Shown here: one piece after another, positions 1 to 64,000 of the stretch
Numbering within the stretch: position 1 is the stretch's first letter
How the letters are laid out: the number at the start of each line of letters is the position of its first letter
Origin: Candidatus Magasanikiibacteriota bacterium
Lineage (GTDB): Bacteria > Patescibacteriota > Patescibacteriia > Magasanikbacterales > UBA922
DNA length: 64,000 nucleotides
Assembly (NCBI GenBank): GCA_041665025.1
Contig: JBAYJP010000001.1
Span: 211,996-275,995, forward strand
Direction: 5' to 3'
Made by a program: the position numbers and the translations under genes
Notes under the pieces: generated by a model
The model's database searches: none
What the model was told of the DNA's origin: nothing
Seen by the model: the letters and a program-made list of their open reading frames with translations, nothing else

Positions 1-57
1 AAAGATTGTAAGATTAAAAGATTAACAACTATTTGGCTGACAATATCTCAATTTCTT

Positions 58-1854
58 TTATTTCTCAATTTCTCTCACTACAACATCCTGTCCCTCACTA
101 AGTCCTGAAACAATTTCAATGAGACCATTGTCTCCGCGCAAGCCTGTAGTCACTTCAACTTCCTTTATTTCCTCATTTTCCAGTACACGAACTGTTTTTT
201 TACTGCCATCAATCTTGATAACACGCTGGGGAATAAACAATGCATTTTGTTTTTCTTCAGTATTAAATACGACATTTGCAGTCATACCATTCAAAATAGT
301 ATGTTCCGTATCACTCTCAAGAGAAACAGTAACGGTGTAATAGACAACATCTTGGATAATCGTCTCGCCTTTTTCTATTTGTATGACACTGCCCTTGAAG
401 TGGACATCATCACCAAATGCATCGAGTGTGATATCGGCTATGTTTCCAATAGCAACCTTAATAATATCTGTTTCTGGGATATCAACTTTTACTTCAAAAT
501 GGGGATTGACTAATTTTACTGCCACATCTTGTGCACTTGCATATTCTCCAACCTTTCCATCCAATTTGCCAATCATACCAGCAATAGGAGCAATAATGCG
601 AGCTTTGTCACGTGCCGCAACTGCCTGAGCTAGAGATCCTTGAGCTTCGAGAACCTGAGCACGAGCTACATTCACATCTTCAACACGGGGCGGATTTACT
701 GCGTCATTGTATGTAGACTGAGCTTGATCAACCAATGCCTGATATGCGGCGACATCAGCTATAGCTTTTTGTTTTGCATTTTCAAAATTTATTTGTGCCT
801 GTGCATACGCTACCTGAAAACTGGAATAACTATTCCTTGCGGTGTTGATAGCCTGTTTTTGATTTATAACAGAAGTATATTGTGTTGATACAGAAGTACG
901 TACCGTCTGAATTCCTGTTTTGAGCGCATCAAGTTCGGACTGTGACAAATCGCCAATAGGTATGGTTGCATTAAGTGTTTCTGAAACCGCAAACAGCATA
1001 TCACGCGCATCAACCAAAGCCATCTCAGCTATACTAGTCGCACTATCGATTTCTGTCTTTGTGGAATTGGCGCCAATGGTACTCCACATATCAGCCTTTG
1101 CTTTGCTTGCTTTCGCTTGATAATATTCGTTTTTTGCAGTACTTAATTTTCCGCTATTGAGAGCAGAGAGAACGCTTTCAAATTCGTCGTTGGCCAATGT
1201 ATTATCAACGCCCAATATATTGTCAGCTTGAGTAAGCGCGTCATTTAAAATATTCAATGTCGTTTGAAAAATAGCAACCATATCATCATATGCATCCTGG
1301 ACAACCTCACTATTCTCTCCGCCTTCGGATAATTTCAGATCATTTTCAGCAGTTTTCAATGCTGCATCAGCATTCGCAACTGCATCTGCTGAAGTAGCCC
1401 TCACTTGTTCTGATGTTGCCTGGGATTGCTCGAGCTTTGCTTTTAAGTTTGAAAGATATGAGTCTGTCTGGCCTTTTAGGACTTTATCCAAATTTGCCTG
1501 TGCACGCTGTACGCCTGCGCTTGCTTGAGCAACACGACCATTAAGTTCTCGAAGTTCAAGCTCAATAATGACATCTCCCGCTTTGACTTCGTCATTGACC
1601 TGTTTATATATCTTACCAATACGGCCAGCAGTCTCAAACCGAAGCTCAAGTTCATTGGCCGAACTCACGTTGCCTGTGGCATCAACAGTTTGGACTAAAT
1701 TGCCTTTCTGCACCTTCGTTGTCTCATATTGAGGTTTTCCATTGCGTACTGAACTTACCATACCTGCCACAACTAAGACGAGCACAACTGAAAGGGCAAT
1801 ATAAAACCATTTGCGTCGATACCATTTCTTTTTTTGAATATTTTGTTCTTCCAT
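58..1854 (-). CDS. HlyD-family membrane fusion protein (efflux/secretion periplasmic adaptor) with very long coiled-coil insert
   Basis: N-terminal TM helix, then biotin-lipoyl-like hairpin (VQKGNLVQTVDATGNV...AGDVIIELE). About 300 aa of coiled coil. C-terminal beta-barrel motif KARIIAPIAGMIGKL. Confidence 0.7.
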   Translation of the reverse strand: MEEQNIQKKKWYRRKWFYIALSVVLVLVVAGMVSSVRNGKPQYETTKVQKGNLVQTVDATGNVSSANELELRFETAGRIGKIYKQVNDEVKAGDVIIELELRELNGRVAQASAGVQRAQANLDKVLKGQTDSYLSNLKAKLEQSQATSEQVRATSADAVANADAALKTAENDLKLSEGGENSEVVQDAYDDMVAIFQTTLNILNDALTQADNILGVDNTLANDEFESVLSALNSGKLSTAKNEYYQAKASKAKADMWSTIGANSTKTEIDSATSIAEMALVDARDMLFAVSETLNATIPIGDLSQSELDALKTGIQTVRTSVSTQYTSVINQKQAINTARNSYSSFQVAYAQAQINFENAKQKAIADVAAYQALVDQAQSTYNDAVNPPRVEDVNVARAQVLEAQGSLAQAVAARDKARIIAPIAGMIGKLDGKVGEYASAQDVAVKLVNPHFEVKVDIPETDIIKVAIGNIADITLDAFGDDVHFKGSVIQIEKGETIIQDVVYYTVTVSLESDTEHTILNGMTANVVFNTEEKQNALFIPQRVIKIDGSKKTVRVLENEEIKEVEVTTGLRGDNGLIEIVSGLSEGQDVVVREIEK

Positions 1855-1863
1855 ATAAAAAAA

Positions 1864-2100
1864 TTATTTTTTTAATTTTTTAATTTCTTCACTGACATTT
1901 CCAATAAAATCTTCTACCATATTGAGCGGCGCGAGCACAACCATGCCCATGCGCTGCATGACGACAAAATTGTCACCAGTTTTTAAATGTAATGATTCAC
2001 GGACTTTCTTGGGTATAACTACTTGCCCCCGTTCGCCAAGAGAGGTAGTACCTACACAATGTCCACACGATTCATCAAGTGAATGAGATGTATGCTCCAT
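1864..2100 (-). CDS. SpoVT/AbrB (MazE-like) DNA-binding domain protein
   Basis: Looped-hinge helix motif GQVVIPKKVRESLHLKTGDNFVV is typical of AbrB/MazE. 78 aa, no adjacent toxin ORF. Confidence 0.5.
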   Translation of the reverse strand: MEHTSHSLDESCGHCVGTTSLGERGQVVIPKKVRESLHLKTGDNFVVMQRMGMVVLAPLNMVEDFIGNVSEEIKKLKK

Positions 2101-2169
2101 ATAAAAACAATAAGTATGAAAATCATACTTATCGTACTATATTTCCTCATCAATTGTCAACAACGTTTC

Positions 2170-3177
2170 TTACAACGTCTGAAGCATAGCCAAAAATGCA
2201 CGACGAGGATCATGTTTACTTGTCACACAATGGTAAATCACGTGTGCGAAAGGCGCGTGCACATGATATTTTCTTACAAGACGCATAAGACAATGAATTG
2301 CGTCTACCCCCTCTACTGTCTGTTTAACCATCTCACGTGCTTTGTCTCCTGTATACCCTTTTCCCAAATATTCTCCAAACGTTCGATTGCGGCTCTCGTG
2401 CGCAAAAGATGTAACAATAAGATCCCCAACCCCGGCAAGTTCGTACGCGGTCCTACGTCTACCACCCATTGCTTGAATAAGATCAGAAATTTCTCTGAGC
2501 GCATAGGTAAGCAACGCCGCTTTGGTATTTAATCCATATTTCATGCCGTCGCACATGCCTGTAGCAATGGTGTATGCATTTTTGAAAGAACCTCCAATTT
2601 CGACACCAATGACATCAGTAGTGGGGACTAGTTTCACATAATTATTTTCCATCGCACTCCTGACTTTATTCATAGCTTTTTTGTTTTTCGAGGCAATATT
2701 CATAGCGGTAAATTGCCTGCGTGCCATTTGGCTTGCGATAACAGGTCCGGAAATAGTCACAACATTTTTACGAAGTTTTGGACGAATATGTTTGCATATA
2801 ATATGAGGCATCAAGCGTAAGCTATGAGGTTCTATTCCCTTTGATACATCAACTATAATTGCATCATGGGCGATACTGCGTGCCGCAAATGAAATCGTAT
2901 GTTCAAGCACACCGCTTGGAATAACCAGAAAAACAATTTCCGAACCCTCAAGCGCTTCAGCAATTTTGAATTTAGGTACAATATTTTTGGGAAGTTTTAT
3001 TCCTTTTAAATATTTTTTGTTTTCATGATACTTTTCAATTTGGCGTAATGGTTCATGATCTCCTTCCCAATTCCAAATCCGAACCTCATAACCATTTTCA
3101 GCCAACACAAACGCAACGGCAGTACCCATGTTGCCGGCACCCAATACGGTAAGAATTTTCTTTTCGTTTTTATCCAT
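2170..3177 (-). CDS. gpsA: NAD(P)H-dependent glycerol-3-phosphate dehydrogenase
   Basis: Rossmann motif LGAGNMGTAVA, plus GPVIASQ and GDLIVT motifs. The ORF-track start at 3231 runs into the inverted repeat; the true start is MDKNEKK at 3177. Confidence 0.9.
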   Translation of the reverse strand: MDKNEKKILTVLGAGNMGTAVAFVLAENGYEVRIWNWEGDHEPLRQIEKYHENKKYLKGIKLPKNIVPKFKIAEALEGSEIVFLVIPSGVLEHTISFAARSIAHDAIIVDVSKGIEPHSLRLMPHIICKHIRPKLRKNVVTISGPVIASQMARRQFTAMNIASKNKKAMNKVRSAMENNYVKLVPTTDVIGVEIGGSFKNAYTIATGMCDGMKYGLNTKAALLTYALREISDLIQAMGGRRRTAYELAGVGDLIVTSFAHESRNRTFGEYLGKGYTGDKAREMVKQTVEGVDAIHCLMRLVRKYHVHAPFAHVIYHCVTSKHDPRRAFLAMLQTL

Positions 3178-3189
3178 ACAAATAATAAT

Positions 3190-3224
3190 CAAGATACAAG
3201 AAACAAATAAATTGCAATAACCAA
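3190..3224. repeat. left arm of 35-bp perfect inverted repeat
   Basis: Verified by base-by-base reverse-complement comparison with 3641-3675. Confidence 0.85.
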
Positions 3225-3227
3225 ACA

Positions 3228-3623
3228 TCAATTATTTCTATCTTTTCCTGATTTCTCTTTTATTTTTTCCTTCTTTTTGATTATTGAAGAAAATATTTTA
3301 TTAAGTTCTATGCTTTCTTGTAGTAAGGGCTGCATTCTGACTTTAAGCTGGGAGTTATTTTCGATAATCAATCTCAACCAATATATAGATTCTTTAGCTT
3401 CTTTTCTTACAATTCTTAATCTGAATAAAAAATCTTTATCTCCAAGACAATCATTGGCTTCTCGATAATTTGCCCCCATAGATGAACTGGAACGGATGAC
3501 TTGATTTGAATAATATAAATTTGTGTCGCTCCTCGGTAGTTGTTTAGTCATATTCAAAGTTCTTTTCGCAAACTCAAAAGTTCTTTCTTCCAAATCAAAT
3601 GTATGCTCTCCGCCTTCATTCAT
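3228..3623 (-). CDS. four-helix-bundle protein of the 23S rRNA intervening-sequence protein family
   Basis: Family pattern FEFAKRTL...LP...Y.L..Q..RS..S...N..EA....KDF...L.IA..E..E..YWL.L is present. Start could be the GTG at 3629 or the ATG at 3623. Confidence 0.75.
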   Translation of the reverse strand: MNEGGEHTFDLEERTFEFAKRTLNMTKQLPRSDTNLYYSNQVIRSSSSMGANYREANDCLGDKDFLFRLRIVRKEAKESIYWLRLIIENNSQLKVRMQPLLQESIELNKIFSSIIKKKEKIKEKSGKDRNN

Positions 3624-3640
3624 AATCACATTGTTGTTTC

Positions 3641-3675
3641 TTGGTTATTGCAATTTATTTGTTTCTTGTATCTTG
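3641..3675. repeat. right arm of 35-bp perfect inverted repeat
   Basis: Reverse complement of 3190-3224. Confidence 0.85.
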
Positions 3676-3686
3676 TTTATTGAAAA

Positions 3687-4499
3687 TTATAAAAATAATA
3701 AAATCAAAACTCCAATAATCACTCTATACACCACAAATGGCAAAAAACTCCACTTCTGTATTATTTTCATCAACCCCCAAATCGCAAGCAAACCACTTAT
3801 TGCCGACGCCACAAATCCTGCAATGAGCATCTCGACACCGACCGCTTCAAAACCGTTTTTTATCATATCAATTAATTGCATACCACCGGCAAGTGTAATA
3901 ATCGGAACACTCATGAGAAATGAAAATTCTGCTGCGCTTTTTTTATCCAATTTTGAAAACAATCCCGCTGTCATAGTAATACCTGACCGACTGGTTCCGG
4001 GAACAAGTGCGACAGCTTGTGCACAACCAATAAACAATGCGGTACGCCAATTTACCTTCTCTAATGATTGTTGATTGTTGATTGTTGTTCGTTGAACACG
4101 ATCTGCAATAAACAAAACAACTCCCCATACAATAAAATTCACTCCAATAATCCACGTCGCACGCAAGTTCTCTTCTATCCAACTGTCAAATAGGATTCCA
4201 ACAATTCCGGCTGGGATTATACTCAAAATAATTAACCAGGCTAATTTTCTATTACTGCTCCCTGTTCCTTGGTCGCTGTTCACCAGTAACACGCTCTTCA
4301 ACATCCCCAACAACTTCTTTCTAAAATACACAACCACTGCAACGAGTGTGCCAAGATGTATAAACGTATCGAACGCAAGTCCCTGATCTGCCCAACCAAA
4401 TAATTTTGGTAAAAAAATAAGATGGCCAGATGATGAGACGGGCAGGAATTCAGTAAGACCTTGAATTATTCCTAAAACAATTGCTTGAAGTATAGACAT
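3687..4499 (-). CDS. uppP: undecaprenyl-diphosphate phosphatase
   Basis: N-terminal MSILQAIVLGIIQGLTEFLPVSSSGHLI is the UppP/BacA signature; multi-TM protein. Confidence 0.9.
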   Translation of the reverse strand: MSILQAIVLGIIQGLTEFLPVSSSGHLIFLPKLFGWADQGLAFDTFIHLGTLVAVVVYFRKKLLGMLKSVLLVNSDQGTGSSNRKLAWLIILSIIPAGIVGILFDSWIEENLRATWIIGVNFIVWGVVLFIADRVQRTTINNQQSLEKVNWRTALFIGCAQAVALVPGTSRSGITMTAGLFSKLDKKSAAEFSFLMSVPIITLAGGMQLIDMIKNGFEAVGVEMLIAGFVASAISGLLAIWGLMKIIQKWSFLPFVVYRVIIGVLILLFL

Positions 4500-4581
4500 G
4501 CAATAAGTATAGCAGAAATATTGACAAAATTCTATAAATATGATATTATTTTGCGAAACTTACGCGCGGAAAGGGGTTGAC

Positions 4582-4812
4582 ATGGAAAAGACCCGCGCCG
4601 AGTTGGAGAGCCTTCTGCCGGAAGATCCGGCAATGGCTCTGCTGGTGCTGGCCGGCCTGATCTTCGCGTTCATGGTCGGCTGGTTGGTATTTCGGCTTCG
4701 CGCTGCGAAGCGTGTGGCCGAGACACTCAACTTCGAGACCGAGCGCCCCGCTCGCATCGCCGCCTTCGAAGAGAAGTCGGCTGAGCAGGATGGGACGCTC
4801 GTCGTCCGCTGA
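4582..4812 (+). CDS. small single-TM hypothetical protein encoded in a high-GC island (about 60% GC, GC3-rich codons)
   Basis: SD GGAAAGGGG followed by ATG. Protein MEKTRAELESLLPEDPAMALLVLAGLIFAFMVGWLVF... Codons are GCC/CTG/GGC/CGC-rich, unlike the host. An antisense ORF (4546..4842, TTG start) is also open, so the coding strand is not certain. Confidence 0.35.
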   Translation: MEKTRAELESLLPEDPAMALLVLAGLIFAFMVGWLVFRLRAAKRVAETLNFETERPARIAAFEEKSAEQDGTLVVR

Positions 4813-4923
4813 GAAAAAGGAGAAGGAAGATGAAACTTCCAAACAGCGGCGGGGTGCGAGTCTACATGCGCCCTAGCCGCTCCCTGCCATGAGATATTGA
4901 AATATCAATGCATCATGATACTA

Positions 4924-4960
4924 AAAAACCGATTCTTTATATAAGATCGGTTTTTTATTT
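4924..4960 (+). terminator. intrinsic terminator (hairpin accgat...atcggt plus T-run), bidirectional
   Basis: aaaaaccgattctttatataagatcggttttttatttt. Confidence 0.4.
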
Positions 4961-5036
4961 TACTCACCGCTTGAGAATTAATAATACTGTGATATATTCC
5001 TATAGCTCGGGCATACACATTGCGAAAGGAGGAATC

Positions 5037-5384
5037 ATGGCCAAAATCCTCGTGATAGATGACTACCCAACCATACGACGAATAATTACCTGTTTTCTCG
5101 ACAGGGAGCATGAGGTCATTGCTGTCTCAAACGGCGATGAGGCTGTCCGGATGTTTCAGACAAAGTGCTTTGACCTACTAATCGCTGATGTTGAAATTCC
5201 AGATGCGATGAGCGGCGTCATGGCAGGCAGAATTTTGAAAGATCAATTTCCTTCTTTGAAAGTAATCATGATGAGTGGGTATCCCCTCTCTCTCGAAGAA
5301 TATCCTTTTGCGGACAATGTAATCACAAAGCCTTTTCGCCAGACAGAACTGGCTCTTCTGGTTCGCACCACATTAGGAGGGTGA
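5037..5384 (+). CDS. stand-alone response-regulator receiver (CheY-like) domain protein
   Basis: Strong SD aaaggagg 6 nt upstream of the ATG. Motifs MAKILVIDD and LLIADVEIPD (phospho-acceptor Asp). No output domain. The ORF-track N-terminal extension is rejected. Confidence 0.75.
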   Translation: MAKILVIDDYPTIRRIITCFLDREHEVIAVSNGDEAVRMFQTKCFDLLIADVEIPDAMSGVMAGRILKDQFPSLKVIMMSGYPLSLEEYPFADNVITKPFRQTELALLVRTTLGG

Positions 5385-5416
5385 TCGTGTGTGCCCGGGC
5401 AGCCCTCCTTAATAAT

Positions 5417-5453
5417 AAAACCATCCTGCTTATCAACAGGACGGTTTTTTATT
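5417..5453 (+). terminator. intrinsic terminator
   Basis: aaaaccatcctg-cttatcaa-caggacggttttttatttt; the stem has one mismatch and is followed by a T-run. Confidence 0.4.
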
Positions 5454-5521
5454 TTATCTCTGCAGTATCTCAATATATCTCCATTTATATTGTTATCTAC
5501 TAACACAAATTGATTCTCAAA

Positions 5522-6673
5522 CTATACCAGGGCTCTCTTTAGTTCTTCAACTTTGTCCAATTTTTCCCACGGAAATTCATCTCTTCCAAAATGTCCATAT
5601 GCCGCAGTAGCCTGATAAATCGGACGAAGTAAATCAAGTTGTTCAATAATTGCTTTTGGTTTGAAGCTAAATACGTGTCGTACTGCTTGTTCTATTTTTT
5701 CATTTTCCACTTTGCCACTTCCATTAGTATTGACTAGAATACTTACTGGTTCTGCTACACCAATCGCATAAGCAACTTGGATCTCGCATCTATCTGCAAG
5801 ACCAGCAGCAACAATATTTTTTGCAACATAACGCGCATAGTATGACGCGCTTCGATCAACTTTGCTTGGATCTTTTCCTGAAAAACATCCGCCACCATGA
5901 CTGCCGTGTCCGCCGTACGTATCAACAATAATTTTGCGTCCCGTTAGACCCGCGTCTCCTACCGGTCCGCCAATAACAAACCGCCCAGTTGGATTTACAA
6001 AATATTTTGTATTCTCATCAACCAAATTTCCGCACACTGGTTTGATCACGTGTTCGATAATATCTTTGCGAATAGTTTCCAAATCAACATCGTCTGCATG
6101 TTGTGTTGAAATAACAACCGTATCTATACGTTTTGGCTTGCCATCTTCGTATTCTACGGTTACTTGAGATTTACCATCTGGACGAACATATTTCAAAGTT
6201 CCATTTTTACGCACTTCTGCCAACTTACGTGTTAATTTATGCGCATAAATAATGGGCATAGGCATGTACTCTGGTGTCTCATTGGTGGCATACCCAAACA
6301 TAAGACCTTGGTCTCCCGCGCCTTGTTCCTTGAATAAGCCTTCGCCTTCATTGACTCCTTGCGCGATATCTGGTGATTGTCCGGAAATGGCAACAAGAAC
6401 TCCGCACGTACTACCTTCAAAACCATATTCTGGTTTATCATAGCCAATATCCAAAATTGTTTTGCGCACAATATTTTGCACATCGACATACGTAGACGTA
6501 GTAACTTCTCCTGCTACTACCACAAATCCAGTTTTTGCAAGACACTCAATACCTGTATGTGCGTCTGGATCATCTTTGATAATCGCATCCACAATAGCAT
6601 CCGAAATTTGATCACACATTTTGTCTGGGTGACCCTCGGTCACTGATTCTGATGTAAAATAATATTTTGACAT
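5522..6673 (-). CDS. metK: S-adenosylmethionine synthetase
   Basis: [30 protein letters not shown] and a GGGAFSGKD-like motif; full length 383 aa. Confidence 0.95.
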
Positions 6674-6890
6674 ACTTTTTAGTAAATAAAAAACAACTAA
6701 TTAAAGTCGTTCAAGAAGATAGACGCCCCCAATCTGGGAAACGAACATTGTTGAGCAGTAATCTCGCCTATCGACCAAAGCAAGATACAGACCGGCCAAC
6801 AACGAACACCATGTTCTTGGACGATTAGGACGTAACACGAAGCGCGTATCACGTAACAAAATAATATTACAATATCTGTCCTTCGCTGTC
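6674..6890 (-). promoter_or_regulatory. GC-rich structured 5' leader of metK with terminator-like hairpin plus U-run; candidate SAM-responsive riboswitch of undetermined class
   Basis: A 217-nt leader, much more GC-rich than the surroundings. Near the start there is CAACAAUGUUCG...GAACGACUUUAAUUAGUUG followed by UUUUUUAUUU. The SAM-I consensus (GAGGGA..GGCCC..GCAACC) is not present. Confidence 0.3.
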
Positions 6891-6892
6891 AA

Positions 6893-7204
6893 TCACTTCT
6901 CTAATGGATACTTTTTTCTGTACTGTTCCTCGTTATAATATATAAGATAAAAATCCTTGTACGTCAAACCTTGTACTACAACGCCTGCTAAAAATCCGTA
7001 CACAATATTGTTGTAAAAACCAATAAACCACAGCAATAAAAGAAGTAAACCCCCATATAACCAGTGGTGAATGTGCAATATGTGAGGACCAATTCTAATT
7101 CTCACAGATTTGATACGCCCCGGCTGGCCTTCTTTTTTAGCAGATAACAATTTTGTAATCAGAAACCCTAGACCTGTGGAAATAACAAAAATAATCACAT
7201 TCAT
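6893..7204 (-). CDS. hypothetical small membrane protein
   Basis: Two or three predicted TM helices; no recognisable motif. Confidence 0.4.
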   Translation of the reverse strand: MNVIIFVISTGLGFLITKLLSAKKEGQPGRIKSVRIRIGPHILHIHHWLYGGLLLLLLWFIGFYNNIVYGFLAGVVVQGLTYKDFYLIYYNEEQYRKKYPLEK

Positions 7205-7262
7205 AATATAGAAACCGTAAACTAATAAAACTAGATCACAAATTTGGTGCTAAGCTTTATAA

Positions 7263-8465
7263 TTAAAATAGCTTAAAAACACTATACACCGCTCCGACTG
7301 CAAGTGCAAGCAGTAGTACAGGGACCAGAAGCAATGCATGATGTATGTGATATTTCTTATTATTCAACACTCCTTTTTGTCGAGCGCGCCAATATATAAA
7401 TACCACAAATATCAAATCAATACTTACCAATACTCCCCCAATGACATCAATAAGCCCAATAAAGCTTCTCAGTCCTGCCACAAAAATCAAAAACGGAATA
7501 ATACAGACAAGAAGCGACGAAATAATTGGACGTATGCGATAATCCCATGTCAAAGAATCACGAAGCGCCATACCACCCATGAGAAAACCAGTTCCCATGG
7601 CAAGCACTGCAAAAATGTTACCAAATACAAATACCGAATTACCAATAACATTACCCAGGCCTACTGTAGCAATTTCTGTCGTATGTGAACCAGTTACTCC
7701 CACCACCACAAAAGCAAACAAACTGTAAATACCTATGCAAATGAACGAAGCAATAATAATGGTTTTTTTAAATAATCCGTCTTTGTGTTTGAGTAGTGTA
7801 TGCGCTTCGGGTATAACGCCTGTACTGCTCAAAGAAAACAGGATTACACCATAAGGAAGTAATAAATATGCAAAATTGTTAAACTCAACATGGGTACTTG
7901 ATATGTAAGGAGCTCCCAGAATAGAAATAATGATAATAACGAGTAACAGGCCAATACTCAAAAACAGATCAGCAACTTTTATCATGCGCAAACCTACAAA
8001 AACACACACAGAGGCAACTGCAAAAAATACTATACTCCATATAAATGGATCTCCACCAAATAATGCTGAAAGAGATGTTCCCTCGCCAATAATATATACT
8101 GTCATGACTCCGGCTCCCATGAGATAAATAAAGCCCGTCATAACCCAGGCACCCCATGCACCCAAATATTCACGTGCGAGTCCTATAACTTGTAATTCCC
8201 GTCTCGTACATGTCGCCACCTCTCCAATAAGCAGATTAAGACCCATCATGAGTAGCCCGAGCGTGACTATATATATACATCCAACTAGTATTCCTACCTT
8301 TGCAACTACAAAAGGGACACCGAGTACACCAGCACCGATTGTTCCGCTTACGACAAGCGCTACGCCCTGCAATAATGATAATCTGCGTTTAAAAATACCT
8401 CTATGCTGGATAAGAGGATGATCTTCCACAACATGTTCGCTTTTTTTAAATCTATTGAAAAACAT
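7263..8465 (-). CDS. amino-acid permease (APC/HAAAP-like, roughly 11 TM)
   Basis: VALVVSGTIGAGVLGVP motif typical of amino-acid transporter families; polytopic. Confidence 0.55.
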   Translation of the reverse strand: MFFNRFKKSEHVVEDHPLIQHRGIFKRRLSLLQGVALVVSGTIGAGVLGVPFVVAKVGILVGCIYIVTLGLLMMGLNLLIGEVATCTRRELQVIGLAREYLGAWGAWVMTGFIYLMGAGVMTVYIIGEGTSLSALFGGDPFIWSIVFFAVASVCVFVGLRMIKVADLFLSIGLLLVIIIISILGAPYISSTHVEFNNFAYLLLPYGVILFSLSSTGVIPEAHTLLKHKDGLFKKTIIIASFICIGIYSLFAFVVVGVTGSHTTEIATVGLGNVIGNSVFVFGNIFAVLAMGTGFLMGGMALRDSLTWDYRIRPIISSLLVCIIPFLIFVAGLRSFIGLIDVIGGVLVSIDLIFVVFIYWRARQKGVLNNKKYHIHHALLLVPVLLLALAVGAVYSVFKLF

Positions 8466-8504
8466 ACCGCCTTTGAAAAATTTTAATATTTTTTCAGTAT
8501 TTTT

Positions 8505-9506
8505 TTAATATTCTTTCAATATCTCTTCTTTTACTATATCCCAATATTCTGGTTTATTTTGCTTTTCTTTCATCCAATACCACCATTCCACTCCCCATAA
8601 ATACGCACGGTTTGTACCAATATGTTTTACATAATCGATATGTTTTTTGAGGCGTGCGATATTCATAGTTTCTTCCTGCTCTGCAATAGGAGTGTCTGTT
8701 GGTGATGTGTCGGTAAACCATGGCTCTGCTTGAAGTTCAGCAACATACAGACGTTCAGTTCTAATACCCAATATCTTTGCTTTGTATTGATAAAACGCCG
8801 CAGGAAGCCAATCGTACGTCCAAATACGTCCGCCAGGAGTCCGTACAATGCGGTATAATGTCGTTCCAAACAAATCACCTGCTTTACTAGCTCTACGCCA
8901 AGTGCTCAGCTCTCCGCTGTCGGTGATCATGACCCAATGTACTTCATCCATTCTTTTTACCAAATTGACCTCTTCATGGGTAAAATCATTGCGAAATCTT
9001 TTGCAGTCTCCAAAACGAAAACGAATAAACGGCTCATTTTCTACCTGCCATAACTCAAGCGCCGTATTATTTTTGTATCGGTCTACGACAGCTGAAATAT
9101 ATGCGAATAGTTTTGTCTTGTATTCGTCTTCGGACAATGCATTGACCCATGATGGGACATGGCATTCAGGCCAGCGAGGAGCTTTTTGCCCCACAACTAA
9201 TGTCACTTTCGTGCCGGATTCCTTTGCCTTGTTCATCATGTAATCAACATCTTTGAAATCATAGGTGCCTTCTGCTTTTTCTACTTCACTCCACATAGCG
9301 GCAATGCGTATGTATGGCGGTTCTAGATCAGTAAGCATGTCTTCATACACCTGTTTCCAATCCAGACCAAGATATGAGGCATGACCCTGGTTAAAACTTA
9401 TGCCAAAGCGAACGGGATAGGTGCGCAAACTTGAAAACCACAAAAATCCATAACAAAGTGCTATGAGTATAATGATACTAACTAATATAAACAAAATGCG
9501 CTTCAT
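8505..9506 (-). CDS. membrane-anchored glycoside hydrolase, clan GH-A TIM barrel
   Basis: N-terminal TM anchor. LELWQVENEPF (NEP acid/base motif) and a later conserved E in YVAELQAEPW. Confidence 0.5.
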   Translation of the reverse strand: MKRILFILVSIIILIALCYGFLWFSSLRTYPVRFGISFNQGHASYLGLDWKQVYEDMLTDLEPPYIRIAAMWSEVEKAEGTYDFKDVDYMMNKAKESGTKVTLVVGQKAPRWPECHVPSWVNALSEDEYKTKLFAYISAVVDRYKNNTALELWQVENEPFIRFRFGDCKRFRNDFTHEEVNLVKRMDEVHWVMITDSGELSTWRRASKAGDLFGTTLYRIVRTPGGRIWTYDWLPAAFYQYKAKILGIRTERLYVAELQAEPWFTDTSPTDTPIAEQEETMNIARLKKHIDYVKHIGTNRAYLWGVEWWYWMKEKQNKPEYWDIVKEEILKEY

Positions 9507-9521
9507 ATAGCTTATAAAAAA

Positions 9522-10430
9522 TTATATGATCAAAAATAACCCAATACCTACAAGAACAATTGCACTTACTTCTAAAAAGATTTCACGACGAGTAAAATAT
9601 TCTTTAAATATTCCCGGTTTAAATTTCGTTAAGAGATACACCATGACAAACATAAGTGCATACTGCAGGCCGGACAATGCATTGACAACAGTAACACTTC
9701 CTATAGACATAGCAAATTGCAACACAATCACTTGCACAACAGACAACACTTTATTGAAAATAATAATACCCACCACATGACGTCTCGCGTACTGATGAGA
9801 CTCTTGTTTTTTCTTTTTATGGAATGATTTCCATACCGCAGGAAAACATAAGGTAATCAAACCTACTACTCCAATAAACGCACGGGACCAAATAAAACCT
9901 GTCCAAAATGGATATACGCCATATAAATACTTAGCACTCACATGCGATATCGCAAAACACAGCCCTGAAATAAATGCCCACACAAAACCTATATGAAATC
10001 CGTTATGGGAACGCGATTTTTCAAATGAAAGCAAAAGCGATGCCACAATAAGCACCGCGATTCCAACAACCTGTAAGCCCTGTAAAGACTCATTCAAAAA
10101 TAGAGAGGCACACGCGTATGTCGCAATAGTAACTACAGCTCCATTAAATGGATTTATATGAGATGCCTCCCCTTTTCCAAGCGCAATATATACCGTCCAT
10201 AATCCAAGTCCAAAAGCTATGCCGGATACAGCAGTCCAAATCCAATCGTGGCCTATTGGATGGTCAAACCCTATGATAGGCAACGCGGCAAGCGCGACGA
10301 ACATAAAAATTGTGGAGTAAAACGTATACACCACAGGCTTACTCACTGATTTGCTCACAATAATTTTATCCAAAATAAAATTAATTGAAAGCAAGAAATA
10401 ACCCAGCATTGCAATAAAAAACCACAGCAT
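9522..10430 (-). CDS. EamA/DMT-superfamily transporter (10 TM)
   Basis: Two 5-TM halves, consistent with the DMT fold. Confidence 0.5.
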   Translation of the reverse strand: MLWFFIAMLGYFLLSINFILDKIIVSKSVSKPVVYTFYSTIFMFVALAALPIIGFDHPIGHDWIWTAVSGIAFGLGLWTVYIALGKGEASHINPFNGAVVTIATYACASLFLNESLQGLQVVGIAVLIVASLLLSFEKSRSHNGFHIGFVWAFISGLCFAISHVSAKYLYGVYPFWTGFIWSRAFIGVVGLITLCFPAVWKSFHKKKKQESHQYARRHVVGIIIFNKVLSVVQVIVLQFAMSIGSVTVVNALSGLQYALMFVMVYLLTKFKPGIFKEYFTRREIFLEVSAIVLVGIGLFLII

Positions 10431-10444
10431 AGTAAAAGTTTCAA

Positions 10445-10498
10445 GTTATAAAGTTTCGAGTTATAAAGTTTCGATACAGTCAATCATGACTTTATAAC
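10445..10498. repeat. tandem 15-mer GTTATAAAGTTTCGA x2 plus an inverted partial copy; a third copy at 24667-24681
   Basis: Direct reading of the intergenic region between the GT and EamA genes. Confidence 0.7.
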
Positions 10499-11931
10499 TA
10501 TAACAAATGAACATCTTCTATTTCGCTTCTCTTTCCTCTCAACACAACCTCTTCGATATGATAGGCGCCATTGCGCGGAGCATTCAGAAATCCATTCATA
10601 GCAGCCTGCGCCAACCAGCCTGACTCAAGCCAGTCAAACAGCCATTCAGACGTATATCGCGGGTCTTCTTGAGGGACGCCCGCACCAATAGACATGAGCC
10701 ACTGTTTATTGAAATCTTCTTGCGAGCCAACCGTAGGAGCAATAATAATAGGCAGGCCCAAACCAGCATAAAACGATAACTCACTTGGTTTGGTCCACAA
10801 AACGTCAGTCTCATTGAGCACAGCATTAAATTTTTTGAAATACTCCTCTTTTGATTCAGCGTATACAATGGAAATATGTTTGTGATCCTTTAGTGAAAAA
10901 TTATTTTTATGTAACTCGTCTTCATAAAAACGATACACATCGTTACGCGTCCCAGCAACTAGACATAATTTCACTCTTCCTTTTACAATATGTTCACGCA
11001 AACTCTGCGCAATAATAATACCAAGCTCGCGCTGTGCTCCAGCACCGCCGACTGCAAATGTGATGGTAATCGGATGACGCACTTTGCATCTTTTGGCACA
11101 AAATTCTGAACTCAAAAATTCCGAGATGGTATGCGCATATTTACGGCGGTAACGTCCGTCTGGATCGAGATGGGTTATGCGCTCACCCAAAGACTTTTTC
11201 AAAATTGAAAGTGAAGATCCACCAATATTTTCTTTTGGCAAAGGAAATCCCGTAACAAAAATATTTTCTTTCCTGACTCCATACAACTGCAGACGCTCTT
11301 TCACACGCCTATTGGGGACCAAATAATTGATTCTTGTTTTCTTGGGATCAAAGGGCGCCCATGCACGGCTGATGTCTGTATCTGTACAAATACAATAAAT
11401 AGGGCCTTTGTACCCATGTTCTTCTGCAAAAAAGGCAGGGGTAAAAAATGTACTGATGAAAGGCAACGGATTGTGATTCAAAAGTTGGATAAGATGTTTT
11501 CCCCATCCAGACCTAATCATCCGATATATTTGTTTTACTTGAATAGTAGGGCCAGATAAATCGCGTGCGGGATAAAAAGGTTCAATACGCTGGACATAGT
11601 CCATAATGCCAAACGCCGCAGTACCAATAAGCGGAATATGTTTCATCCGAGAAACTGTTTCATAGAGTTTGCGCCCCCCCTCCCACATTCGTTGATCTTT
11701 TGCAGGAATTCCGCCATATTTGTTTGCGTTAATCACTCCGCTTCCATTGGTAGAAACTCCTTCTATTGAAGCGGCAATATCATGCAAAGGGTATGCCGCG
11801 CGCTGATGGCCATAGCCCATATCAACCGTAACGACATATGCATTTTTAAATTTTTCTTGGAAAGCCATAGAAGAAACAAAATATCTCGAAAAAATAAAAT
11901 ATCTTAAATTCAATTGCCTACAGTATACCAC
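10498..11931 (-). CDS. GT-B glycosyltransferase, MGDG-synthase/UgtP/MurG-like (GT28-like)
   Basis: N-terminal VVTVDMGYGHQRAAYPL resembles the G-G-G-H-x-x-A-A loop of GT28/MGD synthases. C-terminal half shows the GT-B nucleotide-binding pattern. Confidence 0.4.
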   Translation of the reverse strand: MVYCRQLNLRYFIFSRYFVSSMAFQEKFKNAYVVTVDMGYGHQRAAYPLHDIAASIEGVSTNGSGVINANKYGGIPAKDQRMWEGGRKLYETVSRMKHIPLIGTAAFGIMDYVQRIEPFYPARDLSGPTIQVKQIYRMIRSGWGKHLIQLLNHNPLPFISTFFTPAFFAEEHGYKGPIYCICTDTDISRAWAPFDPKKTRINYLVPNRRVKERLQLYGVRKENIFVTGFPLPKENIGGSSLSILKKSLGERITHLDPDGRYRRKYAHTISEFLSSEFCAKRCKVRHPITITFAVGGAGAQRELGIIIAQSLREHIVKGRVKLCLVAGTRNDVYRFYEDELHKNNFSLKDHKHISIVYAESKEEYFKKFNAVLNETDVLWTKPSELSFYAGLGLPIIIAPTVGSQEDFNKQWLMSIGAGVPQEDPRYTSEWLFDWLESGWLAQAAMNGFLNAPRNGAYHIEEVVLRGKRSEIEDVHLL

Positions 11932-12055
11932 ATAGCAGCAAAAATTCTAAGCTCTAAACTCGAAACAAATTTAAATGTTTAAATTAAAAAAAATTGAAAA
12001 TTGAATTTTGTAGTTTGATATTATTTAGAATTTTGTACTTTAAGTTTAGTATTTA

Positions 12056-14422
12056 CTATATTTCAATATTGTCCGGCGGCATAAACTTCGCTGGCTGAGT
12101 ATTCATATGCGCCAGTAGTGGTATATCTTCAAGAGACAATTTTCCTGTGTATAAAATTTTCATGCCTTCCTGAAGACTTTCCGAAAGATATTCCCTCACT
12201 TTTGTATATCCGCGAAAATATATGAGATCGCGCGTAGACGCACCCGCCCTGCTCGTGTCAGATATACCACGTTTAGCACGCACACACGTAGTCCAGGCGC
12301 TCTCGTCATCAAGCACATATTCTTTTTTCATATAATTGAACAATTCCACAAACGACATAGTCTGTGCATGGTATGCGGCAATAATACGTATACCAACGCG
12401 CTGCTCTTTTTCGCCCAATGGCAAACCGAGATGGCGCTGGTTATACACTGCCAACCCTTCTTCTGTCTCGAGATAGTGCGCCGTACCCTGTTCAAAAATT
12501 TGAAATGACTGTAATTTACCATTTTCAAGGCGATAAATATGTGTGCATATCTCATGCATAATTGCCGCAGACAAACGATTTTCAGACATTTTTACTTGCG
12601 AACGGACAAAAATAGTTCCATATTTATTCACTGCTATGTCAGCCGCCTGCGTTGAAGAAGTGACGACGCGCCATGAATTCAAATTATGCGTATCCAAAAA
12701 TGTACGCAAACGTTTTAAAATAGCGCGCGTCCCAAGCACTTTACTGGTATCCTCCGTAAGAGGATGTTCATCAATAAATGCTTTGGCTTGATTATACAAG
12801 TCTTCCGAAACATTACCATACAATTTTTCTGACGCATGAGGAAAATCCTCAGTCCCCACTTCGTCGATAAACTCAAGTTTAGTAATCATTTCTTCAATCT
12901 TTCTTACAAACAAGGGCATAAGTGCGTGATCAATGTCACGAGGCAAGGCGTCTATTTCACGCAGCATTTTTTCTAAATCAAATGATGGCCTACGATACAC
13001 AAACTTAGGAGACGCAATGGGACGCTGCAAAAATTGTTCTTTTGCTTCTACAAAATTAAGAGGTTTTATATACGCGAGCACATTAAGTTCCTTATCGATT
13101 TCGCACAATTTCTTGTCAATATTTTTCACAATCTTCTCATTCACCTCTCTGCGTTTAGCCTGCGTAGCAATGTGACTTTCCTCACTCGACTTGCTTTGTG
13201 CTGACTGAGGGTCAATAAGAAACCCATACAAAGCCTTCCCACCAATAATTGCCTGATATGTACCCTCGATATCTTGCATTTTAAAAGGAAACCTCACACG
13301 TTCTCCGCGAATAAGTACGTCGGCAAATCGCTCGGAGGGATCGAGATAGGTAAGGGATGAATCAAATACAACCTTCTCTCCATGTGGATCAATCTTTGCG
13401 CGTATGTGAGTATACGGCGTATTTAATATTTCAATATCTTCATACAAACCAACCACTTTTCGCGCAGTATCGTCTTTTTCTGTTTTTTCTTTCTCTGATA
13501 TGCTACTAAACAAGGCTTTGCTCACCTCAACGCCTTTTTCAGGATTCGGAATTTTTAAATCTTCAATTTTTTTGAGGCGATGCTTCAGTGGAATCTGATT
13601 TGCAATTTGGATGCCAAGCCCCGCGCGCGCATTTAATTCCAAAACTTTAATTCCATTGGTGGTAAGTGAAAGATCAACAGCTAAAAATTTTATTTGGCTT
13701 GCCTGCTGAGCGCGGGCAGCTGCGAGCAAAATAGTGTCCCATTCTGGCATTTCGATTTCTCTCACTTTTTTTCCATTGGGTAATTTTTGTATAAATCTAT
13801 TATGATAAACCGCGTACGTTGCTTTTCCCGTGACAATATCAATACCCGCACCGATAGCTCCCAAATGCAGATTGGCTTTCCCATGCGATTCAATCGTGGG
13901 TAACCGTAACATGGCGATAATCGGAACAAAATTAAAAACAATAATACGGATATCAGGAAGTCCACTTTCAATAAATGATTTGAAATATTCATGTGGCACA
14001 AGCAATTCCTCTATAATAACCTGGTCAAACAAACCAGAAATTGCATATTTACCATCGATAATAGATACCATATGATGATACAGCTCTGTCCATGTATACT
14101 GAGCTCCATCGACGCCAAAAAAATCATTGCCTTTATGCTGTGAAATAACAATAATCCCCTCTCCGCCATAACCGCGGTTTGGCTTAATAACAAATTTTTC
14201 TGGCAATGACTTCGGATTAAGGGTCTTCAAATCATTGTGACGTTTTAAGACTGCGTACACTTTTGCCACGCCAAAACCGCGTACCATGAGGTAATTTTTC
14301 GTAAACATTTTATCATCTGCAAAACGCTTGCTCTCATCTGTATTATAACGGCCGACATACTGCAGATTGCGCGCGTTCATGCCGAGTATGCCGTGGACTT
14401 TTTGAATCAGACCCATATACAA
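12056..14422 (-). CDS. fusion protein: N-terminal ATP-grasp amino-acid ligase (RimK / alpha-L-glutamate-ligase-related) plus C-terminal DUF1704 / QEGLA-motif (MATCAP-like) gluzincin domain
   Basis: ATP-grasp motifs GILGMNARNLQYVGRYN, KFVIKPNRGYGGEGIIVI and LELNARAGLG. C-terminal HExxH (AAIMHEICTHIY) followed by ETEEGLAVYNQ, the QEGLA motif. Confidence 0.6.
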   Translation of the reverse strand: MYMGLIQKVHGILGMNARNLQYVGRYNTDESKRFADDKMFTKNYLMVRGFGVAKVYAVLKRHNDLKTLNPKSLPEKFVIKPNRGYGGEGIIVISQHKGNDFFGVDGAQYTWTELYHHMVSIIDGKYAISGLFDQVIIEELLVPHEYFKSFIESGLPDIRIIVFNFVPIIAMLRLPTIESHGKANLHLGAIGAGIDIVTGKATYAVYHNRFIQKLPNGKKVREIEMPEWDTILLAAARAQQASQIKFLAVDLSLTTNGIKVLELNARAGLGIQIANQIPLKHRLKKIEDLKIPNPEKGVEVSKALFSSISEKEKTEKDDTARKVVGLYEDIEILNTPYTHIRAKIDPHGEKVVFDSSLTYLDPSERFADVLIRGERVRFPFKMQDIEGTYQAIIGGKALYGFLIDPQSAQSKSSEESHIATQAKRREVNEKIVKNIDKKLCEIDKELNVLAYIKPLNFVEAKEQFLQRPIASPKFVYRRPSFDLEKMLREIDALPRDIDHALMPLFVRKIEEMITKLEFIDEVGTEDFPHASEKLYGNVSEDLYNQAKAFIDEHPLTEDTSKVLGTRAILKRLRTFLDTHNLNSWRVVTSSTQAADIAVNKYGTIFVRSQVKMSENRLSAAIMHEICTHIYRLENGKLQSFQIFEQGTAHYLETEEGLAVYNQRHLGLPLGEKEQRVGIRIIAAYHAQTMSFVELFNYMKKEYVLDDESAWTTCVRAKRGISDTSRAGASTRDLIYFRGYTKVREYLSESLQEGMKILYTGKLSLEDIPLLAHMNTQPAKFMPPDNIEI

Positions 14423-14577
14423 TTGTCTACTTTATAACGCATTAAAACTCTAAATACGAAAAACTAAACTCGAAACAAATACAAAATTTAAATAACCAAA
14501 TTACAATTTTAAATTTTAAGAATTTAATATTTGAATTTATTTAGAATTTCGAGATTCGAGAATAGATTTTATATCAA

Positions 14578-16107
14578 CTACTCTTCTTTATGATCAGACA
14601 ATAAACTTCTAAATCGTATGTATTCACTGATGCGCAGGCCGCTAAATTTTCCAAGTAAAATAATAAGGACAAGCGGAACCAAAATAAATTCCGGCCAAGA
14701 AATGATCAAGCTATTGAACGAAGACCAATGAATCATATAATACGATACAATCACAACGCCCAATGTTTCAATAACGCCAAATATGGCCGCACGCAAACCC
14801 TCTTCGGACTTGGTTGCAGTAAATTTTTCAGACAATGTCGACATAACAAGCAAAGGAAATACCGCCACTGACAATGGAAGCGTTGTACCGATCCACATCA
14901 TAATCACCATGAGAATCAAAAAAGACAAACTAATAAATGACAAATTTAGGGCAACCTTGGTAAGATACAGAAGTTCAATTTTTCCAAATATAAATTTCAC
15001 AATATAACTTGTAACAACTGCAAAAATAAACGCGAGAATACCAAATTTGAGGCCCAAAATATAAAAAGTCAAACTAATGATGACCGGGGTGAAAACTCCA
15101 AATGTATTGACACCTACCACATGGCGCGCGAACACAACAACAAACGCGAGAAATGGAACAGTGAGAATTAAATAAATACTGTCTGCAGATATTCCGCGCT
15201 TGATAAACGAAGTAACCAATGTAGACAGTACATACCACTTCGGCTTTCCAGAATCACTATCAATGCGAAGAAATTCAATCCCCCGTTCCTGGAGCTGGGT
15301 TTCTACAGCAGAAATATCAATCGTACTTGCTAATACCCCCAATGCTTCTGGCCGTGTGAGCAATAGATGCCGGGGACGCACGATCTCAAACGTCTGATAC
15401 GCGCCTTGCTTGGCAACATACATATTATTCTCAGAAATAAACACAAATTGTTTATTCTTTAAAATAATTTTTTGCTCATCAGGAACTCCCTGCCAGTACC
15501 GTGTAAATGCCTGCAATCCGCGCAAGGAACTTGTGTAAAACACAAGCGTCTCTGCATCTTGAATTTTTTTTATCTCGGTATCAAACAACTTAAGAAATTC
15601 TTCTTCCGCCACATAGTCACCCTGGGTCTCTGCAGGAACTACGATATCAAATGCAATACCATATTCCTCAGCTTGGCTGTCTAATTCTTTGAGCCGCTGT
15701 GCCGTAGACGAATCTCCAATGAAAATCACGCGTCCATTATATACGAGCACGCTTTTACTGCTCATTCTAATTTCTCCCGTAGCACTATCTGTTGCAGTAA
15801 GTGTAACATCGTACACGTCTGCCTTTACATATTGATGCACTACTTCTGTCCCAACTTCAAAAAATCCGTCTCCGAAATCCCAACGAAACGTAACCGTAGA
15901 TGTGGGAGAAATAGTGGATTTAGAAGCATCAAATATAATCTTTTTATCAACACGGACTGAGTCGTCCGAGACAATAACCGGCGTGAGTGAAAATTCAGCT
16001 AAAACGGAATCTTCTGCTGTCTGGGCATGAGTTATATTTCCCAAACTAACGCCTATGGTTAATAAGAAAAAAAACAAAATATAACCAATATATCGAGATG
16101 TGTTCAT
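14578..16107 (-). CDS. 7TM membrane protein with signal peptide and extracellular PKD domain; 7TM partner of the ATP-grasp/zincin system
   Basis: Signal peptide, PKD motif VTFRWDFGDG, then 7 predicted TM helices in the C-terminal 200 aa. Lies immediately upstream of the ATP-grasp gene on the same strand. Confidence 0.5.
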   Translation of the reverse strand: MNTSRYIGYILFFFLLTIGVSLGNITHAQTAEDSVLAEFSLTPVIVSDDSVRVDKKIIFDASKSTISPTSTVTFRWDFGDGFFEVGTEVVHQYVKADVYDVTLTATDSATGEIRMSSKSVLVYNGRVIFIGDSSTAQRLKELDSQAEEYGIAFDIVVPAETQGDYVAEEEFLKLFDTEIKKIQDAETLVFYTSSLRGLQAFTRYWQGVPDEQKIILKNKQFVFISENNMYVAKQGAYQTFEIVRPRHLLLTRPEALGVLASTIDISAVETQLQERGIEFLRIDSDSGKPKWYVLSTLVTSFIKRGISADSIYLILTVPFLAFVVVFARHVVGVNTFGVFTPVIISLTFYILGLKFGILAFIFAVVTSYIVKFIFGKIELLYLTKVALNLSFISLSFLILMVIMMWIGTTLPLSVAVFPLLVMSTLSEKFTATKSEEGLRAAIFGVIETLGVVIVSYYMIHWSSFNSLIISWPEFILVPLVLIILLGKFSGLRISEYIRFRSLLSDHKEE

Positions 16108-16170
16108 ACGCTTAACAATGTTAAAATATAGTTGTGTATATAGTATAGCAGATTTGGCTCATATAAAAAA

Positions 16171-16196
16171 TCCAGCGTCGCTTTGCTATGCTGGAT
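16171..16196 (-). terminator. intrinsic terminator after tRNA-Trp
   Basis: On the minus strand: uccagcauagcaaagcgacgcugga hairpin followed by uuuuuu (plus-strand A-run at 16165-16170). Confidence 0.5.
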
Positions 16197-16256
16197 AAAC
16201 TACGAAACCCTATTTTGAATTTTACCGCTTGCCAGGCGTAACGAAGTGAGGACTAG

Positions 16257-16327
16257 CAGGCGCTGTAGGAATCGAACCTACACTAACGGTTTTGGAGACC
16301 GTAGTACTACCATTATACGAAGCGCCC
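16257..16327 (-). tRNA. tRNA-Trp (anticodon CCA), no encoded CCA tail
   Basis: Manual cloverleaf: acceptor GGGCGCU/AGCGCCU, D-arm GUAU/GUAC, anticodon stem ACGGU/ACCGU with loop CUCCAAA, T-arm GUAGG-UUCGAUU-CCUAC, discriminator G. Confidence 0.9.
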
Positions 16328-16425
16328 ATGCTTTGAAAGCCAAAAAAGTATACTAAATAATTAACTAAAAATCAAGTAATATATCTTACCTCATTTTTAT
16401 CAAAGATAATAGCGTAATAACGTAT

Positions 16426-17244
16426 TTACACTGATTTAGGCGGTACTTTTTGGATAACATCTGTATCCTTTTTCCAAAAAACTGCAGTAATCATTACCCC
16501 AAGAAGCAAAACAGTAAACAAATATCGAATTTGTACATCAAAAGCTGATAATACTGCCACAATAATACTTGGCCCTGTGAGTGCAAAAAGCCCTAAGGTA
16601 TATATACTCCCAAATTTCCATTCATCCCATTTCCCAAAATAAGCAACTAATAATACAATTACAGATACTACCAACAAATAAACTAATTTTCCAATACCAA
16701 GAATAAAGAACCACGCCACCAAAGCCAGAACAAAAATTCCAGTCTTGTTCATGAGTGTTCCATCTATCCAGGAAATGACACTCTGCTTACCTATTTCAAA
16801 ATTCGGCATTTCAGAAAAATACTGAACTTTTGTCTGATGTTGTTCTCTGTCATAAAACTCCAGCCTATTTGAAGCAAACAACACGCCATCTTGAGTAGAT
16901 GTATCAATGTATGCGTCAATCGGCTCAGTGGTGGATGAAACAGTATCTACGATTATTTTGACAGATTTTTCCTCGGACTCAAATATGTATGGCTGTTCTA
17001 GTTGTGTTACATTGGCTACTCCATCTTTTACTTGTACATGAAATGCGGGGATATTGTTTACAATTTCATTGCGTACGTCAGATACTCGACGTGGTATGAT
17101 TATGGCAGAATAAATCGCGTAGCCTACAGACAAAAGTAAAATAAACAAGATGACATAATTGGCAGCCTGGCGGCCGTTGTTGCGCTGTGCACGCAACCAT
17201 GAAAAGTCATAGAGACTTTTTAGAAACGCTTTGAGGTAAAACAT
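16426..17244 (-). CDS. hypothetical membrane protein (possibly DUF1189-like)
   Basis: N-terminal TM, a soluble middle region and C-terminal TM helices; no catalytic motif recognised. Confidence 0.35.
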   Translation of the reverse strand: MFYLKAFLKSLYDFSWLRAQRNNGRQAANYVILFILLLSVGYAIYSAIIIPRRVSDVRNEIVNNIPAFHVQVKDGVANVTQLEQPYIFESEEKSVKIIVDTVSSTTEPIDAYIDTSTQDGVLFASNRLEFYDREQHQTKVQYFSEMPNFEIGKQSVISWIDGTLMNKTGIFVLALVAWFFILGIGKLVYLLVVSVIVLLVAYFGKWDEWKFGSIYTLGLFALTGPSIIVAVLSAFDVQIRYLFTVLLLGVMITAVFWKKDTDVIQKVPPKSV

Positions 17245-17262
17245 ATATTACACGTAAAAAAT

Positions 17263-17286
17263 AAAACGGTCAGAACTGACCGTTTT
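17263..17286 (-). terminator. bidirectional intrinsic terminator downstream of rpmG
   Basis: aaaacggtcag-aa-ctgaccgtttt. Confidence 0.5.
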
Positions 17287-17294
17287 AGTATATC

Positions 17295-17465
17295 TTACTT
17301 CGTTTCCTTGTGCAATGTATGTTTCTTACAGTATTTGCAGTACTTTTCAAGCTCAAGCCTATCTTTGATAGTTTTCTTATTTTTGCGAGAAAAATAATTG
17401 ATGTGCTTGCACACGGTACATTCAAGCTTAATCATGTTTTTTCGCTCTTCTGATTTTGAGGCCAT
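17295..17465 (-). CDS. rpmG: 50S ribosomal protein L33
   Basis: Not in the ORF track (56 aa). Translation [56 protein letters not shown] shows the L33 C4 zinc-ribbon pattern. Confidence 0.85.
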
Positions 17466-17556
17466 ATCATTAAGTTAATATAGAAAGTTTACCCGTCTAT
17501 TTATAGAATAGGGTGACGTAATAATACACAAAAGACATCGAAATGTCAATACCCAG

Positions 17557-17629
17557 AGCCGTTGCGCGGAATTGAACCGCGGACCACCTCCTTACCATGG
17601 AGGTGCTCTACCAACTGAGCTACAACGGC
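17557..17629 (-). tRNA. tRNA-Thr (anticodon GGU)
   Basis: Cloverleaf GCCGUUG-UA-GCUC-AGUUGGUA-GAGC-A-CCUCC-AUGGUAA-GGAGG-UGGUC-CGCGG-UUCAAUU-CCGCG-CAACGGC-U. Confidence 0.9.
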
Positions 17630-17747
17630 CTAAATTCCTGTGCGTGCCAAGATGACGCGACCATTGCAGCAGATAATCAGCCGCGTAAAGTCGCTGACGA
17701 TCCTACGCGTCACTCAAAGACGCTTCGTGTAGTCGCGTCTTTTCGCG

Positions 17748-17821
17748 TGCACGCCAAGGGATTCGAACCCCTGACCCTCTCGGTGTAAACGAGATGCTCT
17801 AACCAACTGAGCTAGGCGTGC
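17748..17821 (-). tRNA. tRNA-Val (anticodon UAC)
   Basis: Cloverleaf GCACGCC-UA-GCUC-AGUUGGUUA-GAGC-A-UCUCG-UUUACAC-CGAGA-GGGUC-AGGGG-UUCGAAU-CCCUU-GGCGUGC-A. Confidence 0.9.
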
Positions 17822-17825
17822 GTAG

Positions 17826-17907
17826 TGGGCAGAGAAGGATTCGAACCTTCGAAGGCGGAGCCAACAGATTTACAGTCTGTCCCCTTTGACCGCTCGGGAA
17901 TCTGCCC
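17826..17907 (-). tRNA. tRNA-Tyr (anticodon GUA), long variable arm
   Basis: Acceptor GGGCAGA/UCUGCCC, anticodon stem ACAGA/UCUGU with loop CUGUAAA, 13-nt variable arm, T-arm GAAGG-UUCGAAU-CCUUC. Only 4 nt separate it from tRNA-Val. Confidence 0.9.
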
Positions 17908-18005
17908 GTGATAGTTTGTAAAGTTAAAAGTTATAAAGTAAAAAGTTACTAGAGTAAAAAACTAAAACTTTATAACTTGGAACTTTACAACTTTTAACTT
18001 TGGAG

Positions 18006-18078
18006 AGCCGAGAACAGGATTCGAACCCGCGACCCGCTGTTTACAAAACAGCTGCTCTACCAGCTGAGCTATCTCGGC
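18006..18078 (-). tRNA. tRNA-Thr (anticodon UGU)
   Basis: Cloverleaf GCCGAGA-UA-GCUC-AGCUGGUA-GAGC-A-GCUGU-UUUGUAA-ACAGC-GGGUC-GCGGG-UUCGAAU-CCUGU-UCUCGGC-U. The downstream bases are CUCCA, so CCA is not directly encoded. Confidence 0.9.
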
Positions 18079-18187
18079 ACGTCTTCGCTTCGCTACGCCG
18101 TGCAAGCACTTTTACTAAAGGGCATAACTTGGCAAACTTAGATACCTGCCTACCGGCAGGCAGGCTTATTAAACTTAGTCAACTTTG

Positions 18188-19090
18188 CTACTTTAATTCA
18201 TCAATTCGTTGTCTAAAGAGTTGTAACTTTTGATTTTCTGGATTAATCATGCGAAGCTGCTGATAACCATCTTCTGCCAAATCTTTGCGCCCCAATAGTA
18301 TACTGACTTCTACGAAATTGTCAAGGTATTTAGGATTTTGGCCTTCGAGAATCAAAGCCTGTTGTATTGCCTCTAGAGCCGTCTCATATTCTTTTAGTCC
18401 AAACAGCAAATCAAACAGCTTGACAAAGCGTACGGGATTGTTTGGGTTAATCATCACAGCCTCTTGATAATACTCAACTGCTTCTTCTATCTTATTTTCT
18501 TCTTCCGCAATAAGACCGAGCTTCAAATATATTTCTTCATCATTTGGATCAATTTTCAAAACAAATTGATACGTCTCTTTTGCTTCTTTCTTTTGGCCTT
18601 GTTGCAGATATACTGTTGCCAATCCTTTGTACACTGCCTTATTTTTTGGATCCACCTGAAGCGCGGCCAAAAACTCTTTTTCAGCAGTAATCAAATCTCC
18701 TTGTTCAGCATCTTTTTGGGCTGAAGCAAGCAAATCATGCAAATCTTCTTTCTGCTTATCTTTTTGTTCTGGAGTTAAAACTTTTTTAGCTAAAGCGGAT
18801 CCTTCCATAGCTGCTTTTCTCTCCACAGACCCCACAAACCGCCTAAATATAGATTGTATCTTTACAAACAACACAGTTAGGTAAGACAAACGTTTTTTCC
18901 ATTTACCATATACTTCCGCGCTTTCTTTGGCTGCCCTTTTTCTCATAAAATCACTTTTCTTTTTTTTCAATTTTTGAACTGGAAGTGTTTCAACATCAAG
19001 TAGCAATAATTGTGAATAGTGGCGTGCAACAATAATGCCCATTACGACAAGAGAACACCCAATAAGTGAAAGAGGCAAGACCACAGTCAT
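18188..19090 (-). CDS. membrane-anchored tetratricopeptide-repeat protein
   Basis: N-terminal TM helix, lysine-rich linker and several TPR-like repeats (AL..DP.N..AY..LA.VY). Confidence 0.6.
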   Translation of the reverse strand: MTVVLPLSLIGCSLVVMGIIVARHYSQLLLLDVETLPVQKLKKKKSDFMRKRAAKESAEVYGKWKKRLSYLTVLFVKIQSIFRRFVGSVERKAAMEGSALAKKVLTPEQKDKQKEDLHDLLASAQKDAEQGDLITAEKEFLAALQVDPKNKAVYKGLATVYLQQGQKKEAKETYQFVLKIDPNDEEIYLKLGLIAEEENKIEEAVEYYQEAVMINPNNPVRFVKLFDLLFGLKEYETALEAIQQALILEGQNPKYLDNFVEVSILLGRKDLAEDGYQQLRMINPENQKLQLFRQRIDELK

Positions 19091-19094
19091 ATAA

Positions 19095-19841
19095 TTATTT
19101 CAAAGCATTACGAATAAGAGACAAAAACGAATCAGCCTTTGTTGACGCATTTCCTACGAGGACACCATCCACATTTTTTTGTGATATATACGAGTTGATA
19201 TTTTCTGCATTCACACTTCCTCCGTATAAGACGGGAATCTCAGTGCTAATATAATTTTTAAGCTCTAACTTGATAAGCGTATGCATGTCTACAGCGTCCG
19301 CAGGAGTGCAGGGTTGGCCTACCCCGGCCTTTGAAATAGCCCATACTGGTTCATAGGCAACAATTAATTCTTTGTGACTTAATTCCAATCCTTCAAGCGC
19401 TTTCATGAGTTGCTTTTTTATTCTATATATTGCTTTATCTGTGTCTCTGTCTTCTTTTGTTTCTCCAATACAAAGTACGGCAGTCATACCTGCATCAAAA
19501 CAAGCTTCTAGTTTTTTTCTCACTTGATCGTTGTCTTCATTAAACACATGTCTACGTTCAGAGTGGCCGACAAGCACGTATTCTGCGCCTTCCTCTTTGA
19601 ACATTTCAGCAGATATTTCGCCGGTATATGCGCCTCTGGGAAACCACGTTATATTTTGTGCTCCACAAGCTAGGACACCATCTGCCAGCACATCTGCGAC
19701 ATCGCCAAATGCAAGTGTGTTCGGAAACACCGCATATGAAAAATCATGATGAGTTTCCACTTCATGTTTCAATTGCTTCGCAAGAGCAATGCTTTCTTCG
19801 ACATTCAAGTACATTTTCCAGTTGCCAAATATATACTTCAT
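19095..19841 (-). CDS. tpiA: triose-phosphate isomerase
   Basis: GNWKMYLN, VGHSERR and YGGSV motifs. Confidence 0.9.
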   Translation of the reverse strand: MKYIFGNWKMYLNVEESIALAKQLKHEVETHHDFSYAVFPNTLAFGDVADVLADGVLACGAQNITWFPRGAYTGEISAEMFKEEGAEYVLVGHSERRHVFNEDNDQVRKKLEACFDAGMTAVLCIGETKEDRDTDKAIYRIKKQLMKALEGLELSHKELIVAYEPVWAISKAGVGQPCTPADAVDMHTLIKLELKNYISTEIPVLYGGSVNAENINSYISQKNVDGVLVGNASTKADSFLSLIRNALK

Positions 19842-19899
19842 AATTTCTAATTTATAATTTTAAATTTCAAAACAATTTAAAAATTATTTAATTTAAAAT

Positions 19900-21159
19900 T
19901 TAAAATTTAATCTTCCCTGCGTCAATATCCCCAATTACCGCCACTCTTATCTTATTAAAATCAAACACCTCACGCGCAACGCGTATGATATCATCATTAC
20001 TCACCATGTCAACTTTTTTGAGCCAGTCGTTAGGCGTTTCTATCGTATCAAAAAACATAGCTTCACGCGCATAATAACTTGCCTGAGCGCTTGAATCTTC
20101 CAAGGCCAACGTCAATGCTCCTCTTGTGTGGGTCTTTGCGTCTTGAAGTTCTTTGGACATAATACCTTTATTACATATTTTTTCAATCTCTACCTTCATG
20201 ACGTCTACGGCTTTGTTAATATTTTTTGCTTCAAGTCCTGCACGCACAAATACATATCCTGAATCGCGAAACGTTTCTGCTCCACTCCTAATAGTATATG
20301 CAAGGCCTCGGCGTTCACGGATTTGGATAAACAAACGCGAACTCATTGAGCCTCCAAGCACGGTATTCATAACTCCGAGCGCAGGTATGCGCGTGTCAGT
20401 ATGATTAAATCCAGGAAATCCGAGCATGAGCTGAGACTGGTCAGTCTTTTTCTGGTGCACTTCAATACGATCTTTTTTTACACTGCTTCCATATGAAGCC
20501 TTATCAAATAGTCTCGATGCTTTCTTTTGGTTTGATGCTCTGCCAAAATATTCTTCCACAATTTGCTTTGTCTTTTCATTCACATTGCCTGCCGCCACAA
20601 CGAGCATATTATGTGGCTGATAATACGTATCTCGGTAATGCAACACATCTTCACGCTTAAATCCCATAACGTGCTTTTCTGTACCTGCGATATCCCTACC
20701 TAAATGCGATCCACGATACATGAGTTCTTCAAATGCGTTGTCGATATACAACAGCGGATTATCTTTATACATGCGGATTTCTTCGACAATCACGGTTTTT
20801 TCTCTTTGTATCTCTTTCACATCGTACAGCGAATTAAATAGCATATCAGACAAAATATCGCACGATGTTTCTAAAAAATTCACGTCAGTCTTGATATAAT
20901 ACCCGGTATATTCTTTGCTCGTAAATGCATTATATTCCGCACCGAGTCTATCAATCTCGCGTGTCAACTTCAATGTCGAAGGACGTTTTGTTGTACCCTT
21001 AAACATGAGATGTTCGATATAATGAGAAACGCCATTCATCTTTTCTGTTTCATAGCGTGACCCTACTGGAAACATGACTAACAATGTCACTGATTGGGAG
21101 TCTTTGAGAGGGATAAGAATTACCTGGGCTTTATTGTGGAGAGTATAATTTTGAAACAT
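19900..21159 (-). CDS. M16-family zinc peptidase (insulinase/pitrilysin-like)
   Basis: Inverted zinc motif HYIEHLMFKGT (HxxEH). Start trimmed to MFQNYTL at 21159 so it does not overlap the upstream ORF. Confidence 0.75.
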   Translation of the reverse strand: MFQNYTLHNKAQVILIPLKDSQSVTLLVMFPVGSRYETEKMNGVSHYIEHLMFKGTTKRPSTLKLTREIDRLGAEYNAFTSKEYTGYYIKTDVNFLETSCDILSDMLFNSLYDVKEIQREKTVIVEEIRMYKDNPLLYIDNAFEELMYRGSHLGRDIAGTEKHVMGFKREDVLHYRDTYYQPHNMLVVAAGNVNEKTKQIVEEYFGRASNQKKASRLFDKASYGSSVKKDRIEVHQKKTDQSQLMLGFPGFNHTDTRIPALGVMNTVLGGSMSSRLFIQIRERRGLAYTIRSGAETFRDSGYVFVRAGLEAKNINKAVDVMKVEIEKICNKGIMSKELQDAKTHTRGALTLALEDSSAQASYYAREAMFFDTIETPNDWLKKVDMVSNDDIIRVAREVFDFNKIRVAVIGDIDAGKIKF

Positions 21160-21166
21160 AATGTTA

Positions 21167-21424
21167 TTATTTTCTTTTGTCAGGTGAATGATAATTTGCC
21201 TCTGGGTTTGGTTCAAAAGGGTCTCCATCTTTAAACCTAGCATGAAAACAATTACGACAATCTGGATTAGCTACTTTTCCACATTCAGGACACGCAAGCA
21301 CGCCATTCGCATCAGGCCTAGGAATAGCACCGCCTTCGCGAGGTCTTTCATCTTGAATTTGTCTGTCAAGACCAGCCTCCTCACGTCGGCTAGTTATTCT
21401 CTCGATGTCTTCCAGCCTAGTCAT
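21167..21424 (-). CDS. hypothetical small zinc-ribbon protein
   Basis: C-x2-C-x7-C-x2-C (CPECGKVANPDCRNC). Packed between glyQS and the M16 peptidase on the same strand. Confidence 0.3.
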   Translation of the reverse strand: MTRLEDIERITSRREEAGLDRQIQDERPREGGAIPRPDANGVLACPECGKVANPDCRNCFHARFKDGDPFEPNPEANYHSPDKRK

Positions 21425-21428
21425 AAAT

Positions 21429-22772
21429 TTAATTAAACTTCTCATTTAAATAATCTCTCAACTCGCTCATTTCAATTCTCTCCTGCACCATCGTATCTCT
21501 ATCCCTCACCGTAACTTTTTTATCTTCAAGAGAATCAAAATCAACCGTCACACAATATGGCGTACCGATCTCGTCTTGTCTACGATAACGTTTGCCAATA
21601 CTTTGTGTTTCATCATAATCAACCATAAAATCTTTTCTCAAATCATTTGCAATCTGGCGTGCAACTGATGAAAGTTCTTCTTTTTTGGATAATGGCAATA
21701 TGGCAACTTGAACAGGTGCCAAGTGCTTGGGGAATTTCATCACCACACGTGCTTCAGTTTCTCCTTCTTTTGCAGTTGGAGCTTCCTCTTCAGTATACGC
21801 TTCAAGCAATGAGACAAGTAACATACGATCAATACCAAAAGTTGGCTCGATCACATGAGGCAAAAACTTCTCATTTGTTTCAGGGTCTTGGTACGTCAAA
21901 TCTTGTCCGCTCACTTCCTGATGGCGCGTTAAATCAAAATCAGTACGATACGCGATACCATGCAATTCTTTCACGCCAAATGGATATTTGTATTCAATAT
22001 CAACGGTCCGCTTACTATAATGTGCGCGTTCACCATCGGGAATTTCATGCCAAACTAAATTATCCATGTTGATCTGCATAATATCTTTCCACCAGCGTTT
22101 GATTTCATCCAGCCACATCTCAAAAGTTTTTTCCCAATTTTCCGGTTTGATAAAATATTCAAACTCGCCTATTTCAAATTCACGCGTGCGAAAAATAAAA
22201 TTACCTGGCGTAATTTCATTGCGAAAACATTTGCCAATCTGGGCAATACCAAACGGCAATCTGCGTCTCGTAACATTTAAAATATTTTTAAAATTGACAA
22301 ACATACCACCCGCGGTTTCTGGACGCAAATATGCAGTCGTCGATGTATCTTCATTTGTTCCAATAAATGTCTTGAACATGAGGTTAAAATTTTTGGGTTC
22401 AGTAAATGTACCTCCGCAATCAGGACATGTTAATTTTGAAACATCTTGTCCTTCAGTATAGTCTGGAAGCTGGTCAAATCTAAATCGATGGTGACATTTC
22501 TTGCACTCAACCAACTGATCAGTAAAATTCTGCAAATGACCCGACGCTTCCCATGCCTTGGGATTCATAATAATAGCGCTGTCGAGTGGAACCATATCTT
22601 CACGTTCTTGTACAAAAAATTTCCACCACGCTTTTTTGATGTTTTGTTTTAGGGCATGACCAAGAGGACCATAGTCCCAGCTATTGGCTAATCCGCCATA
22701 GATTTCACTACCAGGGAATATAAAACCCCTGCGCTTTGCGAGTGAGGTTACTTTATCTAGTAAGTTTTCCAT
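21429..22772 (-). CDS. glyQS: glycine--tRNA ligase (alpha2 dimeric type)
   Basis: Full-length 447 aa class II aaRS with the GlyRS anticodon-binding domain; typical N-terminus MENLLDKVTSLAKRRGFIFPGSEIYGG. Confidence 0.9.
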   Translation of the reverse strand: MENLLDKVTSLAKRRGFIFPGSEIYGGLANSWDYGPLGHALKQNIKKAWWKFFVQEREDMVPLDSAIIMNPKAWEASGHLQNFTDQLVECKKCHHRFRFDQLPDYTEGQDVSKLTCPDCGGTFTEPKNFNLMFKTFIGTNEDTSTTAYLRPETAGGMFVNFKNILNVTRRRLPFGIAQIGKCFRNEITPGNFIFRTREFEIGEFEYFIKPENWEKTFEMWLDEIKRWWKDIMQINMDNLVWHEIPDGERAHYSKRTVDIEYKYPFGVKELHGIAYRTDFDLTRHQEVSGQDLTYQDPETNEKFLPHVIEPTFGIDRMLLVSLLEAYTEEEAPTAKEGETEARVVMKFPKHLAPVQVAILPLSKKEELSSVARQIANDLRKDFMVDYDETQSIGKRYRRQDEIGTPYCVTVDFDSLEDKKVTVRDRDTMVQERIEMSELRDYLNEKFN

Positions 22773-22998
22773 ATGTGGTATGAATTATAACAGAGTTTTT
22801 TGAATAAAAAAAGACCGCAAAAACGGTCTTGGGTCGCGTGGTCAGGTGACTTTACGCGAGGTTCCACCCAAGTTCCCTGGTTTACCCAGGACTCTTTATG
22901 TAGCAAACTCGCTTTGTGCGTGTTAGTCAGCGTAAGTCTGCGTTTTTGCCACCTCCACGGTTGCCTAGACCGCTTCATTGGTGGTAGTATTAGAGTAT
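22773..22998 (-). promoter_or_regulatory. T-box riboswitch leader (glycine specifier) controlling glyQS
   Basis: Minus-strand RNA contains a Stem-III hairpin CCUGGGUAAACCAGG. It is followed by the T-box box AACUUGGGUGGAACCUCGCG. The antiterminator is CUUGGG[UGGAACC]UCGCGU...ACGCGACCCAAG, with a 7-nt bulge that ends UGGA to pair tRNA-Gly UCCA. A competing terminator AAGACCG-UUUUUG-CGGUCUU plus U7 sits at 22804-22828. Upstream is a loop CUAGGCAA with the GGC glycine codon followed by A. Confidence 0.6.
22804..22828 (-). terminator. T-box expression-platform terminator
   Basis: agaccg-uuuuug-cggucu followed by uuuuuuu, 30 nt upstream of the glyQS start. Confidence 0.6.
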
Positions 22999-23038
22999 CT
23001 CTTTTTTAGAAATAAGTCAACTAAATAAACAAAACTGT

Positions 23039-23575
23039 ATGACAAAACCACTAATATATATTAAGGAAAGGATCGGAAACAACAAGAGGTCATTTGTAAT
23101 TATAAACCCTTTTACAGGCAGAGGTATCCCAATAAACCATAAACTTGTACAAAAAAAATGCAAGGAGTTAGTGTCAAAACTAAAATTAGACGACATTGAT
23201 TACATATTAGGATTTTGTGAACAAGGAATCGTACCCGCATATACTATTGCTTTTTTAACAAAAATACCATTTATCAGCTCAACACGCACTAGACTAAATG
23301 ATCATACTGAAATCCATTTTGTTGAAGAACATTCGATGTTTCCAAATCAGTACATTTATGGACTAAAGAAAGGAGATAAGGTTGCAATAATAGAGGATGA
23401 AATCACTACAGGAAAAACTCTCTGCAACGCTATAACTTCCCTACACCAAAAAGGAGTGGAAGTTAAGGAGGTTGGAGCCTTAATCATGACCAGCGACACC
23501 AATAATCTTGGTAAATTAAAAAAACAGGCAATAAATCCAAAATATATTTTCACAAAAGAGGATATAATCTTCTAA
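23039..23575 (+). CDS. type-I phosphoribosyltransferase family protein
   Basis: PRPP-binding motif VAIIEDEITTGKTL. Confidence 0.6.
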   Translation: MTKPLIYIKERIGNNKRSFVIINPFTGRGIPINHKLVQKKCKELVSKLKLDDIDYILGFCEQGIVPAYTIAFLTKIPFISSTRTRLNDHTEIHFVEEHSMFPNQYIYGLKKGDKVAIIEDEITTGKTLCNAITSLHQKGVEVKEVGALIMTSDTNNLGKLKKQAINPKYIFTKEDIIF

Positions 23576-23600
23576 AAAATATTTTTAAAGAACGTAATAT

Positions 23601-24038
23601 TTATCTTTCCAACACAAACGTCACCGGTCCGTCATTCACTAATTCAACTTTCATATACGCGGCAAACTGTCCGGTTTCGACATGAATACCAGTTTGTTTT
23701 AATTTTTCTACAAAATATTCATATAACCTCTTTGCTTCATCTGGCGGAGCAGCCGCATCAAATCCGGGTCTATTCCCATCCCAGCAATTTCCATAGAGCG
23801 TAAATTGTGATACTGCAAGAATACTACCGCCTGCGTCTTTAATATTTTTATTCATTTTTCCTTGTTCATCTTCAAAAATCCGCAGCTTAATGATTTTATC
23901 TACCAATTTGTCCGCGTGCGCCTCACTATCCCCTTTTCCAATACCTATTAACAACAATAAGCCGTTGGAAATACTCCCAACGACTTTGTTTTCTATTTCT
24001 ACTTTTGATTGTGTAACCCGCTGTAAAACAATTTTCAT
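23601..24038 (-). CDS. dtd: D-aminoacyl-tRNA deacylase
   Basis: MKIVLQRV... SQFTLYG ... NDGPVTF motifs. Confidence 0.85.
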
Positions 24039-24083
24039 ATTTCACTTTCGTAATTTCGTATCTTTTCGTATTTCGTATATAAC

Positions 24084-24635
24084 TTATACTGTCGTAATTT
24101 CACGTTCCTTATCTTCTCCGATCACTTTCAGCTTATCATTATATTCTTTCACCAATTTCTCAAGTTCATCTTGCATTCTAAATTTGTCATCTTCTGCAAT
24201 TTCTTTATCTTTTTCTTTTTTGTCAATATCTTTTCTAATTTCTTCACGAATATTACGCACACTCACACGAGCTTGTTCAAGTTTTTGATGTAGTACTTTG
24301 ATGAGTTCTTGTCGACGTTCTTGAGTAAGATCTGGCAGTGGCAAACGGATAAGCTTGCCGTCATTGACTGGATTGATACCGAGATTTGAAGCGCGCAGTC
24401 CGCTCTCAATCGCCTGCGTAAGACTCTTGTCCCATGGATCAATATTCAATGTCTTGGCATCTGCAACAGAAATAGAAGCAACAGCTTTGAGAGGCTGGCG
24501 TACACCATACGCTTCTACCACGACATCTTCAACAAGCGCAGGAGTTGCTCGGCCCGTACGCAAATTTGAAATCTCATGTTTAAGATGCTCTATAATCTTA
24601 TTAAATTCCTCCTTGTTTTGTGTGATGAAATCCAT
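24084..24635 (-). CDS. frr: ribosome recycling factor
   Basis: 183 aa with the typical RRF N-terminus and coiled-coil; the VVVEAYG motif is present. Confidence 0.9.
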   Translation of the reverse strand: MDFITQNKEEFNKIIEHLKHEISNLRTGRATPALVEDVVVEAYGVRQPLKAVASISVADAKTLNIDPWDKSLTQAIESGLRASNLGINPVNDGKLIRLPLPDLTQERRQELIKVLHQKLEQARVSVRNIREEIRKDIDKKEKDKEIAEDDKFRMQDELEKLVKEYNDKLKVIGEDKEREITTV

Positions 24636-24858
24636 AAACCAAAGTTAATAAAGTATAAAGTTCTCAGTTATAAAGTTTCGACGAATTGTTATATTATTGT
24701 ATTATTTTACAATCTTGATGTCTATTATTTCTATATCTCTATTTATCTCAATGTATCTCAAATTATTTTAATCTTCTAATCTTGCAATCTTTTAATCTTA
24801 AATCTGACACTTCTATTAAAATAATTTGCTAATTTCCACAAACATTTCCGCTTCGACG

Positions 24859-25977
24859 TTACTCCTTCGGCGGAATCGTGTACCCGAGATATATCCAGCT
24901 ATCTTTTTCTGGATGGACGTACAACACCGTTGGTATTTGCTGTGAAGGAAGTTTGCGCGTTTCCCAGGTCTTGCCACCGTCAGCACTGCGATAAAATGTC
25001 GAACGGTTGTCTAGCGTGCCGGTATAATATACTTCTTTATCATTTTTTGGATTAATTGCAAATCCATAGATATCTACACTCCCCGGAGGAGTAACCAAAT
25101 TAATTGCTTCCCACTCTTCTCCGGCATTGCGTGATGTTATCACACCATATTCAGAAATCCAATATATTTGTTCTGCTTTTTGAGGATGTAAATACAATCG
25201 GCGAAATTCAAGCGAACCAGGAAATCCGCTAAATCTATCTTTCAAATTTTCCCAACTAGCACCGCTATCTCTGGTTCGAAAGAGACCAGAATCTCTGGTC
25301 GCTACGTAGAGCAGACCTTCTTTATTATTATCAAATGAGATTTGCTGAAGTTTGTTACCAAAACGATTTGCCACGAGCCAATTTTTGCCCATGTCTTCAC
25401 TCTTGAGCAAATCCCCATTATCCTCAGACATATATATGTGCGTTGTCTTGAACGGATCAAATGCTACAGATGTAATAGCGTCAGACGCCCGAGCCTCACG
25501 AAAAATTTCAGTCCATGACCGCGCACAGTCGTCGGATTTAAATACCTGGCGTCCATTGGTAGCCACAAACGTACATTTATCTTTTGGATGAACAGAAAGA
25601 CTATACAAAAATCCCAAATTAAATGGCTCTACTGAATGCGCCCATGATCTTCCTTCATCAAAACTATAAAAAAGTCCTTGTTCCCGTGATGCCCAATACA
25701 AAGCCTTGTTATCTTGAGGATCGGTAAACAAACGATACACTGAGACGCTCGTAAGCTGTTTGACCCCGTCTACGGCTGGCATTGCTGACAACTGTTTCCA
25801 TGTTTCCCCTTTATCAATACTTAAGAAAAATCCAGCAGGTCCCGATGTCTTTGTTCCACCTGACCCATCAAGAGAAATACAGCTCTGACCCATGGTGACG
25901 ACAGCCATGAGCAACACGCTAAACGTTATGAAATATTTTTTGGTGCGCATATATTGTTTATTAAAATCAAAACTCAA
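24859..25977 (-). CDS. BNR/Asp-box repeat beta-propeller protein (Ycf48-like), secreted or lipoprotein
   Basis: Seven S-x-D-x-G-x-T/S-W Asp-box repeats (SIDKGETW, SFDEGRSW, SDDCARSW, SEDMGKNW, TRDSGASW, SRNAGEEW, SADGGKTW); N-terminal signal with Cys. Confidence 0.6.
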   Translation of the reverse strand: MSFDFNKQYMRTKKYFITFSVLLMAVVTMGQSCISLDGSGGTKTSGPAGFFLSIDKGETWKQLSAMPAVDGVKQLTSVSVYRLFTDPQDNKALYWASREQGLFYSFDEGRSWAHSVEPFNLGFLYSLSVHPKDKCTFVATNGRQVFKSDDCARSWTEIFREARASDAITSVAFDPFKTTHIYMSEDNGDLLKSEDMGKNWLVANRFGNKLQQISFDNNKEGLLYVATRDSGLFRTRDSGASWENLKDRFSGFPGSLEFRRLYLHPQKAEQIYWISEYGVITSRNAGEEWEAINLVTPPGSVDIYGFAINPKNDKEVYYTGTLDNRSTFYRSADGGKTWETRKLPSQQIPTVLYVHPEKDSWIYLGYTIPPKE

Positions 25978-26117
25978 AATTCAAAGTTCAAATCTATATC
26001 TTAAAACTTAAAATTGTAAAAAGATTTTAGTTTTAAGTTCCAATTTTGAATTTTGAGATTTGATTTTTGAATTAATACTCTTAAACTTTTATTAACAAAA
26101 TGGTTAAAATGTGTGAT

Positions 26118-27032
26118 TCACGGCAACTGTAACAAAATATGCTCCGTCAACAACCGTGGATGAATATTTTCTTCCAAATATTTCCGCGCTTTACTAATAT
26201 CATCTGAAACCGAAATAATCGTCTTATCACTCAAATTTGAATTACCCTCACGCGCCATTTGATTCAGTTCAATTTGCCAAATAGACAATACATCTTGCAA
26301 ACGTTCACGCGCTTTTATGTGATCTTCTTTGTCTCCAAATAATTTCTCAACTATGCTCAATTTTTCATAAAACGGCTTTCGGAGCAATCCTTTAAATCGA
26401 TTAATTTCTTGCTTATATATCTCAAAAGATTCAGCATCATTCGCCCATTCCCATGCCTTACCTGGAATGCCCTGGCAATACTCTGTAAGTTCTTGTGCTC
26501 TATCTGGCTCAATAACATTTTTTTCAAGCCATGACGCGATTTTTCTTTGATTTACTAACGAAAAATAAAAAAGCTGGCAACGCGAACGAATAGTCCCAAG
26601 CAATTCTTTTTCATTTTGTGTAATAAGAAAAATAACTGTCTTGCCGCGCGGTTCTTCCAAAGTTTTTAAAAGTGCGTTTGATGCGGCAGTACTCAAAAAT
26701 TCTGCATGGTCAACAATGGCAACACGATATCCACCAGGCAAAAAAGATGTTTGGGATAATTGTGAAATAGCACTGCGTACTTGCTCAATACTAATATCTT
26801 TTTTTAATTTTTCGGTTTTTTCATCTACTATGCGTTCAACTACTATATAGTCAGGATGCATTTGGATTTTGTCGCGTGTAGTTTTGAGAAGCCGAGCAGC
26901 TAACTCTTGGGCCACTGTAAATTTTCCTACGCGCCCTGGACCGCAAAAACAATAGGCGTGGCCTAAATTGCCGTTTTGTATGACATTATCAAAAAAAGAA
27001 AGGATGTTATCATGTCCCACGATGTCGTGCAT
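26118..27032 (-). CDS. holB: DNA polymerase III delta-prime subunit (clamp-loader AAA+)
   Basis: GHAYCFCGPGRVGKFTVAQELA Walker A-like motif; about 300 aa. Confidence 0.8.
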   Translation of the reverse strand: MHDIVGHDNILSFFDNVIQNGNLGHAYCFCGPGRVGKFTVAQELAARLLKTTRDKIQMHPDYIVVERIVDEKTEKLKKDISIEQVRSAISQLSQTSFLPGGYRVAIVDHAEFLSTAASNALLKTLEEPRGKTVIFLITQNEKELLGTIRSRCQLFYFSLVNQRKIASWLEKNVIEPDRAQELTEYCQGIPGKAWEWANDAESFEIYKQEINRFKGLLRKPFYEKLSIVEKLFGDKEDHIKARERLQDVLSIWQIELNQMAREGNSNLSDKTIISVSDDISKARKYLEENIHPRLLTEHILLQLP

Positions 27033-27201
27033 ATATGCTTAGTGTAGCATAATTGGGTTTAAGAGACAAGAAACAAGATACAAATAAAATCTCAATTTCC
27101 AATTTTCAAAATATTCACAGCCAGCCCTTGACGTCTCTCTCTCTCTTTGCTAGGGTTACATATCGCACTTGTCCTGGTGCGATGGAACAAGGAGACAGAG
27201 G

Positions 27202-27420
27202 ATGAAGCGCGAAGTTTCACCGACGGACTTCACAGCAGTGCTTGAGTACGAACCTCAGGAGGCAGCCGAAGCCGAAGCCGAGGCGGCAATGCTCAAGGCT
27301 GAAGGATGGAGGGTTCTCCTCCGTGAACCGACTGTCGACGGCAAAAGGAGACGCGCGGTGTTGGTCCCGGAGTGCACCGAGCTGACCGCGATCCGGTGGT
27401 TCAAAGAGAACAAGCACTAG
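27202..27420 (+). CDS. hypothetical small protein in high-GC island; an antisense ORF (27217..27447) is equally plausible
   Basis: SD AGGAGACAGAGG then ATG; protein MKREVSPTDFTAVLEYEPQEAAEAEAEAAMLKAEGW... The antisense ORF has SD GGAGGUCG then AUG and begins MWVVVGGEKLVLVLF. Confidence 0.3.
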   Translation: MKREVSPTDFTAVLEYEPQEAAEAEAEAAMLKAEGWRVLLREPTVDGKRRRAVLVPECTELTAIRWFKENKH

Positions 27421-27571
27421 CTTCTCACCGCCTACAACAACCCACATCGACCTCCGCTCTCATCTACCTACCACGACACCCTCAGGGCGTCCTTCCTCCA
27501 GCGCCCGCGCATTGGTTATCTCTGCCTTCCAGCGGACATAGTCAGTGAAAATCGCTGGAGAGGAAAAATAA

Positions 27572-27603
27572 AAATCACCCATGAAATTGGGTGATTTTTT
27601 TAT
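27572..27603 (+). terminator. intrinsic terminator
   Basis: aaaaatcaccca-tgaaat-tgggtgatttttttat. Confidence 0.5.
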
Positions 27604-27623
27604 AAAATGTATGGTGGTGATGC

Positions 27624-27751
27624 GATACAACCTACCCTCCATCTCCCTCCCTTACTAGGGAGGGAGAGCCCACTTATATATCTAAATCAAACATTTTAGG
27701 GCGTCCCTCCTCCATTTGTAAGGGAGGAGGAAAGGAGGTAGGTTGCATTAC
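27624..27751. repeat. pair of GC-rich hairpin modules (about 50 bp each, about 80% identical) in inverted orientation
   Basis: Left arm caacctaccctccatctccctcccttactagggagggag matches the reverse complement of right arm gtccctcctccatttgtaagggaggaggaaaggaggtaggttg. Each arm also folds on itself. Confidence 0.45.
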
Positions 27752-27758
27752 AGAATCA

Positions 27759-28898
27759 TTAATCCATCAAAATCTCCAACGTCTCTCTCGCACACTTCTC
27801 CCACGAAAAATCTTTCACTCTTTCTAATCCTCTATTCACATTCTGCATTCTGCATTCTGCATTCTGCATTGCTTCACTAACTCCACGCGCAATATCCTCA
27901 ACACTCATCGGATCCACATACACGCATGCATCTCCCCCAACCTCTTCGAGGCTGTTTCCTTTTGACGCGACCACGGGTGTACCACAGGCCATGGACTCAA
28001 GCACGGGAAGTCCAAAACCTTCATACAAACTAGGAAAAACAAAAACTTCCGCCGCATTCAAAAGGTATGGCAAATCTTGTTCATCTACCCAACCTGGAGT
28101 GACAATGTCATGTTTAAAAACACTATTACTCAGAGTGTGTCTCACCTCTCCATAGCCATATCCTGGTTTACCAACAAGCAACAATTTCAGATTTTCAGTT
28201 TCTGATCCTAAAGTAGTTTTTAATTTATTAAATGCCTGGATGATTCGTGTGGTATTTTTCTTTTCTTCAAGTCTACCAACACTCATAATAAATGGCTTTT
28301 GAATTGAATATTTTTTCAATACCTTTTCAATACCTTTTTCATCTTCAATCTTTTTATATTTCTCATCATACCCATGTTGTACCACAAAAACCTTATCATT
28401 ATTCTGAATTCTCAAATCTGCATTCTGCAATTCTTCTTTTACAAATTTCGAGGGCACAATCACTTTCCACGCTCGTTTTAACGCATACCGCGCCGACCAA
28501 ACAGAATACCACCGCTCAAACCAATTGTACGACTCTGGAAATTTTATTGCGGCAGTATCGTGTATCACGGCTACTGTTTTTTTTGGATGAATCAACGGCA
28601 TGACATGCGCAGGAATAAACAATACATCTGGAGGATTTCTAAACATTTCCCAACTTAATCTGATTTGCGTCCACAATCTCTTTGGCCACCATGCGAGTAC
28701 TTTTTGTGTCCAATTCTCTGGTAACTCCACCAACTCTCCTTGTAAAGGTTTATCCGTATACAATACAAATTCAATTTCCTCCGTGGTCCCTATTCCCTGT
28801 TCCCTATTGTACATTTCTGTAATCACACGAAAGGCGTATTCTTCCACACCTGTTCGTTGCTCACCGTTTGCCCGTGACGCATCAATACCGATGATCAT
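27759..28898 (-). CDS. GT4-family glycosyltransferase
   Basis: C-terminal EGFGLPVLESMACGTPVVAS (the E-x7-E region). Contains an ATTCTGC x4 tandem heptamer near its 3' end. Confidence 0.8.
   Translation of the reverse strand: MIIGIDASRANGEQRTGVEEYAFRVITEMYNREQGIGTTEEIEFVLYTDKPLQGELVELPENWTQKVLAWWPKRLWTQIRLSWEMFRNPPDVLFIPAHVMPLIHPKKTVAVIHDTAAIKFPESYNWFERWYSVWSARYALKRAWKVIVPSKFVKEELQNADLRIQNNDKVFVVQHGYDEKYKKIEDEKGIEKVLKKYSIQKPFIMSVGRLEEKKNTTRIIQAFNKLKTTLGSETENLKLLLVGKPGYGYGEVRHTLSNSVFKHDIVTPGWVDEQDLPYLLNAAEVFVFPSLYEGFGLPVLESMACGTPVVASKGNSLEEVGGDACVYVDPMSVEDIARGVSEAMQNAECRMQNVNRGLERVKDFSWEKCARETLEILMD
27840..27867. repeat. tandem heptamer (ATTCTGC) x4 inside the GT4 coding sequence
   Basis: Direct reading; encodes AECRMQNAECRMQN in the C-terminal tail. 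Confidence 0.8.
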
Positions 28899-29854
28899 AT
28901 TATTTCTGTTTTTTTCAATCTTGTTATGCTAAAGATAGCAATAAACATAATAATGGCGCCAACCCACTGTGCTAAGGTCAAAACTTTGTCATGGATAAAC
29001 CATTCCAAAATAATCGCACTGACCGGAAATACTAATTCATACATTGTCGATTGAGTAGCCGTAACTTTTTTTAATCCGTAATAATATATAAATATCGCCG
29101 TAGCTCCAGTTGTCAGAGCAATTAAAATAAATAAACCAATAAGTTTCAAATCCAACAACCCAAATCCGCTAAACCCAAGATAATTTGTTTCAACGCCCGC
29201 TTTCTTTAGCACTGCAATAACGCCAAGAACCACAATCATCACCGCCGTTGTCATAACATAACGAAGCAATGTTCCAACCCCATGACTCACATTGCTAACT
29301 GCGCGTTTTGAAAAGACAGTAGAAGAACCAAATGAAAATGCAGCAAGCACAGCTAGTAGCGCAGGTACGAGCATCCCTTGAGCGCTTAGATCAGGACGTG
29401 CAAAACCAAATGTCAGGAAATAACTTCCTATAAGCGCCACAAGAGCCCAGATGTAAAACTTTTTGTCTGGACGTTCTTTGAGAAATACAAGCGCAAGAAC
29501 AATAGCAAAAAGTGGCTGTAATTTTTGCAATAATAATACCACTGAAATATTTAATCCATTGCCATAGACCATCAAAATAGCTGCAACAATCGCCATAGTG
29601 CCGAGTGCCCCGCCAAACAAACCAACAAGTGCAAACGATACCCAATCCATTTTCTTTAATAAACTAATTTCTTGTTTTCGAGTAAAATAAAAATAGGAGA
29701 GAAAAACGAGACCTACCGCGTGCAACATAAAAACGATTGTCGGCACGTCATACAATCCCCACTTCATTATTTGCGGCGTAAAAACTACGCCGTCAAATGC
29801 CCACAAAAATGCGGCACACATGATGGACAGCGCACCAAGATACGATTTTTTCAT
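28895..29854 (-). CDS. EamA/DMT-superfamily transporter
   Basis: 10 TM helices in two EamA-like halves. Start set at MKKSYLGAL (29854), which has SD AAAGGAA 6 nt upstream; the ORF-track extension to 29887 is rejected. Confidence 0.6.
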   Translation of the reverse strand: MKKSYLGALSIMCAAFLWAFDGVVFTPQIMKWGLYDVPTIVFMLHAVGLVFLSYFYFTRKQEISLLKKMDWVSFALVGLFGGALGTMAIVAAILMVYGNGLNISVVLLLQKLQPLFAIVLALVFLKERPDKKFYIWALVALIGSYFLTFGFARPDLSAQGMLVPALLAVLAAFSFGSSTVFSKRAVSNVSHGVGTLLRYVMTTAVMIVVLGVIAVLKKAGVETNYLGFSGFGLLDLKLIGLFILIALTTGATAIFIYYYGLKKVTATQSTMYELVFPVSAIILEWFIHDKVLTLAQWVGAIIMFIAIFSITRLKKTEII

Positions 29855-30110
29855 ACGGTTCCTTTCACCCCGCCACGGCGAGGTCAATTAAGTCCCGACT
29901 AAACCACGTAGAACGTGGCGAACGGTCGGCCCACGAATCACACGTGGTCATGCTCTGTTCTTTACGAAGAACTCGGCTCGACGGCTTTACCCTAAACCAC
30001 AAGGGATTTAGGGTTTACGTCCGGTTGGCGAATATTCCACCTCAAACAAAATTACGGGCTTGTCCGCCGTAGCCTTGGCGGAGGTGGACGCCACCCTGGA
30101 ATGAATTAGA
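29855..30110 (-). promoter_or_regulatory. GC-rich, highly structured 5' leader (about 255 nt) of the DMT transporter gene; candidate riboswitch or cis-regulatory RNA of unknown class
   Basis: A series of perfect local hairpins on the minus strand: CCCUAAA..UUUAGGG, CCACGUAGAACGUGG, CCACGAAUCACACGUGG, GUUCUUCGUAAAGAAC, GGUGGACGCCACC and CCGCC..GGCGG. The leader ends directly at the SD of the transporter. Confidence 0.3.
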
Positions 30111-30181
30111 CATGTACGAAATACGAAAACTACGAAATGTACGAATTTCGAATATTTCGCAGTTTTCGTATTTCGTACATA
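30111..30181. repeat. 71-bp AT-rich palindrome built from TACGAAA-type words
   Basis: gtacgaaatacgaaaactacgaaat is near-reverse-complementary to atttcgcagttttcgtatttcgtac (1 mismatch). A related palindrome lies at 48566-48641. Confidence 0.7.
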
Positions 30182-30186
30182 AAATA

Positions 30187-31188
30187 TTATCTAGTCGCAA
30201 GTATCGCCCGTTTATAATTATCCAAATTCTCTAACGCGATACCAGTTCCTTTTGCAACACACAGCAACGGCTCTTCGGCAACATATGTAGCAACTCCAAC
30301 TGCCTGAGCAATAAGTTCATCTAAATTTCTAAGCAAACTCGAGCCACCTGACATAATAATTCCCTTATCCATCACATCTGCAGACAATTCAGGTGGTGTT
30401 TTGTGCAGTACTTCTTTTACTGCTTCGACAAGACCTTCAAGATCACTTTGTAATGCTTCAGTCGTATCATCTGACGTTACTTTGATGGTTCGTGGAAGAC
30501 CCGTAACCATATCGCGCCCTTTTACATCCATAGAGAGCGGAGTCTGCATAAACATAGCAGAACCAACAGTAATTTTCACTTCTTCGGCGCTTCGTTCCCC
30601 AATTGCTAAGCCATATTTTCTGCGCACATAATCAGCAATAGACTGGTCAAATCGATTGCCTCCAATACGAACTGAACCAACCGATACAATACCTCCAAGG
30701 GAAATGACCGCAATTTCTGCTGTTCCACCACCAACATCAATAATCATGTGTCCTGATGGCGAGCCAATGGGAATATCCGCTCCAATTGCCGCAACAATTG
30801 GTTCTTTGATAATGTATGCGGCTTTTGCTCCTGCGGCAAGCGTTGCGTCAATGACCGCGCGTCGTTCTGTCGACGTAATACCTGCAGGCACGGCAACCAT
30901 GACCTCGGGTCGAAACAAATGAATGCCACCAATTGCTTTATTGATAAAGTATCTAAGCATTGCTTCAGTTGTTTTATAACTTGCAATCACACCATCTTTA
31001 AGCGGTCGTTCCGCAATAATACTATCAGGCGTACGCCCGATCATTTCCTTTGCTTCAGCACCAACAGCCAATACTTTTCTGTCATCTTTTGATATTGCAA
31101 CCACAGACGGCTCATTAACAACAATACCCCGTTTGGGGATAAAAACAAGAACATTCGTAGTACCGAGATCTATGCCAACCTTCTTCAT
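30187..31188 (-). CDS. mreB: rod-shape-determining actin homologue MreB
   Basis: MKKVGIDLGTTNVLVF and actin-fold phosphate and adenosine motifs. Confidence 0.9.
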   Translation of the reverse strand: MKKVGIDLGTTNVLVFIPKRGIVVNEPSVVAISKDDRKVLAVGAEAKEMIGRTPDSIIAERPLKDGVIASYKTTEAMLRYFINKAIGGIHLFRPEVMVAVPAGITSTERRAVIDATLAAGAKAAYIIKEPIVAAIGADIPIGSPSGHMIIDVGGGTAEIAVISLGGIVSVGSVRIGGNRFDQSIADYVRRKYGLAIGERSAEEVKITVGSAMFMQTPLSMDVKGRDMVTGLPRTIKVTSDDTTEALQSDLEGLVEAVKEVLHKTPPELSADVMDKGIIMSGGSSLLRNLDELIAQAVGVATYVAEEPLLCVAKGTGIALENLDNYKRAILATR

Positions 31189-31195
31189 AAATTAT

Positions 31196-31318
31196 TCTAA
31201 TTATTCTAATTAACCTAATTATTCTAAAACAAATCCCAATTTCAAATTACATTAAATGTGTATAAGAAACCTTAAAGTAATTGGTCATTTTTTAGAATAA
31301 TTAGAACAATTAGAGTAA
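31196..31318. repeat. intergenic palindromic array of ATTATTCTAA words flanking the mreB upstream region
   Basis: attattctaattattctaattaacctaattattctaa ... tagaataattagaacaattagagtaattaa. Confidence 0.7.
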
Positions 31319-32812
31319 TTAAAAATGTACATCAAAACTTCTGTCTACCCTTAGATCTGTATTCAATTCATAGATAGAATCTCCCCACTTTTCCTGCGCT
31401 TCACCAGGGTTAGCAGATGTAATAGTTTTACCAAAATCCAGGTCAAGCGTCAATGGTGGCGCAAGTGTTCCTATTTGTTTTTGAATACGTAATGTATACA
31501 AACCTTTTTCAACGAGTTCTTTTATACCATCGGGCAACTGATACATAAATTGTATATTTCCTGTATTTCCCGGTTCAATTGATACAAATACACCAAACCA
31601 TTTTTTGCCAAGTTCTGTTCCCTGATCAACGCTACTCGGTTCAAAAGTTTTTACATTCTTTCCATTGTTTACCATGACAGTCACGAGCTCTGATCCATCG
31701 GGTACAAAAATACGCGTATACGTACGATATCGTGTCGTTCGCCAATCAAATGTTCCCTTATGTACATACGTCATAGATGCAGAAGCCAAATAGCGTTCTA
31801 CCTCTGATTCATGCGCCGGAGGACGCCGCGACAATGAATAATGCAAAGAACGTTCAATAGCATGATCAGTTTTCAATGCTGCCAAATTTGCATCTGCCCA
31901 CAAAAGATAATCTCCCTCTGTATCAGCCATGGTGCCATTCCAGCCTTTTTTATCTACCATTTTTTTCAAAGATTCAGATGAGGAGTACACCACAATATGC
32001 TTTTCAGAAGCAAGTGTATTGACCATAGCCCCATATTCATCTATTCTTTTCCACGCATCATTTTTGAGCCGTGCAAGCAATTCGAGCATAAGTGGCCCCA
32101 TAATTTTTTTTCGTTCCAAAAAGTGAATACCTTTTTCATCATATCCATATTCAACTTCATATTCTAATTTTTCAGTGACGTCGTCTGCAGTAAAGGTAAT
32201 GCCGTCAATCGTAATAGGGCCAACTTTTTTCATGATTTCTTCAAGCACGGTCGTGTCTATACCTACAACGGCGTCAATATCCCCTGATTTAACTCCACCT
32301 TCTCCCGTAAATAATTCAAGGCCTTTTTTTGCGCTCTCTGCAAAATCAGGAAACCAATTACTATCTCTAAAATACCACCGATCAACTTTCAACTGCTCTC
32401 TAAGTATTGCGGGCGGTACCGGGCGCCACGAATCGGGCGTATCTCTGTCAATCCTTTCGGTTCCTTCCATTTTGTCTATCTGCATGTTTCCTTTGTCCAA
32501 AGTAACAACCGCGTATGAACCAATAAACCCGCCGCCAGGCCGCAGTTCGGTATTATTTAAAAATAATAATAAATACGTCTTTGGTTCAGAAAACCCAAGC
32601 AACTCTGGCAATGCTTCAAGCAATTCTGTCCCGCTTTCTCCAAACTGGCGCTCAACTTGCTCCCGTACAAATGGAGATTCAACAATTTGTTCCGGGGTAA
32701 TACTGCTTAACCAATGATACAAAAACCACGCACTGCCTAAAAATAGGATAGCAAAAGCAAGTAATATCCATGGCCACTTTGGCGGTTTTCGTTCAAAGGG
32801 GTTATTAAACAT
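31319..32812 (-). CDS. hypothetical membrane-anchored extracytoplasmic protein (DUF4012-like)
   Basis: Single N-terminal TM helix followed by a large soluble domain; no catalytic motif recognised. Confidence 0.35.
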   Translation of the reverse strand: MFNNPFERKPPKWPWILLAFAILFLGSAWFLYHWLSSITPEQIVESPFVREQVERQFGESGTELLEALPELLGFSEPKTYLLLFLNNTELRPGGGFIGSYAVVTLDKGNMQIDKMEGTERIDRDTPDSWRPVPPAILREQLKVDRWYFRDSNWFPDFAESAKKGLELFTGEGGVKSGDIDAVVGIDTTVLEEIMKKVGPITIDGITFTADDVTEKLEYEVEYGYDEKGIHFLERKKIMGPLMLELLARLKNDAWKRIDEYGAMVNTLASEKHIVVYSSSESLKKMVDKKGWNGTMADTEGDYLLWADANLAALKTDHAIERSLHYSLSRRPPAHESEVERYLASASMTYVHKGTFDWRTTRYRTYTRIFVPDGSELVTVMVNNGKNVKTFEPSSVDQGTELGKKWFGVFVSIEPGNTGNIQFMYQLPDGIKELVEKGLYTLRIQKQIGTLAPPLTLDLDFGKTITSANPGEAQEKWGDSIYELNTDLRVDRSFDVHF

Positions 32813-32836
32813 ATATTTTAAAAAAACGGAAAAAAA

Positions 32837-34324
32837 TTATAGTCTTTTTTTCTGCGAAATATTAAATCCAAGGTATTTTCCAAACATCAGGTGGGTTACT
32901 GCGTCAATTGCAGGAATGGCCGCGACCACAATCATCGTTACAGGCAAAAGCGCCCATTGCAATAACATTATAATATATTTGTGTCTCGGATGCGACTCAG
33001 GACGGCGCGGTAGAAGTGGCAAGCTCAGTAGTGCAGAACACAACAACCCTAACATTGCCATAAGCATAAGCTTTTCGAGTAGATGAGGCGCATTAAAAAA
33101 CAACGCACTTTGTTTCACTTCTGGCGACGCAACCCACATAGGCAATCGGCCAAGTATGGTAATAAGAAGCGCTGCCAAACACCACGACCACTTCCCTTCC
33201 CATTCTATAAAAATCCACTTAAATTTTTTCCACCAGGGAATTAATTTTCCTTTTTTACGAAATTCCCACAACAGATAAGGCACATGTTCAGTCCCCCACG
33301 CCCATCGACGTTGTTGCAAGTATAAATTTTTTATACTTTGCCACCAATTATCATCGCGTACCGTATCCATAGATACGGGCAAATACATAGGAGTAACTTC
33401 ATACCTCCCGTTATACGCAAGCAGGCATTGATAAAAAATACGCGAATCCTCGCTTACAATACGCTTCTCATGAAAACCAACATCGACAATCGCTTTGAAA
33501 CTCATAGAGTGAGATGAAAACGTCACCAGAGCATCCTGACGCGCGAGAGTCGTCATCATCCAAAACGTCGTGCCAAATGCCATAATCCTAAGTATTGCCG
33601 GAGACTCCCACATATTATTGTCATAGAGAGCAATAGGTTGAAATGAACTGCGCGTTGGGTTTGGGTGCGTACAATAAAGATAGGTGAGATAGGCAAAATA
33701 CTGCGGGTGACATACCGTATCAATATCAAAGATAGTGGCAATCACATCTGCGTAATTCCATCCGCGCGCGTCAATATATTTTTTTATCTGGCTTTCTGCA
33801 AAGTGTAGGTTTGATCCCTTTCCTGGAATCTCTCCGGGCAATCCAAATGGGTGCAACGTAAATACAATATCTAAGAAACACGTGCTAAATGTCTGCTTTA
33901 CATTATGATATATCATCTCACAATGCTCTTTATTACGCTCTTCACCTGCAATCACAATAACAAACCGTGATGAATCATATGACGATGTACAAACACTTTT
34001 GACCGCAGTTTCCACCACGTCCCATGTTTCATTATAAACCGTCAAAAACACTACGTGCCATTTTGTTTTTGCTTGTGGTATTTCGTGTTGTAATGCATCT
34101 TTCCAATCAACTTTTCTAACTCGTGAAAATCTAAACCACGAGACCGTAAGGTAAAAAGAAAAATTTATAACTTTCAAAACCCAATAAATATCAAATAATA
34201 TAATGGCATAAATCATCCACAACGGCTCAAAAAAAGTCAAAACAACTGACACGAGTAATGTCAGCCATATCGAGAGGCCAGGAAGTATTTCGTAGAGACG
34301 ATAACGTTGGTAATCAGTAAGCAT
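32837..34324 (-). CDS. processive family-2 glycosyltransferase (cellulose/chitin-synthase-like)
   Basis: N-terminal TMs, a GT-A domain (VIVIAGEERN), QRRWAWG (the QxxRW processivity motif) and C-terminal TM helices. Confidence 0.65.
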   Translation of the reverse strand: MLTDYQRYRLYEILPGLSIWLTLLVSVVLTFFEPLWMIYAIILFDIYWVLKVINFSFYLTVSWFRFSRVRKVDWKDALQHEIPQAKTKWHVVFLTVYNETWDVVETAVKSVCTSSYDSSRFVIVIAGEERNKEHCEMIYHNVKQTFSTCFLDIVFTLHPFGLPGEIPGKGSNLHFAESQIKKYIDARGWNYADVIATIFDIDTVCHPQYFAYLTYLYCTHPNPTRSSFQPIALYDNNMWESPAILRIMAFGTTFWMMTTLARQDALVTFSSHSMSFKAIVDVGFHEKRIVSEDSRIFYQCLLAYNGRYEVTPMYLPVSMDTVRDDNWWQSIKNLYLQQRRWAWGTEHVPYLLWEFRKKGKLIPWWKKFKWIFIEWEGKWSWCLAALLITILGRLPMWVASPEVKQSALFFNAPHLLEKLMLMAMLGLLCSALLSLPLLPRRPESHPRHKYIIMLLQWALLPVTMIVVAAIPAIDAVTHLMFGKYLGFNISQKKRL

Positions 34325-34442
34325 AATTGTAATTTGTAATTTGAAATTTTTAATTTAAAAACAATGACAAATTTTTAATATTTCAATATTTAAAATTGCG
34401 TCATTTCAAATTGTTTAAAAATTGTGAATTGTAAATTTCAAA

Positions 34443-34718
34443 TTACCAAACTATTTTAAATTCTCCAAACTCCGCGCTTCCAACATCCATCCATACCTCA
34501 TCTACTTGTTCAACTTTGGCCCATTGGGTTCCTATTCTACACCATTCAAGCATTTTTTTCAACGCGTCTTCATTTCCCTGAGCCACAACTTCTACACTCC
34601 TATCCGGCATATTTTTTACATAACCAACAAGACCGAGCTCCTCTGCTTTTTCTTTTGCTGTTTCACGAAAAAATACCCCCTGTACTTTGCCATGAATGGT
34701 GAGGTGAAGTTGTTTCAT
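34443..34718 (-). CDS. acyP: acylphosphatase
   Basis: VQGVFFR motif and a 91-aa ferredoxin-like fold signature. Confidence 0.8.
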   Translation of the reverse strand: MKQLHLTIHGKVQGVFFRETAKEKAEELGLVGYVKNMPDRSVEVVAQGNEDALKKMLEWCRIGTQWAKVEQVDEVWMDVGSAEFGEFKIVW

Positions 34719-36103
34719 AGTTTTCTTATAACACCTTTTTCCGCGTCCACTTCTACCACATCGCCGTCTCTAAAGACTTGCGTCGCGATTTTAGTCCCCA
34801 CAATACAGGGCTTTTTAAATTCTCGGGCAACAATTGCGGCATGGCTGGCAATACCTCCCTCGTCAGTAACAAAAGCAACGGCTTTTCTCATTCCTTGTAA
34901 ATAATTTGGATGTGTGGTGTTTGCAATTAATACGTCACCTGCCTCAATACGTTTTATATCATGATGGTTGCGTATAATTCGAACCATTCCAGATACAATA
35001 CCCAACTGTGCAACGATACCTTTGACTTCGCGTTTTGATCCAATGTTTTCTGCACTCAAAATCGCTTTCTCATACTTTGAAGGCAAACCAGGAAATATCT
35101 GCAACTTCTGTTTGGCCACATTCATGGTGAAAATAAAATCTTTGTCCTTTCTTTGTTCAGTCAAATGACTCGGCCATTCATTGTTTCTTAGGCTTTCTCC
35201 TATTTCATCCAACGTCAAATATGCCAAATCATTATATTCAATTTGAAAATGGCCTGCAATCAAAATAAAAAGAAAATTCCATGCATACGCCTGCTCTCGA
35301 CGCAAATCATCTCGCCAATCTTTGAAAAAAATAATATATGGGGCTAAATCAATAAATTTTTTCTGCACAACACTAGGGCTCAATAATTTTATCAATTTAT
35401 TTCTGCTCACCATCTCAATGGGAACCGGAGGTTGTGCAGTACTCATAATCCATTCTTCTGTTATAGGCTGGTACCATACGACGGTCCATGCACGCAAAAA
35501 TTGATATTTTTTGATAAGTTTTTCGATTGAGATCCCTCGCGTTAATTCTCTACCCAGCTTCCCAATCGCAGTTTCTTTCCACGGCTTGAGACACGTGTTT
35601 ATAATTATTTCATACTTGTCTCGCAAATTATTTTTATCTATGAGACGTTCGAGTTCATCCTCAAAATCATGCTGCCAAGCCTCCAAGGCCCACCAAGGCA
35701 TGATGCTATAGTTAAAATTAACAAAATCAAAATCTTTTCTAAATTGTTTAAAAACCTTTAGCAAACCTAGTGACGAAATATTATGTTGTAATACTTTTCT
35801 CCACTTCTTCGTCGTCTCATGGGTATGCACAAGAAATTTCAAACCTTTGTGATATGATGAAATAATTTTTTTGGGAGTATTAAAATATTTTTGATACAAC
35901 ATCCTCCCCACTTTCCGAGGATCAACAACTCCACGCCTATAATATGTAAAATGTTTATCTTTAAAATAACCAAATAAATATTCGTCTTTTTTACGAGTCA
36001 TGCCCCAAATTTCTTTATACGCAGTCGACAACACACCGCAAAACGTAGACACATCACAATTTTTACGTATAAAAATTTTTTCCCATTGATATTGGTGCCC
36101 CAT
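34715..36103 (-). CDS. PEP-utilising-enzyme mobile-domain protein (phosphohistidine swivel domain) with unknown N-terminal region
   Basis: C-terminal GGIASHAAIVAREFKKPCIVG matches the PEP-utilizers phosphohistidine motif. Confidence 0.6.
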   Translation of the reverse strand: MGHQYQWEKIFIRKNCDVSTFCGVLSTAYKEIWGMTRKKDEYLFGYFKDKHFTYYRRGVVDPRKVGRMLYQKYFNTPKKIISSYHKGLKFLVHTHETTKKWRKVLQHNISSLGLLKVFKQFRKDFDFVNFNYSIMPWWALEAWQHDFEDELERLIDKNNLRDKYEIIINTCLKPWKETAIGKLGRELTRGISIEKLIKKYQFLRAWTVVWYQPITEEWIMSTAQPPVPIEMVSRNKLIKLLSPSVVQKKFIDLAPYIIFFKDWRDDLRREQAYAWNFLFILIAGHFQIEYNDLAYLTLDEIGESLRNNEWPSHLTEQRKDKDFIFTMNVAKQKLQIFPGLPSKYEKAILSAENIGSKREVKGIVAQLGIVSGMVRIIRNHHDIKRIEAGDVLIANTTHPNYLQGMRKAVAFVTDEGGIASHAAIVAREFKKPCIVGTKIATQVFRDGDVVEVDAEKGVIRKL

Positions 36104-36127
36104 ACCTCAAAAAAATCAAGCTGTTAC

Positions 36128-36496
36128 TTATTTCTTCTTCCCCAAATTCGGCTCTCCTGAATACGTCGCCGAAATATACTGCCCCTTAGCCTGTTTAAGT
36201 AATTCAGGTATTAATTCTTGAACTTTATCAGCCTGCTCGACCGAAATCGCCAAAAGAGGAATCTGTTTCACGTACGCAAATGTATTTGCCACCACGCATG
36301 CGATTCTTGTACTTGTAAATGATCCCGTTCCTACAACGACAATAATACCATCTATCTTCCTATTGGCTATTGGCTTTTGGCTATGAACTAATGAATCAAT
36401 ACAAAAAAGAAGCTCGCGATTACGACCCTCAAAGGTTTTGTCTGTACGCGTTTGTTCATCAAAAAGAGCGAGATGAATCGCGTCTCTGGAAGACAT
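36128..36496 (-). CDS. tsaB: TsaB/YeaZ-like (inactive Kae1 paralogue) short protein
   Basis: IHLALFDEQ...GIIVVVGTGSFTSTRIACVVANTFAY. The ORF-track start at 36535 is translated from the ACATAAC repeat; MSSRD at 36496 is preferred. Confidence 0.5.
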   Translation of the reverse strand: MSSRDAIHLALFDEQTRTDKTFEGRNRELLFCIDSLVHSQKPIANRKIDGIIVVVGTGSFTSTRIACVVANTFAYVKQIPLLAISVEQADKVQELIPELLKQAKGQYISATYSGEPNLGKKK

Positions 36497-36510
36497 GTCG
36501 ATAAGTAAAA

Positions 36511-36538
36511 ACATAACACATAACACATAACACATAAC
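36511..36538. repeat. tandem heptamer (ACATAAC) x4, followed by an inverted GTTATGT/GTTACGT partner at 36571-36597
   Basis: Direct reading. A related ACATAAC/GTTATGT palindromic array lies at 54897-55026. Confidence 0.8.
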
Positions 36539-36597
36539 AATTGCGTAACAAATTCGGTATGTTTGATATGTGTTACGTGTTATGTGATACGTGAAAA

Positions 36598-37191
36598 TTA
36601 TACACCCAACTCATTAACCACTTTCAAATGGTCTGCTTCAAACACCGCATACAAAAACTTATCCATAATGTATCTGCGGTCAGTAAACTCCTGAATACTC
36701 ATGACCGTGTAGCGGATTGTCTGCCCCAAATCAGTTTCGTACTGTTCGATGAGTTTGGTAAGCGTACGAGGTTTAATAGAACCCACAATGAGAAGGTCGG
36801 TCGGTGCACGTTGGTCGGTGGTAAAGACACCGGTAAAAATAAGTAATTTAATTTCTCCCGCCGCAGTAGCCAGGGCATCCATAAATTTTTGCTGTCCAAT
36901 AACTTTGTCCTTGAGAAGCAACGCTTGGAGCTCTGAGTAAATTATTGATTCAATATTCAACTGATAATACTTGCGCAATGTCGTACCCGCAATCATGGGA
37001 TCTTTTTCTTGGTCTTCTTTTTCCATCAAAATATCCAAAGATTTAAGCAGTTCCAGCTCTCTGCGGACCGCGTTTATCTGTACGCCTATTTCTCGCGAAA
37101 GCTCCCGAACAAAAAAAGTACGCTTCGGTTCACGAAAAAAAAGCTTCAATAACTTAATGCGTGTCTTTGAACCAAAAAGGTGTTCAAGCAT
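36598..37191 (-). CDS. putative winged-helix transcriptional regulator
   Basis: N-terminal HTH-like region (KTRIKLLKLFFREPKRTFFVRELSREIGVQINAVRRELELL). Divergent from the 742-aa gene. Confidence 0.4.
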   Translation of the reverse strand: MLEHLFGSKTRIKLLKLFFREPKRTFFVRELSREIGVQINAVRRELELLKSLDILMEKEDQEKDPMIAGTTLRKYYQLNIESIIYSELQALLLKDKVIGQQKFMDALATAAGEIKLLIFTGVFTTDQRAPTDLLIVGSIKPRTLTKLIEQYETDLGQTIRYTVMSIQEFTDRRYIMDKFLYAVFEADHLKVVNELGV

Positions 37192-37362
37192 ACTGTCTTA
37201 ATCAAAAGTCTATATACACTAGCCATACGTCTATTGTAAACCAAATCTCCTTATTTATCAATGTCTGTGTCTATAGCTTGGCAATTGAATAGTTTTTTAG
37301 TATACTACGCTCTATAAGAGATAACGTCAAAAAATGGAATCTAGGATTTCCACCTGGTACCT

Positions 37363-39591
37363 ATGAATACAAAAGTTGACATACAAGAATTTTTTATCGA
37401 AGGGAATGATGACAAGGCTTCCCACGTCCTCCTCCACATAGCTGAACCCGTTACGCCCGAAGAGCAACAGCGAGGTTATTTTTTTGCATTAGCCGAAATA
37501 AATAATAGTTCACCAGAACAAATAGAACAACTTCAACAAGTAATCGATGAGATAGAGTCAGGATACTATGATACGTCGGCACCATACCATGAGACCATGT
37601 TTGAACAAATTCTTCAACGCGTCAATCGCCAAAGCCACCAACTGGTGCAATATACTGACAGCGACATTCACTGTGTGGTGGGCGCACTAAATAATAAAAA
37701 ACTCACGCTCGCATACCGCGGGTCACCCACCGCATCACTATTTTATCCTGATGCAGAAAGTTTCAAAGAAGCAAAAATTATTGATGGGGAAAGCGAGCTC
37801 ACTGAACAACTTTTTTCTGCTGTCGCAGAGGGTATCATAAACGAGGGAGATTATATATATTGTACCACGCCTCATGTGGAACAATATTTTTCTTCTGATC
37901 GAGTACGCAAAATCCTTCCTGGACGAACGACGCGCCAGACATCAGCTCATATCCAAAAATCCCTTGATAGTCTGAAAAATGAATATTCCTTCGGCGGCCT
38001 ATTTTTGCATCTGCCTAGACTGGCAGTCAATGCGGTCGTAGCGAAAAAAGCCCCGCAGTATGAAGAGGGTTCGGAAGCTTCCATGAATAATTTACTCAAT
38101 ACAACTCGATCGACTGCTGAAACTCTCTCACCTCCGGTCCTAAAACACATGAAAGGATCTATCCAGTCATTTCTCAAAAAAAACAAAGAGCACATACCCG
38201 AAGATCAACCTACAACCAAAAAATATGGATCGATTGAAACAAATTACCGCCCCTCTTCACATATACCCCAAGATACGGTGGGAAACAAATTTTTGATAGG
38301 CCTCGGACACGGTTTGGTATTTGTAGGAAAAGGATTATATATCATAGCCAAAAAGATAACTATTGCAATCGGGAGAGGTTCTGTATATTTTTTCTACATG
38401 GTTACCAACAGGCATGGCAGACGGACGCTTATGATGGACATGACTCGTTCGTACCTTCATACTAAACGCGGTACGTTTACAGATCTTGGCATGGGAGCAA
38501 AAGTATTGTCCATTGCACTTATGGCTCTGGTTATATTGTTCGTAGGAAGTATTGCTTATCTAAAAGTAAAAGAGCATAACGAGGCAAAACGGGCTCAATA
38601 TGAAAGTACGGTTGATTCAATTACCGAAAAAAAGAATGAGGCAGAATCTCGACTACTATATGGCGAGGAAACAAAAGCTCTTGGCCTATTACACGAAGCT
38701 CAGCAGATGCTTCAGAATTTGCCCCAAGACAATGATACTGAAAAAACAACATTCAACCAATTAAACCAGGATATTGACGGTGTTCTTAATAAATTACGAA
38801 AAATTTCATCGGTTGATGCGCAATTGGTTGTAGACTTAGTACAAACAAATACAGCTGTTCAGACAGACAAGCTCGTGCTCCTCGGAGACAAAGTCATGGC
38901 GTTTGGATCAACAGATACAAATATATATAGTGTGGATCCGGTTACAAAACAAGTAGAAATAAAAAAACACGACACCATTCCCTCTCTGTCATACGGAGAT
39001 GTACCCAAAGAAAATGATAAAATAATCTTTACCGTGCCACCAGACCGCATTGCAGAATATGACAGCCAGACACAAGCCCTTGTAGCCAAAGATATTTCAT
39101 TTCCAACACAAGATGTGGCTATAACTGACATTACATCATACAGCCGTCGTATATATGTATTGGATCCTTCGCATGAACAAATTTATAAGCACAACCCAAC
39201 TCAGACGGGCTACGATCGTGGGGCGTCATGGATTACCCAAAAAACGTCTTCTCTAAAAGACGCAGTTGCCTTGAGCGTAGATGGAGATATGTTTGTGCTT
39301 ACCAATAATTCTATTTTGAAATTTACGGCTGGCGAAGAACAATCTTTTACTATAAATGGACTTGATCCCGCTTTGAACAAAGCTTCAGACATATGGACAT
39401 ATGCTGATGCAAACAATTTGTATATCATTGAACCAACCAATAAACGCGTTATCTTGATAGATAAAGAAGGAAACTTCAAAGGCCAATACACTTCAAGTCT
39501 CTGGACAAACCCAACAGGCATCGCGGTACAAGAAAAAAATAAGACAATATTTGTTCTCGACAATAACAAGGTCTATCAATTTACGTTTTAA
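37363..39591 (+). CDS. large hypothetical membrane-anchored protein (cytoplasmic N-domain, one TM, coiled coil, extracytoplasmic repeat/propeller-like C-domain)
   Basis: TM helix at about aa 385 (AKVLSIALMALVILFVGSIAYL); no catalytic motif recognised. Confidence 0.4.
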   Translation: MNTKVDIQEFFIEGNDDKASHVLLHIAEPVTPEEQQRGYFFALAEINNSSPEQIEQLQQVIDEIESGYYDTSAPYHETMFEQILQRVNRQSHQLVQYTDSDIHCVVGALNNKKLTLAYRGSPTASLFYPDAESFKEAKIIDGESELTEQLFSAVAEGIINEGDYIYCTTPHVEQYFSSDRVRKILPGRTTRQTSAHIQKSLDSLKNEYSFGGLFLHLPRLAVNAVVAKKAPQYEEGSEASMNNLLNTTRSTAETLSPPVLKHMKGSIQSFLKKNKEHIPEDQPTTKKYGSIETNYRPSSHIPQDTVGNKFLIGLGHGLVFVGKGLYIIAKKITIAIGRGSVYFFYMVTNRHGRRTLMMDMTRSYLHTKRGTFTDLGMGAKVLSIALMALVILFVGSIAYLKVKEHNEAKRAQYESTVDSITEKKNEAESRLLYGEETKALGLLHEAQQMLQNLPQDNDTEKTTFNQLNQDIDGVLNKLRKISSVDAQLVVDLVQTNTAVQTDKLVLLGDKVMAFGSTDTNIYSVDPVTKQVEIKKHDTIPSLSYGDVPKENDKIIFTVPPDRIAEYDSQTQALVAKDISFPTQDVAITDITSYSRRIYVLDPSHEQIYKHNPTQTGYDRGASWITQKTSSLKDAVALSVDGDMFVLTNNSILKFTAGEEQSFTINGLDPALNKASDIWTYADANNLYIIEPTNKRVILIDKEGNFKGQYTSSLWTNPTGIAVQEKNKTIFVLDNNKVYQFTF

Positions 39592-39608
39592 CACATACAC
39601 ATCTAAAA

Positions 39609-39640
39609 CAAAACCACCCCGCTTAGCGGAGTGGTTTTTT
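39609..39640. terminator. bidirectional intrinsic terminator between the 742-aa gene and rplL
   Basis: aaaaccaccccgc-tta-gcggagtggtttttt. Confidence 0.6.
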
Positions 39641-39680
39641 ATTCAGTGTAACTCTTCGTTCACTTCTGTATTTCCGTGTA

Positions 39681-40085
39681 TTATTTCAAATTCACTTTTC
39701 CGCCAGCTTCCTCAATCTTTTTCTTCATTTCTTCTGCATCAGCTTTCTTTACATTTTCTTTTACTGTTTTTGGAGCTCCATCAACAAGAGCTTTTGCATC
39801 AGCAAGTCCAAGACCAGTAATTTCTTTGACAACTTTGATGACCGCAATTTTATTTGCACCAGATTCAGCAAGTTCAACATTGAACTCGCTCTTTTCTTCT
39901 GCGGCTGGAGCTGCACCAGCGGCTGGAGCTGCCATCATCATAGCTGGAGCTGCTGCTGATACGCCAAATTTTTCTTCGAGAACTTTGACTAATTCGGAAA
40001 GATCCAAAACAGACATCTTTTCGACTTGTTCCACGAGAGCCTTGAATTTCTCTGGAACTTCAACGATTGTTTTTTCTTCTGACAT
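39681..40085 (-). CDS. rplL: 50S ribosomal protein L7/L12
   Basis: Typical N-terminal dimerisation domain, Ala/Pro hinge and C-terminal domain ([22 protein letters not shown]). Confidence 0.95.
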
Positions 40086-40093
40086 ATAAATAA

Positions 40094-40615
40094 TTAAGCT
40101 TTACTTTCTTTAATATTATTTAATACTCCGACCAAGTTTCTCAAATTCCCTGCTAGGACATTAACAAATCCTGAAACAGGTGCATTGATAGACCCGACCA
40201 ATCTTCCAAGCAATTCTTGCTTGGTTGGTACTTTTGAAAGTGATATAACTTCCTGCGCAGCGAGAAATCTGCCTTCAAGTATTCCGCCAAAAAATGTAAC
40301 ACTCTCATGTTTCTTGGCAAAATCTGCCAAGAGTTTTGCTGGAGCTACTTCATCCTCTATACCAAGCACAACCGCCACACCTCCACTAAAGGTTCCTGTG
40401 TCTACATCAAGTTTGAGGTCAGTAAGTATTCTCTGCAAGAGAGTCTTCTTGATTGCTGTGTATGTAATATTTTGGTTACGGCAAATTTTACGAAGTTCTT
40501 CAGAATCTTTTACTTTCAATCCTTGAAAATTTGCAAAAACTGCAGATTTTGATTTCTGTAGTGCAGCAGATAATTGTTCAAGAGATTGTTCTTTTTGTTG
40601 TCGTGTCTTAGCCAT
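40094..40615 (-). CDS. rplJ: 50S ribosomal protein L10
   Basis: 173 aa, placed directly upstream of rplL; typical L10 N-terminus. Confidence 0.95.
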
Positions 40616-40830
40616 ATGCTAAGTTTTCTAAGTTAACTAAGTTGTCTAAGTCTTCTACGTTTAATAGCGCAGTAAAAACTCAAACAAAAAACTGTGGTTG
40701 TTCCACAGACCTTTATGTTATCCTTCGACCTTTTTGGCTGAATTTAGCTAAAGTATGATACTTAGCAAACCTAGTCAAATTAGAATAACCTCGGCAGGTA
40801 ATTAAGTCTTTCGACACCTGCTGTCTATGG
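40616..40830 (-). promoter_or_regulatory. rplJ (L10) leader with internal attenuator hairpin
   Basis: On the minus strand: CUGUGG-AACAA-CCACAG followed by UUUUUU (plus-strand 40683-40708), about 70 nt upstream of the rplJ start. CTAAGTT tandem words lie just before the start. Confidence 0.4.
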
Positions 40831-40881
40831 TAATAAACACAGATTACACTATGGCAAAAATTTTGTCAAGTGTAATCGAGC

Positions 40882-40902
40882 TTGTAGCGCCACGGGGAAT
40901 CG
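40882..40902. repeat. 21-bp direct repeat copy (duplicated 3' end of tRNA-Glu)
   Basis: ttgtagcgccacggggaatcg is identical to 41046-41066. Confidence 0.8.
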
Positions 40903-41019
40903 GCTTCATCTCTCACTCGCTTCCGCTCGTTCGGGCTAGCCACCGCCTCGCGGTCGCGCCTTACAGCAAAATCGGCGCGACTCGCTCCGGCGTTCGATTC
41001 CCTCGGTCTGCTCAAAAAT

Positions 41020-41045
41020 AAAATCCCCCATTTAGGGGAATTTTA
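41020..41045 (-). terminator. intrinsic terminator immediately downstream of tRNA-Glu
   Basis: aaaatccccc-attta-ggggaatttt flanked by T-runs. Nearly the same sequence as the terminator at 54421-54448. Confidence 0.5.
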
Positions 41046-41066
41046 TTTTGTAGCGCCACGGGGAAT
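41046..41066. repeat. 21-bp direct repeat copy (within the 3' end of tRNA-Glu)
   Basis: Identical to 40882-40902. Confidence 0.8.
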
Positions 41067-41120
41067 CGAACCCCGATTCTCAGGATGAAAACCTGATGTC
41101 CTAACCATTAGACGATGGCG
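41049..41120 (-). tRNA. tRNA-Glu (anticodon UUC)
   Basis: Cloverleaf GGCGCCA-UC-GUCU-AAUGGUUA-GGAC-A-UCAGG-UUUUCAU-CCUGA-GAAU-CGGGG-UUCGAUU-CCCCG-UGGCGCU-A. Confidence 0.9.
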
Positions 41121-41270
41121 CCATGTAGAGGAATGTGCCAAAGTATACACTACTTTTTAGCAAGTCGTCAAGAGACAAAAACCATTATTCAATTAACAAC
41201 ACACAGGGATTGTGCTATAGTGATTACGTAAGAACTCACACATAAGCCTTAACTACTCTAACTAGACTAT

Positions 41271-42194
41271 ATGAATAAAACCAACACATTACTTATTATT
41301 CTCATCATCGTGGTACTCGGCGTATTTGGTATACTTGCCGCTCGCATATTTTCTCCAGAAGATTCATGGATCTGCGAAGAAACGGGCTGGGTAAAACATG
41401 GAAACCCAAGTAATCCGATGCCTACAACAGGATGTGGCCAAAATGAAACTACGACGACGAATGGCAACACTCAGCCATATACAAATGAAATAGTTGTTGA
41501 TACTCCGAAAATAAATGATGAAATAACAAGCCCACTCAGCATTACCGGTAAAGCCAGAGGAAGTTGGTACTTTGAAGGCTCTTTCCCTATTGAACTACTA
41601 AATGATAAAGGGGATAAGCTCACAACCGCTATTGCTACAGCTCAAGGTGAATGGATGACAACTGAGTTTGTACCTTTTACTGCCACGCTTGCATTTGAAC
41701 CCGGCGATGCGACTTCGGGAATGTTAATTGTAAAAAATGATAATCCGTCAGGAGATCCGTCAAAAGATAAACAGATTGCCATACCTGTTCAATTTAAACA
41801 AGAAACAATGACCGTGAAAATCTTCTTTAATAATGATAAAAATGACCCAAATCTTTCAGATTGTTCCAAAGTATATAGTGTAGAGCGCACTATTCCAAAA
41901 ACACAGGCAGTGGGTCGAGCGGCTCTCGAGCAACTATTTAAAGGATTATCAAAGGAAGAGGCGTATGAAGGATTTTTTGACAACATCCCGGCTGGAGTTA
42001 AAATCCAGAATTTAACCATAGAAAATGGAGTGGCAAAAGTTGATTTGAGTAAAGAATTAGAAGAAGGAGTTGGCGGTTCTTGCCGAGTAACTGCAATTAG
42101 AGCCCAAGTTACAGAAACGCTCAAACAATTCCCTACCGTCAAGGAGGTAATTATTTCTATTGATGGGCGTACCGAGGATATTTTGCAGCCCTAG
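41271..42194 (+). CDS. membrane-anchored GerMN/Gmad2-like domain protein
   Basis: N-terminal TM, a Thr/Asn-rich linker and a C-terminal GerMN-like pattern (VYSVERTIP...ALEQLFKG...VTAIRAQVTETLKQFPTVKEV). Confidence 0.45.
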   Translation: MNKTNTLLIILIIVVLGVFGILAARIFSPEDSWICEETGWVKHGNPSNPMPTTGCGQNETTTTNGNTQPYTNEIVVDTPKINDEITSPLSITGKARGSWYFEGSFPIELLNDKGDKLTTAIATAQGEWMTTEFVPFTATLAFEPGDATSGMLIVKNDNPSGDPSKDKQIAIPVQFKQETMTVKIFFNNDKNDPNLSDCSKVYSVERTIPKTQAVGRAALEQLFKGLSKEEAYEGFFDNIPAGVKIQNLTIENGVAKVDLSKELEEGVGGSCRVTAIRAQVTETLKQFPTVKEVIISIDGRTEDILQP

Positions 42195-42233
42195 TTAACA
42201 CTTGAATAAACGATATAAAACAGGTACTATAAG

Positions 42234-42998
42234 GTGGCTATACTAGCCACTTTTAGTTATCCTATGGAGATACAAGAGCTTAAACAAAAAATAGTCTTTT
42301 TTATCAAAGAAAAAGCTGGAGATAAACCAGTTGTTTTGGGTTTGAGCGGGGGGATAGATTCCGCCCTTGTCGCCTATCTTGCAGTCGAAGCGCTTGGCCC
42401 AAGCAATGTATATGGGGTTATACTTCCATCTTCAACCAACTCTAATCAGGATCTCATTTACGCAAAAAAAATAGCAACAAATCTTAATCTTCAATCTTTA
42501 ATCTTCAATCTTGAACCAATTTTAAAAGCTTACCAAGAATCTACCAATAAACTTTTTTTCTCAAAAAAATCTTTAGGTAATCTAAAAGCACGGATACGGA
42601 TGTCTATATCGTATGGTAAAGCAAATGAGCTAAACGCTCTCGTTCTTGGCACTGGCAACAAAACAGAACTTATGGTTGGTTATTTTACCAAATATGGCGA
42701 CGGCGGAGTTGATCTACTTCCCATTGGAGATTTATACAAAATTGAAGTGAGAGAACTTGCAAAGTATATTGGAGTACCGCAAGAAATTATTGACCGCGCG
42801 CCAACTGCCGGATTGTGGGAAGGACAAACTGACGAAGGCGAACTTGGAATAACATATAAGAAATTAGATAAAATTTTAATGGCAATAGAACGTGGAGAAA
42901 ATCTGGAGTATTTTGACAAGGACGATGTTGAACAAGTTAAACAGCGGATTAAAAATGCGGGACACAAACTCCGCACGCCTCCAATTTGCAAAATTTAA
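42234..42998 (+). CDS. nadE: NH3-dependent NAD+ synthetase
   Basis: PP-loop VVLGLSGGIDSALVAYLA. The start may be the internal MEIQEL at 42264. Contains an AATCTTN x5 heptamer array at 42479-42514. Confidence 0.85.
   Translation: MAILATFSYPMEIQELKQKIVFFIKEKAGDKPVVLGLSGGIDSALVAYLAVEALGPSNVYGVILPSSTNSNQDLIYAKKIATNLNLQSLIFNLEPILKAYQESTNKLFFSKKSLGNLKARIRMSISYGKANELNALVLGTGNKTELMVGYFTKYGDGGVDLLPIGDLYKIEVRELAKYIGVPQEIIDRAPTAGLWEGQTDEGELGITYKKLDKILMAIERGENLEYFDKDDVEQVKQRIKNAGHKLRTPPICKI
42479..42514. repeat. tandem AATCTTN heptamers (about 5 copies) inside nadE
   Basis: aatctt aatcttc aatcttt aatcttc aatcttg; encodes NLNLQSLIFNLE. The same AATCTT word is also tandemly repeated in the intergenic region 24765-24810. 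Confidence 0.8.
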
Positions 42999-43083
42999 CA
43001 GAACACGAATATAGTAAATTAAACGAATCAAAACGAATTCGTTAAAATCAGTTTCATTCGTTCAATTCGCGTTCCATTACGAT

Positions 43084-44436
43084 ATGTCAAAAGCGCTTTT
43101 TATAGGAAGATTTCAACCCTTTCACCTCGGCCACCTAGATGCACTAAAACAAATCACTGAAGACGAGATTATTATTGGGGTTGGAAGTTCACAATATAGC
43201 AGAACTGATGAAAATCCGTGGGCGTTTGAAGAACGAAAGCAAATGATTGAGCAGTCGCTTGCAAACGAACACTTTAATTATTCAATTACCGCGATACCTG
43301 ATATCCATGATGAAAAAAATTGGGTAGACCATGTAAAAAAAATCGTCGGTGATTTTGCTGTTGTATATACAGGCAATGATGTTGTCAAAAAATTATTTAA
43401 AGAGAAGGGATACAGAGTGAAAGAGGTAGGAGTTAAGGTTAAAATTTCTGGAACAGAAATACGCAAGGAAGCTAATCGACTATTTGAAAAACTTTCTAAA
43501 ACAAAGAGAACCATGTCCTACTGTTTGAGTATTGCGCCACTCACACTTGAAATAAATCAACTCAAAAAAGAACAAAATGCCATCATACTCGCCCACTCAT
43601 ATCAGACAACCGATATCATGTACGGCGTTGCAGATTTTATTGGCGATTCATATGGACTAGCAAAAATAGCATCACAACATGACGCGCAGAAAATAATTTT
43701 CTGTTCAGTACATTTCATGGGAGAAACGGCAAAAATATTAAATCCAAAAAAAGAAGTATTGGTACCGACAATGGCAGGATGCTCTCTTGCAGAGAGTATT
43801 ACCGCAAAAGATGTACGAAATCTAAAAGCAAAATATCCGGGAGTTCCTGTAATTACCTATGTGAACACAACGGCAGAAGTAAAAGCTGAAAGCGATATAT
43901 GCTGTACTTCGTCTAACGCCCTGAAAATTATAAACTCTTTGCCTAATGAACAAGTTATTTTTATTCCAGACAAACTCATGGGACAAAATCTACAGAAAAA
44001 GACAGACAAGAAACTTATTTTATGGAATGGAACGTGTATCGTGCATGAACAATTTGATAAGCAAGCTATAGACAATATCCGCGCACAATTTCCAGAAACA
44101 AAGATATTGGCACACTATGAATGTACATCATCGGTAGCTGATAATGTAGACATGGTCGGAAGTACCGGAGAAATGCTAAAATATGTACAAGAAAATCCTG
44201 CCGAACATTACATGCTTATTACTGAGTGTGGCATTACGGACAGAGTTCAAACAGAATTTCCAGATAAACACATTGTAGGCAGTTGTCAACTTTGCCCGTA
44301 TATGAAACAGATTAAATTAGAGGATGTGCTCACTGCATTACAAAATCCCAGAGAAGAGCAGATTATTTCTATTCCGAAGGATATACTTAAGAGAGCGAAA
44401 AAAAGTTTGGATAGGATGATGGAATTGGGCAAGTAA
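43084..44436 (+). CDS. nadA: bifunctional fusion: archaeal-type nicotinamide-nucleotide adenylyltransferase (NadM-like) plus quinolinate synthase (NadA)
   Basis: N-terminal 140 aa FIGRFQPFHLGHL cytidylyltransferase (HxGH) fold. C-terminal 300 aa NadA with its conserved cysteines (ILAHSYQ, FMGETAKILNP, CIVHEQF, GSCQLCPYM). Confidence 0.75.
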   Translation: MSKALFIGRFQPFHLGHLDALKQITEDEIIIGVGSSQYSRTDENPWAFEERKQMIEQSLANEHFNYSITAIPDIHDEKNWVDHVKKIVGDFAVVYTGNDVVKKLFKEKGYRVKEVGVKVKISGTEIRKEANRLFEKLSKTKRTMSYCLSIAPLTLEINQLKKEQNAIILAHSYQTTDIMYGVADFIGDSYGLAKIASQHDAQKIIFCSVHFMGETAKILNPKKEVLVPTMAGCSLAESITAKDVRNLKAKYPGVPVITYVNTTAEVKAESDICCTSSNALKIINSLPNEQVIFIPDKLMGQNLQKKTDKKLILWNGTCIVHEQFDKQAIDNIRAQFPETKILAHYECTSSVADNVDMVGSTGEMLKYVQENPAEHYMLITECGITDRVQTEFPDKHIVGSCQLCPYMKQIKLEDVLTALQNPREEQIISIPKDILKRAKKSLDRMMELGK

Positions 44437-44555
44437 ACAAAAAACCGCTTTTCAGCAGTTCTTTGAAAAAATAGTATGTCCATGGTAAAACTTTATATAT
44501 TGTATAATATACAAAGTTCTCGCCATGGACACCTCCTTGCCAAGCGAGAAAAAGA

Positions 44556-44849
44556 TCAGCGTGCGCTAAAAGAGATCTTTTCGCGTGGGATCCTCTTGCC
44601 CCAAGCCCGGGCACACTCCCGCTCGTGTCTCTCCACACAACCGATCTTGATCAGGTAGGCCAGCACAGAATAGACGTTGCTGTGCCGCACCCTCCAGGTC
44701 GTATCCTCAACGATCCTTACGGCACTCCACTGCTTACCCGGCGTCCCGCTGAGAAGTCTGAAGACCTCATCGCGTGCCGGACGCACAATGAGGTCATAGT
44801 GGAGAAAGACACCAACCAAAACACCGCCGACTATGACCAAAAGCCACAT
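44556..44849 (-). CDS. hypothetical small protein (N-terminal TM helix) in high-GC island, antisense insertion inside the nad operon
   Basis: SD GGAGGT 7 nt upstream of the ATG; MWLLVIVGGVLVGVFL...; GC3-rich codons. Followed by a 60-bp hairpin tgtccatgg...ccatggaca at 44478-44537. Confidence 0.35.
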   Translation of the reverse strand: MWLLVIVGGVLVGVFLHYDLIVRPARDEVFRLLSGTPGKQWSAVRIVEDTTWRVRHSNVYSVLAYLIKIGCVERHERECARAWGKRIPREKISFSAR

Positions 44850-44912
44850 CGCAGTACCTCCGGGGTTGTTGTTTCATTTTTATTCTAACACAAAAAATCA
44901 AAATCTCATAGT

Positions 44913-45782
44913 ATGACAAAAAAACAACTCATCAAAAAATACTTCAACCAAAAAGAAAAACTCAATCTCAAAAATCCCCAATATCTAAAACAAGTAAAAA
45001 CCTTTACGTCTTTTTTGCTTGAAGAAGATCTGCAAGACAATGGCGATATTACCACAAATACTATTATCAAAGGAAATCCAAAAGTAACAGCTATCATAAA
45101 AACAAAAGAAAATGGCATCCTCGCTGGACTAGAAGAAACACGTTGGTTTCTTACGGCCTACGGCTTAAGACTTACGACTTACAAAAAAGATGAAAACATC
45201 ATAAAAAAAGGTACTAAAATAATGAAAATCACCGGTGGAATTAAAGATATACTAAAAATTGAACGGGCCATTTTAAATTTACTTCAACGCATGAGTGGAA
45301 TCGCTACACAAACCAACAAACTCGTCAAAATCACTAAAAACAAAGTACTCATCTGCCCTACCCGCAAAACACAGTGGGGACTACTCGACAAAAAAGCTGT
45401 CACACTTGGCGGTGGCGGAACGCATAGACTTGGATTATATGATTGGATTCTGATAAAAGACAACCATCTCAAACAAATTTCAAATTTCAAATTTCAAATT
45501 TCAAATTTTTGGGAAATTGAAGCGAAAACCAAAAAACAAGTAGATCAGTTTATCAAGCTCAAACCAAGTGCACTGATGTTTGATAACTTTCAACCAAAAG
45601 ATATTAAAAACATACTGCAAAAATATAAAAAAAATATTACAAATACTATAATTTTTGAAGCATCAGGTGGCATTACAGAAAAAAATATTGTAGAGTATGC
45701 AAAGACAGGAGTAGATGTTATTTCACTTGGTTCACTCACTCACTCTACAAAAGCACTTGATATTTCTTTGGACATTTTATAA
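44913..45782 (+). CDS. nadC: nicotinate-nucleotide (quinolinate) pyrophosphorylase
   Basis: QAPRTase pattern (...ICPTRKTQWGLLDKKAVTLGGGGTHRLGLYDWILIKDNH...). Contains a CAAATTT x5 heptamer array at 45474-45508. Confidence 0.85.
   Translation: MTKKQLIKKYFNQKEKLNLKNPQYLKQVKTFTSFLLEEDLQDNGDITTNTIIKGNPKVTAIIKTKENGILAGLEETRWFLTAYGLRLTTYKKDENIIKKGTKIMKITGGIKDILKIERAILNLLQRMSGIATQTNKLVKITKNKVLICPTRKTQWGLLDKKAVTLGGGGTHRLGLYDWILIKDNHLKQISNFKFQISNFWEIEAKTKKQVDQFIKLKPSALMFDNFQPKDIKNILQKYKKNITNTIIFEASGGITEKNIVEYAKTGVDVISLGSLTHSTKALDISLDIL
45474..45508. repeat. tandem heptamer (CAAATTT) x5 inside nadC
   Basis: Direct reading; encodes KQISNFKFQISNFWE. Confidence 0.85.
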
Positions 45783-45859
45783 TTCGTTTCGATTCGTTAG
45801 ATCCGTTTCATTCGTGTTCTATTTCTTAATGGCACACAAATTGAACGAATTAAACGAAT

Positions 45860-47425
45860 ATGAACGAATTGAAATTTGATTTTCTTGTTATCGGCTCAGG
45901 CATCGCAGGCCTGAATTTTGCATTGGAAGCAAGTAAATATGGCACTGTCGCGATTGTAACAAAAAAAGAATTGATGGAAAGCAATTCAAATTATGCTCAA
46001 GGTGGCATTGCCGCGGTACTTGATAAGATGGACAATTTTGGTAGTCATATAGAAGACACACTACAAGCCGGTTGTTATCTGAATGACAAAAAAGCTGTTG
46101 AAACCATGGTAAAAGAAGCGCCAAAGCAAATCCAAAAACTGATTAAAATTGGTGTTGGTTTTAGTAAATGTGAAGATAATCTCTGTTTAACCAAAGAAGG
46201 CGGGCATTCTATGCGTCGTATTGCCCATGTGCATGATACGACCGGAAAAGAAATAGAGCGCGCGTTGATTCACCAGGTGCGGCACAATGCGCGCATAAAA
46301 ACATTTGAATCTCATGTGGCGTTTGAATTGTTTATAAATAATCAGGGATTAGGGAACAGAGAACAGCAGACAAAATCTGATCCCTATTCCCTGTTCCCTA
46401 TTCCCCAATGTTTAGGTTCATTCGTCTTAAACACCGAAGACAATGAGATTTTAGCATTCCAGGCAAAAGCCACAATCCTCGCAACCGGCGGAACAGGTCA
46501 AGTATACAAGCGAAATTCAAATCCAAAAATTGCAACGGGCGATGGGGTGGCTATGGCATACGAAGCAGGGGCAGAAATTCGCGACATGGAATTTATTCAA
46601 TTTCATCCAACCGCGCTTGCAAAAAAAGGCAAACCGGCTTTACTTATTTCTGAAACAGTTCGCGGTGAGGGTGGAATTCTAAAAAACGCCAAAGGCGAAG
46701 CATTCATGAAAAGTCTCCACAAACTAAAAGACTTGGCACCACGCGATATTGTTTCTCGCGCGATATTTGAAGAGATGAAACAAGGACCAGTATATTTGGA
46801 TATCCGACATAAGGGAAGCACCTATATCAAACAACGATTCCCCTACCTCTACAACGAACTCTGGTGGTACGGAGTGAAAATGGATACAGATCTTATTCCT
46901 GTCGCTCCAGCCGCTCACTTCACCTGCGGTGGAGTTCAGACAAACTTAAACGGTGAAACGAATATTTCCGGACTATTCGCATTTGGTGAAGTAGCACATA
47001 CGGGTGTACATGGTGCAAACAGGCTGGCGTCAAATTCGTTGCTGGAGTGTATGGTATTTAGTTCACGAGCTGTGACCGCAGCAAAAAAGTATATTAAAAC
47101 GTGTAGCGATGTGAAAGGAAATAAAGAAGGATTTTTACGTAACACATATCACGTAACCCATAGCAAAAACCTAACGATAGCAAAGTTGAAAAGAGATATT
47201 CAAACACTCATGTGGGAGAATGTTGGAATTGTAAGAAAAGAAAAAAAGATGAAAAAAACACTCGAAATATTAAAAAGATATGAAAAAGATATTAAAATAA
47301 TATTAAAAAACGGTGTAAATAAAGAAATTCTTGAGTTGAAATCATTGTGTATTGTTGCTACACTTATCACGCAAGCTGCACTAGAGAGAAGAGAAAGTGT
47401 GGGGACACATTTTATTATTCCGTAG
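45860..47425 (+). CDS. nadB: L-aspartate oxidase
   Basis: FAD motif DFLVIGSGIAGLNFAL and a succinate-dehydrogenase/fumarate-reductase-flavoprotein-like core. Confidence 0.9.
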   Translation: MNELKFDFLVIGSGIAGLNFALEASKYGTVAIVTKKELMESNSNYAQGGIAAVLDKMDNFGSHIEDTLQAGCYLNDKKAVETMVKEAPKQIQKLIKIGVGFSKCEDNLCLTKEGGHSMRRIAHVHDTTGKEIERALIHQVRHNARIKTFESHVAFELFINNQGLGNREQQTKSDPYSLFPIPQCLGSFVLNTEDNEILAFQAKATILATGGTGQVYKRNSNPKIATGDGVAMAYEAGAEIRDMEFIQFHPTALAKKGKPALLISETVRGEGGILKNAKGEAFMKSLHKLKDLAPRDIVSRAIFEEMKQGPVYLDIRHKGSTYIKQRFPYLYNELWWYGVKMDTDLIPVAPAAHFTCGGVQTNLNGETNISGLFAFGEVAHTGVHGANRLASNSLLECMVFSSRAVTAAKKYIKTCSDVKGNKEGFLRNTYHVTHSKNLTIAKLKRDIQTLMWENVGIVRKEKKMKKTLEILKRYEKDIKIILKNGVNKEILELKSLCIVATLITQAALERRESVGTHFIIP

Positions 47426-47462
47426 TTCGTAATTTCGTAACATTTCGCAAGTTCGGACATAT

Positions 47463-48563
47463 ATGATAATCCTTGGCATCGAAAGTTCATGCGACGATAC
47501 ATCAGTCGCATTACTGGATATAACAGACGACCACATTGAAATCCTTGCGGAAAAAACTGCAAGCCAAATTGATGTACACAAAAAATATGGCGGGGTCGTG
47601 CCAGAGATTGCGGGACGAAAGCATGCGGAAAAAATTGTACCATTGGTTGAACATATTCTTGAAGAAGCTAGGGTTACTAAACCTGATGTAATTGCAGTTA
47701 CGTCTGGTCCGGGTTTAATAACGGGACTTGTGGTGGGAGTTGAAACAGCCAAGACGCTTTCTTATTTATGGGATGTACCTATTGTAGGTGTGAATCATAT
47801 TGAGGGACATATACATAGTGTAAAAATTCCAAATACCAAGATACAAGATACAAATAAATTTCCAATTTCCAATTTCAAATTTCCAGTACTTAGTCTCATT
47901 GCATCAGGAGGCCACACAGAACTTATCCTTTCTAAAAAACAAGGAGAATATGAACGAATAGGAAGTACAGTAGATGATGCTGCTGGAGAATGTTTTGACA
48001 AAGTAGCAAAACTGCTTGGGTTTGATTATCCTGGTGGACCAAAAATTTCAAAATTTGCTGAAACAGGAAACCCCCATGCCATAGAATTTCCTCGACCAAT
48101 GATACATTCAAAAGACTTCAACTTTAGTTTTGCCGGACTCAAAACCGCAGCACTCTATTGGCTGCGAGATAATCAATTATCTGCTTCTCACACACTATCT
48201 TACGAACTTCCAGCCGGAATATTCGGACAAACACCAGAACAACCCACGATCAACGACTTTTGTTCAAGTTTCGAACAAGCTATCATTGATGTCCTGGTTA
48301 CTAAAACCCTCAACGCAGCAAAAAAATACAAACCAAAAACTGTTATTTTAGGTGGTGGAGTTTCTGCAAACAAAAAATTACGTGAGACATTACAAAAAAG
48401 CATTGAAGAAAATTTTCCGGCTTCTAGTTTCTTTCTTCCCTTACCCAAGTATGCCATGGACAATGCGGCCATGATAGCTGTTGCGGCATACCATCATGTA
48501 AAAAAGAAAGAATTTACGTTGTGGCAAAAATTACAAGCAAATCCAAATTGGAAAATATATTAA
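47463..48563 (+). CDS. tsaD: tRNA N6-adenosine threonylcarbamoyltransferase
   Basis: MIILGIESSCDDTSVALL, GVNHIEGH and SGGHTEL motifs. Contains AATTTCC-type heptamer repeats at 47838-47884. Confidence 0.9.
   Translation: MIILGIESSCDDTSVALLDITDDHIEILAEKTASQIDVHKKYGGVVPEIAGRKHAEKIVPLVEHILEEARVTKPDVIAVTSGPGLITGLVVGVETAKTLSYLWDVPIVGVNHIEGHIHSVKIPNTKIQDTNKFPISNFKFPVLSLIASGGHTELILSKKQGEYERIGSTVDDAAGECFDKVAKLLGFDYPGGPKISKFAETGNPHAIEFPRPMIHSKDFNFSFAGLKTAALYWLRDNQLSASHTLSYELPAGIFGQTPEQPTINDFCSSFEQAIIDVLVTKTLNAAKKYKPKTVILGGGVSANKKLRETLQKSIEENFPASSFFLPLPKYAMDNAAMIAVAAYHHVKKKEFTLWQKLQANPNWKIY
47838..47884. repeat. tandem heptamers (CAAGATA x2, then AATTTCC/AATTTCA x4) inside tsaD
   Basis: Direct reading; encodes KIQDTNKFPISNFKFP in a loop between the GVNHIEGH and SGGHTEL motifs. 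Confidence 0.85.
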
Positions 48564-48565
48564 TG

Positions 48566-48641
48566 TACGAAATGCGAAAACTGCGAAAGGTACGAAAAAA
48601 TATATTTCGAATATTTCGTAGTTTTCGGATTTCGTACATAA
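48566..48641. repeat. AT-rich palindrome of TACGAAA-type words, related to 30111-30181
   Basis: gtacgaaatgcgaaaactgcgaaa is near-reverse-complementary to tttcgtagttttcggatttcgtac. Confidence 0.7.
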
Positions 48642-48650
48642 TTACCATGT

Positions 48651-49589
48651 ATGGGATTAAAAATTATCAGTGGCAGTAGCCACAAACAATTTACCCGTGC
48701 CGTCTGTGAACATCTCGGCATTCAAGAAACCAAGACAACGGCCAAAGTTTTTAGTAATGAAAATCGTTTTATTAAAATTGAAGAACCGGTGCGCGGAGAT
48801 GATGTGTTTGTAATTCAAACTCAAGCGTCACCGGTTGATGCACACATCATGGAACTCCTGATGATTATCCGAACTCTGCGCGATGCATCTGCCAAACGCA
48901 TTACCGCAGTCCTCCCCTACTTGCCTTATATTCGTTCTGACAAAAAAGATCAACCACGCGTTTGTCTTGCCGCGCGGCTCATGGCTGACATGTTGCAAAC
49001 CGCAGGAGCAAATCGCGCGCTTATCATGGAAATGCACTCTCCTCAGACACAAGGATTCTTTTCTATCCCAACTGATCATATTATCGCCGCACCCGACATC
49101 GTTACTCACTTGAAACACAATTGGGATTTAAGTAATTATGTACTTATTGCCGGAGACAGCGGAGCGGCAAAACTCCTTCAACCATATGCAGATAGCCTGC
49201 ATCTGCCTGTTGCTATTATGGATAAGCGACGTATGGGGAATGAAGAACAGGTTTCGATCAAAGGAGTTATTGGGGATGTACACGGCAAGAAAGGATTAAT
49301 TATAGACGACGAAACATCAAGTGGTGGTACGCTCATAGAAAATACGAAATTTTTACTCGCACAAAGCGGGGTACTTAGTGTCGATGTATGTTTCATCCAT
49401 GCCGCACTCGGGAAGGGTGCCGTGGAAAAATTAAACAGCTCTCCTATTGGACGTTTTATCACGACCGATACCATCCCCCTCACTGACGAACTTCGCAATG
49501 TGGAAATTGTTTCAGTTGCAGGACGTTTTGCAGAGTTTATCCAAAGAATACATGATGACAAGAGTGTAAAGTCAATAAATGACCTTTAA
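48651..49589 (+). CDS. prs: ribose-phosphate pyrophosphokinase
   Basis: PRPP synthetase motifs (IFSGSSH..., IIDDETSSGGTL). Confidence 0.9.
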   Translation: MGLKIISGSSHKQFTRAVCEHLGIQETKTTAKVFSNENRFIKIEEPVRGDDVFVIQTQASPVDAHIMELLMIIRTLRDASAKRITAVLPYLPYIRSDKKDQPRVCLAARLMADMLQTAGANRALIMEMHSPQTQGFFSIPTDHIIAAPDIVTHLKHNWDLSNYVLIAGDSGAAKLLQPYADSLHLPVAIMDKRRMGNEEQVSIKGVIGDVHGKKGLIIDDETSSGGTLIENTKFLLAQSGVLSVDVCFIHAALGKGAVEKLNSSPIGRFITTDTIPLTDELRNVEIVSVAGRFAEFIQRIHDDKSVKSINDL

Positions 49590-49695
49590 TAATTTTTAAT
49601 TTACAATTTACAATTTGAAAACAATTCACAATTTCTAAATTTTTTAATTTAAAATTGTTTGTAAATTGTAAATTTCAAATTGAAAATTTATTTAT

Positions 49696-49956
49696 ATGCC
49701 TTATATTTCCCAACCCGATCGCGACCGTTTGGATGGCGCGATTGAAAATCTTACTAAGCTCATCAACCCAAACCAACGTGCAGGTGATCTAAATTATTCT
49801 ATCACACGCCTCTTACTTCTCAACCAAGGTGAAGGGCGATACAAAGATTGGAACGAGCTTGTAGGTGTACTTGAATGTGCAAAGCAAGAACTCTATCGCA
49901 GAAAAATTGGTCCTTACGAGGACAAAAAGATGGAGGAAAATGGCGACGCATATTAG
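49696..49956 (+). CDS. hypothetical protein
   Basis: 86-aa ORF with no recognised motif; convergent with the next ORF. Confidence 0.3.
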   Translation: MPYISQPDRDRLDGAIENLTKLINPNQRAGDLNYSITRLLLLNQGEGRYKDWNELVGVLECAKQELYRRKIGPYEDKKMEENGDAY

Positions 49957-50219
49957 TTGAGTTCGTCTGGTAATTTCCCTATAGCCAATTCTGCATAGTG
50001 TTTTTCTAAAACTTTAAACGGTGCCACTACGCGCTGATCTGCCACTTTTAGATGAGAATCATCTCTATGTTGACGCGTTAATTCCAAAAATTTATCTACG
50101 GCCTCATCGGGTATATCCTCCATCTCTCTGTGAAGCAGAGTTGCCATCTGTGCACGAGCTTGATCAAAACTATACTCAGGGACGTGTTCCCGTGAAAAAT
50201 CATGGTTACGTTCGGGCAT
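49953..50219 (-). CDS. hypothetical protein downstream of dnaE
   Basis: Start trimmed to MPERNHDF; no recognised motif. Confidence 0.3.
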   Translation of the reverse strand: MPERNHDFSREHVPEYSFDQARAQMATLLHREMEDIPDEAVDKFLELTRQHRDDSHLKVADQRVVAPFKVLEKHYAELAIGKLPDELN

Positions 50220-50239
50220 ATAGAAAATAAAATTAAAAA

Positions 50240-53200
50240 TTAATTTCTGACCTCGATAAGGCAAGATGGTATAATATCGTGTAGAGAATAATTAAATTTT
50301 TCACTCCACAAAACTTGTGACTGGGTACGGATGACACGTCCTCCAACTTTTATGTACAATGCATACTCACCTGGATGTGCTCCAAATATTTTCTTTAAGT
50401 CATCTGCGTGCGTTTTCAACTCTTCTTGAGACAAAGAAATGATAACACGCTTTGAACTCTCTGGCTTAACATTTTTTCCATTTTGATTGATAGAAAAAAA
50501 CTTTGCTATTTCAGAAATATTTTGTTTGTTAATTTCATACGCCTTTTCTACAAAAATCTTATTATCGCCTTCTTCTTTTGGCGTCTTGCCCCACACGCAA
50601 ATGACATTACCCTCTTTCCATACATGTTTTGATTCTTCATACGTCCGTGGAAATACCAATAATTCTATAGAGCCCGTTTGATCTTGCATGGTGGCAAACA
50701 TCATAATATCACCTTTTTTGGTAATCTTCTTTTTAAGTGAATCAATAACACCGCCGACGGTAAGCGTGCTATCGCGCGGAAACTCTTCCATTTCAGAAAG
50801 CGGAGTTATGCGTCCTCTGAGAACCGTTTCATAATATGCAAAAGGATGAGAAGAAACATAGAGCCCGAGCAAATTCTTTTCCCACACCAATTTCTCATCC
50901 ATAGTCGCGTTTGGTCCGGGTTTCAAAAGTACTTTATTATCAAGTGCAATTTCTGTGCCGGCAAAAAGCGAATTTTGATTGGTTACACGTTTTTCACGCA
51001 CTTGCCGAACGAATGAAAGCAAATTCTCAATATTATTCAAAAGTAGACCGCGGTCATATCCAAAACAATCCATAGCTCCGGCCTGAATCAAACTTTCTAG
51101 AGATTTTTTATTCAAATCTTTGTCATCAATACGTTCCGAAAGATCTTCAAGAGAAGTATAGGGACCATGTTCTCTTTTCTCACGATAAATAACCTCACTG
51201 ATGTGTTCCCCTAAATTTTTTATAGCCGAAAGTCCGAAGCGAATACGGCCTGGTTCACCTGGTTTTGAAACCATGGCAAAATTTCTAAAACTTTCATTCA
51301 CGTCTGGTGGCAACACTTCAATATTCATCCGGTGGCATTCATGCACAATCGCCGCAACCTTTTCTGCGTCCCCTGCTTCAGCCTGAAGCACCGCAGTCAT
51401 GTATTGCACAGGATAATGCGCTTTCATGTATGCAGTCTGATAAGCAACCGTGCCATAACTTGCCGCATGAGCTTTGTTGAAACCATAAGCCGCGAATGGT
51501 TCAATAAGACGCCACAATTCATCAATTTTTTGCTGAGGTAAATTTCCATGATCGCGGCAGCCTTGGTAAAATTTTATTTTCTGTTTTTCCATCTCCTCTG
51601 GAATTTTTTTACCAATAGCTTTTCTAAATTTGTCTGCTTCAGTCCAATCATATCCCGCAAGTTCAATCGCAGTCAAAATGACGTCATCTTGATATACGAG
51701 GAGACCAAACGATGCTTCCAAATATTTTTTCATGCGCGGATCGAGATAATCAATTACTTCTGGATTATGCTTGCGCCGAATATATTCGGGAATGCTCTCC
51801 ATAGGACCCGGACGATACAACGCCACCATAGCCATGATATCATCTATTGTGGTTGGCTTAAGTTCTTTGAGCCAACGCGTCATACCGCTACCACCAAGTT
51901 GAAAAGTCCCCATAGTCTCTCCGCGCGCAAGCATTTCAAATGTTGACGTATCGTCAAGCGGTAAAGTATATACGTCCACATGTTCGCCCAATGTTTTTTC
52001 TACGATTTCAACAGCTTTTCCCAAAATAGAAAGGTTGCGAATGCCAAGAAAGTCCATCTTGAGAAGGCCTGCGGCTTCAACCGCATGCATTTCATATTGG
52101 GTAATAACTTTTTCTCCGCCTGTTTCACGCTGTATAGGAGTAAAATCAGTAAGCGGACGAGGCGCAATAACCACGCCAGCTGCATGAATTGAGGTATGGC
52201 GGGCATTTCCTTCAACTTTTTGAGCTAAGTCGAGCAAGCGCTTTACGTCAGGATTTGATTCATATAATTTTTTTAAATCAGGTTCTTCAATAAGCGCGCG
52301 TTCAATGGTCATAGGGAAACCCTGTGAACCCATAGGGATAAGTTTTGCCACTTGATCACAAAAGCTGTATGACAAACCAAGAGCACGCCCAACATCACGT
52401 GCGCTCGCACGCGCTGCCATAGTTCCAAACGTGATAATCTGTGCAACTTTGTCTGCACCATATTTACCTGTCACATAGGCGATCATATCGTCTCTGCGAT
52501 CGTCTGCAAAGTCAGTATCAATATCTGGAGGAGAAGGACGATGCGGATTTAAAAAACGTTCGAAAGGCAATTTGAAACGGATTGGATCAACTGTTGTAAT
52601 GCCAATTACATACGAGACAAGCGAGCCTGCAGCAGATCCTCTCGTAGTCTGAACAATGCCATGACTTTTGGCATAATGTACATAATCTGAAACGCACAAA
52701 AAGTAAGGAGAATATCCCTTTGTCTTGATAATATCCAATTCATATTCAACGCGGTCTTTCACTTCTTGCGTGACGGGGTTATAAAAGTGTTCTATTTTTT
52801 CAAACGCCATATCGCGCAATACATCATCAGCTGTCTTATGTTCAGGCAATTCAATGCTCGCAAAATTCCACTTATTGAGGGTAATTTCAATGCCAACGCG
52901 ATCCGCGATATGAACTGTATTTTCTAAAGCTTCGGGAACATGACGAAAACGAGACGCAATGTCTTTTGCCGTGTTGAGGGACCTGTCAATATGACGACGA
53001 TCTTCACGATTTCGTTCCGGTACTTTCCATCCTTCTGAAATACAACGCACAACGTCTTGGGCCTCTGACTCGTCTTGACTCAGATAATGTACATCACGCG
53101 TCACCACGAGAGGTATTCCTGTTTCCTTTGATAATTGAATAAGTTTTGTATTCACGTCCAATTGCCCTTCAATTGCCGGATGATCTTGAAGTTCTAAATA

Positions 53201-53713
53201 AAAATTATTTTTACCAAAAATAGTTTCAAACTCGCAGGCGAGATTCTTTGCTTCTTCAATTCTATTTTGTTTGATCAATTGCGGTATCTCCCCTTCTATA
53301 GGGCCTGACAGGGCAATAATATTTTTTGAATATTCTTTCAATATTTTTTTGTCAACCCTGGGTTTTCCATTAAAAAATCCTTCCAAATGTCCGATCGAGG
53401 ATATTTTCAAAAGATTTTGATACCCATAAAAATTTTCTGCAAGCAATATAAGATGATAAATATCTTTGTCTTTTTCCAAATCCTTGTCATGAAGTGATCG
53501 TGGCGCAATGTACATTTCAAGCCCAATAATAGGCTTCAAACCTTGTTTGTTGCATTGTTCATAAAATTCAATTGCGCCATACAACGACCCATAGTCAGTC
53601 AATGCCAAAGATGAAAAACCTCGTTCTTTTGCAGCCTTAACAAGCGGTTTAATTTGAGTTAATCCATTGAGAAGTGAGTAATGCGAGTGAACATGAAGAT
53701 GCACGAAATCCAT
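50240..53713 (-). CDS. dnaE: DNA polymerase III alpha subunit
   Basis: PHP domain MDFVHLHVHSHYSLLNG, polymerase core and an OB fold; 1157 aa. Confidence 0.95.
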   Translation of the reverse strand: MDFVHLHVHSHYSLLNGLTQIKPLVKAAKERGFSSLALTDYGSLYGAIEFYEQCNKQGLKPIIGLEMYIAPRSLHDKDLEKDKDIYHLILLAENFYGYQNLLKISSIGHLEGFFNGKPRVDKKILKEYSKNIIALSGPIEGEIPQLIKQNRIEEAKNLACEFETIFGKNNFYLELQDHPAIEGQLDVNTKLIQLSKETGIPLVVTRDVHYLSQDESEAQDVVRCISEGWKVPERNREDRRHIDRSLNTAKDIASRFRHVPEALENTVHIADRVGIEITLNKWNFASIELPEHKTADDVLRDMAFEKIEHFYNPVTQEVKDRVEYELDIIKTKGYSPYFLCVSDYVHYAKSHGIVQTTRGSAAGSLVSYVIGITTVDPIRFKLPFERFLNPHRPSPPDIDTDFADDRRDDMIAYVTGKYGADKVAQIITFGTMAARASARDVGRALGLSYSFCDQVAKLIPMGSQGFPMTIERALIEEPDLKKLYESNPDVKRLLDLAQKVEGNARHTSIHAAGVVIAPRPLTDFTPIQRETGGEKVITQYEMHAVEAAGLLKMDFLGIRNLSILGKAVEIVEKTLGEHVDVYTLPLDDTSTFEMLARGETMGTFQLGGSGMTRWLKELKPTTIDDIMAMVALYRPGPMESIPEYIRRKHNPEVIDYLDPRMKKYLEASFGLLVYQDDVILTAIELAGYDWTEADKFRKAIGKKIPEEMEKQKIKFYQGCRDHGNLPQQKIDELWRLIEPFAAYGFNKAHAASYGTVAYQTAYMKAHYPVQYMTAVLQAEAGDAEKVAAIVHECHRMNIEVLPPDVNESFRNFAMVSKPGEPGRIRFGLSAIKNLGEHISEVIYREKREHGPYTSLEDLSERIDDKDLNKKSLESLIQAGAMDCFGYDRGLLLNNIENLLSFVRQVREKRVTNQNSLFAGTEIALDNKVLLKPGPNATMDEKLVWEKNLLGLYVSSHPFAYYETVLRGRITPLSEMEEFPRDSTLTVGGVIDSLKKKITKKGDIMMFATMQDQTGSIELLVFPRTYEESKHVWKEGNVICVWGKTPKEEGDNKIFVEKAYEINKQNISEIAKFFSINQNGKNVKPESSKRVIISLSQEELKTHADDLKKIFGAHPGEYALYIKVGGRVIRTQSQVLWSEKFNYSLHDIIPSCLIEVRN

Positions 53714-53815
53714 ACATTGCCGTTTATATCTCCTCTATAGTACGCAAAAATCAGACTTAAATCAAGTTGCACTAATGAACATAACTATGTATACTGTATA
53801 TATCTAATTCTTAAC

Positions 53816-54403
53816 TTGTTAATTATGCAAAAAATCCATCTTGGAGGAATATGCATAGGTTTAGCACTCCTTCTTGGTGCAGGATGCGTGCCTGTAGAAA
53901 ATTTACAAAATATTTCCAATAACCAAGAAGACGCAAATGAAACACCCGAGGAAAATGAACAAAATAATTCAAATACCCCGGAAGAAATAGTACCTACTCC
54001 TGTAGAACAGGCAAGAACCGAACCAGTCGTATCTATCATAGTAAATGACCAGAAAATTTTGGTTGACAGCTCAAATGAAATGGGTGTCCCTGCAAACGCA
54101 ATTGTGGTGGAACGAGTAAAAAATGAAGTTGGCATCTGGCTTGCACTCTATGTAAGCAATAATGGCGAAGCAGGAAAATTTTTAGGCAATGCGTATCTTT
54201 CCGCAGGCAGCCACGAACGCGTTCCTGTATATATTGCCATGCCAAATATTACACAAGCAGAACTTGACGTAGTGCGAGAAATGGTCGTAGTAGTTCATCG
54301 CGATGCAGGAATTCAAAGACAGTTTGAATACGGCGGCGCTGATACATTCTTTACCACAAGCAATGGCAGTGTAATAAAAGACGTATTCAAAGTACTCGAG
54401 TAA
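53816..54403 (+). CDS. hypothetical lipoprotein
   Basis: Lipobox LLLGAGC. An antisense ORF (53785..54135) is rejected. Confidence 0.5.
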   Translation: MLIMQKIHLGGICIGLALLLGAGCVPVENLQNISNNQEDANETPEENEQNNSNTPEEIVPTPVEQARTEPVVSIIVNDQKILVDSSNEMGVPANAIVVERVKNEVGIWLALYVSNNGEAGKFLGNAYLSAGSHERVPVYIAMPNITQAELDVVREMVVVVHRDAGIQRQFEYGGADTFFTTSNGSVIKDVFKVLE

Positions 54404-54420
54404 AAAACGCAACAAATAAT

Positions 54421-54448
54421 AAAATCCCCCTTCATGGGGGATTTTATT
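54421..54448 (+). terminator. intrinsic terminator
   Basis: aaaatccccc-ttcat-gggggatttt followed by att. Confidence 0.6.
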
Positions 54449-54525
54449 AAATATTTTGTAATTTTTTCAATCTTGAATTTATCCGGCGTAGCCCGAGGAA
54501 CGAGGGCGGAGACGGAATCTTGATT

Positions 54526-54843
54526 TCATTTCTTTTTCGCTTTTTTCTTCTCTCCTCGTTCATCCAGCTTCGAGGATAATTTTCCTACCACATATTTCTC
54601 TACAATCTGTCCCAAAACTCCGCTCACCATTCCCATGTGCCCAGTCAACGAATCAACTTTTTTTCGTATAAATTCTACGGCATCGGAAATGAGCTCAAGT
54701 TTATTGGTAAGAATTTCAGTTATACGATTGATATTGCGCAAAGTTCGCGCAGCTTGATACAGTAGCCAACATAAAAAAACTGTAAACCATAAAATTGACA
54801 AAGACAGCACTACATAGAGCAAGTCTTTACTTGTTTCAAACAT
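54526..54843 (-). CDS. small membrane/coiled-coil protein (DUF948-like)
   Basis: One TM helix followed by a coiled coil and a Lys-rich tail. Confidence 0.35.
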   Translation of the reverse strand: MFETSKDLLYVVLSLSILWFTVFLCWLLYQAARTLRNINRITEILTNKLELISDAVEFIRKKVDSLTGHMGMVSGVLGQIVEKYVVGKLSSKLDERGEKKKAKKK

Positions 54844-54896
54844 ATGACAGGCAAATTAAAAATGAATGTTGATTGAATCTAGTATACCACAATGGA

Positions 54897-55026
54897 ATTC
54901 AACGTGCAATTTTACTACTAGAAATCACATAGCACATAACACGTAACATAAAAACAAAAAAATCTTTAACACGTTTTTGTTATGTGTTATGTGTTATGTG
55001 TTATGTGCTATGTGTTACGTGAACAC
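54897..55026. repeat. palindromic array of ACATAAC / GTTATGT heptamer words
   Basis: cacatagcacataacacgtaacat...gttatgtgttatgtgttatgtgctatgtgttacgtg. Confidence 0.7.
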
Positions 55027-56487
55027 CTAGCCCAAAAACCCTCTTGCCTCTGCCGCATGCACTACATGAGACGATAAATCTTCAATCTTCCCACTAAAAA
55101 TAGATTGTGAAATGTATGAGCTAATTTCTTTGTGAACAAAATTATTACGAGTAGCGACTGCATAAAATTTGGTAGCATCTCTCACATCGCGAGGCATATA
55201 TGAAGAATCAAAATCTGCAAACGCACAAGCACTTTGCAAATCGTATTCAATATTTCCGTAAAATGATTTTATAAAAGAAAAATCTTGCTGAGTCAAAGAG
55301 TTGAATGCTAATAATTCTGGTGGGATACCCAAGGAATATAATGCGGCAGTAAATGTGATAGCGCGAGGCAATTGCACTTCTCCGACATTACGCGAATAAC
55401 CAAACAATCCAATATGCATTTTTCTTTTTCTGCGTTTAGGAATAAAAGAAGAAACTTTTTTTATGGCGATAATCAATTCTTTCAATTGCTCTTGATAAAC
55501 TTTTAAATATATCTCAACCAGGGCAAGCGCTTTTTCTTCATCAATTTCAACAGGAGCCCCGGTCTGGCGGGTGTTAAGTTTTGTAATTGCATCTTGAACT
55601 ACGTTCACGGGATTATCAAATTTAAATGAAGACTGAATAGTAAATGTGTGGACACTTGGATATCCTGCTATAAGCTGTTCAACAGTAGAAGGTCGTAAAT
55701 TTCCACGAAATGGTGCTGATCCAGCGCCGAGAATGGGATATACAGGGATACCTGTTTTCTGTGACCAGCGATACAATCGTTGTAATGCAATTTTAACTAA
55801 TATAACTGTAGCAATATTGCCATAATTAACCGCAGGGTCAGAACGGGCGAGAAATACACGTACATACGGAAGATCCTTACCCTTTACATATTCATCAAGA
55901 ATTTCTGCGCAATTCAGTAAACTATTTTTATCTTCAAACAAAGGAATAACATTAATTTCTTTTGGTCTAAATTCCCCAATCCACTCTCCTATGGTAATAT
56001 CACCACTAAAAATCAACTTATCAAATTTTCCCGCGACAAAATCTTTGTAATAATGATAAATTCTATTTAAACTCTTTGCCGAAGTCGCCATGGGCAAAAT
56101 GACTTCAAAAATCGGCGCGATATCACTGCCATAGAATAACCGTGCGGCATCGTATGAGCGCGGGATGCTTTCTAGTGTTTCGAGTAATATTTTTGCTTCT
56201 GTTTGTTCTACCTCTGGATTGGGCACGCGTAATGTAAGAAACACATCTTGCCCTAATTTTTTCGACTTAAAAAACTGCTCATTTTTCGTAAGCAGTTTCT
56301 TTACCACGAAGTTATCTACTTCTTTCCCCTCAAAATCCCACATCTGTTCATCACAACCCAAATGCGAAAACGCATAAAACGCTTCTTGTACTTCATCCTC
56401 TCCCCCAAGCATTCCATTCTCAACAAAAAATGGCTGATGCACATTATCAGGATGCTGGGTGGACATGGTGTGGGGGATGTGGTGCAT
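55027..56487 (-). CDS. ppcA: archaeal-type phosphoenolpyruvate carboxylase
   Basis: N-terminal signature MSTQHPDN; length about 486 aa, typical of PepcA. Confidence 0.75.
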   Translation of the reverse strand: MHHIPHTMSTQHPDNVHQPFFVENGMLGGEDEVQEAFYAFSHLGCDEQMWDFEGKEVDNFVVKKLLTKNEQFFKSKKLGQDVFLTLRVPNPEVEQTEAKILLETLESIPRSYDAARLFYGSDIAPIFEVILPMATSAKSLNRIYHYYKDFVAGKFDKLIFSGDITIGEWIGEFRPKEINVIPLFEDKNSLLNCAEILDEYVKGKDLPYVRVFLARSDPAVNYGNIATVILVKIALQRLYRWSQKTGIPVYPILGAGSAPFRGNLRPSTVEQLIAGYPSVHTFTIQSSFKFDNPVNVVQDAITKLNTRQTGAPVEIDEEKALALVEIYLKVYQEQLKELIIAIKKVSSFIPKRRKRKMHIGLFGYSRNVGEVQLPRAITFTAALYSLGIPPELLAFNSLTQQDFSFIKSFYGNIEYDLQSACAFADFDSSYMPRDVRDATKFYAVATRNNFVHKEISSYISQSIFSGKIEDLSSHVVHAAEARGFLG

Positions 56488-56498
56488 ACCGTTGTTCG

Positions 56499-58973
56499 TT
56501 ATTTTCTCATCTCTGCTCCAAACTTATCACCCAACATCTTCACCACTTTCCCATGCACTTTATCCACTTCCGCAGTTTCCAACGTCTTTTCTGAAGATAC
56601 ATACGTAATATGATACGCCATGCTCTTCTTACTTTCTCCAAGGCTCTCTCCTTCAAATATGTCAAACAATTCTATCTCGTTGATAAGTGTATCGACATTC
56701 TTTATTTCCTTGACAACGTCTCTATGCTGCACATTATGATCAACGACAAATGCAATATCACGCGTAACCGAAGGGTACTCACTTAATCGATGATAATTGC
56801 TCTTAAATAAAAGCAATGATACGAGTGTATTCAAATCAATTTCTGCCAAAGCAACGCGAGATAAAATACCAAAGCGCTCTTGTTTTTCAGGATGAAGTTC
56901 TGCAATGTATCCGATTCGAACGTCACCAACCTGTATATGAGCAGAGCGACTTCCATGAAACCACGACGCTGTATGTTCACGTGCTGACTGCAGAGTACAC
57001 TCAATTCCTAATCTGTGTAATGTGTTCACCACAACATGTGAAAGCACAAAAAATGGTTTCTCATCGCCTTTACCTGCATATGCAAGGCCCCACATAGTAT
57101 CTTGTTTTGGCAGTAAATGATCACTTCCTTTTTTCTCCCTCTCTCCTGCTTCTTCTTTCCAAAATACTTTACCGATTTCAAATAATCGTACTTCATCAAA
57201 TGAGTGAAGATTTTTTTCAATATTTTCTAACAAATTTGGAACGAGGCTTCTGCGCAGATACGGACGGTCTTTTGCAATTGGATTATCGAGCTCAACGTGA
57301 TCTTCTATATTCAAATCTAATTGCTCCACGAGGTGAGGAGAAACAAACGAATAATTATAACTTTCTGTAAAACGATGCTCAAAACATGCCAATTCTTTTA
57401 TCTTCCGTTCTAATGCACGCAATTGATTTTTTTCTGGCGGAGTAATAGAAAATGTTGGCAACTGTGACTCAATATTTCCAAATCCATATATACGCGCTAC
57501 TTCTTCGACAATATCTTCAGCAATGGAAATATCTTTTGTCGCGCGCCAGGTTGGAATTTTTATTTTCAAGTACGTTTTCTTTTCCTCAACAGTAAATCCA
57601 AGACGTTGTAAAATACCGATGACCTCTTTTCTATCAATTTCTTTACCAATTTTCCGAGTAAGAAAATCAAAATGTAATTCAATCGGACCTTGATACAAAT
57701 GAAAATGTTTTTCATCTACTACGTTACTTGCCACTTTTGCATTGGGGCATATCTCAAGCGTAAGCTCAACAGCACGTCGTAAAGCAATTTCGGCATTATA
57801 CGGGTCAAGGCTTTTTTCAAATCGAGCCGAAGAATCAGTACGCAAACCGAGTTTAAGCGCAGTTCGCCGAACATGTGTTGGTTCAAAATTCGCTGATTCA
57901 AAAATAATGGTTGTCGTATTATCTGAAATCTCACTATTTTCTCCTCCCATTACACCAGCCAATGCCAATGCTTTCCCTTCATCTGCAATCATCACATTTT
58001 CACTCGTCAATTCACGTTCCTGTCCATCCAGAGTTTTAAACTTTTCACCATCTTCAGATTTTCTCACAATAATTTTTATTGTTCCCTGTTCCCTGTCCCC
58101 TGTTCCCTTAAGACGCTTTGCGTCGAAAGAATGCATTGGCTGACCTAAATCATACATGACATAGTTGGTAATATCTACAATATTATTTATCGAACGCATA
58201 CCTACAGACATTAAACTCTTTTGCAGCCAATCTGGTGAAGGACCAACCGTAACCCCATCCACTGCTACAGCCATATATCGTGGACATAATTTTTCATCTT
58301 CAACAGTAACTTTCAATTTTACTTGTTCTTTACTCTTTGCTCCTTGTTCCTTTGTTTTATATTCTTTCAGATCTTTTTTGAACAGCACACCAACCTCTCG
58401 TGCAATACCATAATGTCCCCACAGATCTGGACGATGGGAAAGTGATTTATTATCAATTTCGAGTATGACATCATCTAAACTAAGAACTTTTGATAAAGAT
58501 TGTCCTATTTTTTTCTCACTTTGCGAGCTTAAATCTAAAATTTCTTTTTCATCTTTAGGTGGATACATTTCCCCTAAACCTATTTCTGTTGATGCACAAA
58601 TCATACCAGATGATTCCACATCACGAATTTTGGTTGGCTTGAGTTCAATCAATTCACCTTCCCCATGCCACTTCACTTTGGCGCCAATTTTCGCGAGCGC
58701 CACAAGCATACCTTCACGCACGTTTGAACCTCCACAGACTATTTGAACTTGTTCATTTCCTACATCTACTTTACAGACTTTCAGTCTATCGGCGTTAGGA
58801 TGTTTTTCAGCTAAAACTACTTTTCCCAATACAACATTATCAAGTTGTTTTCCTTGATATTCAACCTTCTCCACCTCAACGGTACTGAGTTTTAACCTGT
58901 CAGCAACTTCTTGTGGTGTAATTGAGTCTGGAAGAATGATATATTGTTTAAGCCAATTATAGGAAATAAGCAT
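56499..58973 (-). CDS. pheT: phenylalanine--tRNA ligase beta subunit
   Basis: tRNA-binding OB domain at the N-terminus (MLISYNWLKQYI...), B3/B4, B5 and FDX-ACB domains; 824 aa. Confidence 0.95.
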   Translation of the reverse strand: MLISYNWLKQYIILPDSITPQEVADRLKLSTVEVEKVEYQGKQLDNVVLGKVVLAEKHPNADRLKVCKVDVGNEQVQIVCGGSNVREGMLVALAKIGAKVKWHGEGELIELKPTKIRDVESSGMICASTEIGLGEMYPPKDEKEILDLSSQSEKKIGQSLSKVLSLDDVILEIDNKSLSHRPDLWGHYGIAREVGVLFKKDLKEYKTKEQGAKSKEQVKLKVTVEDEKLCPRYMAVAVDGVTVGPSPDWLQKSLMSVGMRSINNIVDITNYVMYDLGQPMHSFDAKRLKGTGDREQGTIKIIVRKSEDGEKFKTLDGQERELTSENVMIADEGKALALAGVMGGENSEISDNTTTIIFESANFEPTHVRRTALKLGLRTDSSARFEKSLDPYNAEIALRRAVELTLEICPNAKVASNVVDEKHFHLYQGPIELHFDFLTRKIGKEIDRKEVIGILQRLGFTVEEKKTYLKIKIPTWRATKDISIAEDIVEEVARIYGFGNIESQLPTFSITPPEKNQLRALERKIKELACFEHRFTESYNYSFVSPHLVEQLDLNIEDHVELDNPIAKDRPYLRRSLVPNLLENIEKNLHSFDEVRLFEIGKVFWKEEAGEREKKGSDHLLPKQDTMWGLAYAGKGDEKPFFVLSHVVVNTLHRLGIECTLQSAREHTASWFHGSRSAHIQVGDVRIGYIAELHPEKQERFGILSRVALAEIDLNTLVSLLLFKSNYHRLSEYPSVTRDIAFVVDHNVQHRDVVKEIKNVDTLINEIELFDIFEGESLGESKKSMAYHITYVSSEKTLETAEVDKVHGKVVKMLGDKFGAEMRK

Positions 58974-59022
58974 AGTAATATATTAATCAAAGAAATCCAT
59001 TTAAACCTGTTTACACCAATGC

Positions 59023-60081
59023 TTAAAATTGTTCAAGAAAATGTAGATCCCCACTCTTCATCACACGTATCTCATCAATCCCATATTTGAGCATTACTAA
59101 TCGGTCAAGACCAAATCCAAACGCAAATCCTTGATATTCTTGTGGGTCAAGTCCACACTCTTTGATAACATTGGGGTGTGTCATGCCAGCGCCAAAAATT
59201 TCAAGCCAGCCAGTCTGTTTGCATACACGGCATCCCGCTCCCTTACACAGCGTACAGGTAACTTCACCATTCACACCCGGCTCCACAAATGGATAATACT
59301 TTGGGCGCAAACGCAATTGTGTTTCTGGACCGTACAAATGTTTTGCAACTGTTTCCAAAACTCCTTTCAAGTGGGCGAAGTTAATATCCGTGTCTATTAC
59401 CATTCCTTCCACCTGATACAATGTATGTTCGTGGCGTGCGTCAGTCGCTTCATTGCGAAAACAACGGCCAGGGACGATCATGCGTAATGGCGCGCCATAC
59501 TTTTGCAAAGCGCGAACTTGCATAGGTGAGGTTTGTGTGCGCATGACCCATGGAGATGTTCCATTTGGGACATCGTTTTGATTATGTCCTTTAATATAAA
59601 ATGTATCCTGAGAATCGCGCGCGGGATGCGTGGCAGGAATATTCACTGCTTCAAAATTATAGTAATCGCTCTCGAGCTCTGGCCCGTCGAGTACCATAAA
59701 CCCCATGGATGTAAACAAATCTTCCAAATCATTTTGAACAAGCGTGATTGGATGCAGATGACCTTTGGGTTGTGGAGGAAGTTTGGGCTGCGTAACATCA
59801 ATCTTTTCTTTTTCTAACGCACCGCCCCACTCTTGTTTTTTCAGATCTTGTTTTTTCTCTGCATACACCTCTTCAAGTTCCATTTTTACTTCATTGGCAA
59901 GTTTTCCAAATTCTTTTCGCGCGTCGCCAGTCAAATCTTTTAAATTTTTCATGATTTCATTCATTTCTCCTGACCGACGCGAAAAAAATCTTTGATACAA
60001 ATCATCCAGTTTCAAAGTGTCGTTGACTTCGGACAAAGCCTTTTTAAAATCTTTTTGAAGTTTCTCAAGTTGAGGTTTCAT
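59023..60081 (-). CDS. pheS: phenylalanine--tRNA ligase alpha subunit
   Basis: Class II motifs (FRNEATDARHEHTLYQVEG, GFAFGFGLDRLVML). Confidence 0.95.
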   Translation of the reverse strand: MKPQLEKLQKDFKKALSEVNDTLKLDDLYQRFFSRRSGEMNEIMKNLKDLTGDARKEFGKLANEVKMELEEVYAEKKQDLKKQEWGGALEKEKIDVTQPKLPPQPKGHLHPITLVQNDLEDLFTSMGFMVLDGPELESDYYNFEAVNIPATHPARDSQDTFYIKGHNQNDVPNGTSPWVMRTQTSPMQVRALQKYGAPLRMIVPGRCFRNEATDARHEHTLYQVEGMVIDTDINFAHLKGVLETVAKHLYGPETQLRLRPKYYPFVEPGVNGEVTCTLCKGAGCRVCKQTGWLEIFGAGMTHPNVIKECGLDPQEYQGFAFGFGLDRLVMLKYGIDEIRVMKSGDLHFLEQF

Positions 60082-60086
60082 AAGAA

Positions 60087-60395
60087 TTATACTAAACCTT
60101 CTGATTGTAATTTTTGAATTAACTTTTCTTCAGTTTCTCTTGCGACTCTCTCTACGATGTTATCGGTCTTAGGATAGCCTAGATATCTCTCTTTATATCT
60201 TCTGCCCGCTTCGCGTACCTTTTCTTGGTTGGACATCCCTTGTAAATTTTGATCTTCAAAAACTTTTTTCAGGATATTCCACATATAATCCTGCCACAAA
60301 TCATAGTCATCTTTGCGTAAAAACATTTGAAAATAATATTTTTCTAGTTCTGCAACCGTAAGCGACCTATGTTGTTCATGGTGAGTGTCAGACAT
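60087..60395 (-). CDS. hypothetical protein
   Basis: 102 aa with no recognised motif; co-directional with pheST. Confidence 0.35.
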   Translation of the reverse strand: MSDTHHEQHRSLTVAELEKYYFQMFLRKDDYDLWQDYMWNILKKVFEDQNLQGMSNQEKVREAGRRYKERYLGYPKTDNIVERVARETEEKLIQKLQSEGLV

Positions 60396-60465
60396 ATATT
60401 ATTTATTTCCACCACGCGGCTCCCGCGGTCTAAATGGTATCACTTTTCCATCCGTCGCTCCATCT

Positions 60466-60810
60466 CTATGTTCTCCTCTTCTCTGCTGTCTCTCTAGCAA
60501 CTAACAGCTCATCCACGATGCCTCTTATAGCTCTAAAAGCTGTCTCAGGGATATCTACATCTCTACCAAATTCTTTGCCTAAATTGTTAACTATTTGTTC
60601 ACGTCCAAGCCCTTCTCGAATTCCTGATACAACTGCTCGCGCTATCTCCCCCAATGTGTCTTCCATCGCCTGCGTAAGTTCTCCACGCGAAACTGGTTTT
60701 TTACCGCGAATAGGTGCAAATGTGATTCCTCTGAGTAAACACTGTGTTTGCAAACCATCACGTATATATATTTCGAGAATATCTGGCGGGTTATTTTGTC
60801 CTTCTGTCAT
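60466..60810 (-). CDS. hypothetical protein
   Basis: 114 aa; no recognised motif. Confidence 0.3.
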   Translation of the reverse strand: MTEGQNNPPDILEIYIRDGLQTQCLLRGITFAPIRGKKPVSRGELTQAMEDTLGEIARAVVSGIREGLGREQIVNNLGKEFGRDVDIPETAFRAIRGIVDELLVARETAEKRRT

Positions 60811-60840
60811 ATTGAGTAACTAATTATGTTAAATCAGATG

Positions 60841-62031
60841 TTAAAACAACCGTGCTACGTCTCTCCACGTCACCACAACCACAAGTAGCATAAGCAGGAC
60901 AAAGCCAAGCGTATGCGCCAGTTGTTCATATTTCATAGGTACAGGCCGACGAATTACCTTGGCAATCAAGATAAATAGTATGCGTCCGCCATCAAGAGCT
61001 GGAATAGGCAAAATATTTATAGCCGCCAAACTAAGAGAAATCATGGCAGTTACATTTAATAAATAGTTGAAACCAAGTTTTGCGCTTTGGCCCACAACCG
61101 TCGCAATACCCACCGGACCTGATACATCAAACAACAGCCCTTGTCCCATTACTAAATTTTTTATTAATAAGTAAAACGCAATGAAAATATTCAAAAGTCC
61201 AAATACTGATGCGACTAATCCTTTGTATAACGCAAGATACCATGGATAACGAATGATACCCGCGTCTGCAGGCATAATACCGATTACTGCCCTATTAAGT
61301 TCAGAAGAAAATTCAGGAATTATAGAGACAACTTTTTCCTCATTACTTCGATCAATGGTAAACAAGAGTGTTTCACCAGATTTGGTTGAAACATAATCAA
61401 TAAGTTCTTGTGTGGTCTCAATTGGCTCTTCATTAATTTTCAAGACTTTATCGCCAAACTGCAATCCTGCTTTTTCTGCAGGCATTCCTTTTTCCGCTTG
61501 TTGAATTATTACTTGTGGCTGTTCAACTATAATTGCCTTTCTATCGACCCCTTGGGAAAAATCTGTGGGGAGTCCAATCATAAAACCAAGCCCAAGCACG
61601 AGAACGGCGAGAAAAAAATTCATTACCACACCCGCACACAAAACAATAATTTTTTTCCATGCTTTTTGATACCCAAAACTATCTTTTTCTTCCACGCCCT
61701 CCCCATTTTCTCCCTTAATCTTACAAAATCCTCCAATAGGAAGCCAATTCAAAGAATATAATGTTGCAGAAAATTCTTCTTCACGTTCTCCCCCTCCTAC
61801 GGTATTTATCAAATCTGCCGCGTGGTCGCCTTTAGGCGACTTTACGCGGCCAAAAACCCATTTAAATTTCTTTGTCTGAGGGTCACGATACACACCAACA
61901 GCCCGCGGAGGATATCCAAAGCCAAATTCAAATACTTTCATGCCACTTTTACGCGCCGTAATAAAATGTCCAAATTCATGAACCAGAACAAGAATGCCTA
62001 AAATGAGAATAAAAATTAGTATAGTCACCAT
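60841..62031 (-). CDS. rseP: site-2 protease (RIP zinc metalloprotease) RseP-like
   Basis: HEFGHFITARKSGM (HExxH), a PDZ domain, and a C-terminal LDGGRIL motif. Start moved to MVTILIF at 62031. Confidence 0.8.
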   Translation of the reverse strand: MVTILIFILILGILVLVHEFGHFITARKSGMKVFEFGFGYPPRAVGVYRDPQTKKFKWVFGRVKSPKGDHAADLINTVGGGEREEEFSATLYSLNWLPIGGFCKIKGENGEGVEEKDSFGYQKAWKKIIVLCAGVVMNFFLAVLVLGLGFMIGLPTDFSQGVDRKAIIVEQPQVIIQQAEKGMPAEKAGLQFGDKVLKINEEPIETTQELIDYVSTKSGETLLFTIDRSNEEKVVSIIPEFSSELNRAVIGIMPADAGIIRYPWYLALYKGLVASVFGLLNIFIAFYLLIKNLVMGQGLLFDVSGPVGIATVVGQSAKLGFNYLLNVTAMISLSLAAINILPIPALDGGRILFILIAKVIRRPVPMKYEQLAHTLGFVLLMLLVVVVTWRDVARLF

Positions 62032-62174
62032 AAAAATCAATTTGACGTAGTAGTGAATAAACAGTATAATGATTAGTATTATTATCCCATAGGTTACACA
62101 AATTAGCAAGCGTAATAACTCAACGCTTTGTACTCTAAGGGACATATATTTAATTCATTTTAACTCACAAACCT

Positions 62175-62738
62175 ATGCTCGCACTCTATATTGTGCTCGC
62201 AGTCGCCGTAGTCTTCGTTCTATGGATTATTGGCGTTTACAATGGGCTTATCAGACTTCGTAATCGCACCAAAGAAGCATGGAGCGATATTGACGTGCAA
62301 CTAAAACGACGCCATGACCTTATCCCAAACTTAGTAAACAGTGTAAAAGGATACATGACGCATGAACGAGAACTTTTGGAAAATATTACCAAAGCGCGTT
62401 CACAGGCCATGTCTGCACAAGAATCAGGCAATACACAAGATCTTGCCAAAGCCGAAGGGCTACTTGGTGGGATGCTTGGCAAATTGCAAATTGCAGTAGA
62501 AGCATATCCTGATTTGAAAGCAAACCAAAATGTTGGACAACTCATGGACGAACTCTCTGATACAGAGAATAAAATCCAGGCTTCACGCCGATTCTACAAT
62601 GGCAATGTCCGCGACTTCAACACAAAAATGGAAGTATTCCCAACCAATATGATTGCAGGAATGCTCAAATTCACTAAGTTTGAATTCTTTGAGATTGAAG
62701 ATGCGAAAGAAAGAGATAATGTTGAGGTAAAGTTGTAA
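62175..62738 (+). CDS. lemA: LemA family protein
   Basis: N-terminal TM plus the conserved LemA core (NGLIRLRNRTKEAWSDIDVQLKRRHDLIPNLV). Confidence 0.8.
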   Translation: MLALYIVLAVAVVFVLWIIGVYNGLIRLRNRTKEAWSDIDVQLKRRHDLIPNLVNSVKGYMTHERELLENITKARSQAMSAQESGNTQDLAKAEGLLGGMLGKLQIAVEAYPDLKANQNVGQLMDELSDTENKIQASRRFYNGNVRDFNTKMEVFPTNMIAGMLKFTKFEFFEIEDAKERDNVEVKL

Positions 62739-62846
62739 CTCAAAAATCAAAACGCAAAGCTCAAAATTGCAACTCAAAAAATCGAAAATTTGTTGGTTTT
62801 GAGCTTTAACTTTGACTTTTGAAATTTGAGTTTTGAATTTTTCAAT

Positions 62847-63725
62847 ATGTACTCTCAAATCGACTCAAACAAACGAAAAACAACTATCCTCATTCTCATC
62901 TTCACTATTTTTATCATTGCGATAGGCTGGTTTTTGGATGTATATATGGGATATGGATATGGCATAGTCGTGCTGGCAGTTATTATTTCAGTGGTCATGA
63001 CACTAGTGAGTTATTACAAAGGTGATGCTATTGCGCTTGCATCAACTGGCGCGCGCCAAATCGCAAAAGAAGATAATGCCTATGTGTATCGCATAGTAGA
63101 AAATATGGCAATTACGGCTGGTATTCCCACACCCAAATTATATGTCATCAATTCCCCTGCTCTCAATGCATTTGCTACAGGTCGTGATCCAGAACATGCA
63201 TCAATCGCAGTTACGACAGGTATTGTTGCTGCGCTTGAAAATGAAGAACTCGAGGCAGTCATCGCACATGAAATGTCACATATAAAAAACTTTGATATCC
63301 GCGTTATGACCATAGTGGTCGTACTTGTCGGCGCTATTTCGCTTATTAGCAATTTATTTTTTCGTACTCGCTTGCATGGAGGCGACAACAGGAAAAGCTC
63401 TGGAAACCTAGGATCAATTATTATGATTGCAGGAATTGTTTTTCTTATTCTATCACCTATTATCGCCGAGCTTATCAAGCTTGCTATATCACGCAAACGC
63501 GAGTATTTGGCCGACGCATCGGGAGCCTTGCTTACGCGCTATCCCGAAGGACTTGCCCGTGCACTTGAAAAAATATCGCAATCAACCGCGCCCGTAGAGG
63601 GAGCCAGCGCCGCAACTGCACATCTGTTTATTTCAAATCCATTTAAAGGAAAAACTTTTTCCTCTCTGTTTTCTACTCACCCTCCGATTGATGACCGGAT
63701 TAAAAAGTTGAGAGAAATGACGTAA
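62847..63725 (+). CDS. htpX: M48 zinc protease HtpX
   Basis: HEMSHIKNFD (HExxH) and multiple TM helices. Confidence 0.8.
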   Translation: MYSQIDSNKRKTTILILIFTIFIIAIGWFLDVYMGYGYGIVVLAVIISVVMTLVSYYKGDAIALASTGARQIAKEDNAYVYRIVENMAITAGIPTPKLYVINSPALNAFATGRDPEHASIAVTTGIVAALENEELEAVIAHEMSHIKNFDIRVMTIVVVLVGAISLISNLFFRTRLHGGDNRKSSGNLGSIIMIAGIVFLILSPIIAELIKLAISRKREYLADASGALLTRYPEGLARALEKISQSTAPVEGASAATAHLFISNPFKGKTFSSLFSTHPPIDDRIKKLREMT

Positions 63726-63766
63726 GCTTACAGACAATACCTATAGGCTCTATTTTAAAATAAAAT

Positions 63767-64000
63767 ATGAATAGACCAAAATTGAATATGGTATTCTTTG
63801 CACTTTTGACACTCGTTCTCTTCGGTGCAGGGTGCAATACAATAGATACCTCAGTAACATCTAATTCAAACACGGACGAACGACAAACAACTCAATTGAA
63901 AACAGGCAATAAAGTATGTGACGAAGATTATTTTATTAATTCATTAAACGCATTCAACACAACACTATTCGACATAGAACCCCTTAGCACGATCGGTGAA
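63767..64000 (+). CDS. hypothetical lipoprotein (5' partial, runs off the window)
   Basis: MNRPKLNMVFFALLTLVLFGAGC lipobox. Confidence 0.4.
   Translation, partial: MNRPKLNMVFFALLTLVLFGAGCNTIDTSVTSNSNTDERQTTQLKTGNKVCDEDYFINSLNAFNTTLFDIEPLSTIGE

Follow-up and report, generated by a model that had tools for sequence, protein, structure and literature searches.

The window (the whole stretch of DNA that was analysed, 64,000 nucleotides) contained a glycine--tRNA ligase (GlyRS) gene on the minus strand that was directly preceded by a T-box leader (Table 1). In addition to NF003211, the GlyRS ORF matched TIGR00389 (glyS_dimeric) at 508 bits. A first-pass annotation of the region 22773-22998 had placed a glycine T-box leader with a terminator and an antiterminator 5' of a gene designated glyQS. 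The gene was found to code for GlyRS, as judged by NF003211, but it is a single-chain glyS of the dimeric type and not a two-subunit glyQ/glyS pair. All leader elements listed in that annotation were present on the minus strand. The Stem III hairpin was recovered, the T-box sequence and the antiterminator with its 7-nt bulge were located, folded and found to be conserved, and the GGC-A specifier candidate was assigned to the terminal loop of Stem I, with an invariant GGC. The overlapping terminator was also present as a hairpin with a U-run; however, the overlap comprises just three nucleotides (AAG) and not the whole 3' strand, and the spacing to the start codon, given as 30 nt, is approximately 33 nt. 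The genome had further been described as CPR-like, and the closest GlyRS relatives agreed with this: the best 80 of 517 relatives in reference genomes were nearly all from Candidatus Magasanikbacteria or other Patescibacteria MAGs, with no more than 88% identity. The window itself is part of a 283-kb contig (ena:ERZ27249449:k141_705746, 282,756 bp).

Table 1. Features of the glyS locus and its T-box leader, in window coordinates and in the order of transcription.
Feature	Position	Strand	Remarks
P1 -35 box TTGACT	23015-23020	-	Putative
P1 -10 box TACTCT	22992-22997	-	Putative, weak; 3/6 to TATAAT
T-box leader	22806-22987	-	5' of glyS
Ultrashort Stem I	22949-22984	-	About 36 nt, K-turn-based; from Rfam alignment, fold and covariation in relatives
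Stem I C-stem CCACC/GGUGG	22980-22984 with 22949-22953	-	
Stem I K-turn AAU-GAA / GGA	22974-22979 and 22954-22956	-	Assigned at the sequence level
Stem I upper helix GCGGU/ACCGU	22969-22973 with 22957-22961	-	
Stem I terminal loop CUAGGCA	22962-22968	-	7 nt
Specifier GGC, followed by A	GGC 22965-22963, A 22962	-	Inside the Stem I terminal loop
Linker hairpin GCAGACUUACGCU...AGCGAGUUUGC	22903-22941	-	Lineage-specific insertion; fold prediction
Stem III 5' purine flank AAGAG	22892-22896	-	RRRxG motif
Stem III UCCUGG-GUAAA-CCAGGG	22875-22891	-	3' AA flank at 22873-22874
Antiterminator/discriminator core	22828-22872	-	A1, bulge and A2
Helix A1 CUUGGG/CCCAAG	22867-22872 with 22828-22833	-	
Bulge UGGAACC	22860-22866	-	7 nt; UGGN end adjoins A1
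Helix A2 UCGCG/CGCGA	22855-22859 with 22834-22838	-	16-nt loop
T-box sequence UUGGGUGGAACCUCGCG	reverse complement of 22846-22862		Within A1 5' strand, bulge and A2 5' strand (22855-22872)
Intrinsic terminator AAGACCG-UUUUUG-CGGUCUU and U-run	stem-loop 22811-22830; with U-run 22806-22830	-	Terminator scan
P2 candidate, extended -10-like box TGTTATAAT	22784-22792	-	16 nt past the U-run, 11 nt before ATG
glyS, dimeric-type glycine--tRNA ligase	21429-22772	-	447 aa; NF003211, 632.8 bits (cut-off 312)

In the window, Stem I and Stem III are connected by a 57-nt linker that holds one additional hairpin. The terminator stem has 7 bp, and CGGUC is followed by seven U's, two of which lie within the stem. 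The trinucleotide AAG at 22828-22830 forms both the first three nucleotides of the terminator and the last three of the A1 3' strand. The U-run is separated from the glyS ATG (22772) by approximately 33 nt that are unpaired and A/U-rich, and no Shine-Dalgarno sequence was found upstream of glyS. The truncation of Stem I, which carries the specifier in its terminal loop, is a point that the first-pass annotation had not contained.

When the window was searched with Rfam at the gathering threshold, no T-box was reported. At a permissive threshold, the whole RF00230 model matched positions 22827-22987 of the minus strand (E = 5.3e-7 in a 601-nt search and 5.6e-5 over the whole window), so that the covariance-model match proposed as a check does exist but stays below gathering (38.4 bits vs 93). 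The K-turn, Stem III, the T-box sequence and the antiterminator fitted the model well. The score is low because distal Stem I is nearly absent, only 4 nt standing for 71 model positions. Among nine relatives searched with RF00230, only two matched at E <= 0.1 (30.5 and 28.4 bits). Folding of the leader gave z-scores of -3.2 and -3.5, and when the terminator was left out the minimum free energy (MFE) structure and the centroid were identical (z = -3.5), consisting of Stem I, the linker hairpin, Stem III and the bulged antiterminator. The proposed fold check thus succeeded for the antiterminator with its 7-nt bulge, and the terminator alternative was computed as well. Neither the Rfam search nor a filters-off scan with the family model described below detected another T-box within the window, such as one at pheST.

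We then analyzed the loci of the 80 best GlyRS relatives (designated by L numbers). The sequence GGGTGGAACC was found upstream of glyS in 16 of them, and the remaining 64 had no T-box element. A family covariance model that combined the single sequence of L058, at 122 nt the most compact member, with a structure written by hand recovered exactly these 16 loci and the window, with E values from 1e-36 to 2e-5, and had no match elsewhere in the 600 kb searched. In all 16 relatives, the T-box was located directly 5' of glyS on the same strand. A metagenome scan with the pattern GGGTGGNACCN{8,38}CCCRAGRCC was also carried out, and the family model matched none of the 80 metagenome loci listed by it.

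MAFFT alignments of the leaders (A1 and A2, not to be confused with the helices) set the hairpins out of register and were discarded. Sixteen leaders, the window among them, were instead segmented by hand, and this segmentation was checked by concatenation against the real sequences. An Infernal alignment (A4) served only as a conservative independent check, because it misassigns Stem I for two sequences (the window and L001) and Stem III for two others (L007 and L009). In the Infernal alignment, 97.3% of cells were paired, compared with 79.3 ± 1.2% after shuffling and at most 52% with slid partners; compensatory (both-side) changes occurred in 19 of 28 pairs, and none of 500 shuffles reached any of these measures. 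In the hand-curated alignment, 98.9% were paired (84.9 ± 1.0% after shuffling), and double changes were seen in 17 of 28 pairs, a value reached by none of 2000 shuffles. These counts come from alignments that are both fitted to, or lean towards, the structure; despite this bias, several different compensating helices were seen for every one of four elements (Stem I, Stem III, A2, terminator). Covariation was present at all four basal pairs of Stem III and in A2, and the six basal terminator pairs that were counted were canonical in all 16 leaders.

The GGC in the Stem I terminal loop and the UGGAACC bulge were invariant in 17 copies (the window and 16 relatives), and so were the GGG/CCC of A1 and the presence of the terminator with its U-run. 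Other parts of the leader varied considerably. The Stem I loops were 5-8 nt long (CUAGGCA, UUGGCG, UUGGCU, UCGGCA, GUGGCA, CGGCU, UGGCA and others), and across the segmented leaders both the loop bases that flank GGC and the stem of Stem I differed. The K-turn was present in 14 of 16 leaders and missing from L039 and L041. Stem III was flanked by AAAGUG, AAAGAG or AAAGCG on the 5' side and by AA (AG in two members) on the 3' side. A linker hairpin occurred only in the window, L007 and L009, and the three hairpins were unrelated to one another; in 13 of the 16 relatives, including the closest one, L001, the linker was merely 14-27 nt long and single-stranded. Stem III was long in L001, L061 and L064, and the A2 loop in L001 and L041. 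In compact members, Stem I through A1 spanned only about 105-120 nt. This pattern indicates that the T-box discriminator features are under strong purifying selection.

In a rough neighbor-joining tree of GlyRS, the T-box-positive loci fell into at least six clusters, all of which were within the Magasanikbacteria clade, and none of the outgroups at 62-68% identity was T-box-positive. The frr gene was located upstream on the same strand in loci with and without the T-box, and in T-box-negative loci glyS mostly abutted the frr stop codon directly. As far as such a rough tree can be read, this distribution fits an old T-box cassette between frr and glyS that was lost repeatedly. The absence of the element from most related loci, together with an Rfam score that is far below gathering in the window and lower still, or missing, in most relatives, might also suggest that the resemblance arose by chance or that the T-box is a degenerate one that has lost its function. 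However, conservation over at least six GlyRS clades, abundant compensatory changes and invariant functional motifs effectively refute this explanation, and we consider it to have almost no chance of being correct.

With regard to specificity, the variable position N of the bulge was A in the window and in all 16 relatives, from which U73 is predicted for the cognate tRNA-Gly. In bacteria, the discriminator base of tRNA-Gly is U73; for the present genome, both U73 and a GCC anticodon are assumed from what is general in bacteria. The GGC in the loop and the A opposite the discriminator base are, at the level of sequence, two independent signals for tRNA-Gly. A search for a tRNA-Gly gene in the window, the 80 loci and the 10 kb that flank each end of the window gave no match.

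We compared the leader with T-boxes described previously. Like the Bacillus-type glyQS/glyS transcriptional T-boxes (B. subtilis and G. kaustophilus; PDB 6POM and 6PMO, cited in PMC7583486), it belongs to a GlyRS gene and has a GGC specifier, UGGAACC between A1 and A2, a basal K-turn in Stem I, a Stem III enclosed by RRRxG and AA (a motif defined in PMC11404447 and PMC7583486) and an intrinsic terminator; in addition, most family members share with them the absence of a Stem II domain or Stem IIA/B pseudoknot. On the other hand, several features differ. In the Bacillus-type leaders the specifier is part of an internal Specifier Loop in a long Stem I, whereas here it occupies a terminal loop of 5-8 nt, beyond which no sequence is found in any member, and the AG bulge/distal loop platform (interdigitated T-loops) for the tRNA elbow is absent. 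The purine that follows the specifier, a conserved feature of the class, is A in the window, but across the 16 leaders this base is A in six, G in four and U in six. The A2 pair next to the bulge, a G·U in the Bacillus type, is U-A in the window and variable in the family (U-A in eight leaders, C-G in three, G-C in two and A·C in three); a G·U wobble at this position has been described as the primary steric sensor of the aminoacyl group (PMC7583486). The Bacillus-type terminator uses the 3' strands of A1 and A2, and here only 3 nt of A1 are shared. Finally, the family scores 28-38 bits with Rfam or is not matched at all (gathering score 93), and its host belongs to the CPR. The discriminator core thus places the leader in the T-box superfamily, although it lacks several features that define the class.

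Intermediate and ultrashort Stem I elements are known from T-boxes that act on translation and are found mostly in actinobacteria; the Stem II domain "becomes essential" in these leaders (PMC7583486). Ultrashort examples are the leaders of actinobacterial ileS genes (Mycobacterium and Nocardia; Sherwood et al. 2015, cited in PMC7583486; "class II" in TBDB). As these are portrayed in secondary sources, they resemble the present family in a truncated Stem I without the elbow platform and in a common core of Stem III, A1, UGGNACC and A2. According to the same sources, they also have a Shine-Dalgarno sequestrator, a Stem II S-turn with a Stem IIA/B pseudoknot and specificity for Ile, unlike the family described here, which has a terminator with a U-run, no Shine-Dalgarno sequence, specificity for Gly and mostly a short linker at the site of Stem II. 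Only simple, unrelated hairpins occupied this site in the window, L007 and L009. The variant is best read as a combination of an ultrashort Stem I of the actinobacterial style with a terminator of the Bacillus style.

The glycyl T-boxes of pathogens offer another comparison. In glyS leaders of S. pneumoniae, S. pyogenes and S. aureus, function is kept despite variation in the K-turn, the length of the linker, the presence of Stem II, the base pair of A2 and insertions in the antiterminator (PMC11404447, PMC9177973), and the sites of variation (linker, distal Stem III and A2 loop) match those in our family. These leaders, however, retain a long Stem I with the AG bulge and apical loop, and none has been reported with a specifier in a terminal loop. 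Glycyl T-boxes normally have no Stem II, which has been attributed to the strong GGC/GCC duplex (PMC11404447), and such a duplex offers a rationale for a glycine T-box that is reduced this far. In TBDB, use of the truncated-Stem-I model was restricted to Actinobacteria and to sequences hit by the Rfam model (PMC7778990); since the present family is beyond the reach of the latter, it falls outside this coverage. Full-text literature searches retrieved no paper that joins T-boxes with CPR, Patescibacteria or Parcubacteria, and no description of a terminator-type T-box with a truncated Stem I.

The ultrashort Stem I, so far described for translational T-boxes (PMC7583486, PMC7778990), raises the question of whether the leader is instead a translational T-box similar to those of actinobacterial ileS, in which tRNA would control the access of ribosomes to the start region. 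Several observations are against this. A canonical G+C-containing stem with a U-run follows A1 in all leaders, and the segment of approximately 33 nt before the ATG is A/U-rich and unpaired. There is no Shine-Dalgarno sequence to sequester, similar motifs being rare throughout the window (2 of its 57 long ORFs are preceded by one), and in the folds nothing in the leader was complementary to the start region. We therefore regard translational control as very improbable.

The overlap between terminator and antiterminator is informative in this respect. In three members (L001, L007 and L009), the third pair of A1 changes from U-A to C-G, and the first pair of the terminator changes accordingly from A-U to G·U. 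The nucleotide shared by A1 and the terminator thus covaries and yet satisfies both helices, which points to its dual use and would be expected only if switching matters. The two alternative states, one with full A1 and a 4-bp terminator stub and the other with the full terminator, A2 and a 3-bp A1, were isoenergetic in every member; the mean core energies were -19.3 (ON) and -19.6 kcal/mol (OFF), i.e., about 0.3 kcal/mol apart. The 3-nt overlap is thus thermodynamically almost neutral, and A2 and inner A1, which make up the tRNA 3'-end pocket, remain formed in either state.

When the terminator was forced in constrained folds of 16 members, the freed 5' CUY of A1 paired with the RAG of the Stem III flank, and the three members that have CUC carry G at the partner position of the flank. 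With this extension of Stem III, OFF was favored by 1-4 kcal/mol (3.2 kcal/mol on average and 1.1 kcal/mol in the window). The pairing of CUY with the flank RAG may stabilize OFF, but this is only a suggestion from the models because the purine-versus-pyrimidine composition of the two segments makes chance pairing likely. Stacking of the tRNA on A1 contributes approximately 0.9 kcal/mol and was called deterministic in a review (PMC7583486). In the models the preference for OFF is of a similar scale, and such stacking could tip the balance of a double strand exchange.

A candidate promoter, P1, was located upstream of the leader. In 15 of 16 leaders, it had at least 9 of 12 matches to TTGACA-17-TATAAT and ended 5-17 nt before Stem I. 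The window had the weakest version (TTGACT-17-TACTCT, 8/12), whose -10 box was not reported by a strict promoter scan of the window. The position of P1 would put the start of transcription at about the first base of Stem I. A second candidate, P2, was found downstream of the terminator. Of 16 leaders, 13 had a TATAAT-like box (at least 5/6) no more than 40 nt past the U-run (binomial 7e-6). In 11 of these 13, the distance between the box and the U-run end was precisely 16-17 nt, even though the sequence of the spacer was not conserved. The box was mostly preceded by TG and in most leaders was 7-13 nt upstream of the ATG; that of the window was the only perfect TGnTATAAT adjoining the start of a long ORF in the window. 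Similar -10 boxes were found at stand-alone glyS loci that have no T-box (L017, L023 and L055). Leaderless starts as a genome-wide habit were also considered but received no support: -10-like boxes near starts occurred at about the chance level (11 of 57 ORFs in the window).

Given the conserved P2 box, transcription of glyS may be largely uncoupled from the T-box. In an extreme form, the T-box unit (from P1 to the terminator) and glyS would be separate transcription units, with glyS expressed from P2 and the T-box RNA being either a constitutively terminated sRNA, for example one that buffers or sequesters uncharged tRNA-Gly, or a decaying relic of regulation. The regular spacing of the TGnTATAAT-type boxes is consistent with such an arrangement, as are the nearly isoenergetic ON and OFF cores with OFF favored, the absence of the tRNA-elbow contacts thought to be necessary for co-transcriptional action, and a further 110-190 nt between the P2-type box and glyS in L008, L042 and L009. 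However, an independent RNA would not readily account for a T-box that always lies directly 5' of glyS in the same orientation and has no match at any other site in the 600 kb searched, for the dual-use nucleotide of A1 and the terminator that covaries to suit both helices, or for strong purifying selection on every T-box discriminator feature. Moreover, the boxes at the three T-box-free loci make P2 look like an ancestral basal promoter to which the T-box unit was added. Separate units are therefore unlikely in our view. P2 is more readily interpreted as a second, T-box-independent promoter that would provide a basal, near-leaderless glyS mRNA, on top of which T-box-gated readthrough from P1 would occur.

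With the structure, conservation and covariation, the two specificity signals and the sharing of three nucleotides observed here, the leader is probably a functional transcription attenuator of glyS that responds to tRNA-Gly(GCC), although tRNA binding and the control of readthrough are what we infer from these features. Several points speak against this interpretation: the GCC anticodon and U73 are assumed, the G·U wobble of A2 is replaced, the 3-nt overlap is almost neutral in energy, the P2 box is conserved, the P1 of the window is weak, and the covariation counts derive from alignments fitted to the structure. Moreover, most members have neither the elbow platform nor Stem II, so that their affinity and on-rate for tRNA may be too low without a helper. 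According to the proposed mechanism, transcription would start at P1 just 5' of Stem I, and GGC in the Stem I loop would pair with the GCC anticodon of tRNA-Gly. The UGGA of the bulge would pair with the 3' UCCA of uncharged tRNA-Gly, and, by homology with solved T-box discriminators, this duplex may stack on A1 and hold its outer three pairs (CUU/AAG). As long as A1 keeps AAG, the terminator would be reduced to a 4-bp stub located 3 nt from the U-run; termination would presumably be lost, and RNA polymerase could read into glyS. With charged tRNA or no tRNA, AAG would join CUU to complete the 7-bp terminator. The folds predict that the 5' CUU released in this way pairs with AAG in the flank of Stem III, so that the leader would be OFF by default. 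The inner GGG/CCC of A1, like A2, would be folded in ON and OFF alike.

A bolder reading is that this is the smallest natural T-box. It would act co-transcriptionally through two contacts only (the GGC/GCC loop-loop interaction and NCCA with the bulge), without an elbow platform, Stem II or the G·U sensor, by a double 3-nt exchange (flank RAG / CUY / A1 RAG / terminator CUU) in which the pocket for the tRNA 3' end stays folded throughout, and it would sit atop a constitutive promoter for a leaderless glyS mRNA. We consider this reading about as likely as not.

T-boxes are textbook examples of RNAs that sense which tRNA is present as well as whether it is charged. In current reviews, the long Stem I platform is regarded as necessary for terminator-type T-boxes to capture tRNA fast, and Stem II as compensating for a short Stem I. 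A terminator-type leader that has neither feature and is under clear selection therefore offers a natural minimal system for the requirements of co-transcriptional tRNA sensing, as well as a compact scaffold for engineered tRNA sensors. If true, the minimal reading would contradict the need of transcriptional T-boxes for the elbow contact and extend T-box regulation to the CPR. The family also shows that genomes of CPR/Patescibacteria, a group whose gene regulation has hardly been explored, contain a probable tRNA-sensing leader that escapes Rfam-based annotation. The T-box's patchy distribution, with the frr-glyS operon as the alternative arrangement, provides a natural experiment on the gain and loss of riboregulation in reduced genomes.

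As a minor observation on the gene models of this region, the public assembly calls a spurious 73-aa ORF over the T-box leader.

Between the T-box terminator and glyS, the gene for a dimeric-type glycine--tRNA ligase, lies an extended -10-like box, TGnTATAAT (Table), located 16–17 nt downstream of the terminator U-run and 7–13 nt from the glyS ATG. Among the related glyS loci, a box at the same position was also present in L001, L007–L009, L027, L030, L042, L057, L058 and L064. The -35 position of this box is occupied by the terminator U-run. Judged from sequence, the box suggests an internal promoter that would yield a near-leaderless glyS mRNA. Shine-Dalgarno (SD)-like motifs were detected upstream of only 2 of the 57 ORFs with a length of 120 aa or more in the whole window, and an SD motif almost never precedes glyS homologues in the 70-odd related loci. 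This appears to be a lineage without SD pairing in translation initiation.

In L008 and L042, the post-terminator TGGTATAAT box is separated from glyS by a structured element of ~110 nt (GUCCGGCAAAGUAGAGUGUCGU...GCCGGAGC; MFE approximately -48 to -50 kcal/mol). Several hairpin positions differ between the two copies, and an Rfam search of the L008 copy gave no match at E <= 0.1. L009 had a different spacer of ~150 nt at this place. Stem I, the ultrashort specifier hairpin, has no basal K-turn in L039 and L041; in L039, it is instead preceded by a short GAAA-tetraloop hairpin (UGUC-GAAA-GACA) on its 5' side. The hypothetical ORF called over the leader in the window is almost certainly spurious.

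Features of the window and of related loci
Feature	Position	Strand	Remarks
Extended -10-like box	22784-22792	-	sequence conserved across loci
73-aa hypothetical ORF	22757-22978	-	public assembly gene call; overlaps T-box leader
tRNA Thr(TGT)-Tyr(GTA)-Val(TAC)-Thr(GGT), then Trp(CCA)	16256-18078	-	cluster
EamA/DMT-family transporter ORF	28895-29887	-
FMN riboswitch match	29853-30052	-	sub-threshold: 27.5 bits vs gathering score 66.2; E = 0.032
Ribosomal protein L10 leader (RF00557)	40676-40848	-	62.6 bits, above gathering score 44
tRNA-Glu	41050-41122
pheS/pheT	~56.5-60 kb; L204:4325-7907
Structured element	L008:2830-2960; L042:2827-2960
5' hairpin	L039:2826-2838

Within this 64-kb stretch, T-box control was seen for glyS only; neither Rfam nor the family model (a covariance model built from the compact member L058) detected a T-box at the phenylalanyl-tRNA synthetase genes pheS/pheT. 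An EamA/DMT-family transporter ORF directly follows the FMN riboswitch match, which might represent a divergent riboswitch of this class that regulates a candidate riboflavin importer; the DMT family has been linked to RibN/ImpX. The L10 leader adjoins a tRNA-Glu gene. No tRNA-Gly was found in the whole window; in its tRNA cluster, Val takes the place that tRNA-Gly has in thrU-tyrU-glyT-thrT-tufB of E. coli.

Follow-up and report, generated by a model that had tools for sequence, protein, structure and literature searches.

How did a block of GC-rich DNA come to lie between two minus-strand genes of an AT-rich genome, and which of its strands is coding? Bacteria of the Candidate Phyla Radiation have tiny, streamlined genomes, and the way in which they gain genes is poorly understood. 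The stretch of Candidatus Magasanikbacteria DNA analyzed here (64 kb, referred to as the window) has a mean GC content of 39.5% and contains three GC-rich blocks, at positions 4541 to 4900 (island 1), 27161 to 27580 (island 2) and 44521 to 44860 (island 3). Island 2, with 57% GC, separates a gene encoding a GT4 glycosyltransferase (GT) from holB. The initial annotation of this locus had already noted the block and had argued that it was a small repeated genetic element, with ORFs on both strands and an inverted pair of hairpins, rather than the result of compositional drift. That the block is real and not due to drift was borne out, as island 2 behaves as a discrete unit of foreign composition; its description as a repeated element was not. 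In the reading that we prefer, to which we assign a probability of roughly 60%, island 2 is a self-contained, horizontally acquired accessory cassette that resembles the morons of temperate phages, located beside a REPIN-like palindrome at a junction that normally measures about 25 bp. The features of the locus are listed in Table 1.

Table 1. Features in and around island 2 (positions are those of the window)
Feature	Position	Strand	Remarks
Native holB upstream region, promoter-like	27033-27092	-	24-mer ATTATGCTACACTAAGCATATATG ending in the holB start codon
Direct repeat, left copy, degenerate	27087-27141	.	Resembles the 3' end of the GT gene; local alignment
Candidate sigma-70-type promoter	27128-27156	+	TTGACG-17 nt-TAGGGT; found by eye
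5'-UTR hairpin	27162-27183	+	ATCGCAC...GTGCGAT; in MFE and centroid folds of the transcript
Shine-Dalgarno sequence	27189-27195	+	AAGGAGA; 7 nt from GGAG to ATG, read directly
Orphan gene (72 aa), NCBI WCW16_01240	27202-27420	+	Shine-Dalgarno sequence, terminator, codon periodicity, AF2
Antisense "shadow" ORF, not a gene	27217-27447	-	Mirror frame of the plus ORF
3' UTR, C-rich and G-poor (38% C, 18% G)	27421-27569	+	Carries a 17-nt hairpin-unit fragment and a stem-loop (27516-27571)
Bidirectional intrinsic terminator	27570-27601	both	AAAAATCACCCA-6 nt-TGGGTGATTTTT; 12-bp stem (27570-27599), T runs on both sides, passes scan
Hairpin unit A	27624-27671	+	Tail ATACAACCTACC, then 11-bp perfect hairpin CTCCCTCCC-TTAC-TAGGGAGGGAG
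Hairpin unit B	27699-27749	-	Inverted copy of unit A; GT 3' UTR
Direct repeat, right copy	27753-27789	.	Functional 3' end of GT (...ARETLEILMD); stop codon 27759-27761

Both ORFs of the initial annotation, on the plus and on the minus strand, are present. The statement that both have a good Shine-Dalgarno (SD) sequence holds for the plus ORF, in which AAGGAGA ends 7 nt before the ATG, and not for the minus ORF, in which GGAGG lies only 3 nt before the ATG. The GC content of the plus ORF by codon position is 0.64/0.44/0.70, and its third-position value (GC3) of 0.70 compares with 0.337 ± 0.041 (maximum, 0.444) in 55 native genes (z = 8.9). A second-position value (GC2) well below those of the other two positions is also found in islands 1 and 3 and in the island of a relative, L003, that is described below. 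Single-sequence AF2 modeling yielded a pLDDT of 81.9 and a pTM of 0.60 for the plus-strand protein, with a predicted beta-beta-alpha-beta-beta-alpha fold, and a pLDDT of 43.5 and a pTM of 0.25 for the minus-strand product. The plus ORF is also what the NCBI pipeline called at this site. Since signals, composition and structure prediction all favor the plus strand, we consider the plus ORF a real gene, which removes the sense/antisense ambiguity that had been raised. No coding periodicity was detected beyond its TAG stop; read-through, or a longer ancestral ORF, was rejected: the frame does stay open past the stop codon, but so, to the same extent, do the others, and the values by codon position (0.56/0.50/0.60) no longer show a periodicity.

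The minus ORF is a compositional shadow of the kind to be expected from the plus ORF: an equally long antisense open stretch arose in 61% of codon-shuffled versions of the latter. Like other shadow ORFs of GC-rich genes, it owes its long mirror-frame opening to codons poor in TTA, CTA and TCA, and it differs in no respect from this class, which fully accounts for it. That it is nevertheless a real gene, alone or with both strands coding, and forms a family with the gene of island 3 strikes us as extremely improbable. Its ATG is preceded by GGAGG, its N terminus (MWVVVGG) resembles that of island 3 (MWLLVIVGG), and hand-picked 91-nt windows from the two islands align with a score of 21, versus 13.8 ± 2.3 after shuffling (20 of 2,000 shuffles reach this score; p ~0.01). 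However, the SD spacing is short, a promoter scan found no minus-strand promoter in the region from 27450 to 27570, and a terminator lies directly upstream; the structure prediction is poor, the length of the ORF is that expected of a shadow, and NCBI called the opposite strand. The start regions, which had been termed clearly homologous, share the letters GGAGGT and ATGTGG, and pairwise alignment of the whole islands gave a score of 21 against 19.0 ± 2.1 for shuffled sequences, i.e., no signal. BLASTP of the antisense protein against the island 3 protein returned an E value of 4.9, with the N termini left unaligned. The island proteins, that of L003 included, have no similarity to each other. 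With no significant DNA similarity between the islands and three unrelated proteins, island 2 is not a copy of a small repeated genetic element. A type I toxin-antitoxin locus, in which a small hydrophobic toxin peptide is overlapped by an antisense RNA with a promoter of its own, was considered as well and rejected, because the 72-aa protein carries charges and has a predicted soluble alpha/beta fold and the region from 27450 to 27570 has no minus-strand promoter.

In the candidate promoter of the plus-strand gene, the -10 hexamer TAGGGT has 3/6 matches, which places it below the scan threshold, and the site is weaker than the 11/12-match promoters of island 1 and of the L003 island. The terminator that had been noted downstream is confirmed, with a 6-nt loop and T runs on both strands; the stretch from 27570 to 27599 has the GC-containing stem-loop followed by a T run that defines a rho-independent terminator. 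The GC-rich block is almost exactly coextensive with the predicted transcript, which could also reflect a constraint at the RNA level. Stable RNAs are GC-rich in AT-rich genomes. A structured noncoding RNA gene, with ORFs on both strands that are incidental, would fit a block that begins near the predicted start of transcription and extends as far as the terminator, with a GC content similar to that of the tRNA cluster (54%), a whole-transcript fold z score of -2.9 and a protein that has no homologue. We nevertheless consider such a gene quite unlikely, given the clear three-base periodicity, with GC2 depressed as in islands 1 and 3 and that of L003, the confidently predicted single-sequence fold and the SD sequence at a proper distance. 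Moreover, Rfam returned nothing at gathering thresholds or even at an E value of ≤10, and a z score of -2.9 is modest for 471 nt.

Island 2 is one of three single-gene islets in the window, with GC3 values of 0.67 to 0.78, versus a genome average of 0.34, that lie 8 to 11 standard deviations above those of native genes. Each islet has its own expression signals, and none has neighbors of foreign composition. As regards existing gene calls, those in ENA/Logan records either miss the true island 2 ORF or, in the L003 island, place ORFs on the wrong strand; GC-rich islets in AT-rich genomes thus need strand-aware inspection.

The gene order MreB-EamA-GT-holB-BNR-RRF is conserved in relatives. Between GT and holB, however, the gap is 29 bp in L004, 23 bp in L087 and 22 bp in L088, versus 726 bp here. 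In L089, it amounts to 196 bp and is filled by a hairpin. In L003, the HolB of which is 54% identical, a gap of 993 bp houses an unrelated antisense orphan gene of 194 aa with about 60% GC and a GC3 of 0.77. This gene has a TTGACA-17-TATATT promoter, and its island carries hairpins on the promoter side; reading the sequence by eye, we found a terminator-like hairpin with T runs beside the GT stop codon, a position at which the terminator scan of the L003 island found none. On the holB side, the 24-mer ATTATGCTACACTAAGCATATATG is identical in L003, about 60 nt upstream can be aligned and a related version occurs in L004; judged by this conservation, the holB upstream region marks the probable left limit of any inserted DNA.

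Adjacent to that limit lies the degenerate left copy of a direct repeat, which shares with the 3' end of the GT gene an exact 11-mer, ACGTCTCTCTC, and a 12-mer with 10/12 matches. The two copies align locally with a score of 25, versus 17.6 ± 3.0 for dinucleotide shuffles (25/1,000 reach it) and with 2/629 genomic controls of the same spacing scoring as high; with p about 0.003 to 0.025, the repeat, which was chosen post hoc, is moderately significant. It is no more than suggestive; the left copy may have been left behind by a duplication of the target when the insertion took place. No flanking direct repeats were present at islands 1 and 3 or at the island of L003, so they are not a general signature of these islets. 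With a HolB identity of 54%, the closest relative at hand is too distant to fix the time and the boundaries of an insertion.

Two explanations would do without a recent insertion. According to the first, reads from a high-GC organism were chimerically built into the MEGAHIT contig. The contig does stem from a metagenome assembly, and another assembly might break nearby, since HolB was found on one contig of 5 to 10 kb and two of about 283 kb and GT on three long ones. Yet the GC-rich DNA comes with the layout of a working gene (a promoter-like site, an SD sequence, an ORF and a terminator), the native gene order carries on to either side of it and there are three such units in 64 kb; furthermore, the L003 island is base-for-base identical in its NCBI and Logan assemblies, and the island 1 ORF was also recovered on a Logan contig. 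An artifact is thus highly improbable. The second explanation, an old native gene whose composition has been kept by selection, e.g., for mRNA structure or stability, would agree with the match between GC block and transcript, with the absence of a detectable donor and with a flanking duplicate that has already diverged and acquired indels. Against it stand the three relatives with merely 22 to 29 bp at this site, a GC3 that exceeds that of native genes by 8.9 standard deviations and the lack of a homologue in any other Magasanikbacteria protein set searched, and we regard it as distinctly unlikely.

Relatives of the 72-aa protein were sought widely. Among 5.8 × 10^9 proteins, only the self-match was returned, and a sensitive HMMER search of 1.84 × 10^9 representatives found no true relatives; two hits with E values near 1e-5, P0122 and P0123, were discarded as long repetitive proteins that matched via a short low-complexity stretch. 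No similarity to the island was detected in plasmid and phage DNA, and a PHROG search gave no match. JGI metagenome contigs held nothing for either the 72-aa ORF or the exact holB flank, IMG/VR viral contigs nothing for the proteins, and tblastn of the L003 and island 3 proteins against phages found none. A scan of genome contigs with HolB alone likewise found nothing, and one that used an alignment of HolB was dominated by matches to the universal NALLKTLE motif, with a single Magasanikbacteria locus among its results. A concatenated query of the three island proteins gave zero matches even though two of them are in the collection, which makes it uninformative, and it is not counted as evidence of absence. 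Since neither a donor nor a homologue was found, it is solely the composition and the empty site in relatives from which we infer a horizontal origin.

The other conspicuous element of the locus, the hairpin doublet between island 2 and the GT gene, was correctly recognized as an inverted duplication: aligned with the reverse complement of unit B, unit A scores 33, whereas shuffled sequences score 14.0 ± 2.5 (0/1,000 reach 33). The repeat unit of about 48 nt consists of ATRCAACCTACC plus the CTCCCTCCC hairpin. In the 3' UTR of GT, the two units together fold into a branched structure with an energy of about -70 kcal/mol. For the double hairpin (27625 to 27750), the fold z scores of the plus and minus strands are -6.5 and -7.3, respectively, and 0/200 shuffles fold as well. 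The only further copy of the CCCTCC hairpin module in the 64-kb window is a partial one of 17 nt, at 27484 to 27500 in the 3' UTR of the cassette (score 29 versus 15.3 ± 2.2; 0/1,000 shuffles). Neither is the module a signature of GC-rich islands: islands 1 and 3 lack it, and unrelated palindromes of the same build occur in other gaps. Indeed, most intergenic gaps are filled with palindromes, two dispersed families of which have copies that are 86% and 80% identical, and a CCCTCCCC/GGGGAGGG hairpin is present in a native gap of L004; the hairpins of L089 and L003 gave no convincing alignment with the module. The doublet is therefore better seen as one of the many gene-boundary palindromes of this genome, most likely serving the RNA as a 3'-end or stability structure or as an insulator. 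Its membership in this class suggests that it is native; the shared 17-nt fragment, by contrast, suggests that it may have arrived with the cassette.

A further possibility is that cassette and doublet together are mobile, in the manner of an integron cassette or a REPIN. Recombination would then take place at the folded doublet (attC-like or recognized by a RAYT), and the same machinery would also have delivered the other GC-rich orphans. attC sites end in an R'' box (RYYYAAC) and an R' box (GTTRRRY), and a module of 125 nt is within their size range. An ORF with an imperfect palindrome of about 125 nt behind it fits the order of an integron cassette, and the ends of the palindrome, ATACAAC...GTTGCAT, approximate the attC consensus (6/7 matches each). 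In folded attC sites, however, R and L stems with extrahelical bases are separated by an unpaired central spacer, which the fold of the module lacks: its outer stem runs for about 16 bp, interrupted by no more than one bulged C, and its interior consists of two perfect hairpins without an L-box stem. Unlike an integron cassette, island 2 apparently has its own promoter and terminator, and the 64 kb contain just one module; an array is absent from the gene map of the window, and an informal look through the window turned up neither an integrase nor a RAYT. The unit is enclosed by two 8-mers, GGTTACAT (27153) and GGTTGCAT (27741), but this pair is not statistically meaningful. Nine viral-contig matches to the outer-stem pattern, no more than chance would give, proved to be CAACCTACC iteron arrays without relation to the module.

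A REPIN consists of two inverted units separated by a spacer, and the class is defined by high copy number (PMC3116915). Like REPINs and BIMEs (PMC3116915, PMC3337134), the module is an inverted palindromic doublet with a spacer that is extragenic, follows closely on a stop codon and is able to form one large hairpin. It differs from them in that one doublet and a 17-nt fragment are all that is visible in the 64 kb, that no gene for a RAYT (a Y1 transposase) was seen there and that the unit, at 48 nt, is itself a perfect 11-bp hairpin. The partial third copy within the cassette 3' UTR, the direct repeat that flanks cassette and module together and the insertion at the same site in a second lineage (L003) also speak for a mobile unit; the absence of the module from islands 1 and 3 and the position of the L003 hairpins on the promoter side speak against it. 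On balance, we consider it unlikely.

Morons of temperate phages, described by Hendrix and colleagues, remain the nearest match for island 2; by the criteria summarized in PMC2920897, different morons can enter one hotspot. As with morons, an extra gene of deviant GC3 sits between genes that are adjacent in relatives, with a terminator of its own that passes the scan and a weak promoter identified by eye. Similarly, the GT/holB junction holds unrelated GC-rich genes in two lineages. The setting differs, however, in being a housekeeping rather than a phage one (MreB, EamA, GT4, HolB, RRF and Dtd), with synteny conserved throughout the class, and the gene of island 2 occurs nowhere else among the collections searched, in which it found only itself. 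Within the Patescibacteria, 61.6% of the genes in horizontally acquired regions have no assigned function (PMC12455944). Island 2 is like the ORFans and islets reported for this group in being short, lineage-specific, atypical in composition and devoid of assignable function. The islets of the window differ from the islands of that study in comprising a single gene each, in being far smaller and in being GC-rich.

Under the moron-like reading, a foreign cassette would have entered the GT/holB junction, duplicating the 3' end of GT. It would be read from the plus strand, convergently with its neighbors, from the candidate promoter through the 5'-UTR hairpin, SD sequence, 72-aa gene and 3' UTR to the terminator at 27570 to 27601, which would end both the cassette transcript and the incoming GT transcript. 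holB retains its own conserved upstream element, and the doublet sits between the GT stop codon and the terminator. By analogy with what is typical of morons, our guess is that the 72-aa protein is a small soluble accessory protein of the conflict or immunity type and of mobile-element origin.

We also speculate, while rating the idea as improbable, that foreign orphan genes with promoters of their own might enter the genome at gene-boundary palindromes, either because these are fragile or because, folded as single strands, they act as sites of recombination. Such a route would account for the presence in 64 kb of three GC-rich islets that each hold one gene and are unrelated to each other, for the two unrelated islets at a single GT/holB junction in lineages with only 54% HolB identity, for the hairpins beside the islets and for the unit fragment in the 3' UTR of island 2. 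If true, entry at palindromes would be a lineage-specific route by which Magasanikbacteria acquire single genes. And should islets of this kind prove frequent, they would offer an easy way to spot recent gene gain from composition and a source of orphan small proteins that are candidates for roles in conflict between host and symbiont or with phages.

The window, part of a Candidatus Magasanikbacteria metagenome-assembled genome, has a GC content of 39.5%, and a 120-nt sliding window picked out three non-tRNA blocks of 340 to 420 bp with 56 to 59% GC, the second of which is the high-GC block reported in the initial annotation (island 2). The island 2 ORF has a GC3 of 0.70, 8.9 standard deviations above 55 native genes of the genome (0.337 ± 0.041; maximum, 0.444); the corresponding z-scores are 10.8 for island 1 and 8.2 for island 3. 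Island 2 lies between the genes encoding a glycosyltransferase (GT) and HolB, both of which are identical on ENA contig ERZ27249449:k141_705746 (282,756 bp) and the NCBI contig (282,871 bp, WCW16_ locus tags).

A sense and an antisense ORF had been proposed for island 2, and both are present. Five lines of evidence (signals, periodicity, chance expectation, structure prediction and annotation) point to the plus ORF as the coding one. First, it is preceded by a promoter-like site, a 5'-UTR hairpin and a Shine-Dalgarno (SD) sequence and is followed by a terminator. Of the good SDs claimed for both ORFs, only this one held up: in the minus ORF, GGAGG is only 3 nt from the ATG, and this ORF is without a promoter and directly downstream of this same terminator, which would halt incoming transcripts. 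Second, GC by codon position is 0.64/0.44/0.70 in the plus ORF and 0.70/0.44/0.64, i.e., its mirror frame, in the minus ORF. Third, antisense open stretches in codon-shuffled versions of the plus ORF average 65 codons and, since the observed 67 codons are reached in 61% of shuffles, the minus ORF is expected. Fourth, single-sequence AlphaFold2 predicted a beta-beta-alpha-beta-beta-alpha fold for the plus product (pLDDT, 81.9; pTM, 0.60), compared with a pLDDT of 43.5 and a pTM of 0.25 for the minus product. Finally, the NCBI pipeline called the plus ORF (WCW16_01240). Downstream of its TAG stop the frame is still open; since periodicity is gone there and the remaining frames are open to the same degree, we regard this region (38% C, 18% G) as a C-rich 3' UTR rather than lost coding sequence.

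The 72-aa product is an orphan. Among 5.8e9 proteins it retrieved only itself, a full HMMER search of 1.84e9 representatives gave only spurious repeat matches, and Pfam, PHROGs, NCBIfam, PADLOC and PDB sequences yielded no match. Foldseek found no significant match to its model in PDB and BFVD, the protein was not found in JGI metagenome and IMG/VR contigs, and no plasmid or phage matched island 2 at the DNA level.

Coordinates of the features discussed (L-numbers denote loci of related genomes)
Feature	Locus	Coordinates	Strand	Details
HolB	window	26118-27032	minus
GT	window	27759-28898	minus
GC block, island 1	window	4541-4900
Island 1	window	4521-4960		59% GC, GC3 0.78; between divergent native genes
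Island 1 gene	window	4582-4812		76-aa single-pass membrane protein; WCW16_01105
Island 1 terminator	window	4922-4957
GC block, island 2	window	27161-27580
Promoter-like site of plus ORF	window		plus	TTGACG-17-TAGGGT, -35/-10-like
Plus ORF	window	27202-27420	plus	SD AAGGAGA, 7 nt to ATG
Minus ORF	window	27217-27447	minus
17-nt hairpin-unit fragment	window	27484-27500
Terminator	window	27570-27599		12-bp stem, T runs on both strands
Hairpin module arms	window	27625-27666, 27707-27748
GT 3' end; degenerate direct copy	window	27753-27789; 27087-27141
GC block, island 3	window	44521-44860
Island 3	window	44438-44909		56% GC, GC3 0.67
Island 3 ORF	window	44556-44849	minus	97 aa
Island 3 promoter-like site; terminator	window	44909-44882; 44465-44438
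EamA leader	window	29856-30053	minus	structure on to ~30100
EamA leader motifs	L003	690-850
holB upstream element	window; L003	27033-27056; 3977-4003
holB upstream element, corresponding site	L004	3975-4003
L003 island	L003 (= L002, contig DMXO01000005.1)	3008-3845		~60% GC
L003 island ORF	L003	3165-3749	antisense to GT and holB	194 aa, orphan
Two GC hairpins	L003	3876-3940
256-aa ORF	L008	1281-2051	antisense
Gap palindromes	window	17920-18001, 25964-26073, 30112-30180, 31195-31324, 34327-34441, 36511-36592, 48558-48644, 49591-49688, 54926-55014, 62743-62820
Gap palindrome	L089	2318-2470
Gap palindrome	L004	4898-4983

The gene order MreB-EamA-GT-holB-BNR-RRF-Dtd is conserved in relatives despite the divergence of HolB, for which the nearest database match is only 54% identical. 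Between the GT stop codon and the holB ATG, the gap is 29, 23 and 22 bp and empty in L004, L087 and L088, 196 bp with a long TAGGTTT-type hairpin in L089, 726 bp with island 2 in the window and 993 bp with a different island in L003/L002 (GCA_003482855.1); the island-free state is therefore two nearly touching genes. A further Pfam match of GT, to PF20706 (GT4 in conflict systems; E = 7.5e-14), is weaker than those to the general GT1/GT4 families, and the conserved housekeeping synteny argues against a defense role.

The L003 island, a second islet at this junction, has its own promoter (TTGACA-17-TATATT, 11/12 match), and its ORF shows a codon-position GC of 0.60/0.42/0.77. A terminator-like hairpin with T runs, read from the sequence, adjoins the GT stop; a terminator scan of that region found none. 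The encoded protein is unrelated to the 72-aa protein and has no family match. Identity of the Logan and NCBI assemblies over 8.9 kb of this locus counts against an assembly artifact. Existing gene calls place two wrong-strand ORFs (91 and 140 aa) in the island instead, and two GC hairpins lie between the islet and holB promoters. The window and L003, with a HolB identity of only 54%, share without a mismatch the 24 nt that lead up to and include the holB start codon (ATTATGCTACACTAAGCATATATG, with the palindrome TATGCT...AGCATA). Such a conserved element is a promoter or operator, or a near-leaderless start signal, so holB expression need not rely on read-through from GT. In a Candidatus Uhrbacteria locus (L008), an ORF directly upstream of holB has raised GC (0.54/0.43/0.66, within a 45% GC locus) and may be one more such islet, here in another CPR class.

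The initial annotation had taken the start of the minus ORF to be clearly homologous to that of the island 3 gene and the islands to form a repeated element, neither of which could be upheld. The start regions share GGAGGT and ATGTGG, and alignment of the 91-nt windows originally chosen, which were hand-picked, did exceed shuffles (score of 21 versus 13.8 ± 2.3; reached in 20/2000); comparison of the whole islands gave no signal (21 versus 19.0 ± 2.1). BLASTP of the minus-ORF protein against the island 3 protein (E = 4.9) left the N termini unaligned, and all-versus-all BLASTP revealed no similarity among the proteins of the three islands, the L003 island protein and the minus-ORF product. The islands do not represent copies of a single element. 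Island 1 has a TTGACA-17-TATTAT promoter with TG (11/12 match), and its protein matches no family. In the island 3 protein, a membrane helix at the N terminus precedes a region with weak resemblance to a winged helix (PadR/TrmB, E ~0.05-0.09); the exact protein is absent from a 15-billion-protein collection and was therefore probably never called as a gene.

Upstream of the EamA-family transporter gene lies a GC-rich, strongly structured leader (gap fold z = -8.9), with a sub-threshold FMN riboswitch match (25.6 bits versus a gathering score of 66.2; E = 5.8e-4). Its motifs GGAATATTCGCCAACCGGA, GTGTGATTCGTGGGCCGACCGT and AGTCGGGA are conserved in L003, and the leader probably represents a divergent FMN riboswitch that regulates a riboflavin transporter.

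The terminator and inverted duplicated hairpin described beside island 2 are both present. The hairpin module (27625-27750) starts 9 nt past the GT stop codon, ends 24 nt ahead of the terminator and folds into a branched structure (-68.5 kcal/mol, z = -6.5, on the plus strand; -70.9 kcal/mol, z = -7.3, on the minus strand). Its halves are inverted copies of a ~48-nt unit (local score of 33 versus 14.0 ± 2.5; 0/1000 dinucleotide shuffles reach it), a 17-nt piece of which, AGGGCGTCCYTCCTCCA, recurs within the GC block (29 versus 15.3 ± 2.2; again 0/1000). Beyond the doublet and this fragment, the 64-kb window holds none of the further copies that had been sought. An inverted-repeat scan covering the entire window revealed long palindromes as the norm for this genome: in most intergenic gaps of 60 to 200 bp, one hairpin fills almost the full length, its arms being strings of degenerate 6- to 9-nt tandem units and then their complement. 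At least two dispersed families occur in the window, namely, TACGAAA-type hairpins at 30100 and 48555 (86% identical) and ACATAAC-type hairpins at 36500 and 54915 (80%). The L089 palindrome occupies the GT-holB gap itself, and L004 has one in the holB-BNR gap and a CCCTCCCC/GGGGAGGG hairpin in the BNR-RRF gap. We know of no description of this apparent system, which resembles REP/MITE elements or terminators and seems typical of these Magasanikbacteria. On account of its gap position, similar size and arms readable as C-rich short units, we class the module, REP- or REPIN-like in form, with these gene-boundary palindromes. Two features set it apart: a GC-rich, branched form, owing to units that are each a perfect hairpin, and the 17-nt fragment in common with the cassette 3' UTR. 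It may have arrived with the cassette or may predate it. The module most likely acts at the RNA level in the GT 3' UTR, in 3'-end stability or in insulating convergent transcription. An attC-like reading, for which the end motifs are near consensus, fails on the folded architecture.

A degenerate direct copy of the GT 3' end lies across island 2 from it (score of 25 versus 17.6 ± 3.0; 25/1000 shuffles and 2/629 same-spacing genomic controls reach it), and reads RET-SRAGC-EYFEN in the GT frame, versus RET-L-EILMD* in the live gene. Insertion would have duplicated ~35 to 50 bp of target and enclosed the cassette and module; as its footprint, the repeat, moderate evidence chosen post hoc, is suggestive only. 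Islands 1 and 3 and the L003 island have no equivalent flanking repeat.

Morons are recognized by a position between genes adjacent elsewhere, their own transcription signals and deviating GC, and hotspots at which different morons enter are reported (PMC2920897). Island 2 has all three properties but is not in a phage and was not found anywhere else, and so it works like a moron without being a strict member; a single-gene horizontally acquired orphan islet is the more neutral label. Patescibacteria are known to gain genes in this way, and the majority of the genes that they acquire have no assigned function (PMC12455944). Island 2 is a real feature with, in outline, an ordinary mechanism: a probably acquired accessory gene that casts a shadow ORF and adjoins a palindromic repeat. 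What lifts it above the routine is how densely such islets occur, with three unameliorated GC-rich one-gene examples in 64 kb, together with the presence of an unrelated islet at the same GT-holB junction in a distant lineage and the pervasiveness of gap-filling palindromes.

Follow-up and report, generated by a model that had tools for sequence, protein, structure and literature searches.

The window that we analysed is a 64-kb stretch of DNA (64,000 nucleotides) from a genome placed in Candidatus Magasanikbacteria by its L10 protein. On its minus strand, which corrects the original prediction, a promoter-like sequence precedes an intact tRNA-Glu(UUC) gene, and the gene is followed by an insert, the promoter and leader of a ribosomal protein transcript and rplJ (Table 1). 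The consensus scanner misses the rplJ promoter and AT-rich terminators, and both were therefore read by eye.

Table 1 Features of the tRNA-Glu locus, in positions of the window and in the order of the minus strand.
Feature	Position	Strand	Basis or remark
Promoter-like TTGACG-18-TATACT, tRNA-Glu	41171..41142	-	consensus scan
Intact tRNA-Glu, anticodon UUC	41050..41122	-	ARAGORN; Rfam tRNA model, 65.3 bits
Proximal repeat copy: tRNA-Glu 3' end (positions 56-73 + CAA)	41048..41068	-	
A-rich/hairpin/T-rich module just past the tRNA	41014..41047	.	stem 41024-41039; terminator scan
B' arm GAGCAGACC-GAGGGAAUCGAAC, diverged inverted copy of the tRNA 3' end	40992..41013	-	read directly
GC-rich core	40920..40991	-	folds
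Family motif CGAGUGAGA	40911..40919	-	directly before the tRNA-derived tail in other copies
Extra 8 nt GAUGAAGC between motif and tail	40903..40910	-	alignments; only in the window copy
Distal repeat copy ("tail"): tRNA positions 56-73 + CAA	40882..40902	-	
Native flank: 12 nt GCTCGATTACAC, then the rplJ promoter	40841..40881	-	read by eye
rplJ promoter: TTGACA, 17-nt spacer, TAATCT	40869..40864; 40846..40841	-	by eye
Ribosomal protein L10 leader, context outside the element	40676..40848	-	Rfam RF00557, 62.6 bits (gathering 44)
rplJ, downstream of the L10 leader	40615..40094	-	

The sequence TTGTAGCGCCACGGGGAATCG occurs exactly twice in the 64-kb window as a 21-nt perfect direct repeat, once at the tRNA gene's 3' end and once at the far side of the insert. 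No further copy with up to three mismatches was found in the window, and 100 shuffles returned none, which confirms the predicted 21-bp perfect repeat of the tRNA-Glu 3' end. The repeat had been described as the last 21 nt of the tRNA; it does cover the 3' end, but consists of 18 tRNA nucleotides (positions 56-73) and three trailer bases, CAA. The copies lie 166 bp apart from start to start, and not 164 bp as first given, with 145 bp in between. The intervening DNA is GC-rich and contains a terminator, as had been proposed: the 111-nt core (40903-41013) has 65% GC in a genome of 39% GC, and a terminator-like hairpin stands at 41024-41039. The sole ORF of the insert (40827-41021, plus strand) starts upstream of the repeat. 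The repeat region is identical in two independent assemblies, the ENA contig and the Logan assembly of run SRR6484324, so the window element is no assembly artefact.

We compared the locus with related genomes. In three relatives with the same gene order (L002, L010 and L026), the rplJ promoter TTGACA comes within ~10-25 nt after tRNA-Glu. The window has ~166 bp of extra DNA after tRNA-Glu, and its native flank, AAGCTCGATTACAC-TTGACA, comes after the distal repeat copy; this TTGACA aligns with the one directly after tRNA-Glu in L002 and L026. Because the same-order relatives pass straight from tRNA-Glu to the rplJ promoter, we read the 166 bp as an insertion, and the empty sites bear out the claim that the DNA enclosed by the repeats was inserted at a tRNA gene's 3' end. 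A further empty site appears in the comparison of L002 with L003, which has the element and whose nearest sampled relative is L002 (81% L10 identity). The relatives used for the empty sites are all distant, with L10 identities of 65-81%. Among relatives, the element is present at only 3 of 27 tRNA-Glu loci, and the carriers are scattered on the L10 tree. No strain-level difference in presence or absence was seen: for the window genome no relative comes closer than 72% L10 identity, and the two other assemblies of it are identical.

Some small features adjoin the native flank. In the window, the -35 hexamer of the promoter behind the tail lies in a hairpin loop, GATTACACT...AGTGTAATC (40855-40881), and the same holds for the promoter behind the tail of L003 (3160-3200), which reads AAGCTT-GACA-AAGCTT. 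Four tandem 9-nt units (CTAAGTTNN) stand between the L10 leader and the rplJ start codon (40619-40663), with similar units in relatives.

The insert at tRNA-Glu belongs, as a divergent copy, to a family of miniature structured elements that is absent from Rfam and from the literature that we searched, where we found no precedent for such an element. A covariance model, R1, run over ~700 kb of related DNA, retrieves 13 elements in 12 contigs at 45-127 bits, the next best score being 17 bits. The elements stand 35-70 nt behind tRNA genes in genomes of the candidate phyla radiation (Patescibacteria) and fall into one size class of 165-210 bp, measured from the tRNA end to the tail. The tRNA genes ahead of them are those for Glu (UUC), Glu (CUC), Gly (UCC), Ser (UGA) and Ala (CGC). 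The copies behind tRNA-Gly(UCC) and tRNA-Glu(CUC) came from a metagenome pattern scan, and those behind tRNA-Ser(UGA) and tRNA-Ala(CGC) are two loci reached by a protein database search with spurious ORFs that run across the element; a six-frame chimeric query of the protein database gave no new loci. Recognition of the internal segment as a known structured RNA had been named as an outcome that would refute the original prediction. Rfam 15, searched with an E-value threshold, yields no family match for the window region or for six further copies (L081, L082, L084, L085 and two in L089), the best overlapping hits being RAGATH-25, ylbH and Clostridiales-2 at 18-28 bits against thresholds of 49-59.

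Read on the tRNA strand, the element begins with an A-rich/hairpin/T-rich module, followed by a diverged inverted repeat of the tRNA 3' end with the arm B' (usually GGGGAAUCGAAC) as its inner part, the hairpin hp2, the linker UGAGGAAAG, the hairpin hp1, the linker RAGAG, a C-GAA-G mini hairpin (hp0), the motif CGAGUGAGA and the tail. Its three hairpins are joined by the purine-rich linkers GGGAAAGG, UGAGGAAAG and RAGAG. The sequence GGAAUCGAAC of the B' arm is near-invariant, being exact in 11 of the 13 copies and replaced by GGAAGCGAAC in L005 and GAGAUUCGAAC in L105. The motif CGAGUGAGA is exact in 12 of the 13, with L105 differing; the second copy in L089 reads CGACGUGAGA. This layout is common to L003, L005 and L017, each of which carries the element behind its own tRNA-Glu with a tail that matches the acceptor sequence of its own genome.

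Both ends of the element are related to tRNA. The tail directly repeats the final 18-24 nt of a tRNA, and in 12 of the 13 copies this is the 3' end of the neighbouring tRNA. It spans tRNA positions 53-76 with the changes U55G and C56A, and its identity is perfect from position 57 or 59 to position 76. Across the core from the tail, B' GGGGAAUCGAAC complements tRNA positions 53-64. In L105 the T-arm version found in both arms is that of tRNA-Ser, and this switch to the Ser type indicates that the arms follow the neighbouring tRNA. The core itself is near-identical across the Gly-, Glu-, Ser- and Ala-linked copies. Neither the inverted T-arm copy nor the conserved structure of the core figured in the original prediction.

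Tails end in CCA in 9 of 15 cases, whereas CCA is encoded by only 3 of 11 neighbouring tRNA genes and by 4 of the 27 tRNA-Glu genes that lack an element; in L003, L005, L089 and L105 the tail has CCA where the gene has none. Another 5 of the 15 tails read CAA or CAC, including the tail in the window (CAA). A copy in a contig of 62% GC (L082, 860-996) has a tail, UUCCCCCCCAGCUCCACCA, that resembles tmRNA or tRNA-Ala; its neighbour is tRNA-Gly(GCC), which its B' arm fits.

The window copy is the most divergent member of the family. It spans the full length of model R1 and scores 44.7 bits (E = 4e-10), the weakest of the 13. Its module resembles a terminator in either direction and makes up the middle of an imperfect palindrome of 41 nt, whose halves are the tRNA 3' end and the inverted copy of that end (inverted repeat I1, 40988-41028 and 41035-41075); the A-rich/hairpin/T-rich layout is also present in L003, L005 and L017, with different stems. 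The inner part of the window B' arm, GGGAAUCGAAC, is the complement of T-loop/T-stem positions 53-63 and is predicted by folding to pair with the distal repeat copy, forming a helix that we call P1. In the folds of its core, one long hairpin (~40944-40991) replaces the family hairpin hp2, hp1 is degenerate (GCCCGAACGAGC), and hp0 is a GC-GGAA-GC mini hairpin.

Throughout the family, B' pairs with the start of the tail, so that P1, which has a fixed tandem G.A, closes the fold. In the R1 alignment, 20 of the 34 pairs are changed on both sides, compared with 13.5 +/- 2 in shuffles, none of which reaches this value in 500 trials; the counts were taken from an alignment fitted to the model, which favours them. 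Two-sided changes affect 7 of 7 pairs of hp2 and 8 of 10 of hp1, and controls with slid partners fall far lower. RNAalifold independently recovers P1, hp2 and hp1, with 14 of 21 pairs compensated.

Such covarying hairpins are what would be expected of a structured non-coding RNA that serves the host or has been domesticated by it, derived from the tRNA 3' trailer and made by read-through and then processing. To this reading we assign a minority share of the probability. In one version, held with similar reserve, the 3' end of the RNA would mimic the acceptor 3' strand of the neighbour with its NCCA, as a decoy or substrate for an enzyme acting on tRNA 3' ends; in another, for which our confidence is no greater, B' would switch between the T-arm of the tRNA and the element's own tail. 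Several clues favour the tRNA strand as the RNA: its loops are of GNRA type (GGGA, GCAA, GUGA and GGAA), the C-GAA-G mini hairpins and the tandem G.A of P1 lie on it, and the internal hairpins hold 24 G-U cells versus 8 A.C cells. A hairpin with a U-run, read by eye, follows the tail in most loci. The frequency of CCA-ended tails, though most neighbouring genes lack CCA, and the position of the L081 element inside a tRNA gene cluster are also in keeping with an RNA. The outer part of P1 speaks against it, with 12 A.C cells on the same strand, and the strand clues are mixed. The gap from the tRNA terminator to the element is too short for a promoter, and tRNA and element are set apart by a terminator-like hairpin. 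An acceptor-like outer stem formed from the outer arms is not conserved among the copies, the element is missing from most relatives with the same tRNA, and a role as RNA alone would leave its status as an insertion, as well as the array in L089 described below, unexplained.

Islands in tRNA genes classically leave inserted DNA flanked by a direct repeat of the tRNA 3' end. Since such a repeat flanks the insert, the element might be the leftover of a normal-sized prophage or island with an integrase, internally deleted to ~145 bp between attL and attR, and GC-rich foreign-looking DNA does adjoin the element in L003 and L005. We consider this very unlikely. The 13 copies lie in different genomes and behind different tRNAs and still have one size class and a conserved fold, a common form at which independent deletions would not arrive. 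The ORFs scanned beside other copies and the 30 window ORFs contain no integrase fragment, and blastn searches of phage and plasmid collections gave no match to the core; three patterns run on viral contigs returned nothing, or false matches from neighbouring tRNA genes or coding DNA. Nor does the idea of a decayed or excised scar hold, as the layout and the covarying fold are found again in 12 further copies, behind tRNA genes of five kinds. Fragments of tRNA genes are common beside tRNA genes, and this frequency is what a local partial duplication of the tRNA (a pseudogene fragment) has in its favour. We give next to no credence to such a fragment, or to a chance repeat, with neither an element nor a function: chance is excluded by the shuffles, and the DNA between the copies does not come from tRNA, save for the inverted arm, and is conserved with covariation across distant genomes.

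The neighbourhood of the copies was inspected for an enzyme. Beside the copies examined (ORFs in L083, L087, L089 and L005) there is no integrase, other recombinase or reverse transcriptase, and none of the 30 mid-sized ORFs of the window yielded a reverse transcriptase or a recombinase domain; the neighbours are TsaD, TsaE, prephenate dehydratase, SpoIIM and similar genes. With no integrase beside these copies or among these ORFs, the claim of an integrase-mediated event stands unproven, and the suggestion of a very small integrative element comes close to our own conclusion. Directly upstream of the tRNA-Ser of the L105 element lies an 83-aa ORF with a GIY-YIG nuclease domain (1113-1364), which the other examined copies do not have.

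The 64-kb window has one element, and L089 has two, both at the same tRNA locus. In L005, a run of 100 N (3226-3326) stands between two apparent tandem copies, the second of which may be a scaffolding artefact. The locus in L089 is an array at tRNA-Gly(UCC) (4760-3280, minus strand) with two elements, small ORFs and a second type of cassette. After the tRNA gene come an element, an ORF of 92 aa and the other type of cassette end, made of a 37-nt repeat and CCCGCTCA, and then a 73-aa Cys-rich ORF, the same 37-nt repeat and the second element. The second cassette end, TGAAAATAAGTTATAACTTCCTGTATTAT with CCCGCTC(C)A, is present twice, and five copies of the tRNA-Gly acceptor end bound the small cassettes; the scanned ORFs that flank the array include no integrase. 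Foreign-looking DNA also follows the element elsewhere. In L003 (~3160-3760) it is GC-rich and has a promoter and a membrane-like ORF of ~100 aa, absent in L002, and in L005 (1440-3080) 1.6 kb of 55-68% GC comes directly after the element, with two ORFs that have no Pfam match.

In several respects the element behaves like the prophages and islands of tRNA genes. It is inserted at the 3' part of the tRNA, its direct repeat runs from the T-loop beyond the 3' end, an intact tRNA gene remains, and the former flank comes after the distal copy. Tyrosine integrases reportedly use sublocations in tRNA genes at the T-loop or the acceptor end. Unlike these prophages and islands, the element measures 165-210 bp instead of kilobases and contains no integrase or other gene, the small ORFs of L003 and L089 standing outside it. 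It also differs from the islands in its covarying hairpin core, its inverted T-arm copy and the presence of the same core behind five tRNA species. The further resemblances, to miniature non-autonomous elements, folded single-strand sites, trailer sRNAs and primer binding sites, serve only as leads, each breaking down at one or more defining features. With CIMEs, MITEs and REPINs the element shares its small size, the lack of an enzyme gene of its own, inverted arms that pair and, presumably, movement with help; neither an autonomous partner nor a partner recombinase was found for it. Unlike MITEs and REPINs, it has arms that copy the target tRNA (Glu/Gly versus Ser type) in place of fixed terminal inverted repeats, and it duplicates 18-24 nt of a specific tRNA sequence in place of a fixed short target site. 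The many dispersed copies per genome of MITEs and REPINs were not seen in the sampled DNA.

Folded single-stranded recombination sites offer a further parallel. As in attC and the attP(+) hairpin of CTX, inverted target-like arms ~80-95 nt apart pair into a stem with fixed mismatches (here the tandem G.A and one bulged base), and structure is conserved more than sequence. The small cassettes of L089, bounded by the same short site, likewise recall the cassette arrays of integrons, and C-GAA-G mini hairpins are very stable in DNA. The target differs from that of attC and CTX attP in being the end of a tRNA gene and not attI or dif, and a single-stranded stage is hypothetical. No IntI integrase with attI turned up among the tested window ORFs or the scanned ORFs around the L089 array, nor was a Xer system identified. 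The element does not show the R''-L''...L'-R' box layout of attC, with GTTRRRY at the 3' end; GUGAGAU and AUCGAAC, which we take to resemble the R' and R'' consensus of attC, are sited at the inner and not the outer end of the stem.

Among RNAs, the trailer sRNAs of tRNA (3'ETS-leuZ of E. coli) resemble the element in lying 3' of a tRNA on the same strand, and differ in that a terminator-like hairpin stands between tRNA and element here. As in tmRNA, YrlA/Y RNA and the tRNA-like 3' ends of viruses, the 3' end of the element equals the acceptor 3' strand of a tRNA, often with CCA; unlike those RNAs, it forms no full acceptor or T-arm mimic and has no match to the tRNA or tmRNA models of Rfam. 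Several specific candidates were rejected. ARAGORN finds no standard or two-piece tmRNA, and the tmRNA_permuted model gives 12.8 bits against a threshold of 47. CUGAGGA resembles the CUGANGA of the hammerhead, but the helices misfit and the ribozyme models of Rfam are silent. GAGGAAAGU is similar to CR-I of RNase P, with no P4 partner and in an element far too small. A split, permuted or intron-bearing tRNA was dismissed because the upstream tRNA is complete and has its own terminator, and an acceptor-stem mimic by the outer arms because these are not conserved.

The first 18 nt of the opposite strand exactly complement the last 18 nt of the tRNA, with CCA in 9 of 15 tails, as a retroviral or LTR primer binding site does. 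A retroelement or SINE-like sequence, whose tRNA-end copy resembles a primer binding site or is a reverse-transcribed mature tRNA and which spreads by an RNA intermediate, would account for the perfect identity block of 18 nt (positions 59-76) in many copies, and for the CCA that the tails of L003, L005, L089 and L105 have and their genes do not. Snap-back or template switching could in such a case yield the inverted and the direct arm. We regard this origin as improbable. The similarity to tRNA runs past position 58 and reaches position 53 with U55G and C56A, so the 18-nt limit is not sharp and a strict reading as a primer binding site is weakened. No reverse transcriptase lies near the copies examined, the element has neither LTR nor coding capacity, no poly-A or other mark of a retroelement was found, and the 5 of 15 tails with CAA or CAC do not fit.

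We favour a miniature, non-autonomous element that inserts at tRNA 3' ends and is mobile with outside help, an explanation that in our judgement has about an even chance of being right. The element would enter by recombination within the 18-21 nt that it has in common with the tRNA 3' end, which would leave the tRNA whole and move its former 3' end to the far side, and another part of the genome would provide the recombining enzyme. What the machinery recognises may be the conserved fold, either as RNA or as folded single-stranded DNA that mimics the double-stranded end of a tRNA gene. A circular form of the window element would join core, tail, CAAAATAAAA terminator and B'. Mobility itself, the enzyme and the active form, RNA or DNA, are inferred.

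Some observations count against mobility. No free or circular form was seen, and the cases with more than one copy are a single locus (L089) or a possible artefact (L005). A functional RNA would account at least as well for the conserved fold and for the GNRA-like loops and G-U pairs of the tRNA strand. A simple crossover also leaves unexplained the inverted arm that follows the target tRNA, the tail of L082 and the excess of CCA at the tails. The element might represent a new class of mobile or semi-mobile structured nucleic acid, a gene-less fold of ~120-160 nt that acquires direct and inverted copies of the 3' end of its target tRNA, a proposal that we put forward tentatively and think somewhat doubtful. 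Such acquisition of arms would perhaps imply, with no more assurance, a route of insertion undescribed for bacteria, either through a folded single-strand site or by copying of a CCA-ended tRNA. In a related reading, the element may be a new non-coding RNA that displays a tRNA 3' end.

If the elements move, they would be the smallest tRNA-targeting insertions known, and arms that both track the target tRNA would indicate an undescribed route of copying or recombination. The loci of L089 and L003 suggest that tRNA 3' ends in the reduced genomes of the candidate phyla radiation gather cassettes that have no integrase. If the elements are RNAs, they would form a new class of structured RNA that presents a tRNA 3' end, often with CCA, and might matter for the processing of tRNAs or for conflicts aimed at their ends. 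In either case, model R1 helps to annotate GC-rich "orphan" segments and partial tRNA copies behind tRNA genes.

Other short segments of high GC content occur in the sampled DNA. The window has three further GC-rich islands (4549-4895, 27184-27566 and 44521-44831) with 63-67% GC in the genome of 39% GC; each overlaps an ORF of 83-97 aa and none adjoins a tRNA. The ORF at 44556-44849 (minus strand), which belongs to one of these islands, has no Pfam match. Small GC-rich hairpins, GTCCGCC-AGCN-GGCGGAC and one other, occur in L105 (~830-860), L106 (~200-225) and L087 (7600-7640), with varying placement. In L105 and L087 they lie inside the tRNA-derived tail and resemble a further layer of tiny insertions.
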